Virus record (IMG/VR): IMGVR_UViG_3300023435_000009
Reading direction: 5' to 3' (one strand)
Source of the DNA: a virus
Lineage: Duplodnaviria; Caudoviricetes
DNA: 64,000 nt
In this document: piece after piece, positions 1 to 64,000 of the stretch
Layout of the letters: the number at the start of each line of letters is the position of its first letter
Position numbering within the stretch: position 1 is the stretch's first letter
Program-made: the position numbers and the translations under genes
Notes under the pieces: model-generated
Database searches by the model: none
What the model saw: only the letters and a program-made list of their open reading frames with translations
What the model was told of the DNA's origin: nothing

Positions 1-5751: not shown

Positions 5752-5940
5752 ATGGCGCTGACCCTTTATCCTCGACTGGCTCAGGTGATTCGGGACAACC
5801 CGGATCTGGGGAGGTACCGTCGTGGTCTACTTGGGCATTGTTGCCGGGCACCCAACGACCGGGTCCTCCGTGGGAGAATAGAACGCTTCCTGGTGTCCCT
5901 TCCTCGGTACAAAGAGGTTCTGGAGCCTCTACTACACTGA
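5752..5940 (+). CDS. Small hypothetical protein
   Basis: AGGAGG RBS; 62 aa; not GroES-like. Confidence 0.55.
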   Translation: MALTLYPRLAQVIRDNPDLGRYRRGLLGHCCRAPNDRVLRGRIERFLVSLPRYKEVLEPLLH

Positions 5941-5979
5941 CGACCCCTTTGGGGGTAGTGTAGTAGTGAGGAGGGGGGA

Positions 5980-7554
5980 ATGTCCTACATTTTACATGGC
6001 CAAAAGGTGCGGAAGCAATTGCTCTGGGGTGCGTTCAGGTTGGCAGAGGCTGTGGGGGTGACTTACGGCCCCCATGGTAGAAACTGTCTCCTGTCCCGCT
6101 GGGCTGGTGTCCTGTCCACACGGGACGGCGTCACCGTGGCCCACGAGGTCGTGCTGGACAATGCAGTAGAGAACCAGGGCGCAGCCCTCCTGAGGTCTGC
6201 TTGTGTGAAGGTGAACGAGGAAGTCGGGGACGGGACAACCACGACTGCCCTCCTGGCCGCCGAGATTTTGAAACGTGGTCAACAGATGGTTGCTGCTGGG
6301 ATCGATCCTGGTCAGCTTTGCCTGGGGATCAAAGACGCTGCGGATGCCTTGGACAAGGCACTCCAGGACATGTCCACACCCATCAGCACCCCTGAGCAAA
6401 TCACACGGGTAGCGATGCTGGCGTCCAACGGGGACACCGAGGTCGCTGAGGCTCTGTCCGAAGCGACGATGGCCGTGGGACGGGACGGCACCATTGTCAT
6501 TGAGGACGGTCAAAGTACCGACGTCCGTTTTGAGTACCAGGAAGGGATGGAGTTGAACAGGGGGGCCGTCAGCAATGTCTTCCTACGGAACGAGAGGGAA
6601 CGGACGATGACTGGTCCTCTCGTTGCGGTTATCAACCAGGAACTCAGGTCGGTGAGAGACATCCAGGATCTGTTGGAATGTGCCTCCCAGTGGCAACCTC
6701 GGGAACTCCTGATTTTCTCGCTGGGGGTCAGTCATGACGCTTTGGCGATCCTGTCCGTGAATGACTCAAAGGGCACCGTGAAGAACGTCCCCCTCCAATG
6801 TCCTGGTTTCGGACACTGGAAGAGAGAACACCTCCAGGACATTGCAGCCCTGGCTGGAGCTACCCTCGTCACCAGAGAACTAGGGATGAGCCCACAGGAA
6901 TGGAATGCTGACTGGTTCGGAGCTTTCCATCATGTCCGTATCAGGAACAAATCCATCGTTATCACAGCCTACGAAGACAAGCAAGAGGGCCTCCAGGAGT
7001 ACCTTGACACCCTGCGGCTTCAGGTGGAACGATCTCCCTCAGCATTTGACCAGGACAAGATCCGGGAGCGGATGGCAGCACTGTCCGGTGGCCTGGCTGT
7101 CCTGAAGATCGGGGGTGTCACGGAGATAGCAATGAAGGAGCGCCGTGCCCGAGTGGAGGACGCCCTGGCTTCGGTGCGAGCCGCCTTGCAGGGAGGGGTT
7201 GTGCCCGGTGGGGGTGCTGCTCTGCTCCACGCCGCACACCGGGTGCAGTGGCCCCAGAAGGGCTACCCCCATCGGATGGGTTGGGAGATCCTGGGCCAGG
7301 CTGCGGCACGACCCCTTCAGATCCTGGCTGAAAACGCCGGGGAGAAGTCGGGGGCTGTCATCGAGGCAATGACGAGAGAGTGGGCTGACTCAGGGAACCC
7401 CTGGATCGGATGGGACGCCTCCCAGGGGCAGATACGTAACCTGGCTGAGGAGCCGCTTGTGATGGACCCCACCAAGGTTGTGAGGGCCGCTTTGCGGGTG
7501 GCTGTTTCCGTAGCCACCACCATCCTGACGGTTGAGGTAGCCATCACACGGTAG
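5980..7554 (+). CDS. groEL: GroEL-like group I chaperonin
   Basis: TYGPHGRN, DGVTVA, GDGTTT, GGVVPGGG, DPTKVVRAAL motifs; no GGM tail. Confidence 0.93.
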   Translation: MSYILHGQKVRKQLLWGAFRLAEAVGVTYGPHGRNCLLSRWAGVLSTRDGVTVAHEVVLDNAVENQGAALLRSACVKVNEEVGDGTTTTALLAAEILKRGQQMVAAGIDPGQLCLGIKDAADALDKALQDMSTPISTPEQITRVAMLASNGDTEVAEALSEATMAVGRDGTIVIEDGQSTDVRFEYQEGMELNRGAVSNVFLRNERERTMTGPLVAVINQELRSVRDIQDLLECASQWQPRELLIFSLGVSHDALAILSVNDSKGTVKNVPLQCPGFGHWKREHLQDIAALAGATLVTRELGMSPQEWNADWFGAFHHVRIRNKSIVITAYEDKQEGLQEYLDTLRLQVERSPSAFDQDKIRERMAALSGGLAVLKIGGVTEIAMKERRARVEDALASVRAALQGGVVPGGGAALLHAAHRVQWPQKGYPHRMGWEILGQAAARPLQILAENAGEKSGAVIEAMTREWADSGNPWIGWDASQGQIRNLAEEPLVMDPTKVVRAALRVAVSVATTILTVEVAITR

Positions 7555-7573
7555 GATAAACGGACGCCTCCTG

Positions 7574-7601
7574 GGATCATCTCAAGGGGGTCCAGAGTAG
7601 A
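7574..7601 (+). promoter_or_regulatory. Repeated phage promoter-like motif, copy 4
   Basis: GGATCATCTC-N11-GAGTAGA upstream of ORF 7611. Confidence 0.65.
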
Positions 7602-7610
7602 GAGGGTGAG

Positions 7611-8126
7611 GTGATGAAAAATGACAATGACTGCGACTATCCTGATCCTTGTCCTGGCTGTTGTGGGTGCAATGTTCCTGGGAGCAATTCCAGGGTACCT
7701 GATCTGGAGGCTGGGCAAATGGATGATGCGGGAAGCAGCTCGTCCGAAGGTTTGCCCCTGCGGGATGCCAATACAGCACACCTGATTGTCCAGATCACCG
7801 TAGACGAGCACGGCCACGTCAAGTCCCTGCACGATTTCCAAACACCCGAGGATGCTGCAATTTCCCAGAAGTGGGATGGCGGTGGGGTCAGACACATTGC
7901 CCACGCCTTATTGACCGAGGCGGTACGACGAGAGGCTTACGTTTGTGCCTTGCTTGCAATGACCCAGGACAAAGAGTTCCTTCGGGCCTGTAGACACCCT
8001 GAGGCAGTTGATGCCGCTATCGTGAATCTAGCAATGAAAGTCGAGAAGAACTTGGCTGATGTGATCCCGAAGATTTCCCAAGACTCTGTCAGGGAAATCC
8101 TAAAAATGATGCTCCATACACACTAA
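7611..8126 (+). CDS. Hypothetical protein, Cys-rich N-terminus
   Basis: GAGGTG RBS, 171 aa, follows promoter motif. Confidence 0.65.
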   Translation: MMKNDNDCDYPDPCPGCCGCNVPGSNSRVPDLEAGQMDDAGSSSSEGLPLRDANTAHLIVQITVDEHGHVKSLHDFQTPEDAAISQKWDGGGVRHIAHALLTEAVRREAYVCALLAMTQDKEFLRACRHPEAVDAAIVNLAMKVEKNLADVIPKISQDSVREILKMMLHTH

Positions 8127-8160
8127 TCTAACCATAGACTGAGTAGATGAGAGAGGGGGA

Positions 8161-8403
8161 TTGCATTTCATGAGTCTGTTCGACAAGATCCTAGCTCTAC
8201 GACGTCCAAAGATCTGGCAACGGTTCCGAGGACTCCGTGAGCAACCGGCACCTGAGACCGAATCCGTCACGGAGGCATGGCACATGGGCCTCCAGACGGG
8301 CTTCGGTGAGGGTCTGGTGGAGGGTGTAGACCTGGGGATCGATGTGGGCATGGCCTCCCCGGTCGTTGCTCAGACCGATGCTTGCGAGTGGATCGAGAAC
8401 TAG
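8161..8403 (+). CDS. Hypothetical protein
   Basis: G-rich RBS, 80 aa. Confidence 0.55.
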   Translation: MHFMSLFDKILALRRPKIWQRFRGLREQPAPETESVTEAWHMGLQTGFGEGLVEGVDLGIDVGMASPVVAQTDACEWIEN

Positions 8404-8474
8404 ACCCGCCTCTGTCCTCTCGGTGAAGTCCCTATTAGATGCCTTTGTCAGGATTCACCTCAGGAGGGATCCCG

Positions 8475-9302
8475 ATGGACTATGGCGTCAAATTGGCCGA
8501 ACAAGCAATCTTCAGTGGGTGTGGGGGGAGTGCCCTTCAGTACCTTGCTGCTGTCGATCCCGATGTCAACGCTGTCATAGCTGGGATCGCCAAGGAAGCT
8601 ATTGGGTGGGACAAGCTCCCCAAGGGTTGGACCCAGGAGTCAGTCAAGAAGTTCTGGGCCTCACTGACAGGTCAAGCCAAGCACAAGGTCACCAAGTGCA
8701 TGAAGGAAATGAAGGGGAAGTTTGACGACCCCGGAGCCTTCTGTGCCTCACTTGCAGATACAATAGAGGGCACCACTTCGTGGAGAGGGAAGAAAGCCAT
8801 GACAAGTCACACGGGTGCTGGGATTTCGATACGCCAGATCAAGGACAGGGGTCACGCTACTTTCAGCAGCGGCGGCGTTTATGTCCACGTCTGGTTCGAC
8901 AAAATGGACGCAAAAAACGATTTCGGGGGGCGGGGTATTGCAAAGGAATGGCAGATCATCGTGTCGACAAGCCCTGACCCTCTGAACCTCAAACCCCATG
9001 GGCGAGAGTTGGTCCGAGACACGTTCCGGTCCGTTGAGCCTAGAGCAGACGGATCCGTAATCAGGATGGCCGAGGAGTTCATCAAACACTCTCTCTTCAA
9101 GTATCGGAACCGAGTCGGATCGGATCAGGCAACTCACAGGGTGGCCTCACGCTACCTCCAGTCCTTCAACAAGTTCAACGCTCCAGAGGTTCTGGGGGCA
9201 CTGTTCAAGGCCCTGGAGAAGGCTGGGCTAGACGAGACCGCTTCCAAACTGAAAAAGATGGGTGTTTCCCGCCTGGTCAACGACGCCTGGAGGGAGAAGT
9301 AG
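8475..9302 (+). CDS. Hypothetical, probable virion-associated protein
   Basis: AGGAGG RBS before ATG 8475; RVASRYL motif; C..DPGAFCA module shared with 12269-15799. Confidence 0.65.
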   Translation: MDYGVKLAEQAIFSGCGGSALQYLAAVDPDVNAVIAGIAKEAIGWDKLPKGWTQESVKKFWASLTGQAKHKVTKCMKEMKGKFDDPGAFCASLADTIEGTTSWRGKKAMTSHTGAGISIRQIKDRGHATFSSGGVYVHVWFDKMDAKNDFGGRGIAKEWQIIVSTSPDPLNLKPHGRELVRDTFRSVEPRADGSVIRMAEEFIKHSLFKYRNRVGSDQATHRVASRYLQSFNKFNAPEVLGALFKALEKAGLDETASKLKKMGVSRLVNDAWREK

Positions 9303-9303
9303 G

Positions 9304-10572
9304 ATGAACCGAACGGCAGCCGCTGATGTGCATCCGAGAAAGACGCACACTTGTTCCACTGCTTCTGGGCAACTCGGAGTCAATTGGGACAATGTACCGT
9401 TAGGGGAAATGTCCGATGTGCAGTTGGCAAAGAAATTGGGGTGTTCTACTTGGAAGATTCAAAAAAGGCGTTGGCAGGTGGGGACACCCCATTTCAGTCG
9501 AACCCATCAACGAGATCAGATTAATTGGGACAAGCAACCATTAGGGATGCTTTCGGATAAAGAACTAGGGGCCACCCTGGGTGTTTCCTACAACATTGTG
9601 AGTTCGGAACGTAAAAAACGAGGAATAGCAGCCTATAGAACTACCTTTGAACGAGATTGGTATGCCGAACAAATAGGAATACTCCCCGACAAGGATATAG
9701 CTGAATCTTTGGGGGTGACCCTTCGGGTTGTCCAAGCGGCACGTAATCAACGCAAACTCCCAAACCCAACACCCAAACCCTCTCTTAATGTTTGTTGGGA
9801 AAAGCAACCGCTTGGGAAAGTAAGTGATGTTTCTCTTGCCCGCACCCTTGGTACAACTACCTGTATAGTCCGTGCTGCTAGGTTAAAATTAGGGATTCCT
9901 CGAAGAGACCTGATTTGCTTGACCACTGAGGGGGAAAACGTAAATTACCCAGAGGCTGTTATTGACCTCTACTGGCATCATATAGGACAGGAACATCAAG
10001 CACAGGTGACTATTGGTCCATACCGTGTGGATTGGCTATTCCCCAATAACGTGGTAGTTGAGTACGCTGGGTTTGCGGCCCATAAAACACTAGGGACAGT
10101 CTACAAAAAAAAGTTGGAGAAGAAAGCAGCATTTTTGAGAAGTCGGGGATACACCTTCCGTGTGATCTGGCCTGAAGAACTGACTAAGTACCAAACGGAA
10201 ACAGAACCACAGTTTACAGACGCTCATGTTTGTCTTGTTTGTGGGAAACAGGACAGGTTTGCGATTCGGGCCTTGTGTAATAAACACTACAAAGAGTGGC
10301 TCACTACACAGCACAAAAAGCTCCCACTGTCCGAACGGTTACATAAATTACGGCCCCCCCTTTTACGCATTTACAGGGCACTTGTAGAAAGTGGTGGTGC
10401 CGGATGCGTGGATTTCTCTCATCGCCCGACTGTGATCAAGGGGGCTGTGCACCTCCTACCCACAAGGGCTAAGAAACGAACACTAGGGGTGTTGTCAGAG
10501 TATGGGTTGTTAACCGTTGGTCCTGAATCTCAAAACCAGATTCCCTTTGTGGTGTGTCAGGAGACCCCCTAA
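9304..10572 (+). CDS. Putative free-standing homing endonuclease (HTH-like repeats + DUF559/Vsr-like nuclease + Zn finger)
   Basis: Four W..pLG..sD..lA..lG repeats; GPYRVDWLFPNNVVVEY; CLVC..LCNKH; visibly AT-rich. Confidence 0.6.
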   Translation: MNRTAAADVHPRKTHTCSTASGQLGVNWDNVPLGEMSDVQLAKKLGCSTWKIQKRRWQVGTPHFSRTHQRDQINWDKQPLGMLSDKELGATLGVSYNIVSSERKKRGIAAYRTTFERDWYAEQIGILPDKDIAESLGVTLRVVQAARNQRKLPNPTPKPSLNVCWEKQPLGKVSDVSLARTLGTTTCIVRAARLKLGIPRRDLICLTTEGENVNYPEAVIDLYWHHIGQEHQAQVTIGPYRVDWLFPNNVVVEYAGFAAHKTLGTVYKKKLEKKAAFLRSRGYTFRVIWPEELTKYQTETEPQFTDAHVCLVCGKQDRFAIRALCNKHYKEWLTTQHKKLPLSERLHKLRPPLLRIYRALVESGGAGCVDFSHRPTVIKGAVHLLPTRAKKRTLGVLSEYGLLTVGPESQNQIPFVVCQETP

Positions 10573-11669
10573 TGATTGCGAAAACAACCCATGTTAAGAT
10601 TACACCCCAACGACAACCCAATCAGTACTCGTGTACAGCAACGTCTTTGTCAATGGCAATGCAATCTTTGGGAATCCCCGCTTTTGAATGTTCCGTAAAA
10701 CATGTCAACAAAGTTTTGGGGGCAGTACCCTTGCAAGGCGGGTCATGGGATCAGGTAGCAGGTGCAGCATCCCATTTTGGTTGTAGGGTCACACTAGTGA
10801 TTCCTGCCACATTAAATATGGTACGTCAGTGGACGGACCAAGGAATACCAGTACTGATCGGATGGAATACAGGGGCCGAGTGGTCCCATGCCAGTCTGAT
10901 CTTTAGTGTGACTGACACAGATGTTTCCATTGCAGATCCCAACATCAAAAACCCTGATAGGCTAATACGAGTGTTAAGCCACGACGATTTTTATGAGAAA
11001 TGGTGGGAAAAAGCGTCACAAGGTTATCTTATTCGTCGCCCTGCGATGGCCGTCGAGCGGGAGATTTCCCAGGACGGACGCCAGATGGTCGCCTCCCGCA
11101 GGATTCTGACAGGTGCAGGACTGAGTCAGCCCATCCGGGGCCAGACCGAACACATGACAATGCTGGATGAAGTTGCAGACTTCGGGGTAGAGGCCAAACG
11201 CCCACAGCCTGTCAATCCCCGGAAACGGAAGGACAACAAGGTCAGAGGCCCTGGGAACAAGATCAGGAACCCGGTCACACGGGGGCTGATTGAGAAGGGT
11301 CCGAGCGGTGGGCGGCACCAGAACAGGCCCTATGATGAGGCCAAGGGCCGTCAGCGGCGGCAGAAACACCCCAAGCCCTGGGAGCGGGACGCTGCTCTGT
11401 CACAGCCTCTAAGCCTCCGTTCAGACTACGGCACCGGGGACACCCTGGGACGACGCCTGGAGGAAGAGGCTGAAAGGACTGCCACATATGATGGCAACCC
11501 TGATGGGGTTCCCATCTACCCGAACGATATTGACCACGGTGTTGACGCCCCGCTCACCGGGGGTTTCAACGTGATGCAACAGCTACAGAACGACCTGCTC
11601 CACGAGCAAGGTAACGACGAGATGAAAAGGCGGTTGGCCCGTCGCTACTTGTCTGGGAGGATGGAATGA
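10572..11669 (+). CDS. C39-like cysteine peptidase domain with C-terminal extension
   Basis: QPNQYSC, WSHASL, IADP give Gln/Cys/His/Asp in C39 order; C-terminal RLARRYL. Confidence 0.7.
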   Translation: MIAKTTHVKITPQRQPNQYSCTATSLSMAMQSLGIPAFECSVKHVNKVLGAVPLQGGSWDQVAGAASHFGCRVTLVIPATLNMVRQWTDQGIPVLIGWNTGAEWSHASLIFSVTDTDVSIADPNIKNPDRLIRVLSHDDFYEKWWEKASQGYLIRRPAMAVEREISQDGRQMVASRRILTGAGLSQPIRGQTEHMTMLDEVADFGVEAKRPQPVNPRKRKDNKVRGPGNKIRNPVTRGLIEKGPSGGRHQNRPYDEAKGRQRRQKHPKPWERDAALSQPLSLRSDYGTGDTLGRRLEEEAERTATYDGNPDGVPIYPNDIDHGVDAPLTGGFNVMQQLQNDLLHEQGNDEMKRRLARRYLSGRME

Positions 11670-12256
11670 GCCTGAGGAAAGAACTTGTGAAGCTGGCGAG
11701 GAAACACCCCGAGACCCAGAGGCACCTTGTACCGATCCTCAAACAGGCTCGATGGGACCACCGAAGCACACCTCTTCAGGTGATCCAGGCTGTGGGGAAG
11801 GGCATCGGGAAAAAGGGCACCCGAAAAAACGAGCTGGCAATGTCCTTTGAGTTGGATTCCCCCACGATCTCAGACGTAGCGGTGGGTTTTGCCCAAACCA
11901 CCTTCCATGGGGGCGAGTATGCTGCTCTCTCCATCAGTGCCATTACTATGTCCGGGACGAAGCATCTGCAAACCTTCACCTTCCCGGACGGGGTGTTCTT
12001 TCTGGTACACACTAACTCCTGGTGGTTTGTAGACCACCGAGTGAAGGATCCCGGACATAATGATGAGCCTCGTGTCCGCAAAGCAATTGCTGAAACAGTG
12101 GCAGATGTCGTTCAGTTCCTCAAGGGATACATTAGGAAAGCCGAGTCCACTCAGAGCCTGGGGCCTGATGTTCAACTAGCACTGAAACTGAACAAGGCAA
12201 TGAGACTGGGGCTAGATGAAACGTCACTAGCTGCCTTAATTGAAGCAATGAACTAG
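11666..12256 (+). CDS. Hypothetical, probable virion-associated protein
   Basis: ATGA-coupled to the peptidase gene; helical leader ending KQA. Confidence 0.7.
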   Translation: MSLRKELVKLARKHPETQRHLVPILKQARWDHRSTPLQVIQAVGKGIGKKGTRKNELAMSFELDSPTISDVAVGFAQTTFHGGEYAALSISAITMSGTKHLQTFTFPDGVFFLVHTNSWWFVDHRVKDPGHNDEPRVRKAIAETVADVVQFLKGYIRKAESTQSLGPDVQLALKLNKAMRLGLDETSLAALIEAMN

Positions 12257-12268
12257 AGGGTACAAATC

Positions 12269-15200
12269 ATGAGTAAAAAGATGCAACGTTTGGCAGGAAT
12301 TGTTCCGGGTGTGTCTGATGGTACAGGACTGGGTAGATTCTCCCCGGATTGTCCTCTATCCGAAGAGGAGCAACTGGTAGAAGGAACCCGAGGTATACCT
12401 GATGGCACAGGCCCAGGAAAAGGCTCCCCTGAATGTCCTCACGAACGGTTGGCTGGAGGAACCAGAGGTGTGCCTGATGGTACGGGGCCGGGGTGTAACT
12501 CCTCTGACTATCCCCTGTTCGAGGATGAACAACTGGTCGAAGGAATCCAAGGTGTACCCGATGGTACAGGACCGGGAAGGGGTTCTCCCGAATGCCCTCT
12601 AGCCGTGGATGAGAGCAACTTCGAAATGGCGGGAACACTTGAGTTACGTGCGGCCTTCCGTCGTGTCCTTGCATCGACTCCGTCGTGGCCTGGAGCGGAC
12701 AAAATCTACTCCCGTCTTTACAAGGTACTGGAGATGATGGGGCACGCAGAGTGGAAGTCCCAAGTCGCACAGGCCAAAAAGCGGCGTCGGAAGCTCAACC
12801 GCTTCACCCCAACTGGTGACATGCAGGACATCATCGATGCCCTGGACAATGGGGACGAAGAAGAGTTGAAGGCACTCAACTTGGAGCACCTGAGAGCGGC
12901 GTCCCAGAAGGATGTCACTAGACTGGCCTCGATGCAATCCCTGATCAACGTCAACCTCAAAGACGACACGGAGATCACCGGGGACACGAACCCGGTTGGG
13001 GAGTCTACCTCCCTGCTCCCCGGTGACGCCCACGATGAACGTGAGGGCATGTTCGAAAAAGGTGAGCCTGCCGACCCCACCAAAAACATGTCCGAGGCGG
13101 ACAAGAAGAAGTGGGACGAGGAACGCATCAAGCACAAGGACCAGTTCAAGCAGGCCACGGTGTTCCCCGACGAGACGTCCAGGCGGGAATACCTCAGGAA
13201 GCACCCTGATGCTGATCCTCAGATGCATTCGGTGGAGCACACCGTAGTGGAGAAGACCCCCGAGCCCGAGATCAAGAGGAAGCCTGAACCCAAGGGCAAA
13301 ACGTCCTCTATGACGAGGCTCGGTGGCCCCGTCACGGTCATCCCCAACGAGGAGCCAAGCTCTGAGTTGCCTGGAGCCGGGGATGAACCCACGGTCGTCA
13401 TGGACATCGCCGCCTCAGGTCAAGGGGTAAAGAAACAGGTAACACAATGGATGTACGTGATCTCCAGGGACTCTGGCGGTGGGTTCCTGGTTACGTTGGG
13501 TGACCCTCGCAAGACGACTTCTGACATCAAACTCAGGACCACGGACAGGAATGACCTGAAGGACTGGATCCATGACAATGTGGGTCGGAAGATCAGTCCC
13601 AACCATATCATCGATCTGACAAGGCTGCGTCTTGTCCCTGACACTTGGGATGATAACTTCATCGCAAGCCTTCCTGACAATGTGGCCAGAGGTCTAACCG
13701 CCACAGGAGAAACAATCCTGGAGTCCAAGTGGGGCAAAACCATCACCGCTGGCGTCCGTCCCATCCACGAGATCGCCGTGGACATCCGCAGGGACTGGAA
13801 GCCCGTGAACTACGCTGCCAAGCCCCACCTGGACGCCATGTTCCGCCTGGACGACATCACCGACAGCTTCGGGGCGGATTCAGCCCGTCAGATCGTGGCC
13901 TACTTCCTCACCAATGCCTCCTCCTGGCGAGGCCCCAAAGCCAAGGAGATCAAGGCTGAACTGAACAAGATGATCAAGAACAGTCGCCGGGCTGGTAGAT
14001 GGAACGAGCCGGAGGCCCTTCCCAAGTTCTACGGCAAGGAGTACGTACTGGACTCCCTCGTCAGAGTTTCCCAGATGAAAGTGGGGCACATCTATGGGGT
14101 TGAAGAGGGACGAGGGGGGCACCTAGACTTCTTCAAGTTCAGTGGTTTCACGGACAACGACGTCAAGTACGGTGACGGTGGCGTCAAGTACAAGTCCCTA
14201 CGTGACCTGATGCGGGCCAAGGGTGTCCGCAATCTCCGGGCGCTGGAAGCCCTCGAACATAAACCTGAATATGGCCACGGTTTCTACATGTGTGGTGACT
14301 GGGGACCGGGTCAGAAGGGTTGCGACCTTTACATTTTCAACGGGCGCTGGGTGGTTGGATCCGGGGCACAGCCGGTTTCTTTCTGGTCTACTGACCCCGC
14401 TCCCACAGGCCACCAAGCCGGTCGGGACTCCACCCCACGGTACGTGCTGAAGGTGTACCCCGTCACCCGAAGGTACAGCCAAAGCAACAGCATCTGGGAC
14501 TCACGGTCCTACGGAAAGCCCACTCGCAACAACATCGCTCGTTTCGTGAAGAAGCATAACGAGTCCCTTGAACCGGGTGAGCCCAATGAGCAGGTGGGAC
14601 CGCATGGAGCCATCTATGGGGGGGCGATCCTGGACCAGTTCAACGACAACGACATAGTAGCCTTCTGGCAGGACAAAAGGATCATTCGGGAGTACGCACA
14701 ACGGGGCATCCGGGCAGACGAACAACTCGCCCGGTTCGAAGAGGGCGAGTCCGCCGACCCTACTGAGAACATGTCCCCTGAGGATAAGAAGAAATGGGAA
14801 AAGTACCACGGCAAGGTGGACGAACTGGAGGGGAAGGACGCATCGGACGAGCAGGTCGCCCGGTTCGAGGAAGGGAAGCCCGCTGACCCCACCGAGAACA
14901 TGTCCAAGGAGGATAAGGCCCTCTGGGACAAATACCACGGCAAAGTGGACGAACTGGACGGGAAGGCAGCCTCGGACAATCCCTTGGAAGGATACCCTGA
15001 TGGTCAGATCCAGATCAATGACTGGAAGTCATCATCCGTGCAACCTGACGGTTCAGTCCGTGTTAAGGGTGCGGACATCACCTGGACCCGCCTGGGTACC
15101 TGCGGTGAGAAGTACAAGGACGACAAGGGCGACTTCAAGGGTGGGAAGGGTGAAGCCTTCGACAACTGCGTGGCATACCAGAAGGAGTGCGGGAAAGACA

Positions 15201-15799
15201 TCAGGGATCCTAACGCCCTGTGTGCCTGGATTGGACGGGAGCACGGCAAAATCAAAGGTGCAGCCGCTGGGGGCCTCTATGGCTTCACCAAGGGCGTCCA
15301 GTCCGACTGCGAGGGTTGTGTCCGTAAGCTGACCAAGCAAGCGGAGAAGGTAGCGAGGAGGGTTTACGCCAAAGATGAGCGGGTCGCCCCGTTTCTCGTA
15401 ACCCACGCCAAGAAGGCGGACAGCCTCTCGGCCAAGATCCTGGTGGCAGCTCTCGGAAACATCGGGCCGAAGATCGCCAGCGATGAACCCGAGGACCCCC
15501 CCGAGGATGGGAAGACGGCCAAGCGGAAGTACGGCCTGTACGGTCACCTGGCCAAAACCGCCCGCCTCGGACTCAGCGCCTGCACCGATGTGCGGGACGT
15601 CGCCGGACACCTCGTCTCGGACCTTCACAGCCGCCGGTCGGACAGGCACACCAATGTCACGGCCTTCCTGGACAGGCACGCCCAGGAAGGCGACTGCGTG
15701 TATTCCCGGCTGCTACACTCCAGTTACCCTGACCCCGACCGGAAGTCTGCATCGGGGGCACCTGACACTGTGGACGGATGGCTGGCTTGGAGTGAATGA
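12269..15799 (+). CDS. Large modular repeat protein (1176 aa), probable internal virion protein
   Basis: 4x G[IV]PDGTGPG..SP.CP, 3x FE.G..ADPT.NMS, 2x GLYG module; very hydrophilic. Confidence 0.75.
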   Translation: MSKKMQRLAGIVPGVSDGTGLGRFSPDCPLSEEEQLVEGTRGIPDGTGPGKGSPECPHERLAGGTRGVPDGTGPGCNSSDYPLFEDEQLVEGIQGVPDGTGPGRGSPECPLAVDESNFEMAGTLELRAAFRRVLASTPSWPGADKIYSRLYKVLEMMGHAEWKSQVAQAKKRRRKLNRFTPTGDMQDIIDALDNGDEEELKALNLEHLRAASQKDVTRLASMQSLINVNLKDDTEITGDTNPVGESTSLLPGDAHDEREGMFEKGEPADPTKNMSEADKKKWDEERIKHKDQFKQATVFPDETSRREYLRKHPDADPQMHSVEHTVVEKTPEPEIKRKPEPKGKTSSMTRLGGPVTVIPNEEPSSELPGAGDEPTVVMDIAASGQGVKKQVTQWMYVISRDSGGGFLVTLGDPRKTTSDIKLRTTDRNDLKDWIHDNVGRKISPNHIIDLTRLRLVPDTWDDNFIASLPDNVARGLTATGETILESKWGKTITAGVRPIHEIAVDIRRDWKPVNYAAKPHLDAMFRLDDITDSFGADSARQIVAYFLTNASSWRGPKAKEIKAELNKMIKNSRRAGRWNEPEALPKFYGKEYVLDSLVRVSQMKVGHIYGVEEGRGGHLDFFKFSGFTDNDVKYGDGGVKYKSLRDLMRAKGVRNLRALEALEHKPEYGHGFYMCGDWGPGQKGCDLYIFNGRWVVGSGAQPVSFWSTDPAPTGHQAGRDSTPRYVLKVYPVTRRYSQSNSIWDSRSYGKPTRNNIARFVKKHNESLEPGEPNEQVGPHGAIYGGAILDQFNDNDIVAFWQDKRIIREYAQRGIRADEQLARFEEGESADPTENMSPEDKKKWEKYHGKVDELEGKDASDEQVARFEEGKPADPTENMSKEDKALWDKYHGKVDELDGKAASDNPLEGYPDGQIQINDWKSSSVQPDGSVRVKGADITWTRLGTCGEKYKDDKGDFKGGKGEAFDNCVAYQKECGKDIRDPNALCAWIGREHGKIKGAAAGGLYGFTKGVQSDCEGCVRKLTKQAEKVARRVYAKDERVAPFLVTHAKKADSLSAKILVAALGNIGPKIASDEPEDPPEDGKTAKRKYGLYGHLAKTARLGLSACTDVRDVAGHLVSDLHSRRSDRHTNVTAFLDRHAQEGDCVYSRLLHSSYPDPDRKSASGAPDTVDGWLAWSE

Positions 15800-15800
15800 C

Positions 15801-16121
15801 ATGAGCGACACAACGAGGAAGCTGGCTCTGCGGTATCTGTCCCAGGGTGATTACCAATCCGTGGAAAGGCTCGGAATCGCCATGCAACGGGGAGCCAAGG
15901 AACGTGAAAAGAACGCACGTCTCTGGTCGGACCTTGCTGACAATGTAAGGCGGTTGGCTTCTACCACGATGAATGACGACCCCGCTGATTTCGAGGTTCT
16001 CCTGGATGAGATCGAGGGTGCCACCCAGCAGTTGGAACAAGAGAAGCAGTTCATTGGCTCCACCCTCGACCGTCTCTACGAGGTCGTCCGCCCCTTCAGG
16101 GCGATGCTGAGGATGCTGTGA
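15801..16121 (+). CDS. Hypothetical coiled-coil protein
   Basis: ATG right after the previous stop; N-terminal KLALRYL. Confidence 0.65.
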   Translation: MSDTTRKLALRYLSQGDYQSVERLGIAMQRGAKEREKNARLWSDLADNVRRLASTTMNDDPADFEVLLDEIEGATQQLEQEKQFIGSTLDRLYEVVRPFRAMLRML

Positions 16122-16408
16122 CAGCCACACAGAGGATAGCCTCCCGATGGCTCGCAGCGGGAGACGGGTGTCCCAACACCATGGAGAACGCAGCCGTCAT
16201 CCAGATCATCTGCAACCGCAATGGGGCTAAAGGCATCACCAACATCCTGAGTTACCTCCAGTGGTGCGGCGGCGTAGGCCACTCCTGCACCCTGAAGGAC
16301 GAGAGTTTAATGATCGGGGGAATCGACGGGGATGGTGAGGATTGCATCAAGTCCCTGACCCTGGACGGGGAAACCGTTGACAAGTGGGTAGAGAAGGATC
16401 ACCGCTAG
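16118..16408 (+). CDS. Hypothetical protein
   Basis: GTGA-coupled; N-terminal RIASRWL. Confidence 0.6.
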   Translation: MTATQRIASRWLAAGDGCPNTMENAAVIQIICNRNGAKGITNILSYLQWCGGVGHSCTLKDESLMIGGIDGDGEDCIKSLTLDGETVDKWVEKDHR

Positions 16409-16476
16409 GAGGGGCTACGTGGCCCTGAGAACCGCTGCGACGGGGAGGGGCCTACACCCGGGGACCCCTTCGGCCC

Positions 16477-17565
16477 TCACACCCCGACAGGACGCCCCTC
16501 GGACATTTCAGCAGTCTCCAGAATCTGTGCCTGAACAGTCTCCCAGGACGCTCTCGCCGTCCGCTTGGCCTTGTTCAGAAGTGCCTTCATCCGTTTGGTG
16601 GGTATCCCCTCGACGTCCGCCAATTCCTGGATGGAGAACCCCGTTGCCTTCCTCCCCAACAGTTCCAGGTAACGGGATCCCTCCGGGGTCTTCGACTGCA
16701 TTACGGATTCAACCCTGTCCCAGATGCCCTGGAACAACAGGTTGTCGTCCACAGCGTCGCTGGTAGCGGTGGTGCTGTCGTCACGAATATCCGTCCAGGC
16801 TCCGTCGCTGTCTTCCCCTCCCCACAGAATCCGGGGATCCCTGTGTGATGTCGTAACGATAAGAGAGGGGTTCAATTTGGCCCGTGCCCTTTCCGTATCC
16901 GTGCGGGCACCGTACATCTCCCGTGCCACAGGTTCTGTTCCATCGTTCCGGGCGTCCGTGTATGCGGCTCTGACGGCCCACTGGACGATATGGTAATCGG
17001 GGATCGGGAGGCCCATCATGATGCGGCTCTTCAGAGCGTTCCTGTGGATCAGTCGGACCATACAATTCTGGACATGATCCTCAACCATCCCTGAAGTAGC
17101 AGACACAAGCATCTTGGAGGCGACGGACCTATGGAGCAGGCGGAGGAAGTCCCCTTTAGTTTCCTTCAGTCTCCGGTCGATGAACAGGGCAGTTTCGTTG
17201 GGCTTGCCCCTGGACGCTTCCTCCAGGACCTGATTCTGTGTTACCCCCTCGGGGGTGAGTGCCCATTGGCCTCGGATACCCTTCACGGTCAGGGGGACCT
17301 TAACTCGGGTGTGTAGATCCTGGTAGGCGATGGAAACCTTGCGCCGAAACCCCGGAGGACCGCTGATGCCCTCAATGCGCCAGCCATCCTCAGGCTTCCC
17401 ACACAGGGAGAGCCTCTTCGGGTTGAACCCTGCCGCCCGATAAACCATCAGGAAGAGCTTATCTGTGAGGGGGACGAACACACCAGGCTGATTGTCGGTG
17501 AGGGTTCCCAACACGGTCAATACAGGGTTTCTGAAGTCACTGAAACTGGGGAGAGCAATTGTCAT
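16477..17565 (-). CDS. Sigma70/ECF-like factor with an N-terminal Mrr_N-like winged helix
   Basis: AAGGAGG RBS; N-terminal GQWALTPEG; central region-2-like EDHVQNCMVRL; C-terminal HTH GFSIQELADVEGIPTKRMK. Confidence 0.55.
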   Translation of the reverse strand: MTIALPSFSDFRNPVLTVLGTLTDNQPGVFVPLTDKLFLMVYRAAGFNPKRLSLCGKPEDGWRIEGISGPPGFRRKVSIAYQDLHTRVKVPLTVKGIRGQWALTPEGVTQNQVLEEASRGKPNETALFIDRRLKETKGDFLRLLHRSVASKMLVSATSGMVEDHVQNCMVRLIHRNALKSRIMMGLPIPDYHIVQWAVRAAYTDARNDGTEPVAREMYGARTDTERARAKLNPSLIVTTSHRDPRILWGGEDSDGAWTDIRDDSTTATSDAVDDNLLFQGIWDRVESVMQSKTPEGSRYLELLGRKATGFSIQELADVEGIPTKRMKALLNKAKRTARASWETVQAQILETAEMSEGRPVGV

Positions 17566-17678
17566 GGAAGGGCCTCCTTGGGTGACAGCCCTGGTAGGGT
17601 GTAGTCACCTCGGTTTAGCTTTGATCGGGGCGTAGACAGGGCTCGAAACGGGAGCAAGGTCCACCTCGATCACCAGGG

Positions 17679-17706
17679 ACCTTACCCCGCCCACAGAACC
17701 TGTCAA
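17679..17706 (-). promoter_or_regulatory. Sigma70-type promoter of the sigma-like gene
   Basis: TTGACA-16 nt-TAAGGT. Confidence 0.5.
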
Positions 17707-17808
17707 GGGAAAACATCCAGGTTTTTCTCTGATGTTTTGGGACGAAAGTGCTGGACGGTGATATGCTTATACTTAGACTGTGATGACGGTTGTGATGGAG
17801 GGTTACGG

Positions 17809-18903
17809 ATGAGCATCGAAATCAGAGCGGAACTGCTGAAAAGCCTGAGTGGGAAGATAGCGGACACGGAGCCTCCGGCACGACGTTTGGCAACCCGCTG
17901 GGTCAAGGGCGGCGTCGAACGAGACTTCGACATAATGTTGCGCCTCCAGGTACTGGAGGGTGTCGCAGGCGTCCCCGTGGGTACCTGGATGGAGAAGCCG
18001 AGGCCGAGGGGTCAGCTTCAGCACGCCCAGAGCTACTTCGAGGACAAGGGTCATCAGATCCCTGCAGGATGGTTTTCCCCTGGCAACACTGGGATGTACA
18101 CCACGGTCTTCCGTTGTGTGGCAAAACTTATCAACAGCTACAAGCTCCGGTGGATCGATCCCCTAGACGTCATCACGAGCAACCTCATGGGCCTCGGAGC
18201 CAACCTTGGATCGATCAAACGTCCCGCCTACATGGTGGGCCAAAAGCTCAAGAAACGGATCCTGGACGGTCAGGAAACCCCCGTCAGCATTGGAATAGGG
18301 ATGCTCTGTAAGTACTTTGGGAACAAGGTAGACGTAGAGGAACGGAAGCAGCGGGATGTCCCGTACCCTGTGGACGAGGAAGGGAACCCCATCGAGTTCG
18401 GTGAGGCTGACCCCGCAGAAGACCCCAACCTTCTTAGTTATGACCCGGACGAGTTTGGGGAGTTCCTGGCAGAGGTGGTGTTCCGCCACACCCACGATCC
18501 GGTGGGTTCTAAGGTCAGGGATCTGATGCGGGCTGCTTGGCACGACAGTCCCCCTATGCTTCAGTGGCTCAGCATTGTGGAAGGTCAACACCGTTACCCG
18601 ACCCAGAAGGAGGTAGCGGAGAAGGCAGGCATAAGGCCCTCACCTTTCCATCAGCGGCACTGGAAGCCCCGGTGGAAGAAGTTCCTCCAAGCGCTCAAGT
18701 CCAAGCCCCGCCTGCTTACTATGATGGAGGAGAAGGCCAGCGATTACGGAATCTACTGGGATGCTTCTTCCCTCAGAGGTGTAGACATGGATTCCCTCCT
18801 GTCACCTCGACCCGACCGTCCACGCCCACGTGCCGCTGCAAACAACCAGGAACAGATCAAAAGAGTGGCCTCCAGGTACATCAGCACCTTGGGACTTTCC
18901 TGA
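17809..18903 (+). CDS. Hypothetical protein with C-terminal HTH
   Basis: GGAGG RBS; YPTQKEVAEKAGIRPS; RLATRWV and RVASRYI motifs. Confidence 0.65.
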   Translation: MSIEIRAELLKSLSGKIADTEPPARRLATRWVKGGVERDFDIMLRLQVLEGVAGVPVGTWMEKPRPRGQLQHAQSYFEDKGHQIPAGWFSPGNTGMYTTVFRCVAKLINSYKLRWIDPLDVITSNLMGLGANLGSIKRPAYMVGQKLKKRILDGQETPVSIGIGMLCKYFGNKVDVEERKQRDVPYPVDEEGNPIEFGEADPAEDPNLLSYDPDEFGEFLAEVVFRHTHDPVGSKVRDLMRAAWHDSPPMLQWLSIVEGQHRYPTQKEVAEKAGIRPSPFHQRHWKPRWKKFLQALKSKPRLLTMMEEKASDYGIYWDASSLRGVDMDSLLSPRPDRPRPRAAANNQEQIKRVASRYISTLGLS

Positions 18904-18949
18904 CAGACCGCTTGACACAGCCCACCATCATAGTCTAACTGTTCCATTG

Positions 18950-19515
18950 AGTCTGTAGGCTCGATCCAACCGGATCTTGAGAATCAGTTCTGGGAGTGCC
19001 TCTTCCGCCCCGCTTCGATGTTCCCTTCGGGGAAGTATAAGTCGGGGGTCTATCTGGATGTTCCTGGGGTCAGGGACACCAGCGATGAGGGGCAATCGGG
19101 TAACCGATGGGAAAGCCGTTGAGCTAGGCCGAATGTCTCCTGGATTGAGCCCGTTCTTTGAAGAACAGACAGAGTTCCCTCTTCCTGCAGGATGTCCTTC
19201 ATCCCCTCGGAAGAGGAGGTGGCAAGACCACGTGTGCCCTACCCTTTGAGGGAGGGACCGAAAGGAGCCCATGAGGATTGAGGATGATCCTCTCGTAAGG
19301 GTTGCCCCAGCATCTCCGGTTAAACCCCTAAGGTTATGGACCCTACATAGTCTTAGGGCATCCGATAGGATGCTCGTGGAATCAGTGATAGTGAAAATGA
19401 GAAAGTTGAAAACTAGAACCTTAGAGATCGTTACCGTGAGGTGAGTGATCCTGAAACCAACGGGCGAAAGCCCTATGGCCCTTTTATGGGGCCGATCTGT
19501 ATCCAAAGACAGGTT
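18950..19515 (+). ncRNA. Candidate large structured ncRNA (~560 nt)
   Basis: No credible ORF; over 12 short hairpins with GUAA, GGAA, GAAA, GUGA and UUCG loops on the plus strand; TTGACA at 18912. Confidence 0.55.
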
Positions 19516-19634
19516 TAACCGTCTTCTCCTTCCCCTTCCCTAACCCTGTGTAATCCCTGCCCTTATCTATACCAGTGCTGGATCTCCTTGCTGGTTTTCC
19601 TCCTATGAAGGAACCTGGGTGGGAGGGATCTACG

Positions 19635-20138
19635 ATGACGACCACCTATCTTGGAGAACAGGATCTACTGCTCATCGGTTTGGGGTGTGCCTACATCCAA
19701 GCCAACAAAGCGGTAGTGGATTTCCCTACGTCTACGAGGGCACATCCCTCTGAGTGGGTGGTGATTAGCAGGAACGTCAATCCTCCTGTTGGGGAAGGTG
19801 CTGATCGGTTCTTCCCCTTCAAGGTGAGTTGGGACATGTGGCAGTATGCCGTTGTTCCACTAATGCAGGGAGATGGTGACGAACTTTGGGTACAGTTCAA
19901 GAAGGGGGACGTGGCTGACTGGGAGACCTTGGTACGGGCTTGGGCTGCTCTCTTGAGGGAACAGGTCAATCCTACTGAGGTGTCCGTTTTAGACGCTGAG
20001 TTCCTGGCTTCCCTGATTGGGGAACCGATCCTAAGAGGCCCTCTGGCCCTGAGTGGGGACTCAGCCTACCCGGTTGTGGATCCCCAACTCGCATGGATCG
20101 ATGGACATCAACGGTTGCAGTACCCGGAGGTAGACTAA
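19635..20138 (+). CDS. Hypothetical protein
   Basis: GGGAGGG RBS before ATG 19635. Confidence 0.65.
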   Translation: MTTTYLGEQDLLLIGLGCAYIQANKAVVDFPTSTRAHPSEWVVISRNVNPPVGEGADRFFPFKVSWDMWQYAVVPLMQGDGDELWVQFKKGDVADWETLVRAWAALLREQVNPTEVSVLDAEFLASLIGEPILRGPLALSGDSAYPVVDPQLAWIDGHQRLQYPEVD

Positions 20139-20350
20139 TGATTGATAAACAGACAGAACCCAAGAAGACGGTGTGGATCTCCTGTAGGGCGAATGAGAAG
20201 TGTCCAGGCAACCAGGCTGAGATCATTTCCAGCAGGACCAACCGTCCTGTAGGAGCTATTTCCATTGGGTCCTTCAATGCGGAGCAGGGTGGGACATTCA
20301 CCCGGTACCGCTGTCTCACTTGTAAAGGTGTCTTTCAAATCACCACCTGA
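20138..20350 (+). CDS. Small Zn-ribbon-like protein
   Basis: TAATG coupling; C-x5-C ... CLTC. Confidence 0.6.
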   Translation: MIDKQTEPKKTVWISCRANEKCPGNQAEIISSRTNRPVGAISIGSFNAEQGGTFTRYRCLTCKGVFQITT

Positions 20351-20394
20351 CGGGACTTCCTCACCCCTCTGCGAGTAGTACAGGATGATGGGAG

Positions 20395-21030
20395 GTGTCC
20401 GTGTCTTCATGTCTTCTCTTTCATGGTCCTGGGGCAAAGATGGCAGCCTGTGGTGAGGCAGCCCGGATCGGTTATTTGCTGGTCCCGCCTGTAGGTGATG
20501 AGGGACGGGGTCTGAAGGTGGCGGAAGCTCGGGAGGTCGTGTCTCTTCTCCAGTCCACCCCGTTGGGTACCCGCAGGGCGGTTGTGGTTGTCGGGCCTAT
20601 GGATGGAACGGCGACACTCAAGTCTTCGGACGCCCTCCTCAAGACCGTAGAAGAGGGTGGTAGTGGTTACGTCACACCCCTTCTATGGGCCAATGACCTG
20701 GGGGAGGTGCCCGGAACCATCCGCTCCCGTTGTCTGGATCGCTGGGCACCCAACAAAGAGCCGGACGTGATAGATGATAACATCTCCTCCGCAGCTTGGT
20801 CCGTGGTGCATGCGGCAGTTAAGGGGGACCAGGCGACTGCAATCGATGGTCTTCGGATTATAGGGGGCAAAAAGGCACCTGTTGGGGTGTTCCTCCAAGT
20901 GGTTGCAGAGTGCCTGAGTGATCAACTGGATAACGAGCGCAGCAGGGCACTTTGGGACCGGGTTAGAATGGTGACGATGAAACGAGATCCAACCTTCCTA
21001 GAGGTTGTGACTGCGTTTGCAGGTTTCTGA
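20395..21030 (+). CDS. holB: DNA polymerase III delta' (clamp loader)-like
   Basis: LLFHGP, DALLKTVEE, TIRSRC. Confidence 0.8.
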   Translation: MSVSSCLLFHGPGAKMAACGEAARIGYLLVPPVGDEGRGLKVAEAREVVSLLQSTPLGTRRAVVVVGPMDGTATLKSSDALLKTVEEGGSGYVTPLLWANDLGEVPGTIRSRCLDRWAPNKEPDVIDDNISSAAWSVVHAAVKGDQATAIDGLRIIGGKKAPVGVFLQVVAECLSDQLDNERSRALWDRVRMVTMKRDPTFLEVVTAFAGF

Positions 21031-22016
21031 TGGCGAAGAATCCCACCGTAGTGGCCATTACAGGGGCGGAAGTTTTCATCCAACGGAGAGCCCTTCTGAA
21101 GGCAATAGACGTTCAGCGGAAAGCTGGATGGTCTCTGGATTATATTGACGGATCTGAATCAAAAGTAGTGGAGATCGCCGTAGGGTCTGCTGGGTGCTTC
21201 CTGGAGGTGTCACGGACCCTAGTGATCGTGTCCAACCCTGAGAAGGTGAAGTTGTCTGTCCTGGAAGGTCATGCCAAACGGGGGGACCCTAACGTGGTCC
21301 TGTTGTTGGACTACCCGAAGGATCCTAAGGCCACTACGAAGTTCGCTAAGTTCCTCCAGGGGCTAGGGAAACGGGCCGTCCAATCCTACCCCATCCCCGC
21401 CAAGGCATACCAGAAGGCAGAGGCTGCTCAGAGGTTCGTGCGGCAGGAGGCCAAGGATCGGGGGATGACTCTCCCGGAGGATCTGGCCGAGGCCATCGTT
21501 GCCCGACTGGGTCAGGATCTAGGCTTCCTCTCATTCGAGATCCTGAAGGTCTCGACTTTGGCCGAGGCTGAGGGGGTTACGGACATCACGGCCAGTTTGG
21601 TGAAGCAGAGTATGGCCCCTCTCACCCTGACTGACGTCACGGTGTTAGCGGATACGGTCCTGGCTCGTGACCCACTACAGGTCGCCAACGTTCTCAGGCG
21701 GCTCCGTCAGTCCGGTTCGGGTGACCCTACGATCTCCGTGGCGGTACAGCTTGGGAAGATCGTAGTTCGGTGGTTGAACTACGTTCTCCTTCGGGATGCT
21801 GGAAAATCCCCTGATGAGATTAGTGGCATGACTGGGATGAATCAGTGGGTTCTAAAAAACAAATTGTTGCCCCCACTTCGGAGGTGGTCAGCCAAGGATT
21901 TGGTGGCCCTGATCGGAAGTCTCGCAGAGGCACAGCGGCTTCAGTTGAGTGGGGCCTTAAGTCCCTGGACAAGCCTCTGTGCTGGGGTACTCTCCGTCTG
22001 CTCAGGGGCACAGTAG
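21030..22016 (+). CDS. holA: DNA polymerase III delta (clamp loader)-like
   Basis: Coupled to holB; delta-like layout (ITGAE.F, LVIV, AIVARLGQDLGFL.FEI.K), 328 aa. Confidence 0.75.
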   Translation: MAKNPTVVAITGAEVFIQRRALLKAIDVQRKAGWSLDYIDGSESKVVEIAVGSAGCFLEVSRTLVIVSNPEKVKLSVLEGHAKRGDPNVVLLLDYPKDPKATTKFAKFLQGLGKRAVQSYPIPAKAYQKAEAAQRFVRQEAKDRGMTLPEDLAEAIVARLGQDLGFLSFEILKVSTLAEAEGVTDITASLVKQSMAPLTLTDVTVLADTVLARDPLQVANVLRRLRQSGSGDPTISVAVQLGKIVVRWLNYVLLRDAGKSPDEISGMTGMNQWVLKNKLLPPLRRWSAKDLVALIGSLAEAQRLQLSGALSPWTSLCAGVLSVCSGAQ

Positions 22017-22077
22017 TTATGGTCAAAATCAGGGTCGACCGGTCCCAAATGAAGACTCTCGGCTCAGAAAGAATTAC

Positions 22078-22106
22078 TTGACAGTCACTACAGACTGTCA
22101 TACCCT
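22078..22106 (+). promoter_or_regulatory. Promoter with overlapping inverted-repeat operator
   Basis: TTGACA-17-TACCCT containing TGACAGTC-N6-GACTGTCA. Confidence 0.65.
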
Positions 22107-22124
22107 TCAGGTCAGGAGATAGTG

Positions 22125-22268
22125 ATGAAGAAAGACCGAAGAATCTTGATACAGTTAGATGCTGAGATGGACCAGTGGTTACGTGATGAGGCAAAAAGAC
22201 GACGATGCAGTATGGCACAAATAATTCGTGACCTGATCCTTGCCGCTATGGAAAAAACCACCCAATGA
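22125..22268 (+). CDS. Ribbon-helix-helix (CopG-like) protein, 47 aa
   Basis: MKKDRRILIQLDAEMDQWLRDEAKRRRCSMAQIIRDLI; AGGAG RBS; ATGA overlap with tnpB; below the ORF-track cut-off. Confidence 0.75.
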   Translation: MKKDRRILIQLDAEMDQWLRDEAKRRRCSMAQIIRDLILAAMEKTTQ

Positions 22269-23497
22269 TCCAACGGGCTTACAAGACCGAACTGGACCCA
22301 AACAACGTCCAACGAACGTCGTTGTTTCAGCACGCTGGAGCAGCCAGACGGGCCTATAATTGGGGATTGGGACGAAAGATCGAGGCTCATAAAGCTGGAG
22401 AGAAATCTCCCTCGGCAATCAGCCTCCATCGTGAATTGAATGCCCTTAAGAAAGTTCCCAAAGATGACGGTGGTATGCCTTGGATGTACGAGGTTTCCAA
22501 GTGCGCTCCGCAGGAAGCCTTACGAAACCTCGATAAAGCCTTCGATGGTTTCTTCCGTCGTTGCAAAACGAAAGCAAAACGTAAGGGATTTCCAAGGTTT
22601 AAGAGCCGACGTAAAGGCATCGGATCCTTTACCCTGACGGGCGCTATCCACGTTTCAGAGACCCACGTTCAACTTCCTCGTTTAGGCCACCTTCGGCTGA
22701 AAGAGCACGGATATGTTCCAATAGGCGCTAAGATTACGAGGGCTACTGTTTCCGAAAGAGCTGGGCGTTGGTTCGTTTCGTTAGCCCTTGAGGAAGAGAA
22801 CGAGAGGACCGTTGGAACCGAAATCCTCGGCGTTGATGTTGGGATCAAGTCTCTTGCTGTCTTATCGGACGGTACGGTCTTTGAGAACCCCAGAGCACTT
22901 AAGGCTGCAACACAACGTCTACGGCGATTACAAAAAGGTGTAAGCAGAAAGAGGAAGGGATCGAGGAACCGGAGGAAAGCAAAGCATCGTCTTGCTCGTC
23001 AGCATTATCGAGTTTCCTGTGTTCGTAGGGATGCGACTCATAAGGCCACCACTGCGATAGCCAAACGGTGTGCGGTTGTTGGGATCGAGTCCTTAAATGT
23101 GTCAGGAATGATGAAGAATCATTGCCTTGCTGGGGCTTTGTCTGATGCTGGTATGTCAGAGTTCCTTCGATGTCTGAAGTACAAGGTAGCCTGGCACGGT
23201 GGGGAAGTCGTAGAGGCAGATCGGTGGTTCCCTTCGTCCAAAATGTGTTCAGTTTGCGGAGAGGTTAGGCACAACTTAACCTTGAGGGATCGGGTTTTCC
23301 ATTGTGTATCCTGTGGGCACATTCAGGATCGTGATGAGAACGCAGCTTGTAATTTAAGAAATATGGCCGTCAGTTCGGCGGTGTCAGCCTGTGGAGAGGA
23401 AAGCTCTGGCTTGGTCCATTTGGACCCGGTGAAACTATCCTCAGTGAAGCAGGAACCTAACGCCAGTCAAGGCTTGTCCTTGATTGGGTTAGTTTAG
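22265..23497 (+). CDS. tnpB: TnpB RNA-guided nuclease
   Basis: N-terminal RAYKTEL..GAARRAYNWGL, ILGVDVG, GIESLNV, CSVC..CVSC, DRDENAACN. Confidence 0.93.
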   Translation: MIQRAYKTELDPNNVQRTSLFQHAGAARRAYNWGLGRKIEAHKAGEKSPSAISLHRELNALKKVPKDDGGMPWMYEVSKCAPQEALRNLDKAFDGFFRRCKTKAKRKGFPRFKSRRKGIGSFTLTGAIHVSETHVQLPRLGHLRLKEHGYVPIGAKITRATVSERAGRWFVSLALEEENERTVGTEILGVDVGIKSLAVLSDGTVFENPRALKAATQRLRRLQKGVSRKRKGSRNRRKAKHRLARQHYRVSCVRRDATHKATTAIAKRCAVVGIESLNVSGMMKNHCLAGALSDAGMSEFLRCLKYKVAWHGGEVVEADRWFPSSKMCSVCGEVRHNLTLRDRVFHCVSCGHIQDRDENAACNLRNMAVSSAVSACGEESSGLVHLDPVKLSSVKQEPNASQGLSLIGLV

Positions 23498-23581
23498 GAG
23501 AGCGGCACGGTAGGGATTTGATAATCTCATCCTCTTACTGGGTTGGTGTTCCGGTGCTTCGTACACATGGGAGGAAGATGG

Positions 23582-26500
23582 ATGATATTTCAGCAGGAGG
23601 CTGACGATAGGAAGGTTCGGGTTTTTTCATTGAGTTCATCCTTCTTAGAACAGTTTAAGGGACGTCAACCCAAATGGGGTCCGGTCGGATTTCTTACTTA
23701 CAAAAGAACTTACTCCAGGGATCTTCCTGATGGGGGCACGGAGGAGTTCTGGCAAACCTGTCAGCGTGTGGTGGAGGGGTGTTTCAACATCCAGAAGATC
23801 CACTGCCGCCAGATGGGCCTCCCCTGGGTTGAGCAGAAGGCTCAAGGTTCAGCCCAAGACATGTTTGAACGTATGTGGGACTTCAAGTTTTCCCCTCCGG
23901 GGAGGGGCCTGTGGATCATGGGCACTGATCTGGTGTACCAAAGGGGTTCAGCCAGCCTTCAGAATTGTGCCTTCGTCAGCTCTGAGAACATAGGCGAGGA
24001 TTTCGCTGCACCCTTCTGTTTCCTGATGGATATGTCAATGTTAGGTGTTGGTGTAGGGGGTGACACAAAGGGTGTGGGTAAAGCGAAGCTTGTGGCACCG
24101 AGGACAACCTTGGAACCGCATGTGGTGGAGGACAGTCGTGAGGGTTGGGTGGAGTTGATCCGCACCGTGCTCAACTCTTTCGTGGGGAAGGGCCACTATC
24201 CTCTGGTCATCGATTATTCACAGGTTCGGGGGCGGGGTACGCCCATCAAGACGTTCGGTGGTATTGCCTCGGGACCGAAGCCCCTTGCAGGACTGGTAGA
24301 AAACCTCACCAAGATCCTTCTTCCTACAGGGATGAAGGCCCATCACAAGACCGAGACCATTGACGACTGGGCTACGATCCAGACAGCTACAATCACGTTG
24401 GAGGGTGAAGGCGACTCCCGGAGGATCTCTTCGGCTCAGATCGTGGACATTTTCAACTTCATTGGCAAAGCAGTCGTGGCCGGAGGCGTCCGTCGATGTC
24501 TCCCAGCAGGAACCCTAGTGCATACCTCTGAAGGTTTGATTCCTATTGAGAGGGTGAGGAGGGGGTTGTCTGTAGTTACCTCTGACGGATACAGCAAGGT
24601 GACGGATTGGGTTGATCAGGGTGTTCAGCCTATCAGTCAGATAACCACTCAGATGGGTGTTTTCGAGTGTACCGACAAACATCAAATAGCGGTGCTTTCT
24701 GACATCAGGGGTGGTTATATCTGGAAGATGGCTAAGGAGTTGGGTGTTGGTGACCGCATGGTGTTCGTAGACCATGTTCTTGAGGGCACTCCTACGGAGT
24801 TACCCCCCTACAGCTATGATCGGCCTCTGCATTCCACGACGTGTAAGGACATCACAATCCCAGAGTTGGATTCAGAGACAGGTTGGTTTTTAGGACTGCT
24901 GCACGGGGACGGTTACGTGCGGCTGACATCTGGGAAGGGTTTAGTCAGTATTGCTATAGCTGAGGGTCAAGAGGCAATTTTGGAGCGTGCAAAGGCCGTG
25001 TTTAGACGTTTTGGAGTTAACACGGGTATCATTGGTCCCAAAGAGGATGACCGTTGTTTTAAGCTTCGTGCTTCATCAAAACAACTTGCTGACTACTTCT
25101 CTCAATTCAAACAGGCTCATGTTTCGATTGACGTTCCCGATTGTATTCTACAAGGGACACCGTCAGTTCGAGCCGGGTATGTAGCAGGCCTTTTTGACGC
25201 CGATGGTTCGTCTAAGAATCGCCCTCTTGTTGTGGCAGCTAGTGTTTACCCCGATTATTTGAAACAGGTTCAGGCTGTTTTGGCGTCTCTTGGTGTTCCC
25301 TCTCGTTTTCAGTTACATAAGGACAAGTCTCGTGTACCTAATGGGTGGCAGCCACTTTACTATTTGACGGTGGTAGGGGAAAAGGCCGTGTCCCAATGGG
25401 AGAAGCGTGTTGTTCCTTTTGCTTCTAAGTACTGTAATGGGAACAAAACTCCTCGGTCTCAAAATGACTATGGTTTTCCGTCTGCTATGGTCCTTGACGG
25501 AGGTGTGTCTGGATGGGCCGATGGGGGAATGGTTTGGAGTCGGACCAGTCGCCAGATGACAGTTGCTCGACTTGAGTCCGTCACGGGCCGGGAGGTTACC
25601 CTTGTTCCTGTCGCCATCCTGGGTGTGGAACATGCTGTTCGTGAGGATGAGACATATGATCTTTCTGTGGCTGCTAATGAGTTTGTGGTTCAGGGGGGGT
25701 ATCTAGTACATAATACAGCCGAAATAATGTTTGGGGAACCCGATGATCAGGACTTTATCACCCTCAAACAGGATCAGGAAGCATTGGCTGACAGACGTTG
25801 GGCCTGTGTAACAGGTGACACAATGGTGGAGACATCTTTGGGATTTGTGCCCATTCAAAGTTTGGTGGGGAAGAAAGGTCTTCAAGCTCGTGTGAATGGG
25901 AAGTTCTATCCAGTGGCAGGTGTTAAGAAAACGGGACACAAACCTATCTTTCGTATCTCTACGTTGGGGGGGCAAAGTTTAAGAGTTTCAGGGAACCATC
26001 CTTTAATGACACGTCAAGGATGGGTTAGAGCGGAAAATTTGCAGGTTGATGATTGGTTAGTTATTTCTGATAACAGGACATCCTGTTTAGATGAGGTGTT
26101 GCCAACATCTCAAGAGTATCAGCGGGGGTACCTACTAGGATCCTTGATAGGGGATGGGAGTTATGTCCCTACCCATCCGGTTCGTTCTCACATCGCTAGG
26201 ATTGTGATTTATGTAGGAGATTCGGGGTGCGACTCTCTGCGTAATTACATCAGTCAGATTTTCAATTTCCCAACTAGGTCTGATTTTAGGGGCTTTTCTG
26301 GACCACATGGTAAGGGTACTAGAGCATATTGGTTTATTTCAGCCAAGGCTTTTACGGATTTCGCTCATCAATGGGGTGTGAAAAGGGGAAACAAAACACT
26401 GACTTCTCAGATGGAGTCTGGGTCTTTGAGCTTTGTGGCTGGTGTTGCCTCTGGTCTTTTTGATGCTGACGGTTATGTAATGAAAAAACGACGAACGTTG

Positions 26501-27934
26501 GCAATCGATCAAAGTTGTCCGATTCTTTTGGAGCGTTTGCAGAGAATGTTGTTCCGGTTGGGGATCACCTCTAGGGTACACAAGGTTCGAAACGCTCAGT
26601 GTAAAGACTTCCAGGGTAAGATTGCTAACTGCAAAGCTGTTTATCGGCTTATCCTTGCAGGGCACTCCGAGGCAGCACGCTTTGTGTCCTTGTGTGGGAT
26701 ACATCATCAACCGAAGCTGCTGACCTGGCAAGGGGTTGGGACACCAAGTAGAGAAAGTAATCTTCCGCCGCTTTATTTTAAGGTTACGTCTATTAACAAG
26801 GATCCGGTAGAGGCTGTTTTTGATATGTCCGTGCCAGAGGTGAAGTCCTTTTCGGCTAGTGGTTTTCTGGTACACAACTCAAATAATTCCATTTTTGGTT
26901 ACGTGGGGATGAATTACGCTGAGGTCGCCCGGTCCATGGCTGTCAATGGAGAGCCTGGTATCTTTTGGTTGGACAATGCTCGGAAGTTTTCTCGCATGGG
27001 GCATTCTCCTGATAATAAGGATTGGCGGGTAGGTGGCACAAACCCATGTGGCGAACAATCATTGGAGAGTTGGGAGTTGTGTAATTTAGTCGAAACTTAC
27101 CCGGCGCATCATGACACATACGAGGACTTCGAGCGCACTTTGAAAATGGCCTATTTGTATGCTAAGACCGTGACCTTGGTTCCGACCCATGATCCTCGGG
27201 CGAATGCTGTGATGATGCGGAATCGTCGTATCGGATGTTCTATGTCCGGAATCGTTCAAGCGATGGCTCGGTTTGGGCGGAGGGACTTCCTGAACTGGTG
27301 CGACCGAGGTTACACCTACGTTCAGAAGCTGGACCGAATTTATTCGGACTGGTTGGGTATCCCCCTGAGCATCAAGACTACAACATGTAAACCTTCAGGA
27401 ACCGTCAGTTTGCTCTGTGGGGCGACACCGGGCATCCATTACCCCCACAGCGAGTACTACATCCGCCGGGTCCGCATCCAGGCTACCAGCCCCCTGATCA
27501 AGATCTGTGTGGATGCCGGTTACCCCGTGGAGCCTGACGTCGTTGCCGACGACACCGTTGTCGTGTCCTTTCCTGTCAAGGAGAAGCTCTTTGTGAAGGG
27601 GAAGGAGCAGGTTACCGTGTGGGAGCAGTTCGCCAACGCTGCTGCCTTGCAGCATCACTGGACAGATAATCAGGTCTCCATTACAGTATCTTTTGGGAAG
27701 GATGAGGTTGAGGACCTACAGGCTTGTTTGGAGATGTTCGAGGACAAGCTCAAAGCGGTCTCTGTGCTTCCTCTCGGGGACCACGGATACAAGCAGGCCC
27801 CCTACGAAGCCATCACCGAGGCGGAGTACACTGAGATGACTGCTCGGATCACTCCGATGCTGCTGGACTCTGTACACCATGACACGGATGATTCCTTCTG
27901 TTCCGGGGACAAGTGTATGCTCCCTGTCTCATAG
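23582..27934 (+). CDS. nrdJ: Class II (B12-dependent) ribonucleotide reductase with two inteins
   Basis: FSPPGRGLW, LQNCAF, GTNPCGEQ..ELCNL, TCKPSGT; GGAGG RBS favours ATG 23582. Confidence 0.9.
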   Translation: MIFQQEADDRKVRVFSLSSSFLEQFKGRQPKWGPVGFLTYKRTYSRDLPDGGTEEFWQTCQRVVEGCFNIQKIHCRQMGLPWVEQKAQGSAQDMFERMWDFKFSPPGRGLWIMGTDLVYQRGSASLQNCAFVSSENIGEDFAAPFCFLMDMSMLGVGVGGDTKGVGKAKLVAPRTTLEPHVVEDSREGWVELIRTVLNSFVGKGHYPLVIDYSQVRGRGTPIKTFGGIASGPKPLAGLVENLTKILLPTGMKAHHKTETIDDWATIQTATITLEGEGDSRRISSAQIVDIFNFIGKAVVAGGVRRCLPAGTLVHTSEGLIPIERVRRGLSVVTSDGYSKVTDWVDQGVQPISQITTQMGVFECTDKHQIAVLSDIRGGYIWKMAKELGVGDRMVFVDHVLEGTPTELPPYSYDRPLHSTTCKDITIPELDSETGWFLGLLHGDGYVRLTSGKGLVSIAIAEGQEAILERAKAVFRRFGVNTGIIGPKEDDRCFKLRASSKQLADYFSQFKQAHVSIDVPDCILQGTPSVRAGYVAGLFDADGSSKNRPLVVAASVYPDYLKQVQAVLASLGVPSRFQLHKDKSRVPNGWQPLYYLTVVGEKAVSQWEKRVVPFASKYCNGNKTPRSQNDYGFPSAMVLDGGVSGWADGGMVWSRTSRQMTVARLESVTGREVTLVPVAILGVEHAVREDETYDLSVAANEFVVQGGYLVHNTAEIMFGEPDDQDFITLKQDQEALADRRWACVTGDTMVETSLGFVPIQSLVGKKGLQARVNGKFYPVAGVKKTGHKPIFRISTLGGQSLRVSGNHPLMTRQGWVRAENLQVDDWLVISDNRTSCLDEVLPTSQEYQRGYLLGSLIGDGSYVPTHPVRSHIARIVIYVGDSGCDSLRNYISQIFNFPTRSDFRGFSGPHGKGTRAYWFISAKAFTDFAHQWGVKRGNKTLTSQMESGSLSFVAGVASGLFDADGYVMKKRRTLAIDQSCPILLERLQRMLFRLGITSRVHKVRNAQCKDFQGKIANCKAVYRLILAGHSEAARFVSLCGIHHQPKLLTWQGVGTPSRESNLPPLYFKVTSINKDPVEAVFDMSVPEVKSFSASGFLVHNSNNSIFGYVGMNYAEVARSMAVNGEPGIFWLDNARKFSRMGHSPDNKDWRVGGTNPCGEQSLESWELCNLVETYPAHHDTYEDFERTLKMAYLYAKTVTLVPTHDPRANAVMMRNRRIGCSMSGIVQAMARFGRRDFLNWCDRGYTYVQKLDRIYSDWLGIPLSIKTTTCKPSGTVSLLCGATPGIHYPHSEYYIRRVRIQATSPLIKICVDAGYPVEPDVVADDTVVVSFPVKEKLFVKGKEQVTVWEQFANAAALQHHWTDNQVSITVSFGKDEVEDLQACLEMFEDKLKAVSVLPLGDHGYKQAPYEAITEAEYTEMTARITPMLLDSVHHDTDDSFCSGDKCMLPVS
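24497..25714 (+). mobile_element. Intein 1 in NrdJ (406 aa, LAGLIDADG)
   Basis: GGVRR|CLPAGT ... GYLVHN|T; FLGLLHGDG and VAGLFDADG. Confidence 0.92.
25805..26878 (+). mobile_element. Intein 2 in NrdJ (358 aa, LAGLIDADG)
   Basis: RRWA|CVTGDT ... GFLVHN|S; LLGSLIGDG and ASGLFDADG. Confidence 0.92.
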
Positions 27935-27962
27935 TTCCTGACCTCCCCCAAATGAGTAGAGG

Positions 27963-28469
27963 ATGATGATGGTGAAGGAAGAACATTTCAGGTCTTTGGT
28001 GCTGGCGGGATTGTTCCAGAGGGACGCCGCTGGAGTCCTCTATGTCCTCAAAGAGGACGGCGAGGTGGTAGACCTGGACAAGGAGTTGGTTCCTTTTGTC
28101 GGTCGCAATGTGAAGATGGTCCTGCATTTCAACCCAGTCACCCCGGATCCAACCAAGAGGGGTATGGGTTGTTGTCATTGGGACAACAACCCCCAGGATT
28201 GCCCTGCAGGGCACAATGACGATCCAGGCAAAATGCTGGTCTTCCAGGCTCAAGGTGAGATGACCGACATTCCCGTTTGGGCTGTTGGGGGTGTTGTTCT
28301 CCCCTTTGACGAAGTGCCCGGCCATGACACCCGGCTGGTTCTCGCCACCGACTTCAAAATGCCCAAAAACATGAGCGCTAATGACCTGTCCAGTATGATG
28401 GACGAGATTGCAGGAATGCGTCTGTTTCTTGAGGGGGTGACGGCGGGGATCCCAAAGGGGAAGCGCTAG
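27963..28469 (+). CDS. Hypothetical protein with CC..W..C..H motif
   Basis: 168-aa ORF coupled to the helicase gene. Confidence 0.65.
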   Translation: MMMVKEEHFRSLVLAGLFQRDAAGVLYVLKEDGEVVDLDKELVPFVGRNVKMVLHFNPVTPDPTKRGMGCCHWDNNPQDCPAGHNDDPGKMLVFQAQGEMTDIPVWAVGGVVLPFDEVPGHDTRLVLATDFKMPKNMSANDLSSMMDEIAGMRLFLEGVTAGIPKGKR

Positions 28470-30820
28470 TGTATTTTTCAGGGCGAGTACATACCGTCGT
28501 CTATGACGATCCCGCCAAGGCGTTCTACATTCTGAAGATGGTGCTGGATGAGGTTGACGACGGCATCGTTTCCGTGAAGGGTTCGATCCCTGGGATGCCC
28601 GTTAAGATCGGCACCTGGTTTGGGTTCGAGGCTTCCTGGGTGAAGCACAAGAGCTATGGCGACCAACTGTCCATCAGCAAAGCTCCCGTCCTCAAATCGT
28701 CCTGGGACGTACCTTCCGCAGTTCATGCCCTCGTGTCCTATGGGGTGGGTGAGCGGGTGGTGGCCTCAATCCGGGAGTTCTTCGGGGAGGACGACTTCAT
28801 CCCCGCATTAGGGAAGGCTGAGTCGTTGGAGGAGGTTCCCGGTTTAGACTCCTTCACAGCTCTCTATGTCCATCAGCGTTGGACGAAGGTGCAGGCGTAT
28901 TTCAAGGGCCTGGCTTTCCTGTTGGATCTCCGGTTGCCTCCGGCAGTGGTGAAGCGGGTGTGGTCGATGTTTGGGGATGATGTCGCTGACGTGCTGGGGG
29001 CCAATCCCTGGGCCTTGACTAAGGTGAACGGCATCTCCTTCCATCAGGCCGATGAGATTGCCAAGCGATTGGGGGTGTCCATGGACTCTCCCGCACGCCT
29101 CCAAGGTCTCATCGTGTATGTGTCCAAGTCCCGGCGGCAGATGGGCCACATGTACATGAGCACCCCGCAACTGGCAGCGGAGGTGGGTGTCACGATTGCT
29201 GACGTACCCCCAAAGGAGTTGGGGGCGGCTATTGCAGTCAGCCACAAGAACGAGGGCATTGTTGTCGACCGGGATGTGAAGCCGGGGACCTTTGCCATTT
29301 ACGATCCCTGGTCCTACCAACTGGAGAAGGATTCTGCAGAGATGTTGCAGGGCAGGCTCAAAACCGCCAGCTTCAAGGGAGTAAGGCAGGCCACCAAGGA
29401 GTACCTCCAGCGATTGGCTCTGTTTGGCACCCGGACGGAGAAGGCAGCGAAGACGAAACGGCCCCGATTGGCATCCGTAGTTTCGGTGGCCGTGGACGAG
29501 TGGGGGGCCTCCAACAAGCTCGTGTTGTCCGAGGATCAGAAGAGGGGGGCAGTTAATGCTCTTCTCGCTCCTGTGTCGATTCTTACGGGCCTACCGGGTA
29601 CCGGCAAAACCACGGGTTTACGGGCCGTTGTGAACATCCTTCAAGAGGCGGGGGTGAAATTCCTCCTGTGTGCTCCGACTGGGATTGCTGCGAAGAACCT
29701 GGGTGCGCTGACAGGTGCCTCGGCCTCTACCATCCATAGGGCTTTTGCTGCCCGTGGGAAGCGTGACGACCAGAGGGCCTCCACCTACATCGGGGTGGTC
29801 GGCAACAGTTCTGGTGGACTCTCCATGTCTGAGAGGGACGAGGAGTGGGGTTACGATCAGGATAACCCTTACCCTGCTGAGGTCGTCATCCTTGACGAGG
29901 CATCTATGCTAGACCAGCACCTCTTGTACCGCCTGCTGAATTGTACCTCTCCAAAGACCCGGCTCGTTATTGTAGGGGATGCTGCCCAGCTTCCTTCGGT
30001 CGGTCCTGGAAACGTTCTTCGGGACATGATTAACTCGGGGCTGTTCCCTGTGACGGACCTCCGGGAGATTTTCCGTCAGAAGGACACATCAGCGATTGTG
30101 TTTGCTGCCCACGACATCTTCAGGGGAGAAGTTCCAGAGTTCTCATCCTCCCCGGAGTTCACCCTGATACATACCCGCAGTGAGGATCACGCCCAGGCTG
30201 TTATTCTGGAGTTGGCGCAGAAGCTCTACAAGAGGCGTGCGAACTTCCAGGTTCTAAGCCCAAGACATTCGGGAACGGTGGGCGTCACAAGTCTGAACGC
30301 TCGGCTCCGAGATCTGTTGAATCCCGCTCGGGATGGTCTCCATGAGTTCCGACTGGGCGCCGACAGTATCGTGAGAGAGGATGACCGTGTGATGGTGGTC
30401 AGGAACGACTACAAGTTGGGGGTGTATAACGGGGACGTGGGGAAGATCGTTCATGTTGACCAGAAGGCCAAGGAGATAGAGGTCAAGATTTTCGGTGACC
30501 CCGTCCTCCAGGTCCGGATCACATTCCGAAAAGCACCGACGACCATCCGCCTTGCTTATGCCTGTACCGTCCACAAGGCCCAGGGCCTGGAGTACGACGT
30601 CATCGTGCTGCCCCTCGTGGACTCCTTCAGGCATCAGCTTCAGCGGAATCTCCTCTACACAGCGGTGACGAGGGCAAAGCAGGGTGTGGTTCTTGTAGGA
30701 ACCCCCTCGGCTCTCACTACAGCAGTCCTGAATGATCGTGAGGACCAACGCAACACTCTGTTAAGGGATCGCCTTAATTCTTCCTGCGATCCACCAACAT
30801 CGGCGGTCGTCTGCGAGTAG
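28469..30820 (+). CDS. recD: RecD2/TraA-like SF1B helicase
   Basis: GLPGTGKT, LDEASM, GDAAQLPSVGPG, TVHKAQG, LYTAVTRAK; N-terminal extension. Confidence 0.9.
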   Translation: MYFSGRVHTVVYDDPAKAFYILKMVLDEVDDGIVSVKGSIPGMPVKIGTWFGFEASWVKHKSYGDQLSISKAPVLKSSWDVPSAVHALVSYGVGERVVASIREFFGEDDFIPALGKAESLEEVPGLDSFTALYVHQRWTKVQAYFKGLAFLLDLRLPPAVVKRVWSMFGDDVADVLGANPWALTKVNGISFHQADEIAKRLGVSMDSPARLQGLIVYVSKSRRQMGHMYMSTPQLAAEVGVTIADVPPKELGAAIAVSHKNEGIVVDRDVKPGTFAIYDPWSYQLEKDSAEMLQGRLKTASFKGVRQATKEYLQRLALFGTRTEKAAKTKRPRLASVVSVAVDEWGASNKLVLSEDQKRGAVNALLAPVSILTGLPGTGKTTGLRAVVNILQEAGVKFLLCAPTGIAAKNLGALTGASASTIHRAFAARGKRDDQRASTYIGVVGNSSGGLSMSERDEEWGYDQDNPYPAEVVILDEASMLDQHLLYRLLNCTSPKTRLVIVGDAAQLPSVGPGNVLRDMINSGLFPVTDLREIFRQKDTSAIVFAAHDIFRGEVPEFSSSPEFTLIHTRSEDHAQAVILELAQKLYKRRANFQVLSPRHSGTVGVTSLNARLRDLLNPARDGLHEFRLGADSIVREDDRVMVVRNDYKLGVYNGDVGKIVHVDQKAKEIEVKIFGDPVLQVRITFRKAPTTIRLAYACTVHKAQGLEYDVIVLPLVDSFRHQLQRNLLYTAVTRAKQGVVLVGTPSALTTAVLNDREDQRNTLLRDRLNSSCDPPTSAVVCE

Positions 30821-30854
30821 ATGATCCTGGCTGTTGCCGATTGAGGAGACCGAA

Positions 30855-31262
30855 ATGGACATCAAAAGCGATCCCCTGATTCAGAGGCTCAAGGAGCGGT
30901 TGCGTGTCACCAAGGTGGTTTGTACCCGTTCTGTGAAGGGTCGCAGTGGTGACCACTACGTTGGGTTCTCCGCCGCCTGGGATAGCACCCAAGACGACGC
31001 CGGGGGCGCTGCCGATCTGATGACCCCCCAGGGTGAGGGGGATATGGCTATTGCACAGACTCAGATAGGGATGACCCTCAAGGAGGCCAAGGTCGCAGCC
31101 TTCGTACTTGGGATGCAGGCGGACATCGCTGCTCATGACCATTCGGCTGCGGGTGGTAGCATCTCGGAGGAGCAGCGGGATCAGGCTCTCCGTGCGATCA
31201 AGACCAACTACTCCCGCCTCATTGTGGACATGCTCGGGGATGGCGGGGGAGGGCTAGAATGA
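30855..31262 (+). CDS. Hypothetical protein
   Basis: GAGGAG RBS before ATG 30855. Confidence 0.65.
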   Translation: MDIKSDPLIQRLKERLRVTKVVCTRSVKGRSGDHYVGFSAAWDSTQDDAGGAADLMTPQGEGDMAIAQTQIGMTLKEAKVAAFVLGMQADIAAHDHSAAGGSISEEQRDQALRAIKTNYSRLIVDMLGDGGGGLE

Positions 31263-32284
31263 CTGACGAGTCCCAGGATCCGGTCGTAGAGGAGCCTTCG
31301 GAGGCTCCCAAGATCGTGGTGTTTCCGCCAGATGATGCCGAGGCCATCTTCACCGAATTAGGCACCCTCAGTGTTGAGCTTGATGAGGATCCCCTGGCTT
31401 TCGGACCGAAGCGGCTGAACAAGAAGACCGCCGTGGTCCGCCGTATGCTGGATCGTTGCGAACGCATTTTCTTGGATGTGTCCCAGCGGTTGTACTGGAC
31501 GAAGCGGCATCTCCGTGTGGTAGAGACGGGTCTGGACATGGCCAAGAAGCGCCTGTTCGCTGACGATCCTGAAACCCGTGCTGGTCGTTCCGTGGCTGAT
31601 CGGGAAGCCATTGCCCAGGGGAAACTCTCCGGCGAAGTGCGGAAGATGCATGACCTGGAGATGCTGACGGCGGATCTGGATGCCGTCCTGGTCGTGGTGA
31701 AGTCCAAGCGATATGATCTGAAGGACACTGAGGGTCGTTTGCGGGACCAGATCCGGTTGTGTCAGACTGAGTTGGTCGTAGGACACCAGTGGGGGTCAAG
31801 AGTACCTCCTGCTGAGACAAGTGTGAACCTGGAGGAAGGTCGTCCAGCACAGTCTGATGCGGCCAGTATCAAAGAGATCATTGGGAGGGTGGACAGTGAG
31901 GTTCACCTTGCTCAGGACTCTGGTGACTGGGAGGATCCCGTTGTGGCAGAGGAGGTTCCCACCTCGGTGGTCTCCCCTGAGGAGGCAACACCCCCGGAAC
32001 CAGAGCCTGTGGCCGAGGCAGTAGTTGTAGAACCAGACCCCCTTGTGGAAGTGCCCCCTGTGGGGCCTACGTCGCTTGTGGACGAGCTTCTACCAGAGAC
32101 TGGTGTGGTGGCTTCGGGTGAGGCTATCCTGCCTCCTACGGTGTCCGCTGAGTCCGCTGAGGTGTTCCTGGAGACCTTGACGATGAATGACGCCAGGAAG
32201 GAACCCCCACCACCCCCCACTGGGAGGATGGCAATCCCCGAAGAGAATCTTTTAGATCTTCTTGCAGAATTTGAGGCTCCATAG
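31259..32284 (+). CDS. Helical protein with acidic Pro-rich tail (possibly UvsY-like mediator)
   Basis: Coiled-coil N-terminal half; between helicase and SSB/RuvC/RecA; function inferred from context only. Confidence 0.45.
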   Translation: MTDESQDPVVEEPSEAPKIVVFPPDDAEAIFTELGTLSVELDEDPLAFGPKRLNKKTAVVRRMLDRCERIFLDVSQRLYWTKRHLRVVETGLDMAKKRLFADDPETRAGRSVADREAIAQGKLSGEVRKMHDLEMLTADLDAVLVVVKSKRYDLKDTEGRLRDQIRLCQTELVVGHQWGSRVPPAETSVNLEEGRPAQSDAASIKEIIGRVDSEVHLAQDSGDWEDPVVAEEVPTSVVSPEEATPPEPEPVAEAVVVEPDPLVEVPPVGPTSLVDELLPETGVVASGEAILPPTVSAESAEVFLETLTMNDARKEPPPPPTGRMAIPEENLLDLLAEFEAP

Positions 32285-32372
32285 AGTCCCTTTTTAATCC
32301 CGTTCGGGTAGAAGATGATGACGGAACCTGTCTAGTAGACCTTGTTCCGTCCATACAACAGCCGGGAGGCAA

Positions 32373-33113
32373 ATGATGAGCGACGGTACATTCAGTTTTG
32401 GTCAGAACGACGACCACATCGGTTTCAAGACGAAGGCTTGGAAAGCGCAGGGTGGCAACACCTACCGTCTCTCCTTTGCCTGGTGGAGCCAGAACGAGGC
32501 GGGAGAGCCCGATCTGGGAGAGGCGGACAGTGGGCAGGCCCCGCTGTTTTCGGGTGGACCCGTCAATTTCATCCAGGGTGCCGGGTACGTGATGAACAGG
32601 GGGCCAGAGTACACGAAGATGGCTGGTGAGCCCCCCCGCCAGCGTATCGTGACCGTCGTCATCGTGTGGCCGACCGACAAGCGGGGTGCTCTGTCCTCGG
32701 AGCGCCTCCAGGCCGGTGAGTACGAGGTTAAGCCCTGGGTCATTTCCGCCGACAAGTACAAGACGCTGGAGCAGATCCACGCCGAGTTCGGTTTCGGTGA
32801 GCACGACGTTACTGCCAAGTGCGAAGAGGGTGGCACGCAGTTCCAGAAGATGACGTTCACCCCCTGCAAGGAGAATCTTTACCGTCAGTTCCTGACATCC
32901 CCCAAGGGAGCGAAGGTGGCGGGCGAGATCAAGGAGGCCGTGGCGGGCCTCGTGGCGAACGTCCAGGACTTCATTGGGCGTGAAATGACGATCTCGCAGC
33001 TTCGGGAGAAGCTCCAGGGTGCTGGTGGGGCACCCGCCCCCCTCGACGTCGGGGACAATGCTGTCGCCTCCGGGGACATCGAGAGCGTGGTGAGCGGTCT
33101 CCTGGACGACTAA
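32373..33113 (+). CDS. Putative single-stranded DNA-binding protein
   Basis: Aromatic-rich beta-type core, acidic C-terminus (DIESVVSGLLDD), upstream of ruvC-recA. Confidence 0.55.
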   Translation: MMSDGTFSFGQNDDHIGFKTKAWKAQGGNTYRLSFAWWSQNEAGEPDLGEADSGQAPLFSGGPVNFIQGAGYVMNRGPEYTKMAGEPPRQRIVTVVIVWPTDKRGALSSERLQAGEYEVKPWVISADKYKTLEQIHAEFGFGEHDVTAKCEEGGTQFQKMTFTPCKENLYRQFLTSPKGAKVAGEIKEAVAGLVANVQDFIGREMTISQLREKLQGAGGAPAPLDVGDNAVASGDIESVVSGLLDD

Positions 33114-33131
33114 TTCAGGGAGGGGACGGGG

Positions 33132-33797
33132 ATGCGAGTTTTGGGGTTTGACCCAAGTCTTACGAATTTTGGGTGGGCCATCCATGACTCGGACACCCCT
33201 GAGGGCTCGACTGCTAGATGTCTGAGTCGGGGACGTTTTCAAACTAGCGCCAAGACGCTCTTCATCGACCGCTACTGCGAGTTGAGGGAGAGCGTCAGGC
33301 TGCTGGTTGAGCGGTGTGGGGTGACCTATGGGATCACCCTCGTCAGTTTGGAGTACCCCGTTTTCCACGAGATGTATAGTGAGGGACTGTATGGGCTGTT
33401 CCTGTACGTTTGTGAAGCGCTGCGAGCGGCACAGGTCGACGTGGTGTTCTTCTCCCCTGGGCAGATCAAGTCCCATTGTCACACCTTCCTCCAACGCCCC
33501 AAAGGCTGGAAGATGATGAAACCGGACATGGTAGAGGGGGCCAAGCTGGACGCCGGTGGGAAGGGTCGCTGGAACCATAATGAGGCCGATGCCTATTGGG
33601 CAGCGAGGGCTGGTGCCCGTTTCTGGTCGTTCTACAAGGGGGTCCTGAAGGAAAGCGATCTGACCCCCAAAGAACTGAAGCAGTTTACGGAGATCCACAC
33701 CTACCAGCGGGGCAAGAGGGCGGGTCAGACGGTAGTGCGGGGCATTTGTCACCGTGAGGATGAGCGTTTTTTCCTTTGGTCTAAGGGAGTCAACTGA
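33132..33797 (+). CDS. ruvC: RuvC-like Holliday junction resolvase
   Basis: VLGFDPSLTNFG, SLEYP, HNEADAY. Confidence 0.82.
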   Translation: MRVLGFDPSLTNFGWAIHDSDTPEGSTARCLSRGRFQTSAKTLFIDRYCELRESVRLLVERCGVTYGITLVSLEYPVFHEMYSEGLYGLFLYVCEALRAAQVDVVFFSPGQIKSHCHTFLQRPKGWKMMKPDMVEGAKLDAGGKGRWNHNEADAYWAARAGARFWSFYKGVLKESDLTPKELKQFTEIHTYQRGKRAGQTVVRGICHREDERFFLWSKGVN

Positions 33798-35086
33798 TGG
33801 CACGGAAAAAGAAAGATACAGCGACGGGGAAAGTCCCGGAGAAGGATGTAGGGCTGTCAGCATTGGCACAGGCTCGTAGCGTCATGAACAAGGTGTTCCC
33901 AGACGAGAAGTCTTCTGAGGTACGGATTGATGAGGCTCGTTTCACACAGTCGCACCCACATCTTCCGACCGGGTCAGTTATTATCGACTTCCTGATCGGT
34001 GGTGTCCCCAACCGGGCGGGCGTGTTGCCGTGTCCGGGGTTCCCTCGTGGACGACTCATCAACCTCTACGGGGCCGAGACCTCGGGAAAAACGACGATGG
34101 CACTGACTGTCGCAGCCGAGACATGTAGGCGGGGAGGGTGTGTCGGTTTTATCGACTGGGAGCACGCCATCGATGTGGCCTATGCTAAGTCGCTGGGCGT
34201 CCCCATCGATGAACCCGACCGCTTCCTGCTCCTCCAGCCAGAGACCCTGGAGAAGGGCCTGGCCTACCTCTGGGGGATGGTCAAGGCGGGTGTGGATCTG
34301 GTCATTATTGACTCGGTGGCGGCTGGGGCCACGACGGCACAGTGGGACCAGAAGCTCGAAGACAAGGGTGAGATCGGACGGGTTGGGGCCAAGGCAGCCA
34401 AGTGGTCCGAGTACCTCCCGCAGCTTAAGGCGATGATGGCCCGCACGAATACCTGCGTGGTTGGTATCTCCCAGCTTCGTTCCAAGATCAACACTGGCGG
34501 CGGTGGTGGTTTCAACAAGGGGCCGCAGACGACCCAGCAGGGTGGTTACGCCTGGAAGTTCTACAGTGAGGTGCGTCTCGGATTGAGAAGGATAGCGACA
34601 GAGAAAGGGAAGCGGTACGATCCGATGACCCACACCAACATCGAAGTTCCTGTGGCCAATGTCGTTTTGGCCAAGATTGACAAGTGTAAGGTTTCCGCTT
34701 CACAGGGCCGGGAGGCCAAATTCTATCTCGTGTTTGGGGAGGGGATCGATGATGTCCGCTCCATGATCGACCTTTCCGCCAAGCGGGGGTTGGTTAAGAA
34801 GGCGGGTTCCTGGTACTCCTGGGAGCGGGCAGATGGTTCTTCCCTGCGGGCGCAGGGAATAGACGGTTTCAAGGATCTCATTAGGACCACCCCTGGTGCC
34901 TGGGAGGAGATACACACGTTGGCCCTCCAGTCACTGAACGCCAGCCCTGATGCTCCGATTGGGATCGGGGACGATTTCAACGAGGATGACGAATCTGAGA
35001 CCATCCGTGAGGTCATGGCTATCGTGGATGGTCAGGATCCGACGAAGAAGCCCGAGGTACCTAGTGCCGAAGAGGTAGAAGACTGA
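33797..35086 (+). CDS. recA: RecA/UvsX recombinase
   Basis: GAETSGKTT, FIDWEH, IIDSVA, ISQLR, GGYAWKFYSEVRL. Confidence 0.93.
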   Translation: MARKKKDTATGKVPEKDVGLSALAQARSVMNKVFPDEKSSEVRIDEARFTQSHPHLPTGSVIIDFLIGGVPNRAGVLPCPGFPRGRLINLYGAETSGKTTMALTVAAETCRRGGCVGFIDWEHAIDVAYAKSLGVPIDEPDRFLLLQPETLEKGLAYLWGMVKAGVDLVIIDSVAAGATTAQWDQKLEDKGEIGRVGAKAAKWSEYLPQLKAMMARTNTCVVGISQLRSKINTGGGGGFNKGPQTTQQGGYAWKFYSEVRLGLRRIATEKGKRYDPMTHTNIEVPVANVVLAKIDKCKVSASQGREAKFYLVFGEGIDDVRSMIDLSAKRGLVKKAGSWYSWERADGSSLRAQGIDGFKDLIRTTPGAWEEIHTLALQSLNASPDAPIGIGDDFNEDDESETIREVMAIVDGQDPTKKPEVPSAEEVED

Positions 35087-36306
35087 TGTCCGTCAAGATC
35101 CGAGTCCAGAACTTCCAGTCGCTGGTAGATGTGTCCATTGAGGTGGACCATCTGACTGTGGTGACCGGAGCGAACAACACTGGGAAGTCCTCTCTTATGC
35201 GGGCGATCCGAGCAGCCTTCCAGAATCTGAGGGGGACCAGCTTCATCCGGCACGGGGAAACCAAGGCTCGTGTGGACATCGAGTTTGACGATGGGCGCAC
35301 CTTGGCCTGGGAGAAGGGGAGGGCTCGGGGGGACAAACCGACCTACATTATAGATGGGGGGGATCCAATCTATCCCGGTCAAGGTGTCCCTCCTGAGGTA
35401 GCAGCGTTCGGGGTGTGCCCTATCACAGCAGCCAACCGAGAGATTTGGCCCCAGGTGGCACCCCAGTTTACGGGTCAGGTTTTCCTGCTGGATTTGCCTG
35501 GTTCTGTGATGGCAGAGGCTGTTGCCGACGTAGAGCGGGTCCGACAACTCAATGACGCTTTGCGCCTTGCTACGTCTGACAAACGTTCGGCCTCATCCGA
35601 GTTGGGTGTCCGCCGGGGGGACCACGAGAGGCTGACTATAGAGTTGGATCGCTTCGATGGTCTGGATGAGTTGGCTACGGAGGTAACCAGCCTTGAGGAG
35701 AGCGCCCAACTCGCCCAGCGGATAGAGGTTGCCCTTGAGTCCTTGTTCGGGCTGAGAGATCGATTGGTAGAGGCATCCACTGCGGTGTCAGATCTTTCGG
35801 GGATCGAGGACGTCACCCCTCCCGAGGACGCTGCTTTCACTACGGTGGATCTGTTGCATCGGCAGTTGCAGGGTTGTGTGCATCTTCAGGAACGGTTGAA
35901 CGAGGCGTCTACCGCTGTGGACTCTCTTTCGGGGATCGAGGCTGTGGCACCCCCCGAGACTGATGCCTTTGACACGGTGGCGTTACTTCAGGAAGAGCTG
36001 CGGGGTCATAAGCTGCTCAGGGATCGGCGGGTGGGGGCACAGGAAGGGGTGGCCTCCCTGGAGGGTGTTGAAGACGTTACCGTGGATGTAGACCCAGCTA
36101 AGGCGACACGGTTAGTAGAGGCTCTCCAGACGGCCAAGGATTTCCAGACCCGTCTGATCAAGGTGCGGGTTCAGATCGAGACCTTGGAGCAAGTGCTGAG
36201 TGAGGATGAGGCTGATGAGGCCGAGTTGACCAAGGAACTGCTGGAGACTCTCGGGACAATTGGGGCGTGTCCTGTTTGTGGATCCATTAATCACCAGGAG
36301 CACTAG
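35086..36306 (+). CDS. sbcC: Rad50/SbcC-like ATPase, N-terminal half ending at the Zn hook
   Basis: VQNFQS, Walker A GANNTGKS, coiled coil, terminal CPVC; no signature motif or Walker B. Confidence 0.82.
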   Translation: MSVKIRVQNFQSLVDVSIEVDHLTVVTGANNTGKSSLMRAIRAAFQNLRGTSFIRHGETKARVDIEFDDGRTLAWEKGRARGDKPTYIIDGGDPIYPGQGVPPEVAAFGVCPITAANREIWPQVAPQFTGQVFLLDLPGSVMAEAVADVERVRQLNDALRLATSDKRSASSELGVRRGDHERLTIELDRFDGLDELATEVTSLEESAQLAQRIEVALESLFGLRDRLVEASTAVSDLSGIEDVTPPEDAAFTTVDLLHRQLQGCVHLQERLNEASTAVDSLSGIEAVAPPETDAFDTVALLQEELRGHKLLRDRRVGAQEGVASLEGVEDVTVDVDPAKATRLVEALQTAKDFQTRLIKVRVQIETLEQVLSEDEADEAELTKELLETLGTIGACPVCGSINHQEH

Positions 36307-36307
36307 A

Positions 36308-37375
36308 ATGGCCGTTTCACTTGTGTGGCGCACGGACGCCCATCTGGCGGATCAGCCCCCTCAGTCCCGTATTGATGACTGGGCTGATACTATCCTCAAC
36401 AAGCTCGTCCAGGTGGGAGATATTGCCAGACAGGCCGGTGCCTCTGCAGTGCTGGATGGTGGTGATCTTTTTCATGTTAAGAGTCCGTCCCGGACCAGCC
36501 ACGAGTTGATACAGCGGGTCACGGAGATCCATCGGGTTTACCCCTGTCCGACTCTGGGCATTGTGGGCAACCACGACGTGAAGTACGGAGACATACGGTT
36601 TCTGTCAGAGGCTCCTTTGGGGGTGCTGTTCAAGTCCCAGATCATCCAGCCCTGTTATGACCCGTTGGAGGTGTACTTCGGACAGTCCGATAAGAGTAGC
36701 CCCACGGTGAGAGCTTTTCTCTTCGACCGGGCAGGTACAGGTTGGGTCCAGGGTAGCCCCTTCGTCCCAGGTAGGACCGAACCTGTCGTGCGGGTGGTGG
36801 GCATCCCCTTCCATGGTACCCAGTATGACTTTGCTCGTTTCACTTCGATCATCAAGGGGGAGGAGGATTTCCTGGTCGTGATGGTCCATTGCCTGGCCAG
36901 CCAGCGTGGTGGGACCATGTTCGAGGCTGAGGACATCATTAAGTATGAGGAGCTTGCTTCTCTTGACCCTGATGTTTTCTGTTTCGGCCACTGGCATAAG
37001 GACCAGGGTGTGAAGGAGATTGCCAAGGGAAAGTGGGTCGTCAACACGGGGAGCCTTTCCCGTGGTTCCCTGAGCCAGGACGACCTGGAGCGCACCCCCA
37101 GTTGTGTGGTCCTCGGGTTCGACCAGGACGGGAAGATAACCCACGAGGTGAAGCCTCTGAAGGTGGCTCCTTCCGCTGAGGTGTTCGACCTCGTTGGTCG
37201 TGTCCGGCAGGAAGCCCGCAAGATGACGGTGGATGCCCTAGTTGACAGCCTCCACAGCGCCCTGGCTGTCCGTCAGGTCACTTCTCTCCTGGATGACGTG
37301 AGGGCACTCCCAGACGTGCCAGAGTTGGTGAAGGAACGTACCCTGGCTTACCTGGAGCAAACTGGAGCGAAGTGA
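36308..37375 (+). CDS. sbcD: Mre11/SbcD-like metallophosphoesterase nuclease
   Basis: TDAH, GGDLFH, GNHD, MVH, GHWH. Confidence 0.9.
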   Translation: MAVSLVWRTDAHLADQPPQSRIDDWADTILNKLVQVGDIARQAGASAVLDGGDLFHVKSPSRTSHELIQRVTEIHRVYPCPTLGIVGNHDVKYGDIRFLSEAPLGVLFKSQIIQPCYDPLEVYFGQSDKSSPTVRAFLFDRAGTGWVQGSPFVPGRTEPVVRVVGIPFHGTQYDFARFTSIIKGEEDFLVVMVHCLASQRGGTMFEAEDIIKYEELASLDPDVFCFGHWHKDQGVKEIAKGKWVVNTGSLSRGSLSQDDLERTPSCVVLGFDQDGKITHEVKPLKVAPSAEVFDLVGRVRQEARKMTVDALVDSLHSALAVRQVTSLLDDVRALPDVPELVKERTLAYLEQTGAK

Positions 37376-37881
37376 CCGTCAAGACCTTCACCTTTGGAAA
37401 CGACCCCATCCCGAAGCGACCGACCAAACCGCTGTACATCGAGCTTGTTCCCTTTACAGCGTGGGCGGAGAACGTTCGTACCAAGTGCCCACGCTCCATG
37501 TGGGACCGATTCCGCCGGATGTGTTATCGCCGGGCGGAGTACCGTTGCGAGATCTGTGGTGAGTCAGGGAAGGACCAGGGTAGAGATTGGCCCGTAGAGT
37601 GCCATGAGGTCTGGAGCTACAACGAGGATCTCAGGATCCAGAAGCTCGTGGGCCTCGTTGCCCTGTGTCCTTTGTGTCACGAAGTTAAACATGCAGGACG
37701 GACGGCGAAGCTGGACGGTCCGAAAGGCATTGCCAGAATCTTGACACGCCTTCAGCGGCTCAACGACTGGACCGAGGATCAGGCGGGTGCCCACTTCAAG
37801 GAAGCTTTCCGTGTGTGGAACGTCCAGTCGCAGTGGGACTGGACCCTCGACCTGACTTTCCTAGACTCCGCAGCCCCCTGA
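37372..37881 (+). CDS. HNH-like endonuclease family protein
   Basis: CEICG ... ECHE ... LCPLCHEVKH. Confidence 0.7.
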   Translation: MTVKTFTFGNDPIPKRPTKPLYIELVPFTAWAENVRTKCPRSMWDRFRRMCYRRAEYRCEICGESGKDQGRDWPVECHEVWSYNEDLRIQKLVGLVALCPLCHEVKHAGRTAKLDGPKGIARILTRLQRLNDWTEDQAGAHFKEAFRVWNVQSQWDWTLDLTFLDSAAP

Positions 37882-37909
37882 GGATCATCTCACCCGACTC
37901 CCGAGTAGT
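37882..37909 (+). promoter_or_regulatory. Repeated phage promoter-like motif, copy 5
   Basis: GGATCATCTC-N11-GAGTAGT right after a stop codon. Confidence 0.65.
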
Positions 37910-37935
37910 CTCAGTGTAAAGCCTACGAGGAGAGC

Positions 37936-38259
37936 GTGATGCCTAAGCCCACCCGTTTCCCGATTAACATCAAATGGTCAGAAATGCTCATGGACGAGCC
38001 GGGTGCAGTGACGGGCCGGTACCTCATCGTGGAGGATGGCAAAGCCATCAAGTGTCTGACGTGCGGGATGACATCTTGGAATCCCAACGACGTCAAGGAA
38101 CGGCACTGTGGCAAATGCCACGTGTTCCACGACGACCCAAAGTGGATCATCCTCCGGTTCGTCCGAGTAGACTGTGTAGGAGGTGCTCTATGGGTGAGAT
38201 CGTCATTCTTATGGGACCGCCGGGCAGTGGGAGATGTCCTTAGATGTGGGGTGCTTTAA
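37936..38259 (+). CDS. Small Zn-finger protein
   Basis: GAGGAG RBS; CLTC..NPNDV..HCGKCH. Confidence 0.65.
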   Translation: MMPKPTRFPINIKWSEMLMDEPGAVTGRYLIVEDGKAIKCLTCGMTSWNPNDVKERHCGKCHVFHDDPKWIILRFVRVDCVGGALWVRSSFLWDRRAVGDVLRCGVL

Positions 38260-38768
38260 TCGGAAAGGTTTTCCAGGTAAGCAACCACACGACGCAAATC
38301 ATCGAGATTGGCGTTGCTTTTAATTGTGTTTGCCTTGTAGGAAATCACCCTCACATTTTCTTTTGTGTATCCTTTACTGGGGACGATTCGGTCCAGCGAA
38401 ATTGAATTGGGGCCACAATGACCGTCATTTATAACGAGCAACAGACCAAGGACAGGGCATCTTTTTGGGATCGTTATGTCGTTGACACACAGATTGAAGG
38501 GGATGTTTTTCTTTCGAGCACGGGTCCGGGCTAGCTGGAGGAGGTATCTTGCAGGATGTTTTCTGTTTTGTTCCCTTTTGTATGCTCGGATTTGTTCAGG
38601 TCTGTTCCTTATGCTTTTTTGTGCTCTTTCAATGGCATGTTTCGGATCAGCCCAATAGGTTTTTTGGGAGTGTTCCTGGCAGCGCCTGCAACTTTTAACA
38701 GGGGAACCCTGAGAGTTGTAAAATTCTACCTTTGGTTTAGTCTGTTTACAGCGGCTACATTGTTGCAT
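38256..38768 (-). CDS. HNH/His-Me finger homing endonuclease-like protein
   Basis: CSRC..CRRC; CPVLG..SLDRI...GYTKENVRVIS..AN..K; AT-rich, antisense insertion. Confidence 0.72.
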   Translation of the reverse strand: MQQCSRCKQTKPKVEFYNSQGSPVKSCRRCQEHSQKTYWADPKHAIERAQKSIRNRPEQIRAYKREQNRKHPARYLLQLARTRARKKNIPFNLCVNDITIPKRCPVLGLLLVINDGHCGPNSISLDRIVPSKGYTKENVRVISYKANTIKSNANLDDLRRVVAYLENLSD

Positions 38769-38896
38769 TCAGGGTTCCTCCTGGGGAAAGTCCATCACCC
38801 AAAAAGGTTACACCATAAAGGAACTATTGTCGTTTTGGGTAGCCTGGAGGGTAGTGGGGTCTTGTGGGATTAGTTTCAGACCCCAATCGAGGTGTG

Positions 38897-39226
38897 ATGA
38901 AAAAGCAACTGGCCATCGTTGGTCCTCTGCAACCGGACGGCAGTACGCCGGTCACCCGGATGCGTGAGGGGGATGACGGTGAGACCGAGTACACCACGGG
39001 ACAGATAGTTCCGGCTGAGGACGGCAAAGCGATCCCACTGGGGGCTGAACTCATCTCGCTGAGTCCTTGTGGGGGGACGCCTTTCCACGAGGTGGAGGTG
39101 GTGCATTCCATGAGGGAGTCTGGGACCAAGTGGTCGAAGGGGCCATCCAAGGTTGCGTCCGACGCTTACCGTGATGGCTGGGAGAACATTTTTGGGCGGA
39201 AGCCTCGCCCGGAGGACTTGAACTGA
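38897..39226 (+). CDS. Hypothetical protein
   Basis: GAGGTG RBS; coupled to the next ORF. Confidence 0.6.
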   Translation: MKKQLAIVGPLQPDGSTPVTRMREGDDGETEYTTGQIVPAEDGKAIPLGAELISLSPCGGTPFHEVEVVHSMRESGTKWSKGPSKVASDAYRDGWENIFGRKPRPEDLN

Positions 39227-39417
39227 TGGTAGACATTTCACGAGATGATGTCAGGATTAGAGGCGACGAGATCGTGGATGGGGTGGTGCATCGGAGGTGT
39301 CCGAAGTGCCACAAGTTGCTCCCCCTGGATGCCTTCGGGATGCGTCGGATGGCGGGGCAGGGGAAGGGTGGTGTGGATCTGCTCACCAACCAGTCCCGTT
39401 GTAGGGGTTGCAGATGA
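39226..39417 (+). CDS. Small Zn-finger protein
   Basis: CPKC ... CRGC. Confidence 0.6.
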   Translation: MVDISRDDVRIRGDEIVDGVVHRRCPKCHKLLPLDAFGMRRMAGQGKGGVDLLTNQSRCRGCR

Positions 39418-39812
39418 ACCGTGAAGCAGAGTTGGCCCACTACCTTGAGAAGCACATGGTGCCCTACGACGAGTGGGCAACGTGCGGGGCGGACCCCGAG
39501 GCCGTCAGGATGGCCCAGGAGGGGACGGACGAGGGGTACCCGATCGCCCTTGCCAAGCATCCTATAATGGGCTTCTTCGTGATAGCCTCTGGCCAGGGTC
39601 CATATGTGGCGTGGCCTGACGACGAGGAGATACACAAACGCAGGAAAGCCGCCGAGAAGTTGAAGTCGGTCCAGCAGCAATTCGATTCTGCCGGGGACTA
39701 TCGGGACTGGGACGCCTGCAACCGCCTGGAAGATGAGAGGGACGCTCTGGTCCTGGATGCCCAGGGGAAGCGTGATTTCTACCTGGACGTTAAGATCGGG
39801 GGCACGGACTGA
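39414..39812 (+). CDS. Hypothetical protein
   Basis: ATGA coupling. Confidence 0.6.
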   Translation: MNREAELAHYLEKHMVPYDEWATCGADPEAVRMAQEGTDEGYPIALAKHPIMGFFVIASGQGPYVAWPDDEEIHKRRKAAEKLKSVQQQFDSAGDYRDWDACNRLEDERDALVLDAQGKRDFYLDVKIGGTD

Positions 39813-39813
39813 G

Positions 39814-40152
39814 ATGATTGAGCCTTTCTACTATCTTAACTCTCGTAACGGGATGGTCGCCCTCTCCATAGACGAGGGCGAGACGATGATGCTCCCCTCG
39901 GGGAAGGTGATGTCGGTTCGTCCCGATGTGTGGGATCTAGAACCGGAAGACCTGGAGGATGATCTGTCCCCCAAGCAGCAGGCGTTCCTGGCACACCACA
40001 ATGAGAAGCCCCCTATGGACTACATCGAGCAGCTTGCCTGGAAGCTCCGCAAGGGCCGACTGGCTGTTGCCAAGGATTTTGCACAGGCCCCGGAACCCCG
40101 TAAAAAGCCCCCCGTTTCAGCGATGGTCGTGAAGTCCGACTTCAAGGATTAG
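39814..40152 (+). CDS. Hypothetical protein
   Basis: ATG 1 nt after the previous stop. Confidence 0.55.
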   Translation: MIEPFYYLNSRNGMVALSIDEGETMMLPSGKVMSVRPDVWDLEPEDLEDDLSPKQQAFLAHHNEKPPMDYIEQLAWKLRKGRLAVAKDFAQAPEPRKKPPVSAMVVKSDFKD

Positions 40153-40180
40153 GGATCATCTGACGCTATCCTGGAGTAGA
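40153..40180 (+). promoter_or_regulatory. Repeated phage promoter-like motif, copy 6
   Basis: GGATCATCTG-N11-GAGTAGA, then GAGGAGG RBS. Confidence 0.65.
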
Positions 40181-40197
40181 ACAGTGAGGAGGCCGAG

Positions 40198-40971
40198 ATG
40201 AAGCGTAAGGACAGAGCATACACACCCGAAGAGGTGTTTTCGGTGGTTCGTGCCACCGAGGAGAGCCGAACCAAGGCAAAGGTGCTGGTGGATTTCGACG
40301 GGGATCTTATCAAGGTCACCTCCTTGAGACTCCAGCTTTTCGCTTCCTCCGGGGTGACCTGCGTCAAGTGTGGCCTACATGGTCAGTACCTGTACAAGGA
40401 GCGGCACTCCCCGACAGGTCGGTACCACCTCAATCTCTATGGGGTACAGCCTGATGGGACAGAAGTGTTGATGACCAAGGACCACATCGTGCCTGTGTCC
40501 CGAGGCGGCAAAAACTACCTGGGCAACCTCCAGGTCATGTGCGCCCTTTGTAATGAGGCAAAGGCAGATGGTCGGACTTTGGATCCACCCCCCGAGGACG
40601 TTAACATGTCCAAGAGGTTGACCAGTCCGTTTAGGGTTGATGGGGTGAGATACAGGTGGCGGCTGATGGGGCGACGCCATTTCATTGGGCAGGCCAAACC
40701 GACCCCTTACTTGATTGTGCGGGTTTGTGCGGAGGAGCCGGGGGCGATCCTACGGTGTAGGCTCATCCCCAGGCATGCTGACGTCTTGGGGGATGCCAAG
40801 ATCACGGTGTCAACCGAGGACGTTGAGAGGGTCATCCGCCATGCTCTGGAGAAGGGGTGGTTGCCCTACGAAAGCGGTCCCGTGTGTTGTCCCCCTCATG
40901 GGGACATTGGGATGGCCATGTACTACATAGGCACAGAGGTACCTGAGGAGGCAACGTGGATCGGAGACTAA
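40198..40971 (+). CDS. HNH endonuclease domain protein with extra C-terminal domain
   Basis: CVKC ... DHIVPVSRGG..NLQVMCALCNEAK. Confidence 0.78.
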   Translation: MKRKDRAYTPEEVFSVVRATEESRTKAKVLVDFDGDLIKVTSLRLQLFASSGVTCVKCGLHGQYLYKERHSPTGRYHLNLYGVQPDGTEVLMTKDHIVPVSRGGKNYLGNLQVMCALCNEAKADGRTLDPPPEDVNMSKRLTSPFRVDGVRYRWRLMGRRHFIGQAKPTPYLIVRVCAEEPGAILRCRLIPRHADVLGDAKITVSTEDVERVIRHALEKGWLPYESGPVCCPPHGDIGMAMYYIGTEVPEEATWIGD

Positions 40972-41138
40972 CCCGAGAGCAACTTCAGGAGATCCTGGCT
41001 GGGATGAAGCCCGGCACCTGTTTCACCCCGAATAAGGTGGGGAACTTGGCGGTGACAGACCCAGCCGGTGCCTATCTGGGGTACATCGATTTCAGGACCG
41101 GAGAGGTTGGCCTTTTCGAGGAGGCTCAGGGTGGCTGA
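40956..41138 (+). CDS. Small hypothetical protein
   Basis: Coupled at both ends, 60 aa. Confidence 0.5.
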   Translation: MDRRLTREQLQEILAGMKPGTCFTPNKVGNLAVTDPAGAYLGYIDFRTGEVGLFEEAQGG

Positions 41139-42219
41139 GAATACACACAAGATCCCATATGACGGGCCGCTGGAGTGGCTCGTGCCCCGCACGATCCTGT
41201 ACTGCACGTCGGGGAGCCGGGCCTACGGGACCAGCCGACCGGATTCGGACTATGACTTCAAGGGGGTCGCTATCCCCCCGAGGAAGTACCGGGATGGGTT
41301 CCTCCATCGATTCGAGCAGGCCCAGATCAAAGAGCCGGACGCCACGATCTTCGGGATACGGAAGTTCTTCGCCCTGGCGGCGGATTGCAACCCGAACATC
41401 ATCGAGGTGATGTGGGTGCCTAAGGAAGATCAACTGATTGTACTCCCCCAGGGCCAGTTGCTGATCGATGCCCGGTCCCGGTTCCTGAGCAAGAAGGCGC
41501 TGTATACTTTTCGAGGGTACGCCATCGCACAACTTAAGCGTATCAGGACACATCGCAAGTGGCTCTTGAACCCGCCTGACCATCAGCCTACCAGGGGCGA
41601 GTTCGATCTGCCCGAGCGGACGCTGATCCCCAAGGACCAGCTTGCGGCGGCGATGGCGGACATAAGGAAGAAGATTGACGGTTGGGAGGTGGACTTCGGG
41701 GATCTGAGTGAGTCCTCCAAGATTTACATCCAGGAGCAGGTTGCAACCCACTTGGCCGAGCTTGAGATCGGAGCGGACGAGAAGTTCCAGGCTGCGGCGA
41801 GGCTTATCGGCTATGATGAGAACTTCATCGTCCTGCTGGACCGGGAGAGGCACTACTCTGCGGCCTCCAAGAACTGGAGGCAGTACCAGGAGTGGAAGAC
41901 CACCCGGAACCCCATACGGGCGGCGCTGGAGGCGCACCACGGGTACGACACCAAGCACGGGATGCATCTCGTGAGGCTCATGCGGATGTGCCGGGAGATC
42001 CTCACCGAGGGAGTCGTCCATGTCCGGCGTGAGGACGCCAAGGAACTGCTGGCCATCCGTGATGGTGCTTGGAGCTACGACAAACTTATCGGTTGGGCCG
42101 AGGAGCAGGACGAGTCCTTAGTGGAGGTCGCCAAGGGGTCGGCCCTTCCGAAACAACCCGACAGGGTAGCGTTGGATGAACTTTGTCAGGAAATCGTCCG
42201 GTCTGTGCAGGAAGACTGA
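41131..42219 (+). CDS. Pol-beta superfamily nucleotidyltransferase (RlaP/YcgL-like)
   Basis: GSRAYGTSRPDSDYD, NPNIIE, YDTKHGMHLVRL; GAGGAGG RBS before GTG 41131. Confidence 0.82.
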   Translation: MAENTHKIPYDGPLEWLVPRTILYCTSGSRAYGTSRPDSDYDFKGVAIPPRKYRDGFLHRFEQAQIKEPDATIFGIRKFFALAADCNPNIIEVMWVPKEDQLIVLPQGQLLIDARSRFLSKKALYTFRGYAIAQLKRIRTHRKWLLNPPDHQPTRGEFDLPERTLIPKDQLAAAMADIRKKIDGWEVDFGDLSESSKIYIQEQVATHLAELEIGADEKFQAAARLIGYDENFIVLLDRERHYSAASKNWRQYQEWKTTRNPIRAALEAHHGYDTKHGMHLVRLMRMCREILTEGVVHVRREDAKELLAIRDGAWSYDKLIGWAEEQDESLVEVAKGSALPKQPDRVALDELCQEIVRSVQED

Positions 42220-42287
42220 CGGTTTGTCCTGATGTCGTGGGTACAGTGTCCCTATTCAACAAGCGGCGGTGCCGCAAGGAGGAAGGG

Positions 42288-42545
42288 ATGCTGAGTAAAG
42301 ATGAACATGATATCGTCAAGGTGGCTGCGGAGTTGCTCAAGCGGGAACTGGAAGAGATCGCCCCCACCTCGCCGGATGAGAAGCCGGGCAAACTGGTGAT
42401 CTACAAGTTCGGTTCCTTCATTGTCAAGAGGGCCAAGGAACGTCAGGTTGTGAACCCGGCTGCGGGTGGCATGGTCACCGTACCTGAGCGTACCGCCGTG
42501 CGGTTCTCCGCATCCAAGACGTGGCTCAAGAGCCTCGGCAAGTAG
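42288..42545 (+). CDS. HU/IHF-like DNA-binding protein
   Basis: FGSFIVKRAKERQVVNPAAGGMVTVPERTAVRF; AAGGAGG RBS. Confidence 0.85.
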   Translation: MLSKDEHDIVKVAAELLKRELEEIAPTSPDEKPGKLVIYKFGSFIVKRAKERQVVNPAAGGMVTVPERTAVRFSASKTWLKSLGK

Positions 42546-43590
42546 CCACCAGGGGGGTCTTCCGGTACTCCTGCATCAGTTTGAAAAGAGATGACTCTCC
42601 GGTTAGACCTCGTCCTCCGGTTCGCAAGGCACTGTCATAAGCTGTCCAGTTTTCTATCGGTTTGTCCGGCACCGTTTTTCCGTCATGTGCGATAGGGAAG
42701 CGTCCATGTAACAGTTTGAATCTGTCTACATCATCCAGGATACTGAGGATGGAAAGGGGCTTTCCTTTAAAACGTGTCTTTTTATCCCTCCGTCCGACAG
42801 GTTTTATTCGGGGACGGGATAGGGGAAGCGGATCAAGAGGTTCCCCCGGTTTTCCTGTGTCTTGGAACGTGCAGATCCGTTGGCACCACAGAAGAAATCT
42901 TGGCTGGCTGATGTTCTGTTTCATCCTGTTGATGTCCTTATGGACCCACTGGACATTGTCTATTGTGTAGGGGAGTTTTGAATCTCTGCGGTCTAGAGAG
43001 GCCGTTCCATCTGTTTTGTTTCGGATACATAGCACTAGGGGGAGTCCTGTTAGGGCACATTTCTGGTTTTGTGTGAGAAAAAGATCCCATAGCTGTTCCT
43101 TTGTTACCGCAAAGGTTAGCCCTCTTGTTCGGGCACCTGTCCGTAGGCTGGACATGTAGGCTCCTGAAAGATTTCCGATACCCCGAAAGTTTCCAAGTGG
43201 GAGACATCCACAGCTAATGGTTTTGTTTCGTTTTAATAATGCGATGAAGATATCCTTTTCACCCCCACAGTCACAGGTACAGTGGGCCATTCTCCGGGTC
43301 TTTTTGTTGCCACCTTCCAGATAGAAACTTTGAATTGTCAGTTTTCCGTACCGATCTCCTACGTTGTACCTGATGAGCCCCCTGTGTTTGCAGTGCCAGC
43401 AGCGGCTGTTTTCCGTCAACCTAATGGAACAGATTGTGAAGGTGCTGCCACAGGGACAAAGAACCTTTACTTTCTGGAAGGATCCCTTATTGGGGCTGTT
43501 GTGGTTAGGTAAGACAGTTGTAACATGCAGCCGTCCAATGACATCTCCGACTTGAAAAAGCTTTTCCTTCTCCATTGTTTCCTTCTCCAT
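42526..43590 (-). CDS. Free-standing HNH-type homing endonuclease
   Basis: Two G..yG.L.v..C.CG repeats; QKCALTG..ASLDR.DS..YT.DNVQWVHKDIN.MK; AT-rich; start approximate. Confidence 0.7.
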   Translation of the reverse strand: MEKETMEKEKLFQVGDVIGRLHVTTVLPNHNSPNKGSFQKVKVLCPCGSTFTICSIRLTENSRCWHCKHRGLIRYNVGDRYGKLTIQSFYLEGGNKKTRRMAHCTCDCGGEKDIFIALLKRNKTISCGCLPLGNFRGIGNLSGAYMSSLRTGARTRGLTFAVTKEQLWDLFLTQNQKCALTGLPLVLCIRNKTDGTASLDRRDSKLPYTIDNVQWVHKDINRMKQNISQPRFLLWCQRICTFQDTGKPGEPLDPLPLSRPRIKPVGRRDKKTRFKGKPLSILSILDDVDRFKLLHGRFPIAHDGKTVPDKPIENWTAYDSALRTGGRGLTGESSLFKLMQEYRKTPLVATCRGS

Positions 43591-43678
43591 CCTTTCGTTC
43601 TCTAAAGGATAGAGAAGATTTTTGGTCTGCACAAGGTCTTTTCGGGGTAGAGTACGATGAACCTTTGTTGAGGGTACC

Positions 43679-44665
43679 GTGATTAAGTCTTTCACCTTGT
43701 ATTTCAGTAGTTTTAAGATGTACGAAAACTGTTCCCAGCAGTTCCTGTGGACAAAGGGGTGGGGCAACATCGATTTGGGAAGAGGCCCCGGCAGAGGGAA
43801 GGCCCGTCCAGTCAAGAGATCGGAACACCACGCAGTGATGGGCACGGCCATCCAAGCCGTAATCGAACTTTTCTACAACGAAGAGTTATGGCGTCTGCTC
43901 CCACCAGACCAATTGCGTGACAGATTGCTGGAACTTGCCATCAAGGAAACGGACCTAGAGATCGCCAAGCGGTACATTGACTGGCGACAGGCCATTCCCC
44001 TGGAGGAGATGCGACAACTTATCCGGGACGGTGTCATGGGCTACATTCGGACGCTGAAGGCTCAGATGTTCCTCGGCCCTTACGCCAAGTCAGAAGTCGA
44101 GTTGCTGGCCTACATTAACAAGTGGAATCCGGTCGGTGGCCGGGTGGACATGATCATCCGGCGTGACGACACGGGCATCACGATTCTGGACGGAAAGAAC
44201 GGAAAGCGTTACAAAGACGGCAAAGGCGGTTGGATGACCTTCACCGACCCAGATCAGCTTCGCTGGTACGCCATGTTGTTCTACCTCTGCTACCAGAAGC
44301 TGCCCGACCGCCTGGGCTTCGTTTACTTCCGCTACCCAGCGGGCGATCCTGTCCTTGACCTGGAGGGGAACCCCACGGGGGAGAAGGAAGAGGGGGTCAC
44401 CTGGGTGCCCTTCTCAATGGACGACCTCAAGGGACTGGCCCAGCGAGCGGTGGACTGCCGGAAGGGCCTAGAGAAGGAACAGTTCGAGGCGAACCCCTCT
44501 TGGAAGCAGTGTAAGTTCTGCGACTTCGAGACCGTGTGTCCTGAGAGGATGGCGCAGAAGGAATCGAACCGGCGGAAGCCCCGAAAGAAAAAAGATGAGC
44601 TGAAGCTGACGGAATTTTCGGTTTTTACAATGGGGGCCGTTCCAAAGACGGACGGGAGCGAGTAG
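43679..44665 (+). CDS. RecB/Cas4-like PD-(D/E)XK exonuclease with Fe-S Cys motif
   Basis: N-terminal C, GRVD, LDGK, QLRWY, CKFCDFETVC. Confidence 0.8.
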   Translation: MIKSFTLYFSSFKMYENCSQQFLWTKGWGNIDLGRGPGRGKARPVKRSEHHAVMGTAIQAVIELFYNEELWRLLPPDQLRDRLLELAIKETDLEIAKRYIDWRQAIPLEEMRQLIRDGVMGYIRTLKAQMFLGPYAKSEVELLAYINKWNPVGGRVDMIIRRDDTGITILDGKNGKRYKDGKGGWMTFTDPDQLRWYAMLFYLCYQKLPDRLGFVYFRYPAGDPVLDLEGNPTGEKEEGVTWVPFSMDDLKGLAQRAVDCRKGLEKEQFEANPSWKQCKFCDFETVCPERMAQKESNRRKPRKKKDELKLTEFSVFTMGAVPKTDGSE

Positions 44666-44686
44666 TAGAACCGATGGGGGTGAACC

Positions 44687-44956
44687 ATGAAAGCAACCAC
44701 CGGGCAGGATCTGACGGCACTTGTTCAGCGCCGTGACACACTACGAGAGAACATCCAGCGGGTACGGGGGCGACTAGACTCGGCTCGTCAGGAGCTTGCT
44801 GACACCGAAGCGGAGTGTCGCAGCAAGAAAGTCGATCCGGACAAGATCGACACCGTGATCACCCAACTTGAGCAGAGGCTCGAAACAGAGGTAACTGATC
44901 TGTCGGCTCGACTGGAGCAGGCGGAGACCCAGGTCGCACCCTTTTTGGAGGAGTAG
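44687..44956 (+). CDS. Short coiled-coil protein
   Basis: 89 aa, heptad-like throughout. Confidence 0.65.
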   Translation: MKATTGQDLTALVQRRDTLRENIQRVRGRLDSARQELADTEAECRSKKVDPDKIDTVITQLEQRLETEVTDLSARLEQAETQVAPFLEE

Positions 44957-44958
44957 GT

Positions 44959-46167
44959 ATGAAATTCCAGGTCGCATTGTCGGATCTCACTGAGGCTTTG
45001 AACATCGTGGACGCAGCGATGTCTAGCGAGGCCGCAGACATGCAGGGGCATTTTTTGTTCCGAAAGTCCCAGACGGCTGGTCGTGTGGATGTGCTCACGC
45101 ATGAGCGTTGGTCACAGGCGTCCATATCTTTCGTGGCGGACGTTGAGCAGGGGGATGAGACCGCTTTCACAATCTTTGGGAAGGGTCTGATGAACTTCTT
45201 GGGTGCCGTCACATCCGAGACCCCTGATGCGCTGATGACGGTGGATTTCGATACGAAGACCTCCATCACCACGGTCTCCAATACGGCTATACCGAAGATC
45301 AACTACCCTTTCGGTACCCTTGGCCCGGACGCCTATCCTGATTTCGATAAGCGCTTGCAGGGTGCCAAGGTGACCGGGACGTGTCGTGCAGACCGTCTTC
45401 TGGGTGCCCTCGATGCTGCCAAGGGTTTCATCAGTACCGATGAGCAGCGGGGTCCGCAGAACACCGTGACCGAGTTCCGTGATGGGAAACTCATGGCCAC
45501 CACCCTCAAGACTCTTGGGATCATCAAGATGCCAGGTTTGGACAACGTTATACATCGTATCCAGGTGGGGCAGCACCTCCCGGCGGTCACGGCTTTCCTG
45601 ACGGCCTGTAAGGAGGACACCCTGGAAATGCTGGAGGCGAAAGAGGAGCCTGGAAAGGCTGCTGGGATGTTCTTCCTGCGTCGGGGGGACGGGGCGGTCC
45701 TTGGGTGGTCGCTGTATTCGAAGCCCTTCCCCAAGATCGCTCAGCCCAAGGCTGAGGATGACCGCTGGTGGAAGATCTCTCCGAAGTCCCTTGCAAACGG
45801 CCTCAGGGGTGTCCTGGCGGCGTTCAAGGGGAAGGAAGAGGCCCTGGTACGTTTCTCCCGTCCGACGCCACAGGGACCGTTGCTGTTGACGGCAGCTACC
45901 GAGACGGGGCGGAAGTCCGAGTGGGAGATCCCGGTCATGGACTCGGGGGACAACCCCAAGGCGGATCTGACTGGGATGCCCGATTCCTTCCAGCTTTCTC
46001 GGATCTCTTTGGAGACCCTCCTCAAGGCCATCAAGGACGAGACCATCACGCTGGGACTCAGCTACATGGCATCCATCAAGAAGGGCTATCTTCGGGTCCA
46101 GGAGTCACGGGGAAGCGAAGGGGATGAGTTCCTGTTCATGCTGGCTTGGTGGAGAGAAGGTGAATGA
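44959..46167 (+). CDS. dnaN: DNA polymerase III beta-like sliding clamp
   Basis: MKFQV...L..AL start, 402 aa, beta-clamp-like periodicity, clamp-loader genes present. Confidence 0.68.
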   Translation: MKFQVALSDLTEALNIVDAAMSSEAADMQGHFLFRKSQTAGRVDVLTHERWSQASISFVADVEQGDETAFTIFGKGLMNFLGAVTSETPDALMTVDFDTKTSITTVSNTAIPKINYPFGTLGPDAYPDFDKRLQGAKVTGTCRADRLLGALDAAKGFISTDEQRGPQNTVTEFRDGKLMATTLKTLGIIKMPGLDNVIHRIQVGQHLPAVTAFLTACKEDTLEMLEAKEEPGKAAGMFFLRRGDGAVLGWSLYSKPFPKIAQPKAEDDRWWKISPKSLANGLRGVLAAFKGKEEALVRFSRPTPQGPLLLTAATETGRKSEWEIPVMDSGDNPKADLTGMPDSFQLSRISLETLLKAIKDETITLGLSYMASIKKGYLRVQESRGSEGDEFLFMLAWWREGE

Positions 46168-46796
46168 CCATCCCAGTCCTGACGGGCCTTCGATCCAAGT
46201 TGGATCGAGCCACTGGGCTTCGGGATGGTGTCCGTTCCCGCCTGGTTTCCACAACCGCTGACATCAAGCAGTTGGAGGCGGAGGAGACCCTGTTGGCCTT
46301 GGTGCAAACCTTGCTGCAACAGCTTACAGACCAAGAAGTTACGGTCGGTGTGCAGGCAGTAGAGAAGCTCCAGACCGAGGGTCTCCAAGCGGTGTTCGGG
46401 GATCAGGACTTGCGGGTTAAAGCCGAGGTAGACATTCAGCGGGGCAAGGTTTCGGTGGACTTGGTCACCATCCAAAAGCACCCTGAGGGCCACGAGGTAG
46501 AGGGCCTTAGTGGTGACGCCTTCGGGGGTGCCGTAGCGACGGTGCAGTCGGTATTGTTGAGGATCATCATTCTTCTTCGCCGGGGTCTTCGTCCGCTCCT
46601 ATTGTTAGACGAGACGCTTCCGGCCTTCGATCACAACTACGTGATCAACATGGGTACGTTCCTTTCAGTTCTGTGTCGTCGGTTGGACATGGATATCCTT
46701 CTGGTCACGCACAACACGGCACTTGCCGAGGCGGCGGACCACGCCTATCGATTGGTACAGAAGGGTGGCGCTGTTAAAGTAGAGGCTGTACGATGA
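46164..46796 (+). CDS. sbcC: Rad50/SbcC-like ATPase, C-terminal half
   Basis: Coiled coil, signature-like FGGA, Walker B/D-loop LLLDETLPAFD, H-loop LVTH; no Walker A. Confidence 0.8.
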   Translation: MTIPVLTGLRSKLDRATGLRDGVRSRLVSTTADIKQLEAEETLLALVQTLLQQLTDQEVTVGVQAVEKLQTEGLQAVFGDQDLRVKAEVDIQRGKVSVDLVTIQKHPEGHEVEGLSGDAFGGAVATVQSVLLRIIILLRRGLRPLLLLDETLPAFDHNYVINMGTFLSVLCRRLDMDILLVTHNTALAEAADHAYRLVQKGGAVKVEAVR

Positions 46797-47269
46797 CGGA
46801 TACGATCAGAACCGCCGGGCAAATCCGCCAGCAGTTGAAACAGGTGCTGTTCCGGCATCTTCAGAAGCTCCTCAAGGCCAACTTCCGCAAATCCCCGGAC
46901 ACATGCCATTACCGCCGTCAGGAGAACCTGGGGGATACCGGGATGAAGGTTGGTGTTTGCCGATGGGATGGACCTGATCGTTCAAGGTCTCCCCGAGGTA
47001 AGTTGTGCGACTCCCGTGTTTTCGGATGTGCGGCGATGGCTGGATCCTGTGGCTGGTGGAAACCCTTTCGGGGCAAGGATGATATCAAAGCCGAGTTTAA
47101 GGATCTGATGACCAATGGGAGTCGGGGGCAGATCGCTGCTCTCTATCCTGATGTTGCGGCTTTGATGTGGGTGCTGGATGGGGTCGACGTGTCCCAAGAG
47201 GTGTTGGACGCCGAGAACGAAGCGGACCCACCTGGGTTGGAGACGCCCCCTGAGCCGGAGGTACCATGA
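46793..47269 (+). CDS. Hypothetical Cys-containing protein
   Basis: ATGA coupling; five Cys in the central part. Confidence 0.6.
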   Translation: MTDTIRTAGQIRQQLKQVLFRHLQKLLKANFRKSPDTCHYRRQENLGDTGMKVGVCRWDGPDRSRSPRGKLCDSRVFGCAAMAGSCGWWKPFRGKDDIKAEFKDLMTNGSRGQIAALYPDVAALMWVLDGVDVSQEVLDAENEADPPGLETPPEPEVP

Positions 47270-47817
47270 GCAATCTGCTCCAGGTCGCCAAGTTCAACAC
47301 AAAAGTGATGAGGAAGAAGGGGGCACTACCTCTGATGGTGGAGTTCAATGTTGCCTCGGAAAGTGCCCCCTTCCTGGTGACATCCAGTCAGGCCGTTGTG
47401 TGGGTGGAGGAGGCGCATCCAGGCGATCTGGTTAAGGCAGCAGTGAGGGTAGCAACCCCTGGTGATCTGTTTACCGAGATCATTCGGGCTGTCGCACGGA
47501 GGGGCCTCGCTGACCAGTGGGGGAATGTCCATCCTTTCACCATCAAGGGATTGGAAGCGGCGATGCAGCATCTCCAGTCCTACGACTTCCACGAGTTGGA
47601 GATACTAGCAGCCCCGGTGAAGAAACAGTCCAGTCGTCCCGCTTGGTTGCGGGCACTTCCTGTCCGTCCAGCATCGTGGGTGCCCGCCAAGTGGGCCGTC
47701 GTTGTCCCTAAGGATCGGGAGTATGTTGGGCTCATTGGACACCTGGATCCCAAACATCTCGTATCCGTTGTCCACAATGCCAGCAGGGGTATGGCCATCA
47801 TCCGAACTGGACTCTAA
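47266..47817 (+). CDS. Hypothetical protein
   Basis: ATGA coupling. Confidence 0.6.
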   Translation: MSNLLQVAKFNTKVMRKKGALPLMVEFNVASESAPFLVTSSQAVVWVEEAHPGDLVKAAVRVATPGDLFTEIIRAVARRGLADQWGNVHPFTIKGLEAAMQHLQSYDFHELEILAAPVKKQSSRPAWLRALPVRPASWVPAKWAVVVPKDREYVGLIGHLDPKHLVSVVHNASRGMAIIRTGL

Positions 47818-48530
47818 TGTCTGGGTGGTTGGCTACCGCTTTGGAACGGTGTTCCGTCACCCCGGAAGTAGAGGACTATTTTCTTGGCAGGGGTGGCAAA
47901 GAGGAAACCCTCAGGGCGGAGGGGATCACGACCTGGACCGCATCCGACGTGCCTCTCCCTGATCAAAAGTTTCAGTTTCGGTACGGCAGGTACGGCGAAC
48001 GTCTCGACGGGATGTTGATCTGTCCGGTCCATTCCCCAAAGGGTGCTCTGATCGGATTTGAGGGGCGCTCTATCCACCGTAAGTACATCACGGACTACCG
48101 CCTTCCTGAGGAGAAATGGAACCCCTTCTTCCTGGGCACTCGGTCGGCTATGCCAGCGATCTGGGCTGGGGGCGACGTGTGGCTCGTGGAGGGCCTTTTC
48201 GACAAGTGTCCCTTGGAGTGGGCCGTGCCGCCTCAGGATGCTGTGCTGGCTACTGTTAGGGCGTCCCTGTCACGGAAGCACCTGGAGTTCCTGCGGAGAT
48301 TCTGTAAGGGCCGAGTGCATTTAGTGTATGATCGTGACGAAACAGGGCGCAAAGCAACCGTGGGTTGGGTAGATGAGACAGGCAAGCGGCGAATGGGAGC
48401 TTTGGATTTGCTCCGCAGAGCCGGTTTGAACTGTAGCGACGTGTTCTACACAGGGGGCAAAGACCCCGGTGAGATCTGGGATAAGGGCGGCGCTGTCGCT
48501 GTCCGGGCCGCATTCAACAGAAGGAGTTGA
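47817..48530 (+). CDS. dnaG: DnaG-like primase core (TOPRIM) without Zn-binding domain
   Basis: IGFEGR, LVEGLFD, VYDRDETG, KDPGE. Confidence 0.78.
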   Translation: MSGWLATALERCSVTPEVEDYFLGRGGKEETLRAEGITTWTASDVPLPDQKFQFRYGRYGERLDGMLICPVHSPKGALIGFEGRSIHRKYITDYRLPEEKWNPFFLGTRSAMPAIWAGGDVWLVEGLFDKCPLEWAVPPQDAVLATVRASLSRKHLEFLRRFCKGRVHLVYDRDETGRKATVGWVDETGKRRMGALDLLRRAGLNCSDVFYTGGKDPGEIWDKGGAVAVRAAFNRRS

Positions 48531-48531
48531 C

Positions 48532-48990
48532 ATGGCTGAAATGTGGAAAGCAGGGGACGAGGTCATCACCATCGTCAAGGATCTTATTGCCAAGTACCAC
48601 CCACACCTGGCGCTCGTGGATGACGAGATCGCCGTCGTCTTCAAGGAGAAGGCGTCGACCGTGGGGACCGTGGACATCATAGGGAAGACGGGTAAGGCCC
48701 CGGCGATCCTCTCGGTGTTGGGCGACATCAAGTGGAAGTTCCTCCTCATCCTGGCGGCGGACTCCTGGAAAGGACTGTCGGACAAGCAGCGGGTGGCTCT
48801 TCTCGACCACCACCTGTGTGGATGTCGAGTGGAAGAGAATGCCCAGACCGGGGCCACCAAGTGCTTCGTGGCCCCGCCTGATGTGGCCTTCTACAAGGGC
48901 GAGATCGAGCGGCATGGCGTGTGGCGCACCACCGGGACGCCCCCCAGCCCGAACCTCATCCAGGAACTCTTCGGGTCCGACACCCCGTAA
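48532..48990 (+). CDS. Phage metallopeptidase-like protein, degenerate HExxH
   Basis: W..LSDKQRVALLDHHLCG ... PPDV; AAGGAG RBS. Confidence 0.55.
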   Translation: MAEMWKAGDEVITIVKDLIAKYHPHLALVDDEIAVVFKEKASTVGTVDIIGKTGKAPAILSVLGDIKWKFLLILAADSWKGLSDKQRVALLDHHLCGCRVEENAQTGATKCFVAPPDVAFYKGEIERHGVWRTTGTPPSPNLIQELFGSDTP

Positions 48991-49043
48991 CCCGCAGGGA
49001 CGCATACAAAGCGTCCCGAAAAGCCAGAGGCTAAGGGGGTCTC

Positions 49044-49745
49044 ATTTCACTTGACACGAAATACCGCCCGCTGGGATATGACGATGTGCTGGGACAGGAG
49101 TCCTCCATCAAGATCCTCCGACGCTTTGTGGCAACAGGGAAGGGCCGTTATCAGTCCTACTTGTTCTGTGGCCCTTACGGCTCAGGGAAGACGACACTCG
49201 GGCGGATCCTGGCACGGGCGCTGCTGTGTGAACAGCCTACTCCCGAGGGAGATCCCTGTGACAAGTGCATCTCCTGTCAATCCATTTTGGAGTCAGGAAC
49301 ATCCTTGGATTTCACCGAGGTGGATGCAGCAACCAACTCAGGGGTGGCGGAGATACACAAGGTCGTAGAGTCCGTCCTTTACGATTCCTTCTCGGGACGG
49401 CGACGGTTGTTCCTCTTTGACGAGTGTTTCACCGAGAGCACATTGTTATTAACCCCTGATGGGTTGAAGTCGATTCGAGAGTTGGTTGAATCGGAGTATT
49501 CTGGCCAAGTGTTAGCCGCTGACTTGGATGAGGGGGATCCTCAATGGGTGTCTGTGGCAAATTGGTTTGTACAGGGTAAGCGCAAAACGGTCACGTTGAC
49601 TTTTGATAATGGTGTTGAGATCACCGTTACCGAGACGCAGAAGATTGCGACCCGGAATAGGGGGTGGGTGACAGCCCAGGATTTGACTTCCGATGACGAT
49701 GTGATAGAATGTCACGAGAGCGTCAAGGGGGTGAAGCATGGGTGA
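49044..49745 (+). CDS. dnaX: DnaX (gamma/tau) N-extein fused to split-intein N-half
   Basis: SLDTKYRP, GQ, Walker A GPYGSGKTT, CDKCISC, EVDAA, LFDE|CFTEST; probable ATT start at 49044. Confidence 0.88.
   Translation: MSLDTKYRPLGYDDVLGQESSIKILRRFVATGKGRYQSYLFCGPYGSGKTTLGRILARALLCEQPTPEGDPCDKCISCQSILESGTSLDFTEVDAATNSGVAEIHKVVESVLYDSFSGRRRLFLFDECFTESTLLLTPDGLKSIRELVESEYSGQVLAADLDEGDPQWVSVANWFVQGKRKTVTLTFDNGVEITVTETQKIATRNRGWVTAQDLTSDDDVIECHESVKGVKHG
49425..49742 (+). mobile_element. Split intein N-half (106 aa)
   Basis: Cys1 block A CFTESTLLLTPDG; block B-like TVTETQKI; GWVTAQDL; ends in a stop codon. Confidence 0.85.
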
Positions 49746-50922
49746 TGATACCATTTTGTGCGCCTGCGGTTGTGGTACAGTTATCACAAGGCTTGGACTA
49801 AATGGGAAACCCCGGAAGTACAAACAGGGGCATCAGTGTTTAGGACGGAAGATTATCAAAGATGAGCGGTACTGGGGGATCAGACTTCGAAAATTGCACA
49901 CTAGAGCATCCTTATGTTTGTGCGGTTGTGGAGAGAAAGTGTTGGTGTCAATGAGATGGCTCAAAGAACAATCACAACGGGGGGACCGAAAAAAACGTTC
50001 TGTGTGGTTGCCGAAGTATAAAGAGGGGCATATGCCCCTGACTTATTGTGCCTGTGGTTGTGGGACTTTGATCCCTTCCATGGATTCGAGGAATCATAAG
50101 CGTTCTTTTGTTCCAGGTCACGCTGGGTTTTTGAAGAAAGGGATTGATGTCGTAAATTGGAAAAAACGCAAAGATGAGTGGGGTAAGGCTGCTCCTTTTT
50201 GTGCCTGTGGTTGTGGCGTGCAATTGAAACGTACTGAGAAACAGCTTAGGAGTCATATCCCAGATGCTAAGTATCTATCAGGACATGGGACTCGGAGGGG
50301 TTGTGTTCTTAAGTTGACTCAACAAGAAGAGTCCATTGTTTATGGGTGTCTCTTGGGGGACTTTTCGATCACCATTCCGAAAAAGACGGCCAGACTCGGT
50401 TTCACACATTGCATAGCGCAGAAATTGTATGCCTTACATAAAATAGAAATCTTAAAGAGACTGAGTTGGTGGTGGTGTGAGTTTGAAAGCGGGGGGTATA
50501 AGAAGGGAGGGGGCATGATTAGGGGTACCTCTGCATGTATGCCCATCTTGAATTCGGTTTGGGAAACGGTAAGGCCCTTTGGAGAGGGGAAGCAGGTGAC
50601 CTCTCAATGGCTGGACCACATCGATGAGCGTGCCCTAGCCTATTGGTATATGGATGACGGTTCCTGTGGTGTCCGTTTGGTAGATGGGAGCCCCGCTAGT
50701 TTATCGCTGCATACAGAAGGATTCACAGAGTCTGAAAACTTGTTGTTGGCAAGTTGGTTGCGCCACAAAGGGTATAGGGGGGCTAAAGTAGCCCCAACGA
50801 GAGGGTACTTTTATTTGTATCTCCCAAAATTTGCGGCTAGGAAATTTCTGGCCGATGTTTCTCCTTTTGTCCATTCCTCCATGGGATACAAGTTAGGGGC
50901 AGTGGATGGCACGACTAATTAA
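49738..50922 (+). CDS. Free-standing LAGLIDADG homing endonuclease with four CxCGCG repeats
   Basis: VYGCLLGD, LAYWYMDDG, LHTEGFT; overlaps both dnaX halves; AT-rich. Confidence 0.85.
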   Translation: MGDDTILCACGCGTVITRLGLNGKPRKYKQGHQCLGRKIIKDERYWGIRLRKLHTRASLCLCGCGEKVLVSMRWLKEQSQRGDRKKRSVWLPKYKEGHMPLTYCACGCGTLIPSMDSRNHKRSFVPGHAGFLKKGIDVVNWKKRKDEWGKAAPFCACGCGVQLKRTEKQLRSHIPDAKYLSGHGTRRGCVLKLTQQEESIVYGCLLGDFSITIPKKTARLGFTHCIAQKLYALHKIEILKRLSWWWCEFESGGYKKGGGMIRGTSACMPILNSVWETVRPFGEGKQVTSQWLDHIDERALAYWYMDDGSCGVRLVDGSPASLSLHTEGFTESENLLLASWLRHKGYRGAKVAPTRGYFYLYLPKFAARKFLADVSPFVHSSMGYKLGAVDGTTN

Positions 50923-51028
50923 AAGAGTTGTTGGTGGGGAGCAGATTGTTTTTGATGTGACTACTGAACCTTGTCATAGTTTTTTTGCCTTCAGTGGGGG
51001 GGTGGAAGCTGGGATTTTGGTTCACAAT
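50906..51028 (+). mobile_element. Split intein C-half (41 aa)
   Basis: Blocks F/G, His-Asn terminus, Ser +1. Confidence 0.85.
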
Positions 51029-52039
51029 AGTCACCAACTTTCTTCACAGGCACTTGATGCTTTGCTCAAACCCCTGGAGGAGAACTTCGAGGACACCCCG
51101 GAGAAGAAACTCGTCTGCATTTTTTGTACGACGGAACCTGAGAAGATGCGGGCCACCATTTTCAGTCGTTGTGCTCCCGCCTTCATCATCCAGCCGGTGA
51201 ATCCTGTCGAGGTTGCTGGGCGGTTGACGATGGTGTGTGACAAGGAGCAGATAGAGTACGAGCCGGAAATGCTGCTGGCTCTGGCCGAGATGACGGAGTG
51301 TCACATCAGGGATGCTTTGAAGGCTGTAGAGGGTATCTCCATGTTGGGGGGTATCACACGGGAGAACGTCATCTCCTATCTCCATCTGGACTTGAATAGT
51401 TCCTACCTGGATGTCCTTGAGGCGTTGGGCACGGACCTGGGGAAGGCTATGGAAACAGCCCATCAGATCCTTCTCCAGACTTCGCCCGCCATCTGCTACA
51501 AGAAGCTGGCCGAGACTGCGATGATGGCCTTTGCGTCCACTCTGGGAAACTCCCACATTCCGGTTTACCTGGATGTGGATCGGGTCCGAGCATTAGGGAA
51601 AAGTCAGGGGAATCAGCTTCTGGGGGTGGCCTCCCGGTTGGCCTCCCGACCGATGCGCCCCACAGAAGCGATGCTTCTCTGTGACCTTGGGGTTTTGCAC
51701 CACGGCGGCGGGGCCATTGGGAATGCTCCGGTGGTATTCATGCCCCAAGGTGCTGTCCCCAAAGAGGGGGTCGTGGTTACCCCTGAGCCAAAAACCTCTG
51801 TCCCCTCTACCCCTTCCAGGGGTACACTGGAAGCAGTTGTGATGCGGAGTGGTGAACCTGTGGTGGGGCGAGGGGCCGTCAATGATGGTACCGTACCTGA
51901 TGCATCCAAGAGGAAAGCATTCGTTACCGAAGGACTTGATGTCACTGAATTCGCTCAGATGTTGGGCCGAGCCCTACAAGACGAACTGAAAAGGGTATCC
52001 GTTGGATCAACGAGACACTCAGACGTGGGTGGCAATTGA
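50906..52039 (+). CDS. dnaX: Split-intein C-half fused to DnaX C-extein
   Basis: MARLIKR..VFDVTT..HSFFA..LVHN|SHQLS..DALLKPLEE, FCTTEPEK, TIFSRC, HIRDAL. Confidence 0.88.
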   Translation: MARLIKRVVGGEQIVFDVTTEPCHSFFAFSGGVEAGILVHNSHQLSSQALDALLKPLEENFEDTPEKKLVCIFCTTEPEKMRATIFSRCAPAFIIQPVNPVEVAGRLTMVCDKEQIEYEPEMLLALAEMTECHIRDALKAVEGISMLGGITRENVISYLHLDLNSSYLDVLEALGTDLGKAMETAHQILLQTSPAICYKKLAETAMMAFASTLGNSHIPVYLDVDRVRALGKSQGNQLLGVASRLASRPMRPTEAMLLCDLGVLHHGGGAIGNAPVVFMPQGAVPKEGVVVTPEPKTSVPSTPSRGTLEAVVMRSGEPVVGRGAVNDGTVPDASKRKAFVTEGLDVTEFAQMLGRALQDELKRVSVGSTRHSDVGGN

Positions 52040-52562
52040 ACTTTCTCACCTTGGTGAGGAGAAGGTCCAAGACGGAACTCTTGTAGGCACCCTCCGCCAA
52101 GACCTTGGTGCAGGGGATGACTTCCCTATTTTCATTCCTGCAGCATCCTATCCCAAAGGTCGTAGACGTGTGACCCTTCTCCTGATGGAGGGTTATGTTT
52201 TTGTCGCTTCGGGACTTCCCGACACCAAGTATTTCGAACTGGAGAAACGTCCTTACATTGCACTGGTGATGTCCACGGTAAGTGGGGAGCATCAGATGCG
52301 TGCCGTGACAACGATCCCGAACAGCACAGTGGAGGATCTTCGGCAACAGCTACGGCAAATGGTGTCCTCTGACATCCCTTTGGATGCACGGGTTAGAGTT
52401 ACGGATGGTTCCTACCGAAATCTAGAGGGGATTGTCCGTGGGCTGACTAGGGGATATGCCTTCGTGGAGATTCATTTGCGTTCCTTAGAGGTTGTCGCCA
52501 CAATACCCTGTGTGATGTTGGAGGCTCTCGACCCACTTGCTGAAGAGGATAAAGGTCGGTAG
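52002..52562 (+). CDS. nusG: NusG/RfaH-like transcription factor
   Basis: WVAI, LLMEGYVFV (NGN domain), KOW-like VRVTDGSYRNLEG. Confidence 0.75.
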   Translation: MDQRDTQTWVAIELSHLGEEKVQDGTLVGTLRQDLGAGDDFPIFIPAASYPKGRRRVTLLLMEGYVFVASGLPDTKYFELEKRPYIALVMSTVSGEHQMRAVTTIPNSTVEDLRQQLRQMVSSDIPLDARVRVTDGSYRNLEGIVRGLTRGYAFVEIHLRSLEVVATIPCVMLEALDPLAEEDKGR

Positions 52563-52621
52563 TATTCTTTTTGAGCTTCTCGGACTTTTTGAGCTGCACT
52601 ACAATCTGCGATGAGGTTGTG

Positions 52622-53224
52622 ATGGCTTGGTCCGGGCAATGCATTTTAGATCCCTCAGAGATCGAAGCCAGGTTTGGGGAAGATCTCGGCCTCGCTCATT
52701 TTGATCGCATCACGGAAGACACTACTGAAGAGGATCAGGCCCAGCTTGATCATGTCCGAGCCGTGATGGATCAACTCCCGCCTCGGGAGGCCGACTTTGT
52801 AGACCTCTACTACTTCAAGAAACTGAAGCAGACCGACATCGCTATGATCTTCGGGGTGAGTCAGCCCACCGTCTGTTACCGCCTTGCTCGTGCCGCTGAC
52901 CGTATCCGTTTCCTCCTCAATCTCCCCCAGGTGGAGCGGGAGGAGATGACCAAAGATCTAGCCAGCTATTTTTCGGATACCCTGGATGTGCAGATAATGG
53001 TTTTAATGTGGGAGACCACTTGTCAGAGTGAGGTGGCGAAGATGCTGGGGGTAACCCAGGGCCTCGTCCGGCACAGGTTCATGCGGACGCTGGCCAAAAT
53101 GCGGTCCCACCCTAAGTTCCTCCGGTACGTTGCCCTCTTCGATTACATCTCAGCCAACCTCAACATCCTGCGAGAGGTTCAGCGTCCTCTGTGGAACGAC
53201 AAACTGCTGCGCTGCATCCAATAG
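52622..53224 (+). CDS. Sigma70 region-4-like double-HTH protein
   Basis: QLPPREADFV.LYYF...QTDIA.IFGVSQPTV; second HTH QSEVAKMLGVTQG. Confidence 0.7.
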   Translation: MAWSGQCILDPSEIEARFGEDLGLAHFDRITEDTTEEDQAQLDHVRAVMDQLPPREADFVDLYYFKKLKQTDIAMIFGVSQPTVCYRLARAADRIRFLLNLPQVEREEMTKDLASYFSDTLDVQIMVLMWETTCQSEVAKMLGVTQGLVRHRFMRTLAKMRSHPKFLRYVALFDYISANLNILREVQRPLWNDKLLRCIQ

Positions 53225-53286
53225 AGCGCTCCCGTTTGTCTGCCTATGAGTGATCTGTGTTGGGAGCTTCCTAAGGAGGGATCTCA

Positions 53287-53592
53287 GTGCCTACGGAAGA
53301 GAAACAGATTGTCATGGCAAAGACGCTGGCCCGGCGTTGGTTGGGCAAGGTGGCGTCTGCGGAATACCGTGTCCGAGTCATGTATAGCTCAAGGGAATAC
53401 CGAAATCTTCCGAACCTTCTCAGGGCTTTCAGGGACGGCAAGGTCAGAATCGCAGGGTTGGCACCAGTCAAGGATATGGGCATTCGGGACGAGTTTGACT
53501 TTGTAGAGGTGTGGTCTAGGGACCATGCCGGTCTCCTCCGGCTGGGCCAGTGGTTTGAGAAACAGGGCTTTGATACAACGGGGATCTGGTAA
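53287..53592 (+). CDS. Hypothetical, probable virion protein
   Basis: AAGGAGG RBS, TLARRWL motif. Confidence 0.6.
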   Translation: MPTEEKQIVMAKTLARRWLGKVASAEYRVRVMYSSREYRNLPNLLRAFRDGKVRIAGLAPVKDMGIRDEFDFVEVWSRDHAGLLRLGQWFEKQGFDTTGIW

Positions 53593-54275
53593 TGGCAGGA
53601 ATCCAGGAACAAGCCGTTTACACCTTCTCCACCACGGCTGGCGGGGCAACCTACCAGTACGACATCATTGTGGACTCCCAGGGTCTCATCTCCGCTCGGA
53701 ACTTCCGAACTCCGTTGGGGTTGATCGTTGATCCCTACACCACACTGCCCGCAATGGTTCTGGAGGACGTCTACAACGCCCAGGACCAGATCACTCAGCG
53801 GGCGACGACGGCAGAGGTGTCCAGCGGGACGCTGACCTGGGCGGGGGAAACCACCCTGCCCATAGTCATTGCCGGGGGCGTCCTCAACAATACTAACTAC
53901 CGTGTGGTCTACACCACCCCCGATGGGACGCCCTTACAGACCACAGGCAAGACCATCACGGGTTGTACCGCCGAGGCCCCCGCAGCCTACGGGACGGCAC
54001 TCGTACCGATCTCGGTGCCCTACACGGTCCTGGTGGCCACGGCCAGCGTCAGCACCTACGGGGGCACGACGACAATCCTGGCGGCGGATAGCGGCGCTGT
54101 GACGATCACTTTTCCCGTTGCAATGACGACCGAAAACTATCGAGTCGTGCTGACGCCCAACGGCATCTTCCCGGTGTACATCTCGGCCCAGACTAAGGCG
54201 AGCTTCACGATCCAGGTGGGCTACACGATGGTGGTGTTGAGTTCCGTAACCGTTGGTTATGACGTGTTTGTATAG
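53592..54275 (+). CDS. Putative structural beta-rich protein
   Basis: Thr/Val/Ala-rich, duplicated NYRVV module. Confidence 0.55.
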   Translation: MAGIQEQAVYTFSTTAGGATYQYDIIVDSQGLISARNFRTPLGLIVDPYTTLPAMVLEDVYNAQDQITQRATTAEVSSGTLTWAGETTLPIVIAGGVLNNTNYRVVYTTPDGTPLQTTGKTITGCTAEAPAAYGTALVPISVPYTVLVATASVSTYGGTTTILAADSGAVTITFPVAMTTENYRVVLTPNGIFPVYISAQTKASFTIQVGYTMVVLSSVTVGYDVFV

Positions 54276-54278
54276 GAG

Positions 54279-54524
54279 ATGACGATGATGACTGAACTAG
54301 AACAAGCGTGGGGTCGGACGATGGTAGCAGCTCTGCCGGTGCCCACCTCAGATGTCCGTAGCAACTACCACCAGATGTCTGACGGTGTGTCTGGTCTGGT
54401 AGACGTTGTTGATGCTGATCCGGTACTTCGTCGGGACCGGCGGTTGCAGGTTTTCATGGAGAAGTTGGTGTCGGCGGAGACACATCTGCGCCGACACCTT
54501 GACCGTTATTATCAGTGGGACTGA
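54279..54524 (+). CDS. Hypothetical protein
   Basis: AGGAG RBS, 81 aa. Confidence 0.55.
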   Translation: MTMMTELEQAWGRTMVAALPVPTSDVRSNYHQMSDGVSGLVDVVDADPVLRRDRRLQVFMEKLVSAETHLRRHLDRYYQWD

Positions 54525-54580
54525 GCAATGGGGCCTACCACAGAGGTGGCCACTACGTTTGGATTTTTGAGGGGTAACCA

Positions 54581-55843
54581 ATGGCTCAAGACCCTATACT
54601 GCTAGATCAGATTCAGATCGAACCGGGTAGTGCCGGGACGAGGCTTATCCGCATGGCTGCGGACGGGTCACTGGAGTTCGTGGACGCTCTCGTAACCGGC
54701 GGCATCACCGTGATGCAACTGGCCGGACTCAAGTCCATGCAGAACGTGCTGGTCGTGGGCAAGGCCGGAGCGGGTGCTGGGTATAACACGATCCAGGCAG
54801 CCCTGGACCTGATCCCCGCATCCAGCAGTCCCAGCAACCCTTACTATGTGCTAGTCGGACCGGGGCAGTACCGGGAGACCATCAACATCGCCCGGAACGG
54901 CGTCTACATCATCGGGTTCGGTGCCGTGCTCCAGTCGCTGGAGGAAGCCACCCCGGATGGTCCTGGGGCCTATCACACGGTTGTGATTCAGGCTGCCCTG
55001 GGGACAATCCCTCAGTTAGTTGTCCTACAGAACCTGGAGATCACCAACGTCCACGCCACCTATGCTGCCGTCCGGGTGGTTGGTGGGGCAGCCTCCACCG
55101 TAGGATCCGAAGGGATCAATCTAGTGGACTGCAAGCTGGCGGCGAATTCAGCGGTGGGGAACCATCCGCTGTGGGCCACGGCATCCAACATCATCCGCAT
55201 GCAGGGCGGCTCTATGTCCGACCCGAACGGCCTCGGTTTGACCGTGATCGAGGAGTGTTCCGAGGTGACCTTGTCCGGGGTGCTGACACCCGCACCGATT
55301 TCCTGTCGGTGGGTCACAACCAACCCGGTGCCCCTTCAGGCGCACGTGGGTCATTTCATCAACGCCTGCCCCCGCCTGGGTGTGGGTACGTCCCTGAGTC
55401 CTCTCGTTGCATTGACGACCTCGGCAGCCCCGAACGAGGGGAACCTCGTGATGTCCGGCGTGGCCGAGGATGTGAAACCCATCAGCATCGAGGTCACCAA
55501 CGGGACGGCCAAGTTGGTGGGGTGCAGTGTCGGTTCTGTTCTGTGTACGGGTGGTGAGGTGTCCCTGGAGCACACCCATGTGGCGAGTATGCTGACGGCT
55601 TCCTCGGGCACGATTGGACGGGAGCGGACGTTCGGCATCGAGGCGTTCGCCGGGGTGGCCACCAAGACGGTCACGTTCACGGCAGAGGCCCCGAGTGCGA
55701 ACTACAACGTAATGTTGGAAACGGACAGCGGCCCAACGAATCCGGGGCCTTGGATCGAGTCCAAGACAGCAACGGGATTCGAGATTCATTTCGCAGGGGT
55801 CGAGACGCTGGCCGTCAACTGGACGGCGCAGCACAACGATTAG
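54581..55843 (+). CDS. Putative tail spike/fibre with pectin-lyase-like beta-helix
   Basis: YNTIQAALD..VLVGPGQYRETINI; beta-helix-like composition. Confidence 0.6.
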   Translation: MAQDPILLDQIQIEPGSAGTRLIRMAADGSLEFVDALVTGGITVMQLAGLKSMQNVLVVGKAGAGAGYNTIQAALDLIPASSSPSNPYYVLVGPGQYRETINIARNGVYIIGFGAVLQSLEEATPDGPGAYHTVVIQAALGTIPQLVVLQNLEITNVHATYAAVRVVGGAASTVGSEGINLVDCKLAANSAVGNHPLWATASNIIRMQGGSMSDPNGLGLTVIEECSEVTLSGVLTPAPISCRWVTTNPVPLQAHVGHFINACPRLGVGTSLSPLVALTTSAAPNEGNLVMSGVAEDVKPISIEVTNGTAKLVGCSVGSVLCTGGEVSLEHTHVASMLTASSGTIGRERTFGIEAFAGVATKTVTFTAEAPSANYNVMLETDSGPTNPGPWIESKTATGFEIHFAGVETLAVNWTAQHND

Positions 55844-55869
55844 GAGCTTCCTGAAGGATGAATAGGAGT

Positions 55870-56068
55870 GTTCATAAATGAGCTTCGAGACTAAGCTGGT
55901 TGTAAGCCGATCTTCAGCGGTGAGTTTGTTCAGCTATCTGTCCCCGGTAAGCACCTCCAGATGTGCTCAGTCGGGAGTTCTGCGGGCGGAGGAGAATGTT
56001 CGATTCCGCACTAAGAGACGGGGCGCAGTTTGTCGAGAGCAACAATTTCCCTTCGGGAGGTGTCTTAA
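55870..56068 (+). ncRNA. omega-RNA (HEARO-like) scaffold of IscB
   Basis: ~200 nt non-coding leader with CACCTCCAGATGTGCTCAGTCGGGAGTTCTGCG and TTGTCGAG; 5' boundary approximate. Confidence 0.65.
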
Positions 56069-57295
56069 ATGACACAGAAAGTCTTTGTGATTGACACTGA
56101 CGGGAGGCAGTTACTTCCCACTCACCCAGCACGCTCTAGGAAACTACTGCAAGCTGGTCGTGCTCAGGTACATCAAGTGGTACCCTTTACGATCCAGCTA
56201 ACCCGTGTCGTTGAGGATCCTGTTGGAGCCTTCACTGTTGGTGTTGACGACGGAGCGAAACACGTTGGCATAGCGATGGTAAACGAGCACACCAAGGAAG
56301 TAGTCTTCAGGGGTACCGTCCGGTTACGTCAGGATGTTAAGCGAAAAATGACACAACGGGCAGCGTATAGACGAACGAGGAGAAGTCGGAAGCTCCGACA
56401 TCGTCCAGCTCGATTCCTGAACCGAGGAAGGAAGGGTTTTTTGCCCCCCACTATTCGTCAGAAGAAGGACAGTATACTTCGGGTGATCAGAGATCTTGGG
56501 AAGGTTCTTCACATTACCAAGGCCGTTGTTGAAGAGGGACAGTTTGACATCAGCAGCCTAGCTGCAGGCAGGAAGTTGGTTGGTGCAGAGTTCCAACAGT
56601 CGGAATACGAGGGTCGGAACTTTCGAGCCAAGGTGCTCTGGCGGGATCGCTACAAATGCACACGTTGTGGTTTTACCGAGTGGCTCCAAGCACATCATGT
56701 CAAACCTAAAAGTGTGGGCGGTGGGAATTCTCCGAACAACGGCCTTACCTTGTGTAGAACTTGCCACAAGGAACTTCATGATGGGTTGTGGGCGTTAACT
56801 GCTAAACCCAAGCGGTTCCTTTATCCTGCCCATTTGCAAGCAGGAAAGAAGTACCTGCGGGAAGGGTTGTGTTCATGCGGGCTTGCCGTGAGCACTTGTT
56901 GTGGATGGATGACTAAGTTATGGCGTGACTTCATAGGGCTGCCCAAGGCGCACGATTTCGATGCTGTAGCGATGGTGTGCCGGAGTTACATGCCAAAGAT
57001 AGTGAAAGGGGCGTTCACTATTATCCCTCGTCGAACTAAGGTGTGGGAAGGCAATCCGACGAAGAAGTGCCATGAACGTAGAGGGTTTCGTCATTGGGAT
57101 TTGGTAAAGGCTAGTCATCGTACCCGTGGGATCGTTGTAGGGTCGGTACGGAGTTTAAAGAAGGCACGTTTAACTTTACGTACTGGATGGGACATTAATT
57201 TTCCCGTGTCTTACAGGAAAACACAGTTGCTATGGCGACCAAAAGGTCTGGTGTACATAAGTACGCTTGGGCTTCCCTGTCCAAGAGCCCTATAG
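56069..57295 (+). CDS. iscB: IscB (PLMP-RuvC-bridge helix-HNH) RNA-guided nuclease
   Basis: LLPTHPARSRKLL, VGVDDGAKHVG, RRTRRSRK, VEEGQFD, CTRC..HH..N.LTLCRTCH, HDFDA. Confidence 0.92.
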   Translation: MTQKVFVIDTDGRQLLPTHPARSRKLLQAGRAQVHQVVPFTIQLTRVVEDPVGAFTVGVDDGAKHVGIAMVNEHTKEVVFRGTVRLRQDVKRKMTQRAAYRRTRRSRKLRHRPARFLNRGRKGFLPPTIRQKKDSILRVIRDLGKVLHITKAVVEEGQFDISSLAAGRKLVGAEFQQSEYEGRNFRAKVLWRDRYKCTRCGFTEWLQAHHVKPKSVGGGNSPNNGLTLCRTCHKELHDGLWALTAKPKRFLYPAHLQAGKKYLREGLCSCGLAVSTCCGWMTKLWRDFIGLPKAHDFDAVAMVCRSYMPKIVKGAFTIIPRRTKVWEGNPTKKCHERRGFRHWDLVKASHRTRGIVVGSVRSLKKARLTLRTGWDINFPVSYRKTQLLWRPKGLVYISTLGLPCPRAL

Positions 57296-57304
57296 GAGGA
57301 CGCC

Positions 57305-57871
57305 ATGAGTGGAGACTTCTGGGAAGAGATGAAGAGTGCCTACGTTGTAGGCTCATCCCTGGATGAGTACCTGGGAGATGGACGCCCCTTCGAGGGGGGT
57401 CACTACACATCGGTACGTACTCTAACGGACTCCTACAGGGAGGCCAATGCCCTAATCCTCCCCGTGGACGCCGGGACCAGGGTCAAATTCCTTGCTAACT
57501 TTGGTTCCGTGATGAGCTACGATGATTTCCCCAGCCCGAAGATTGACGGCACCGTCGTGACGGTCAAGACGGGGACGGGTGTCACGACAGCGCACGAGGG
57601 CCGGGTTTTCGTCCTGTGGGATGATGGGAAGTTCCGACCCATCATGGCAGAGCATCTCCGTCCCGCTGGGGTGACATCCAAGCGAGGGAACGCCGTGAGG
57701 ATGGTTGTGGCCGACCTTGGGGATATCGCTTCCTTCTTCACTCCCGTGACAGGGAGCAGGGACGAGTTGGTTCACAAGGCTACCAAGGATCTCTGGTCCT
57801 TCCGTGAGGACGGAGGCCAGTTCGTGATCGAGCGGCTATTCAATGACAGTGGCGACCCACTGAAGGTGTAG
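57305..57871 (+). CDS. Hypothetical protein
   Basis: AGGAGG RBS, 188 aa. Confidence 0.65.
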   Translation: MSGDFWEEMKSAYVVGSSLDEYLGDGRPFEGGHYTSVRTLTDSYREANALILPVDAGTRVKFLANFGSVMSYDDFPSPKIDGTVVTVKTGTGVTTAHEGRVFVLWDDGKFRPIMAEHLRPAGVTSKRGNAVRMVVADLGDIASFFTPVTGSRDELVHKATKDLWSFREDGGQFVIERLFNDSGDPLKV

Positions 57872-57873
57872 TG

Positions 57874-58860
57874 ATGAAGAAGGACAGACTGGGAACCAAG
57901 TGGGTATTCAACGTGTACCCAGGCCGAATGGGGGTCGTGTACGGTGCCAGGGTAGACGACGAGCCCATCAGAATCGCTCTCGATGATGGTGGCGTTGGTT
58001 GGCGACTTGACTACGGTGGACTGATGGCCCGGATGGGTGGTCCGTGGGAAGCTCTGACCTGTGACGTCTATGACACCCCCCAGGAAGCGGCCAAGGTGTT
58101 GGCAAGGATGCACCAGAGTGGGGCGCTTGATAGACGTCTACGCAGGGCGTCCTTGGAGAAGCAGTGGGGGCCGACAGCCGCTGTCCACAAAGAGGCCAAC
58201 TCGGGATACGACGTCCTGATGACTGTTCTTGACTTGAACTCCTCGGCATACCTGAAGATGCACTCCTCAATTGGGAAGGACGACGAGCAGTCCGCCGATC
58301 TTCTACAGGATGTGATGTCCAAGCTTTCCGATGAGTTGGAGATCTCCAACCGAGCAGAGGGTGCCCTGACCCGGATTCAGGGTGTTGTCAAGAACCATAA
58401 GCACTGGAGTCCTGACCTTCTTCGCAACAACATTTTCAAGGCTGCCAACTCCCTTGGGATACATCTCCCCAGCGGGATGTTCGCCTCCGAGGTTGTGTCC
58501 GCTGTCCATAAGTTGAAGAAGGATCTCAAGGTCAAGAACGGCGACGCTATCCCGATGGGTGTGCGTGTCAAGGTGAAGTTCCTGGGCCGACACAACCGAG
58601 AGGGCAGCCAAGCCTGTCTGGTGGCCGCCAACTGGACAAGCCAGGAGTCAGGGCGTGACTATACACTAGACCCGGTGAAGCTGCGTATCGTGTCCCTTCC
58701 CAAGTTTGTGACGGGTTTCAAGATCCCCTCCATCAGTTCGATGCAGCGACTGGAGGAACAGAAGGGGGTTTCTCTGACCCCAACTGGAAAGAGGGTCGAA
58801 CCTGACGGTTACGGCCCTGATGATTCCCCCAGTTGGATGCTGGTGCTGGGGTATGTTTAA
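57874..58860 (+). CDS. Hypothetical modular protein
   Basis: Modules separated by RRAS, KEAN, MFAS. Confidence 0.65.
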   Translation: MKKDRLGTKWVFNVYPGRMGVVYGARVDDEPIRIALDDGGVGWRLDYGGLMARMGGPWEALTCDVYDTPQEAAKVLARMHQSGALDRRLRRASLEKQWGPTAAVHKEANSGYDVLMTVLDLNSSAYLKMHSSIGKDDEQSADLLQDVMSKLSDELEISNRAEGALTRIQGVVKNHKHWSPDLLRNNIFKAANSLGIHLPSGMFASEVVSAVHKLKKDLKVKNGDAIPMGVRVKVKFLGRHNREGSQACLVAANWTSQESGRDYTLDPVKLRIVSLPKFVTGFKIPSISSMQRLEEQKGVSLTPTGKRVEPDGYGPDDSPSWMLVLGYV

Positions 58861-58910
58861 GCGCTAGTCGTCCTATGAGAGTACGCCAGTAGGACGATCG
58901 GAGGTTTGTA

Positions 58911-59549
58911 ATGGGGACCGACAAAGCCAACGCACTCGCCAGGCGATACCTGAAGCAAGCAGGGATGAGCCGGGTGGCCGGAGAGGTCCGGTTTATCAAG
59001 GACCGGGGCGGCGACAAGAATGAGTGGGGGTGGGGTACTCCTGGTCCTTCCGAGCGGGAGATGAACGAGGGATTCACCTTCAATCCCAAGAACTTAAAGC
59101 CTCTGTCAAAGACCTTGCGGTCCACAGTGGCATCTATGGGGCACGCTCTCTCGGCCTACGACACGTTCACCAGGCTCAAGGCATCTCAGGTGTCCCCTGA
59201 CGGTTCCCTGGGCGGCAAAGGCTATATCCAGAAGATCAATGAGATGCGTCGGCAACTCATGAACGCCATCGAAGCGTTGTCCGCTATCTCCGATACCCTG
59301 CACGACGAGATTCACGCCCCCCACTGGGATCCGGTCAAGGAAGACCAGGACAAACGGGAGCGGGAAGAGGTCAAGGACATCTTGGACGACGCTGATGAGA
59401 TCCGAAAGGATCCCGAGGGCTGGGCTGAGGGGGAGGAAGCAGAGATGGACTCCTCCAAAATCCCCGGTGGGATGGATGCGGAGCCAAAGTCGGAACCGAA
59501 GCCGAAACAGGCGTCTAGGATCAGCATGCATCAGAGGAGGGCAAAATGA
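58911..59549 (+). CDS. Hypothetical, probable virion protein
   Basis: GGAGG RBS; ALARRYL; KQAG, RVAG, KQAS. Confidence 0.65.
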   Translation: MGTDKANALARRYLKQAGMSRVAGEVRFIKDRGGDKNEWGWGTPGPSEREMNEGFTFNPKNLKPLSKTLRSTVASMGHALSAYDTFTRLKASQVSPDGSLGGKGYIQKINEMRRQLMNAIEALSAISDTLHDEIHAPHWDPVKEDQDKREREEVKDILDDADEIRKDPEGWAEGEEAEMDSSKIPGGMDAEPKSEPKPKQASRISMHQRRAK

Positions 59550-61465
59550 GCCCCAAGAACAGTGACTGGATGGATACGCTGGCGGAGTCCTCTTTGCCGG
59601 ATGATGAGTTGACCTTTTCCACAGGTAACAACTACGGGTTGGATGGGTTCCAGTTTGATACCCCCTACGAGACGGGCGGTGACGACGCCCATCTGCCTGA
59701 GACCAAAGGTATTTCGGGATTGCCCGATGGTGCCATCATCATTGGGGACGAGATCGTGGATCTGGACATCCAGGAGTTGACGGAGACCGAGGATGGGGCC
59801 TTCCTGGACACCGACATCTCGGGGGACAAGCAAGCCTCTCTGGTGGACCTGGAGTGGCTCGACCCGACACAGGAGCAGGATCCTGATCGTCTTCCCGATG
59901 GTGCCGCTACCCTGGACTCGAAGTCCCAGCTTGAGGAAGCGTGGGGTACGGACCGGAGGACGGACGGGGTCCATCTGACCCCCAACAAGGATCTGGATGC
60001 GACTCGGTACGAGAAGTCCCTTGAGGAGGGCACCCACTCAGAGCTACCCCCCGAGAAGAAGGCCCAGGTGAAGGAACTGGCGCTCTCCGCTGTCCGTCAG
60101 GCGCACTTCGGACACGCCCTGAAGAAGATCCAGTTGACGTTGTCCCCATTCTCCCAGCAGACCCGAGGTGTTCTGGCGAAGATCCAGGAGGAGCACGGTT
60201 TGATGGGGAAGGTCTATGTGCAAGCCTCCGCTTTCCCCGGCATCAAAAATGGCCAGTGGGTTAAGGAACTTCGCCGTTCGTGCCGCACTGCTCGTTACGT
60301 CATCACGGATGATGAGGCCGTGGCCACTAAGTTGGGCATGCGGATGGTTTCCGATGTGCCCTGGAGGGCAGCGCTGAGGCACTACAGTCCCACGTTCACT
60401 GCCGCAGGGCACAAAATGGCCTCTGGCGACCCCAGGGAGGCCCTCAGAAAGGCTTTCCTGGGCACCCTGGACACACCCGCCCCCACCTCCTACAAGCCCG
60501 TAGTGAAGCCCGCTGTGGCTTCACAGGGTGAGGCCACAGCGGCATTGTCCGCTTCTGTCGACGTCATTACGCCTGTGTCTCCCGAGGATCAGGCACGGGT
60601 GGCCAAGACTCGGAAGGCTTTGGTGCAGATTGCTCGTTGGGTGAAGGGGGGTCGGCTGTCTCAGTTGGACGCCCGTCGCCTGCATGCCTCTTCCACCAAG
60701 GTCCGCCCCGAGGCGCTCCTCGCTTCTGCGGCCAAGCTGATGACAGCGTCTCTCAACGTCCCCATCTACGATGGGACTGGAGCGCAGCTTCCGGCGGGGG
60801 CGCAGGCTGCCCGTCAGACAGTGTGGGCCTCTCTGGAGGGTGAGGATCAGGCACGGGTGGCTAAGACTCGGAAGGCTTTGGTGCAGATTGCTCGTTGGGT
60901 GAAGGGGGGTCGGTTGTCCCAGTTGGACGCCCGCCGTCTTCACAAGCTTTCCACCAAGGTCATCCCTGAGGTGCTTCTTGCCTCTGCTGCCAAGCTGATG
61001 ACGGCTTCCCCCAGTGTTTCTGTTTATGATGGGACTGGAGCGCAGCTTCCGGCGGGGGCACAGGCTGCCCGTCAGACAGTGTGGGCCTCCCCGGAGGATC
61101 CGGGTGCAGCCGTTCAGGTCACAATGGACACACGGGCCAAGGTTGCTCTGAGGAAGGCGGTGGCCAAGGGCCTCCTGACATCCAAGGAGGCGGTACGGAT
61201 CGCTAAGAAGGCGGGTGACTCTGCCGAGGTGCCCACACTCATCGCAGCGGTCATTAGTGCGAAGAACCGGGGTGATGACCGGGATGTTGTGACAGCAAAG
61301 GTTCTCAAGCAGGCCGATGATCCCTCTGAGGAGGCTCTGACGGGCCTGTTCGATCCAGAGGAGTATGACCTGAACAATGAGGACGCAATGGACTTTGGAC
61401 TGGACGAGACGATCTCTGCGGAACACCTGGGTGAGGTTCTCTTCGGTTCCGGTCCTGAACTGTGA
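59546..61465 (+). CDS. Hypothetical protein with acidic termini and an internal tandem duplication
   Basis: 639 aa, ATGA coupling. Confidence 0.7.
   Translation: MSPKNSDWMDTLAESSLPDDELTFSTGNNYGLDGFQFDTPYETGGDDAHLPETKGISGLPDGAIIIGDEIVDLDIQELTETEDGAFLDTDISGDKQASLVDLEWLDPTQEQDPDRLPDGAATLDSKSQLEEAWGTDRRTDGVHLTPNKDLDATRYEKSLEEGTHSELPPEKKAQVKELALSAVRQAHFGHALKKIQLTLSPFSQQTRGVLAKIQEEHGLMGKVYVQASAFPGIKNGQWVKELRRSCRTARYVITDDEAVATKLGMRMVSDVPWRAALRHYSPTFTAAGHKMASGDPREALRKAFLGTLDTPAPTSYKPVVKPAVASQGEATAALSASVDVITPVSPEDQARVAKTRKALVQIARWVKGGRLSQLDARRLHASSTKVRPEALLASAAKLMTASLNVPIYDGTGAQLPAGAQAARQTVWASLEGEDQARVAKTRKALVQIARWVKGGRLSQLDARRLHKLSTKVIPEVLLASAAKLMTASPSVSVYDGTGAQLPAGAQAARQTVWASPEDPGAAVQVTMDTRAKVALRKAVAKGLLTSKEAVRIAKKAGDSAEVPTLIAAVISAKNRGDDRDVVTAKVLKQADDPSEEALTGLFDPEEYDLNNEDAMDFGLDETISAEHLGEVLFGSGPEL
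60584..61089 (+). repeat. In-frame tandem duplication, 258-nt period
   Basis: Copies start at 60584 and 60842; near-identical ends, diverged middle. Confidence 0.9.
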
Positions 61466-61473
61466 GGTGACCG

Positions 61474-62001
61474 ATGACAATCCGTAAAGTTACCTCACCG
61501 GGTAACTTCAGAATGCTGCTGGGCACCCGAGCCGAGTGTTTCGATCCGGCCTGGGATGGTTATACCATCCCGACCCCGAGGACTACGGTGGATCAGGGTG
61601 TGGTGGTCAAGGGCGGCACCAACAGGAACGCTCGAATCACAGGCACTGCACCCCCAGTGGGGCAGACGGCTGTTTTTACCGTGGCCGATAATGATTTCAC
61701 CACGGGGAGGGCTGAGGTTCACATCGGGAACGTGCGCCTTCTCAGCGTGCTCGACTTTGTCATAGGGGCCGGTGTCAATAACACCGCCACCAACATTGCT
61801 GTGGCGATCAGCACCTTGGAGGACTTCGCCGCTGTTGCTGTAGGGGCTGTTGTGACCGTGACATATTTGCCTCCGCTGGATGAGGTGACTTTCCGGGTGG
61901 CTCACTACGGGACCGTCACCAATTTCACGCCGCTGGTTCCCGCCACCGGCTTTATGACGAGTACAGGTGACCCCGTCATTGGTCCTCCTTTGTTCACATA
62001 A
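61474..62001 (+). CDS. Putative structural beta-rich protein
   Basis: GAGGTG RBS; Thr/Val/Gly-rich. Confidence 0.55.
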   Translation: MTIRKVTSPGNFRMLLGTRAECFDPAWDGYTIPTPRTTVDQGVVVKGGTNRNARITGTAPPVGQTAVFTVADNDFTTGRAEVHIGNVRLLSVLDFVIGAGVNNTATNIAVAISTLEDFAAVAVGAVVTVTYLPPLDEVTFRVAHYGTVTNFTPLVPATGFMTSTGDPVIGPPLFT

Positions 62002-62011
62002 GAGGCAGCCC

Positions 62012-62689
62012 ATGGCACGTCGTAGTAAAGAGAAAGAAGAGCAGGAAAGACTGCTCGCCTTGGTTCCTGACACAGCTAAGTACGTTCAGGTACTCTCAGA
62101 AAAGGGTGAGCAGAAGTACCGGCTCATCCAGGATTTGGCGACTACCGACGTCATTCAAACGGGCAGGGATGGAAAACCCATCGTAATGAAGGGCAAACCG
62201 GGCCGTCCCAAGAGTGTCATCTTGGCTCCTATTAATTCCGTTGTTGCTGAAATGGTGAAGCGGAAGCAAGAGGCCATCGTTAAGGACAAGGTGCTTTTGG
62301 CTGTCCAGGCAAGTCCCGAGGACACCGCCGTTCTCCATCAGGTGCTGTTGGCCCTGGGTGAGGAAGCGGCCAGCCTGGGGTTCGACCGGACAGAGGCCGA
62401 GCGTGGGGGTAAGGAGACGTCCAACATCTCAGTCAGACGGGTCAACACCCTGAAGGCTATCGTGGACACCTGGCTCAAGCGCAAGGATCAAATCGTGAGC
62501 CGGGGTGTGGATCTGCAAGCCCCAGCTTTCAAGACACTGCTCAAGTTCCTGCTCGAAACTTTCAGGGAGGCCATGGCGGACTCTGGCGAACGTCCCGAGA
62601 TGGTTGAGACTGTTTTTGCTAGGTTGGCTGAGGCCATGGACGATGGCTGGGAAGTAGAGGCCAAGAGCAGGATGAAAAATGACATCTAG
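62012..62689 (+). CDS. Helical protein upstream of terL (possible small terminase subunit)
   Basis: Position and helical character only. Confidence 0.4.
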   Translation: MARRSKEKEEQERLLALVPDTAKYVQVLSEKGEQKYRLIQDLATTDVIQTGRDGKPIVMKGKPGRPKSVILAPINSVVAEMVKRKQEAIVKDKVLLAVQASPEDTAVLHQVLLALGEEAASLGFDRTEAERGGKETSNISVRRVNTLKAIVDTWLKRKDQIVSRGVDLQAPAFKTLLKFLLETFREAMADSGERPEMVETVFARLAEAMDDGWEVEAKSRMKNDI

Positions 62690-62697
62690 GGGGCTTT

Positions 62698-64000
62698 ATG
62701 GGCTTGTCAAATCTTGTTCGAGATGTAGGTCGAATCCGACAGGGTCCTAGCGAAGTAGCCGACATCATTGCTTTCATTGAGTCCCCCTGGGGACTCAACC
62801 CGGAAAGGTCCTTGTACCTCTTCCCTGTCCAACGGGTGATTTTGAAGGCCCATTATGGGTTGGAACTGGATGACAAGGAAACCTTCCAGATAACGGATTG
62901 GCGGAAGGAGAACGCTCGGAACTTCACCGAGGCGGGATACCTCCGATACCTCTACGATGAGGGCCGCTCCAACATCAAAGAGGTCGACCACGAGCGACGG
63001 GAGATGGTCTTAGCAGTCGGTAGACGCTCAGGCAAGTGTATTCTGGGGGACAGTCTGGTTCTAACAAGTCAGGGCGTTCATAGAATTGATGAGCTGGGCG
63101 ATCCTGAAGGGCCAGAAGTGCAGCCCCTTCAAATTGGGGTTGCCCAAGAAGGTACCGTGCAGTCCCGTTCCGCCTATTTCTACAACGGGGGTGTGAGGAG
63201 CACACGCAAACTGACCACACATTGTGGTTATCAGCTTGGCGGTACGGACAACCATCGGATCAAGGTACTTTCCGAACAGGGCAATATAGAATGGCGCTAC
63301 CTGGCGGATCTCCGAGTGGGGGACGTGGTATGTGTCCATAGAGACACGGACCTATGGGCCACAGAGTATGTAGATTGCAGTCCCTTCCACAACACGGCGG
63401 GACTGAAAAGGTTGGCTTTTCCTCAGACGCTCACTGAGGATTGGGGTCGTTTACTGGGTTATCTGGTAGGGGACGGTCTGTGGAACTACCGAGACAGAAC
63501 GGAAGTCACTGTTGAACATCCTGAAACGTGGGAGACCCTTAAGGATCTTTTCACACAGCTTCTGGGTGGCTACTACATATACAAGGACAAACGCACCCAA
63601 AATACCGGAGCCGTCAAATTCTCCAGTGTGGGGATGCGAAAGTTTCTTCATGATTTAGGATTTCAACTGGGTACGGATCGAGACGCTAAAATGGTACCCT
63701 GGTCGATTCTCCAGTCTCCAAAATCTGTTGTTCAGGCTTTCCTCAGGGGTCTTTTTGAGGCCGATGGTGGTGTCGAGTCTGGGGGCAAAACAGTGTCCTT
63801 CAGTACTGCGAGCAAACGTCTAGCACATGAGGTGCAGACGTTGTTACTTAACCTGGGGGTCGTGAGCAGGGTTAAGCCGAAGATCGTTAAGGGGCGAACT
63901 TATTGGTTGCTGGTCGTTAGGGGTCTTCACAGTAGAAAGGTGTTTGCTGAGAAGGTCGGTTTCGATTCCCACAAAAAGATGGATCCCCTCTTGGCGTCCC
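62698..64000 (+). CDS. terL: Large terminase subunit, 5' part, with intein; runs off the window
   Basis: Own translation: LFPVQRVILK ... MVLAVGRRSGK|CILGD; absent from the ORF track, probably because no stop is reached in the window. Confidence 0.75.
   Translation, partial: MGLSNLVRDVGRIRQGPSEVADIIAFIESPWGLNPERSLYLFPVQRVILKAHYGLELDDKETFQITDWRKENARNFTEAGYLRYLYDEGRSNIKEVDHERREMVLAVGRRSGKCILGDSLVLTSQGVHRIDELGDPEGPEVQPLQIGVAQEGTVQSRSAYFYNGGVRSTRKLTTHCGYQLGGTDNHRIKVLSEQGNIEWRYLADLRVGDVVCVHRDTDLWATEYVDCSPFHNTAGLKRLAFPQTLTEDWGRLLGYLVGDGLWNYRDRTEVTVEHPETWETLKDLFTQLLGGYYIYKDKRTQNTGAVKFSSVGMRKFLHDLGFQLGTDRDAKMVPWSILQSPKSVVQAFLRGLFEADGGVESGGKTVSFSTASKRLAHEVQTLLLNLGVVSRVKPKIVKGRTYWLLVVRGLHSRKVFAEKVGFDSHKKMDPLLAS
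63037..64000 (+). mobile_element. LAGLIDADG intein in the terminase Walker A (incomplete)
   Basis: Cys1 CILGDSLVLT, block B GTDNHRI, LLGYLVGDG, FLRGLFEADG. Confidence 0.88.

Follow-up and report, generated by a model that had tools for sequence, protein, structure and literature searches.

The gene-free gap at the head of the DNA-replication genes of this phage very probably encodes a large structured RNA that is non-coding, is read from the plus strand and has so far been uncatalogued; its core is about 430 nt in length (18958-19379). That a conserved structured RNA is really present is, from the comparison of related phages, nearly certain. About 20 covarying helices, two long-range closing helices (P1 and Pc) and one kissing contact are predicted and, as judged from the loci compared, the RNA is kept at this one locus in at least 11 lineages of huge phages. 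A large, ornate plus-strand structured RNA behind TTGACA had been proposed in the initial annotation, and comparative covariation upholds that proposal. A literature search found no description of the RNA.

The gap and its occurrence in other phages

The DNA analyzed, a window of 64 kb (64,000 nt), is part of a 528,282-bp huge-phage contig from salt-lake metagenomes. Among the sequencing runs listed as containing this DNA, none was recorded as RNA. The gap occupies 731 nt (18904-19634) between the end of an ORF of 388 aa (18903) and the ATG at 19635. It had been described as free of genes, and gene callers place none in it on identical contigs. The locus is arranged as follows.

17737-18903, plus strand: upstream conserved gene, an ORF of 388 aa (364 aa from the called start) with RVASRYI at its end
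18911-18917, plus strand: -35-like box CTTGACA, putative promoter of the RNA
~18935-18941, plus strand: weak -10-like TAACTG/CTAACT following the box
18958-19151, plus strand: domain 1, a multi-helix junction closed by the long-range helix P1
19153-19166, plus strand: linker between the domains, GUUCUUUGAAGAAC, boxA-like
19178-19379, plus strand: domain 2
19386-19634, plus strand: variable 3' tail with an A-rich linker, hairpins, TGTATCCAAA and the Shine-Dalgarno site of the next gene
19635-20138, plus strand: downstream conserved gene, 167 aa, starting at ATG 19635

Homologs of the upstream protein (28-72% identity) directly precede the RNA in every lineage. No Pfam match was found for this protein. 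When its AF2 model (pLDDT 76) was compared by Foldseek, almost all of the 50 best matches were sigma chains (sigma-A) of RNA polymerase complexes, with weak E values of 0.05-0.5, and the VIA Z-scores of 5.5-5.8 were also weak, residues 200-308 lying on sigma region 3.2-4 with an rmsd of 2.4-5.9 over 74-84 residues. Based on the model, this protein is possibly a diverged sigma-70-family factor. For the 167-aa protein, the AF2 model (pLDDT 62) matched no known fold; its gene is followed by those for a zinc ribbon of ~70 aa, a clamp loader (PF13177) and a holA-like protein.

Relatives were reached by aligning the 167-aa protein with a 56% relative, which led to L006, a 435.8-kb IMG/VR phage with a 796-nt gap before the homologous gene and a 30-nt block in common with the window. 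Further loci were collected with patterns made from this block and with homologs of the upstream protein. The homolog search, which the initial annotation had suggested as a check, thus returned 11 lineages with the RNA at the same locus, and 12 sequences from these lineages formed the comparison set. The gap sequences are 37-65% identical among the 11 lineages and the flanking proteins 25-63%. In every relative fetched the gap measures 700-1040 nt and has the same two gene families on either side; the order 388-aa family gene, gap, 167-aa family gene, zinc ribbon, clamp loader, holA-like gene is common to all lineages. The complete genome of L006 carries exactly one copy of the RNA, at 61.2 kb, and no paralog was identified within the window.

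Other routes gave no relatives. No similar DNA was detected by blastn against 50,697 phage records, single-protein scans of viral contigs with the flanking proteins found no relative, and a pattern scan of genome contigs had 0 matches. Pattern matches L010-L014, L016, L018 and L022-L036 were chance matches within coding DNA and were discarded. L003, in which the neighbour protein is 56% identical, was left out because its contig stops 297 nt upstream of the 170-aa gene; no RNA core is visible in it, and two 41-nt direct repeats (TTAAAGAACAGNAATCCTATTGGAAGGAA...) lie at the contig terminus (L003 1-100). Two distant relatives of the 167-aa gene, L007 and L008, whose records are 26-31% complete, have gaps of ~1.3 and 0.5 kb without a match to the covariance model R1 described below. 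The gene-free gap of 1.3-1.5 kb upstream of the relative in L007 (4424-5991, GC 33%) may contain an RNA that is unrelated or has diverged very far.

When positions 18850-19010 of the window were compared with L002 (1-170) and with run X21, a divergence of at least 14% up to ~19000 gave way to near-identity beyond, which places a recombination breakpoint inside the 5' part of the RNA. The same recombination block was seen in contigs of 4 runs, in the strain variant L002 and in a marine contig; these near-identical strains are uninformative on selection. In L002 hairpin H1 is replaced by another GNRA-capped hairpin (UGGAUU-GUGA-AAUUCA), and the C-terminus encoded by the upstream gene differs.

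Two-domain fold, covariation and coding potential

The initial annotation had pointed to the density of tetraloop hairpins in this region. Every hairpin that it named was located in the sequence and the density is real, yet taken alone it is weakly above chance. With a stem of at least 3 bp, 6 hairpins capped by GNRA or UNCG lie on the plus strand and 3 on the minus strand. For the plus-strand count, dinucleotide shuffles give 2.1 +/- 1.4 and attain 6 in 17 of 1000 cases; other 566-nt segments of the 64 kb attain it too. The MFE z-score is -3.2 for the plus strand and -2.75 for the minus strand. Which of the listed hairpins are real was decided by the comparative data, and the fold of both domains was derived from sequence-only alignments. 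The helices of domain 1, all on the plus strand, are listed here.

18958-68 / 19141-51, plus strand: P1, long-range closing helix of 8-11 bp
18970-74 / 18989-93, plus strand: H1, hairpin enclosed by P1
18997-19004 / 19087-94, plus strand: H5, UGCCUCUU/GAGGGGCA, lying within P1 and enclosing H2/H3 and H4
19008-12 / 19043-47, plus strand: H2
19021-25 / 19030-34, plus strand: H3, with a UUCG loop
19054-57 / 19079-82 and 19060-66 / 19071-77, plus strand: H4
19095-99 / 19104-08, plus strand: H6, with a GUAA loop, the cap being GNRA in every case
19109-12 / 19136-39, plus strand: H7
19114-16 / 19123-25, plus strand: H8

The sequence of P1 is wholly different in some lineages while its pairing is kept: the two strands are GGCUCGAUCCA/UGGAUUGAGCC in the window, CUUGACUC/GAGUCAAG in L042 and GAACCGAUUC/GAAUCGGUUC in L006. 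At 19098-19125 a near-invariant core, GGGTAACC-N3-GGGNAAGCCNTTGAGCT, is identical in 5 of the 12 sequences and has 2-4 mismatches in most others. Counted by lineage, the block is present with 0-4 mismatches in 10 of 11, L048 having a shifted, more diverged form only. A GGC/GCC helix around H6 was dropped because covariation was absent. Inspection by eye suggested that domain 1 may also contain a CUAG-CUAG tertiary pairing.

Domain 2 comprises the following elements.

19178-85 / 19209-16, plus strand: H10, enclosing H11
19190-94 / 19200-04, plus strand: H11
19228-32 / 19375-79, plus strand: Pc, the second long-range helix
19237-39 / 19254-56, plus strand: H13
19261-65 / 19305-09, plus strand: H14, weak in the window itself
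19267-70 / 19299-302, plus strand: H15
19273-78 / 19287-92, plus strand: H16
19327-33 / 19351-57, plus strand: H17
19358-63 / 19368-73, plus strand: H18
19195-99 with 19280-84, plus strand: predicted kissing contact of the H11 loop (UCCUU) with the H16 loop (GAGGA)

Helix Pc reads CCACG/CGUGG in the window and CUACG/CGUAG, GUACG/CGUAC or CUAUG/CAUAG in relatives. A further helix, H12 (GUGG/CCAC), clashes with the better supported Pc and was dropped. In 11 of 11 lineages the apical loop of H11 complements that of H16, and the two change in concert (UCCUU/GAGGA, CCUUC/GAAGG, CCCC/GGGG, AUCCC/GGGAU), from which a kissing contact between them is predicted; that contact accounts for their resemblance to Shine-Dalgarno and anti-Shine-Dalgarno sequences.

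Covariation, another check named in the initial annotation, was strong in both domains on alignments blind to structure. Domain 1 was tested on a MAFFT-only alignment of 8 sequences fitted to no structure (A9). In it 90.0% of cells pair, where shuffled alignments give 76.2%; both partners have changed in 38 of 57 pairs (18.6 when shuffled), and a covariation score of 0.563 compares with 0.289; every measure was reached in 0 of 500 shuffles, counts which are not probabilities because the sequences share ancestry. Sliding the partners by 1-3 columns lowered pairing to 33-56%, a contrast inflated by the structure having been drawn from the same sequences. When the alignment was fitted to the model and held 12 sequences (A10), 92.2% of cells paired, with changes on both sides in 50 of the 57 pairs. 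The covariance model R1, built from 8 sequences, recovered the held-out L038, L051, L048 and L047 at full length and in the expected place, with E values of 1e-13 to 1e-15, and had no other match at E<=1 in 332 kb of loci. For domain 2, a MAFFT-only alignment of 11 lineages (A11), with the kissing contact counted, gave 83.0% of cells pairing against 68.6% shuffled, 41 of 59 pairs changing on both sides against 25.9 (0/500) and a score of 0.488 against 0.239 (0/500), with 40-51% pairing in the slid controls, and these figures carry the same two qualifications. The less well supported helices are H3, H4b, H9, H13 and, in the window, H14.

Three hairpins of the initial annotation proved to be conserved and covarying, and four others were not upheld. 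TTCCC-TTCG-GGGAA is H3 and CGG-GTAA-CCG is H6, both of which are kept in relatives and covary. GCATCC-GATA-GGATGC, as H18, is also conserved and covaries, although GATA is not a GNRA loop. CCTC-GGAA-GAGG probably forms no hairpin: GGAAGAGG pairs with CCUCUUCC at 19178 in H10, and CCUC is a conserved junction. The segment of CC-GAAA-GG is used for helix H14 in relatives. ACC-GTGA-GGT (19433) and GGGC-GAAA-GCCC (19462), which fall in the variable 3' tail, show no conservation.

The plus-strand reading pairs better (92.2% and 83.0% of cells in domains 1 and 2) than the minus-strand reading (83.3% and 78.0%), a difference due to 67 G.U cells per domain. A protein-coding origin of the conservation, on either strand, is extremely unlikely. 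In the window an ORF of 192 aa on the minus strand (18928-19506) spans the entire core without a stop, and public gene calls overlie the homologous RNA in L048 (4154-4678, 174 aa), L042 (4292-4570, 92 aa) and L046 (4231-4560, 109 aa). These three calls lie on differing strands and frames and are probably spurious. No reading frame is open across lineages, 9 of 11 lineages having stops in all six frames of the core, and substitutions track base pairing rather than codons. The ORFs of the gap had no match in Pfam or PHROG, and an exhaustive comparison of the 192-aa ORF with 1.84 billion representatives returned one weak multi-stretch match (E 1.8e-6) and no protein family.

Promoter, linker and 3' tail

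TTGACA was confirmed at 18912-18917, as the initial annotation had placed it. A C[TC]TGA[CA] box, CTTGACA in most cases, is present in 12 of 12 sequences, 37-50 nt before P1 (63 nt in L048), with weak hexamers starting in TA 17-18 nt after it. In L002 the TTGACA box is retained amid diverged surroundings. A consensus scan called no full sigma-70 promoter and no terminator-like site. If transcription began near 18948, P1 would lie at the extreme 5' end of the RNA. In L046 about 270 extra bases (3997-4265) lie ahead of the CTTGACA box; CTGCCATCAGCTAA occurs three times in them, along with a GC-rich hairpin, GCGGCGGCC-TAAC-GGCCGCCG.

The sequence of the linker is conserved in most lineages. A hairpin within it, H9, was rejected as weak (pairing 64-69%, one pair changed on both sides). 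The gamma-proteobacterial boxA consensus is GYTCTTTAANA (PMC5725501), and GTTCTTTGAAG agrees with it at 9 of 11 positions, although this consensus may not be that of the host. The window shows no enrichment of the motif, with 4 matches where 1.9 would be expected. As in the rrn leader and at the boxA of lambda nut, the site of NusB/NusE, a conserved and apparently single-stranded GUUCUUUGA would stand in a long, folded, untranslated transcript, predicted here to start from a putative host-type promoter; unlike in those systems, the motif lies ~200 nt into the RNA, between folded domains, and not in a short leader. The boxA-like linker is taken as a lead only, and a boxA function for it is doubtful on the sequence match.

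Alignment conservation fades beyond ~19385 into an A-rich linker and lineage-specific hairpins, and the tail hairpins at 19433, 19462 and 19476-92 are not conserved. TGTATCCAAA at 19498-19507 is semi-conserved, appearing as GTGTATCAAAA or GTGTATTAAAA directly after a GC hairpin in L017, L006 and L038; it might serve the downstream gene as a -10-like element or mark a site of processing. The tails of several relatives contain 3-5 copies of AAAGTTTC/AAACTTTG (L006 5830-5915, L017 3690-3770, L043 4755-4810, L046 4950-5000, L047 4860-4975), which may be operators, promoter elements or iterons, and the tail of L048 has longer direct repeats. The window tail is without AAAGTTTC/AAACTTTG copies.

The 5' untranslated part of a transcript of the replication genes (167-aa gene, zinc ribbon, clamp loader) is the main rival to an RNA with a role of its own. 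As such a giant cis-acting leader, the RNA would control the operon through antitermination at boxA, processing, stability or binding of a phage protein, and would have no role off the message. It always lies directly upstream of the same operon and in the same orientation, its linker is boxA-like, and the scan called no terminator between it and the gene. Against this, a poorly conserved tail of ~250-450 nt separates the core from the start codon, so that the core cannot mask the ribosome site directly; by eye, the tails of L043 and L047 contain a terminator-like GC hairpin followed by a U run; and known leaders need far less than a kissing contact, two closing helices and twenty helices that covary. 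The leader is accordingly held to be possible but, on balance, unlikely.

The promoter-driven RNAs ColE1 RNA II and the T4 oriF/oriG transcripts prime DNA synthesis via a persistent hybrid. Like them, the predicted transcript would be folded, ~500 nt long, driven from a promoter beside replication functions and followed by an A/T-rich stretch, and a replication origin in which a structured pre-primer forms its hybrid behind domain 2 would be consistent with the locus heading the replication module, with the putative promoter, ~450 nt of folded RNA and A-rich stretch found in every lineage, and with the iteron-like boxes of several relatives. The fold is far more elaborate than in those systems and is conserved by covariation, and we know of no RNA II-type pre-primer that needs a compact tertiary fold with kissing loops. 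The gap in the window is without repeats, and cumulative GC skew does not turn at the locus there, nor in the complete 435.8-kb relative, where it falls steadily past the RNA. The origin, which the initial annotation had offered as its alternative, thus gained no support from repeats or GC skew and is considered improbable.

Known RNA classes and proposed role

Known families were searched with the models of Rfam 15, at the gathering score and at E<=10 with permissive filters, using 1.1 kb of the window and three relatives, and no match other than Xist noise was obtained. The initial annotation, which had called for this cmscan comparison, had reported no hallmark of RNase P, tmRNA or group I/II introns, and none of these matched at E<=10. 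Neither did 6S RNA. A group I/II intron was also rejected on the neighbouring genes: the upstream stop (18903) and the downstream ATG (19635) are each conserved as the ends of separate proteins, and with both genes complete there are no exons to join.

GOLLD (RF01998) and ROOL (RF03087), the large ornate RNAs of phages and prophages (PMC12286853), are the closest known systems, in kind only. They have in common with the present RNA a length of hundreds of nt, many helices with tetraloops, tertiary contacts, carriage by phages and the lack of coding function. They usually lie beside tRNA genes, whereas the tRNAs of the window are at 2167-4778 and the RNA is 14 kb away in the replication module; the ~430-nt core in two domains behind its own putative promoter is a further difference. 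Neither covariance model was matched at the gathering score or at E<=10. A very diverged GOLLD, ROOL, group I/II intron or RNase P RNA missed by the models would explain an RNA that is large, ornate, phage-borne and tetraloop-rich, as GOLLD and ROOL are (PMC12286853), but in view of the empty search, the complete flanking genes and the distance from the tRNA island it is very improbable. Of the two possibilities left by the initial annotation, membership of GOLLD or ROOL and a new class, the latter is favoured.

An RNA acting in its own right is favoured over a leader because the fold exceeds the need of any known leader and because a long variable tail precedes the start codon; the chances of an independent function, as opposed to a pure leader, are nevertheless put at about even. 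In the mechanism proposed, a host-type (sigma-70-like) RNA polymerase would start at ~18948 and the RNA would fold co-transcriptionally into two compact domains. It may then act as a scaffold, as part of a ribonucleoprotein or as a catalyst, tied to the early or the replication programme, with a partner that is perhaps one of the two always-adjacent proteins, the possible sigma-like factor or the 167-aa protein. The linker GUUCUUUGA may recruit Nus factors, which would allow the polymerase to cross ~700 nt of untranslated RNA without Rho termination, perhaps into the replication genes.

Large and intricately folded RNAs are, to our knowledge, rare, and almost every class that we know to be understood (ribosome, RNase P, introns, riboswitches) has proved to be a machine. 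The recently solved structures of GOLLD, ROOL and OLE revealed unexpected RNA-only assemblies. The fold described here may tentatively be read, at somewhat less than an even chance, as a new class of large two-domain RNA machine, more than just a leader, that huge phages would employ in their early or replication programme. Such a machine could be a partner of the sigma-like or the 167-aa protein, a ribozyme or a self-assembling scaffold.

Gene callers have probably laid spurious ORFs over this RNA in several public contigs. What the analysis contributes is a fold of ~430 nt that is well supported and includes long-range helices and a kissing contact that covaries; it comes with a conserved promoter box and, in half-megabase phages, a constant position next to the replication genes and a possible sigma-like factor. 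It offers a concrete object for cryo-EM and a handle on how huge phages use RNA during takeover of the cell.

Follow-up and report, generated by a model that had tools for sequence, protein, structure and literature searches.

The window is a 64,000-nt stretch of DNA from a huge phage of salt-lake metagenomes. Positions 49044-52039 encode three genes on the plus strand: the N-terminal part of dnaX, an endonuclease and the C-terminal part of dnaX (Table 1). Genes 1 and 2 overlap by 8 nt (ATGGGTGA) and genes 2 and 3 by 17 nt, and an RBS motif of the form A(A)GGGG(G) lies 4-6 nt ahead of all three starts. The initial annotation described gene 1 as DnaX up to the Walker B DE followed by a 106-aa intein N-half and a stop, gene 2 as a LAGLIDADG endonuclease in another frame with overlaps of these lengths, and gene 3 as a 41-aa intein C-half that ends in HN and is followed by SHQLS. 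The open reading frames and translations agree with this description of genes 1 and 3, and gene 2 matches Pfam LAGLIDADG_2 (E 9e-20).

The frame of gene 1 is open from TAA 49032 on, and its first canonical in-frame start is GTG 49086. The conserved N-terminus SLDTKYRP begins upstream of this GTG, at ATT 49044, the codon where relatives have ATG or TTG, and relatives aligned to the N-extein begin M/L-S-L-D-T-K at the same position. ATT 49044, a weak or non-canonical codon, is the probable start of gene 1. A promoter ahead of the endonuclease gene was considered and rejected (two sites occur in 6 kb, where 3.0 +/- 1.5 are expected, and the count is not above chance). A second intein in the window was likewise rejected (the C-intein-like tblastn match at 58704-58784 is weak, E 0.03, and lies within an unrelated ORF). 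The T-E-T-Q block B, the large family, the endonuclease remnants and the ATT start are observations that go beyond the initial annotation.

Table 1. Coordinates of genes, domains and motifs at the dnaX locus in the window.
Feature	Position	Strand	Description
RBS motif AAGGGGG	49033-49039	+	4 nt 5' of gene 1 ATT
Gene 1	49044-49745	+	DnaX-N of 127 aa ending in Walker B DE, plus 106-aa N-intein
N-extein	49044-49424	+	DnaX residues 1-127: Walker A GSGKT, four-Cys zinc module, Walker B DE
N-intein	49425-49742 (stop TGA 49743-49745)	+	106 aa, begins CFTEST; Cys1 at 49425-49427
Block B T-E-T-Q	49629-49640	+	Gln72 replaces the canonical His
Sigma-70-like promoter match	49683-49710	+	TTGACT-16-TAGAAT with TG; 28 nt before endonuclease start; weak
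RBS motif AAGGGGG	49725-49731	+	6 nt 5' of endonuclease start
Gene 2, free-standing homing endonuclease	49738-50922	+	394-aa LAGLIDADG endonuclease, own start and RBS, different frame; monomeric two-motif LAGLIDADG domain in the C-terminal ~200 aa
LAGLIDADG motif 1	50344-50373	+	LLGDFS, Asp208
LAGLIDADG motif 2	50638-50664	+	YMDDGS, Asp306/307
RBS motif AGGGG	50895-50899	+	6 nt 5' of gene 3 start
Gene 3	50906-52039	+	41-aa C-intein, then Ser+1 and remaining DnaX
C-intein	50906-51028	+	41 aa, MARLI...; block F VFDV..CHSFF; block G ILVHN
C-extein	51029-52039	+	Ser+1, HQLS..., 336 aa plus stop

In Logan contigs from four salt-lake metagenome runs, 49000-52100 is present throughout, free of substitutions, indels and joints, and word depth is 55x and 71x in two of the four. 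These two runs are possibly the source sample and are thus not independent; the other two, which carry no flag as possible sources, span both gene junctions identically. The frameshift artefact that the initial annotation had named as a ground for giving up the split layout finds no trace in these contigs, and the split layout stands. The sole phage-database DNA match to the window is a 485-kb uncultured phage, and the IMG/VR contigs that carry relatives of the locus are as long as 619 kb. Adjoining genes are phage-like (Toprim primase, metallopeptidase, NusG-like and sigma-like proteins).

DnaX exteins and intein halves

The N-extein matches Pfam DNA_pol3_delta2 (E 2e-12) and the PHROG clamp loader (E 4e-23), and the C-extein matches DNA_pol3_delta2 (E 1e-6) and DNAX_ATPase_lid. 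Sensor 1 (TTEPEK), the SRC arginine-finger, the lid domain and sensor 2 are encoded in the C-extein; together, the exteins keep all motifs of a DnaX-type clamp-loader ATPase (Walker A and B, zinc module, SRC, sensors and lid). A search with the C-extein returned 755 homologues, chiefly intein-free DnaX proteins of 450-480 aa. The joined exteins form a DnaX of 463 aa, in line with these lengths, with DESHQLS at Walker B. The exact DESHQLS string is found in 43 of 108 intein-free homologues, which bears out the earlier claim that trans-splicing would restore DESH.

Conservation places the catalytic residues of the intein under selection. The DE/CF junction, with Cys1, is invariant in ~51 N-halves, and the family likewise conserves the terminal Asn and, in block F, the Asp and the His. 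In the C-intein alignment, the pattern MARL...VYDV..TH.F...HN is kept in ten relatives; the Cys that precedes the block-F His in the window intein is not conserved in them. A penultimate His is present in all split C-halves, with Ser in its place in one contiguous allele (L001). All alleles with an intein have Cys or Ser at +1. Among intein-free alleles this residue is Ala in 56, Ser in 52 and Cys in none.

The match of the N-intein to Pfam Intein_splicing is sub-threshold. In phmmer alignments with the NrdJ-1, DnaE and RecA inteins, Gln72 stands opposite the block-B His, and block B departs from the canonical T-x-x-H of class 1 inteins, with the Thr retained across the family. The residue at this position is Gln in ~46 of ~51 family members, His in three and Glu in two. 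No intein residue is said to be more conserved than the block-B His, which many inteins need for the first step of splicing (PMC6333167). Given this role, the replacement by Gln makes a splicing defect conceivable from sequence alone, and the window intein may carry one. Natural inteins of the Tko CDC21-1 group lack the block-B His and still splice, as cited in PMC6333167.

Association of the two halves is predicted with a score of 0.79 (best of three controls, 0.00), at a mark that 51 of 78 solved complexes and 2 of 108 mismatched pairs attain; split-intein complexes have already been solved, so this pass may reflect likeness to, or memory of, those structures. Between runs, 97% or more of the contacts coincide, with a partner pLDDT of 78 or above.

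The endonuclease gene and the history of the family

The N-terminal ~190 aa of the endonuclease contain four C-x-C-G-C-G...G-H repeats. In an AF2 model, the C-terminal domain has a pLDDT above 90, and Foldseek aligns it with I-WcaI (E 2e-13) and I-SceI (E 1e-11; TM by target 0.76-0.79 for the matches). The Cys repeats and the aspartates of both motifs are invariant in nine endonuclease homologues (~50% identity). We classify the protein from its sequence and modelled fold (monomeric, alpha-beta-beta-alpha-beta-beta-alpha x2) as an intact I-SceI-like LAGLIDADG endonuclease (PF03161) with putative cleavage activity. Its candidate target, derived from 46 distinct intein-free alleles, is the conserved site that encodes Walker B. 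In prokaryote genomes, only remote LAGLIDADG matches (21-33% identity) to the endonuclease were found, none of them in cyanobacterial dnaX. An Atlas search with the Cys-repeat domain gave only sub-threshold leads (viral zinc-finger or HNH/NUMOD3-associated modules), and Pfam DUF6527 matches just the CxCGCG motif of this domain.

The three-gene layout recurs in ~20 diverged relatives at roughly 50% identity. The order of N-half, LAGLIDADG_2 gene and C-half is found at loci L006, L008, L013, L028 and L029/L032 and on contigs of P0031 and P0053. We identified ~22 endonuclease clusters (44-52% identity) and ~50 N-half clusters (216-257 aa). Intein-free alleles account for 108 of the 120 top homologue matches, and their junction reads DE-A/S-HQLS. 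Two contiguous mini-intein alleles, one His-type (L001/L031) and one Gln-type (L030), occupy the same dnaX site. They occur in phages of 485 kb and 619 kb, in which DnaX function requires that the mini-inteins splice in cis.

Split loci without an endonuclease gene keep 3' remnants of it in the spacer (L002, E 1e-11; L004, E 1e-4; L011, E 4e-26). A blastx comparison of the L001 and L030 linkers with the endonuclease family yielded no significant match (all E >0.2). An origin of the contiguous mini-inteins by in-frame loss of the endonuclease thus gains no support from this comparison, and change may have run from split to contiguous or the other way.

On a C-extein tree of 121 rows the intein label requires at least 7 changes, and a topology that unites all intein-bearing alleles in one clade is rejected (p-AU 0.0002). 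The patchy distribution of the intein could stem in part from precise losses rather than gains. In the N-intein tree the three His-type rows are grouped, with an SH-aLRT of 87 that is not strong. Monophyly of the His type is not rejected by the N-extein (p-AU 0.084) and is marginally rejected by the C-extein (p-AU 0.027), a pattern that is suggestive of horizontal transfer of the His-type intein. Pairwise identities are 56-67% for the N-extein, 41-56% for the N-intein and 43-51% for the endonuclease; these values indicate co-divergence and no recent endonuclease sweep, and current homing activity is thus no more than putative. The correlation of endonuclease and extein divergence (r ~0.7) is driven by one close pair.

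Predicted trans-splicing and its alternatives

We conclude that this huge phage very probably has a fractured but functional dnaX, with trans-splicing intein halves around a homing endonuclease gene. A fractured gene of the kind described by Dassa 2009, with predicted trans-splicing, is supported. Judging from the layout, the three genes would be co-transcribed with the neighbouring replication and transcription genes and the three proteins translated separately, with translation probably coupled through the short stop/start overlaps. The conserved residues and the predicted complex suggest that the 106-aa N-intein and the 41-aa C-intein form one HINT domain, which would carry out class-1 protein trans-splicing. 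After an N-S acyl shift at Glu(-1)-Cys1, the Ser+1 hydroxyl would take over the acyl group, the terminal Asn would cyclise and an O-N shift would follow; the outcome would be a 463-aa clamp-loader ATPase with the Walker B DESH intact. Activation of the first step would have to proceed with Gln in place of the block-B His; the bulky Glu at -1 may help to compensate, if the case of Friedel et al. is a valid analogy.

From its family and distribution, the endonuclease most likely cuts the conserved site that encodes Walker B in the intein-free dnaX of relatives infecting the same cell. Repair by recombination would then copy the whole cassette of N-intein, endonuclease and C-intein into the cut allele. 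In the long term, the endonuclease gene would decay via 5' deletions, leaving a bare split intein.

Redox state, stoichiometry or timing might also make trans-splicing at this locus conditional, which would gate phage replication after translation, an addition that would not exclude the reading above. The precedent is a general one, from reviews on regulatory inteins (PMC10663303). The weak ATT start could make the N-half limiting, and the C-half may be translationally coupled to the endonuclease gene. We consider such gating unlikely: no conserved extra Cys pair or sensor feature was identified, and most related phages (108 of 120 top matches) have an intein-free dnaX, so the intein is not needed for regulation. 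None of the data bear on the post-translational switch proposed in the initial annotation, which is unsupported.

Another explanation is that the halves no longer splice and act as a non-covalent docking domain that holds the DnaX pieces together. The pieces of the fragmented NrdA of phage Aeh1 are reportedly assembled by interaction domains, non-covalently (PMC3045599), which provides a precedent for a gene broken up by a mobile element, and the Gln at block B in the window intein and ~46 of 51 family members would agree with a loss of splicing. However, Cys1, the terminal Asn and a +1 Cys or Ser are kept in all intein alleles, although intein-free alleles use Ala freely at +1, and a docking domain would not require these residues. 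Furthermore, a 147-aa domain directly behind the Walker B Glu would probably obstruct the ATPase site, the contiguous Gln-type mini-intein of L030 needs to be removed for a working DnaX, and natural inteins without the block-B His are known to splice (the Tko CDC21-1 group, cited in PMC6333167). We regard docking without splicing as quite improbable.

There is very little likelihood that insertion of the endonuclease gene killed dnaX and that the halves are decaying pseudogenes in a phage that uses the clamp loader of its host or another one. The interruption of dnaX and the non-canonical start codon of gene 1 would fit such decay, but every ATPase motif is retained across the two halves, homologous halves are conserved at ~50-65% identity in dozens of phages, the catalytic intein residues are conserved, and the split form outlasts decay of the endonuclease. 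That two false frameshifts break up one continuous intein with an in-frame endonuclease is scarcely credible, given identical, indel-free contigs from four runs at word depths of up to 71x, an endonuclease that resembles the free-standing I-SceI rather than intein-embedded enzymes and has its own start, RBS and 190-aa N-terminal domain, and a three-ORF layout that recurs at only ~50% identity in independent samples and assemblers.

With trans-splicing as the preferred reading, the clamp loader becomes one of the few genes known to be fractured naturally by a split intein, and the fractured dnaX is no oddity but a widespread and long-lasting condition among huge phages. It seems likely that the DnaX inteins of this huge-phage group constitute a natural family of at least 50 clusters, split and contiguous, of class-1-type inteins that would splice efficiently with a block-B Gln via a previously undescribed activation of the N-terminal scissile bond, would include naturally diverged, mutually orthogonal Ser+1 and Cys+1 pairs, and would record the path from invasion through decay to 3' remnants to a bare split intein. 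About 90% of the family have Gln at block B and, if they splice, represent a natural experiment on a His-free first step. Natural split inteins are scarce and valuable tools, and this family provides dozens of diverged N/C pairs (~100 + 40 aa) with Ser+1 or Cys+1 junctions, as candidates for fast and orthogonal splicing. Graded remnants of the endonuclease lend direct support, at the sequence level, to the proposed route by which a fractured gene becomes a bare split intein.

Comparison with known systems

The endonuclease shares its fold with I-SceI and I-WcaI, including two LAGLIDADG motifs each with a conserved Asp, at an identity of only ~20%. Unlike these enzymes, it has an additional N-terminal domain of ~190 aa with four CxCGCG...GH repeats, and its gene lies inside a split intein, not a group I intron. 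With respect to block B, the closest parallel is with orthologues of Tko CDC21-1, which likewise lack the His and for which a compensatory splicing mechanism is reported (cited in PMC6333167); these are archaeal and contiguous, and differ in host protein and in the residue that replaces the His.

DnaX (PolIII gamma) inteins have been reported only from Cyanobacteria, as contiguous inteins directly after Walker B (PMC4760082). These (Ssp DnaX; the Spl DnaX mini-intein, PDB 7cfv; Novikova 2016) reside in the same host protein. The insertion point a matches (DE/C...N/SH here), with the cyanobacterial site compared by its description (PMC4760082). Ssp DnaX has been reported with a non-canonical (antisense) LAGLIDADG ORF (bioRxiv 10.1101/2025.01.02.630785). 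Unlike the window intein, the cyanobacterial inteins are contiguous, cis-splicing and cellular. Similarity to Spl DnaX (E 6e-6 for a contiguous relative, 0.15 for the window N-intein) is no better than that to the RecA and NrdJ-1 inteins, and thus makes no case for specific common descent. The initial annotation knew of no split intein in a clamp loader, and our literature search for a natural split DnaX intein found none, only engineered split Ssp DnaX inteins. A split PolB intein with an HNH endonuclease gene occurs in the Pseudomonas jumbo phage MIJ3 (PMC6892783); it differs in host gene, in endonuclease family and in its canonical block B (TEDH).

The fractured genes of Dassa 2009 are gp41-1, gp41-8, NrdJ-1, NrdA, IMPDH-1, DnaE, DNA ligase and gp17 (PMC2677866), so the architecture is indeed known from gp41, IMPDH and NrdJ, as had been stated for this locus. 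DnaX is not mentioned in that paper and is not among its eight enzyme types; half of the loci have Vsr-like enzymes, and the word LAGLIDADG is absent from the text (PMC2677866). As in those loci, an intein site is the breakpoint of a conserved phage gene for replication or nucleotide metabolism, the halves lie next to each other on one strand, and a free-standing endonuclease ORF lies between them, not fused in frame. The split is again at the canonical endonuclease insertion point, giving halves of ~100 and ~40 aa, and alleles without the endonuclease exist (L002, L004 and L011 here; the gp41-7 locus there). Unlike in Dassa 2009, the host gene is dnaX, the endonuclease is an I-SceI-like LAGLIDADG enzyme with Cys-rich repeats, block B has Gln, and graded endonuclease remnants document the route of decay. 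The layout is confirmed, and dnaX extends an architecture known since 2009 to a further host gene, here with a non-canonical catalytic motif.

The three-gene dnaX locus and its relatives

Three overlapping genes occupy positions 49044-52039 on the + strand of the window (see the table of features). The DnaX part of gene 1 carries Walker A (GSGKT), a four-cysteine zinc module and a Walker B motif ending LFLFDE, and matches Pfam DNA_pol3_delta2 (E 2e-12) and a PHROG clamp-loader family (E 4e-23); the N-intein that follows begins CFTEST. The DnaX part of gene 3 includes sensor 1, the SRC arginine-finger motif, the lid domain and sensor 2. The ORF coordinates bear out the overlaps of 8 and 17 nt described in the initial annotation, and a purine-rich motif, A(A)GGGG(G), was identified 4-6 nt upstream of all three gene starts. 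The predicted spliced DnaX has 463 residues (~52 kDa) with Walker B DESHQLS, a string found exactly in 43 of 108 intein-free homologues.

The reading frame of gene 1 opens past a TAA, and a search for ATG, GTG or TTG at the conserved N-terminus found none there. Relatives begin M/L-SLDTK at an ATG or TTG codon that is ATT here, with AAGGGGG upstream as in the endonuclease gene. Thus, ATT is probably a weak initiation codon. Public gene calls begin gene 1 at a downstream GTG, with the loss of 14 conserved residues.

At least 24 metagenome runs from salt lakes contain the stretch. Assembly frameshifts, which could have broken up a single continuous frame, were looked for in Logan contigs of four runs, which match 49000-52100 with zero substitutions, indels or joints. 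Word depths are 55x and 71x in two of these runs, which may be the source sample and hence not independent; the other two carry no possible-source flag, and their contigs span both gene junctions. The three-gene arrangement is not an artefact.

A search with gene 3 returned 755 homologues, chiefly intein-free DnaX of 450-480 residues, on phage-like contigs as long as 536 kb. Split C-halves make up eight of the best 120 of these; they start MARL..., and their C-inteins (39-44 residues) end HN and are followed by C/S-H-(Q/R)-L-S. Searches with genes 1 and 2 returned ~50 clusters of split N-halves (216-257 residues) and ~22 clusters of the same endonuclease (44-52% identity), respectively. The relatives include loci with the endonuclease gene between the halves (fractured), loci with bare split halves, and contiguous mini-inteins. 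Among the longer relative loci examined, most keep the gene order Toprim primase, phage metallopeptidase, dnaX, NusG/KOW-like, sigma-70 region-4. Replication and transcription modules of the window phage are interleaved near dnaX.

Features of the window and of related dnaX loci (L and P handles denote relative loci and proteins)
Sequence	Coordinates	Strand	Feature
Window	49032-49046		opening of the gene 1 DnaX frame, past TAA at 49032
Window	49044		ATT, probable start of gene 1
Window	49086		GTG, gene 1 start in public gene calls
Window	49044-49745	+	gene 1: DnaX residues 1-127, 106-residue N-intein, stop
Window	49629-49640		block B, T-E-T-Q
Window	49738-50922	+	gene 2, in a different frame: 394 residues, LAGLIDADG_2 domain (E 9e-20)
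Window	49738-50310		endonuclease residues 1-190, Cys repeats
Window	50906-52039	+	gene 3: 41-residue C-intein ending ILVHN, then SHQLS and the remaining 336 DnaX residues
Window	52002-53224	+	NusG/KOW-like gene and sigma-70 region-4 protein, directly 3' of dnaX
Window	56069-57295	+	408-aa protein, Pfam RRXRR (E 5e-51) and HNH (E 1e-9)
L006, L008/L009, L013, contigs of P0031 and P0053			fractured, layout identical to the window
L028; L029/L032 (372 and 497 kb)			fractured, IMG/VR phages
L008	1297-2130		GIY-YIG + NUMOD3 nuclease gene
L002/L003			split halves without endonuclease gene; spacer remnant of endonuclease 3' end in L002 (E 1e-11)
L004/L005			split halves without endonuclease gene; spacer remnant of endonuclease 3' end in L004 (E 1e-4)
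L011			split halves without endonuclease gene; spacer remnant of endonuclease 3' end (E 4e-26), second LAGLIDADG motif included
L012			split halves without endonuclease gene
L001/L031 (485 kb)	2992-4878 (L001)		contiguous 167-aa His-type mini-intein, same site; block G SN instead of HN; sole match in phage database
L030 (619 kb)	3501-5465		contiguous 154-aa Gln-type mini-intein, same site

Splicing residues and the block B position

The core of the initial annotation, a split intein around a free-standing endonuclease gene with trans-splicing restoring DESH, is supported by residues, layout and family. Cys1, the residue next to DE on its C-terminal side, is invariant across the N-halves. An alignment of the relatives' C-inteins, read without its L030 row, shows conserved block-F Asp and His and terminal Asn; the penultimate residue is His in every split C-half and, in the contiguous L001, Ser. 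All intein-bearing alleles have Cys or Ser at +1; at this position intein-free alleles have Ala (56) or Ser (52), and none has Cys. Such a pattern would be expected of a required +1 nucleophile. All ATPase motifs are retained in the exteins, and a functional DnaX in the relatives with contiguous mini-inteins would depend on their splicing.

The predicted complex of N-intein and C-intein (five extein residues each) scored 0.79 (best of three controls 0.00), a pass that may stem from likeness to solved split-intein complexes. Of 78 solved complexes, 51 attain the mark for this score, as do 2 of 108 mismatched pairs; contact agreement among runs was at least 97% and partner pLDDT at least 78. The prediction supports a resemblance of the halves to a split intein, and their association as a predicted one. 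The further proposal of a post-translational switch for replication is without evidence.

Block B of the window places Gln72 opposite the block-B His of the NrdJ-1, DnaE and RecA inteins in each phmmer alignment. This His is described as the single most conserved intein residue and is essential in many inteins, and natural inteins that lack it are a very small subset (PMC6333167; PMC10663303). Over 51 N-halves the position is occupied by Gln in ~46, His in three and Glu in two, and the Gln type is seen in fractured, bare-split and contiguous forms. Gln-type inteins would have to activate the first splicing step without this His. Large side chains at -1 can offset loss of the block-B His in an engineered intein (PMC6333167); the -1 residue in the window is Glu. 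Intein position 6 is Ala (CFTEDA) in the three His-type split N-inteins and in L001, and Thr or Ser in nearly all Gln-type members; the Ala may reflect shared ancestry or a coupled change. The family-wide non-canonical block B is the part of the finding most deserving of experiment.

The endonuclease gene and its decay

An AlphaFold2 model of the gene 2 product (nine homologues) has pLDDT >90 over residues ~190-388. Its fold matches those of I-WcaI (E 2e-13) and I-SceI (E 1e-11), with TM by target 0.76-0.79; scores for intein-embedded enzymes such as PI-SceI are far lower. Thus, as modelled, the product is a monomeric, two-motif LAGLIDADG enzyme of the free-standing/intron type. The N-terminal residues contain four C-x-C-G-C-G repeats with G-H 18-35 residues on, probably CCCH zinc knuckles of an accessory DNA-binding domain. 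The only Pfam match to this domain is a motif-level one to DUF6527; remote matches have comparable repeats joined to HNH or NUMOD3 nucleases. The repeats, along with Asp208 and Asp306/307 of the two LAGLIDADG motifs, are invariant in homologues of ~50% identity, which indicates that gene 2 is under purifying selection. In intein-free alleles the DNA around the insertion point is conserved (46 distinct sequences); it is the obvious candidate for the homing site. In L008 the fractured dnaX is directly preceded by a second mobile nuclease gene, and the window, from a huge phage, also encodes a protein of IscB-like architecture.

Pairwise identities among eight fractured loci (N-extein 56-67%, N-intein 41-56%, endonuclease 43-51%) show that the three parts diverged in parallel, with no sign of a recent sweep. 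The intein label changes at least seven times on a 121-row C-extein tree, with four changes forced by strongly supported branches, and a single clade of all intein-bearing alleles is rejected (p-AU 0.0002). One split allele (P0010) is nested among near-identical intein-free alleles. This patchy distribution is consistent with homing of the element into alleles that lack it, with its precise loss through recombination with such alleles, or with both, gain and loss being indistinguishable on the C-extein tree by itself.

The spacers of all three bare-split loci examined contain 3'-terminal remnants of the endonuclease gene, and several N-halves have endonuclease fragments fused to their tails. 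The bare split inteins of this family thus derive from fractured genes whose endonuclease gene was deleted from its 5' side; the retained 3' end would plausibly be the source of the C-half ribosome-binding site. No endonuclease remnant was detectable in the linkers of the L001 and L030 mini-inteins.

Comparison with known systems

The N-intein of the window also matches the C-terminal ends of phrog_16259 (DNA helicase; E 3e-8) and phrog_13169 (DNA polymerase; E 2e-5), which suggests that fractured helicase and polymerase genes supplied the N-halves on which these profiles were built.

The window shares its architecture with the fractured genes that Dassa et al. 2009 (PMC2677866) described for eight host types (gp41, NrdA, NrdJ, IMPDH, DnaE, DNA ligase, gp17 and an unknown protein); DnaX and the word LAGLIDADG are both absent from that text. 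PolB of the jumbo phage MIJ3 is fractured with an HNH gene (PMC6892783). The 15 DnaX/PolIII-gamma inteins reported are from Cyanobacteria only, at one site right after Walker B (PMC4760082), and that of Synechocystis is reported with an antisense LAGLIDADG ORF (bioRxiv 10.1101/2025.01.02.630785). A literature search for a natural split DnaX intein, with subscription journals outside its coverage, found engineered Ssp DnaX derivatives only. Within this known architecture both the host gene and the endonuclease type are new, and block B is non-canonical across the family.
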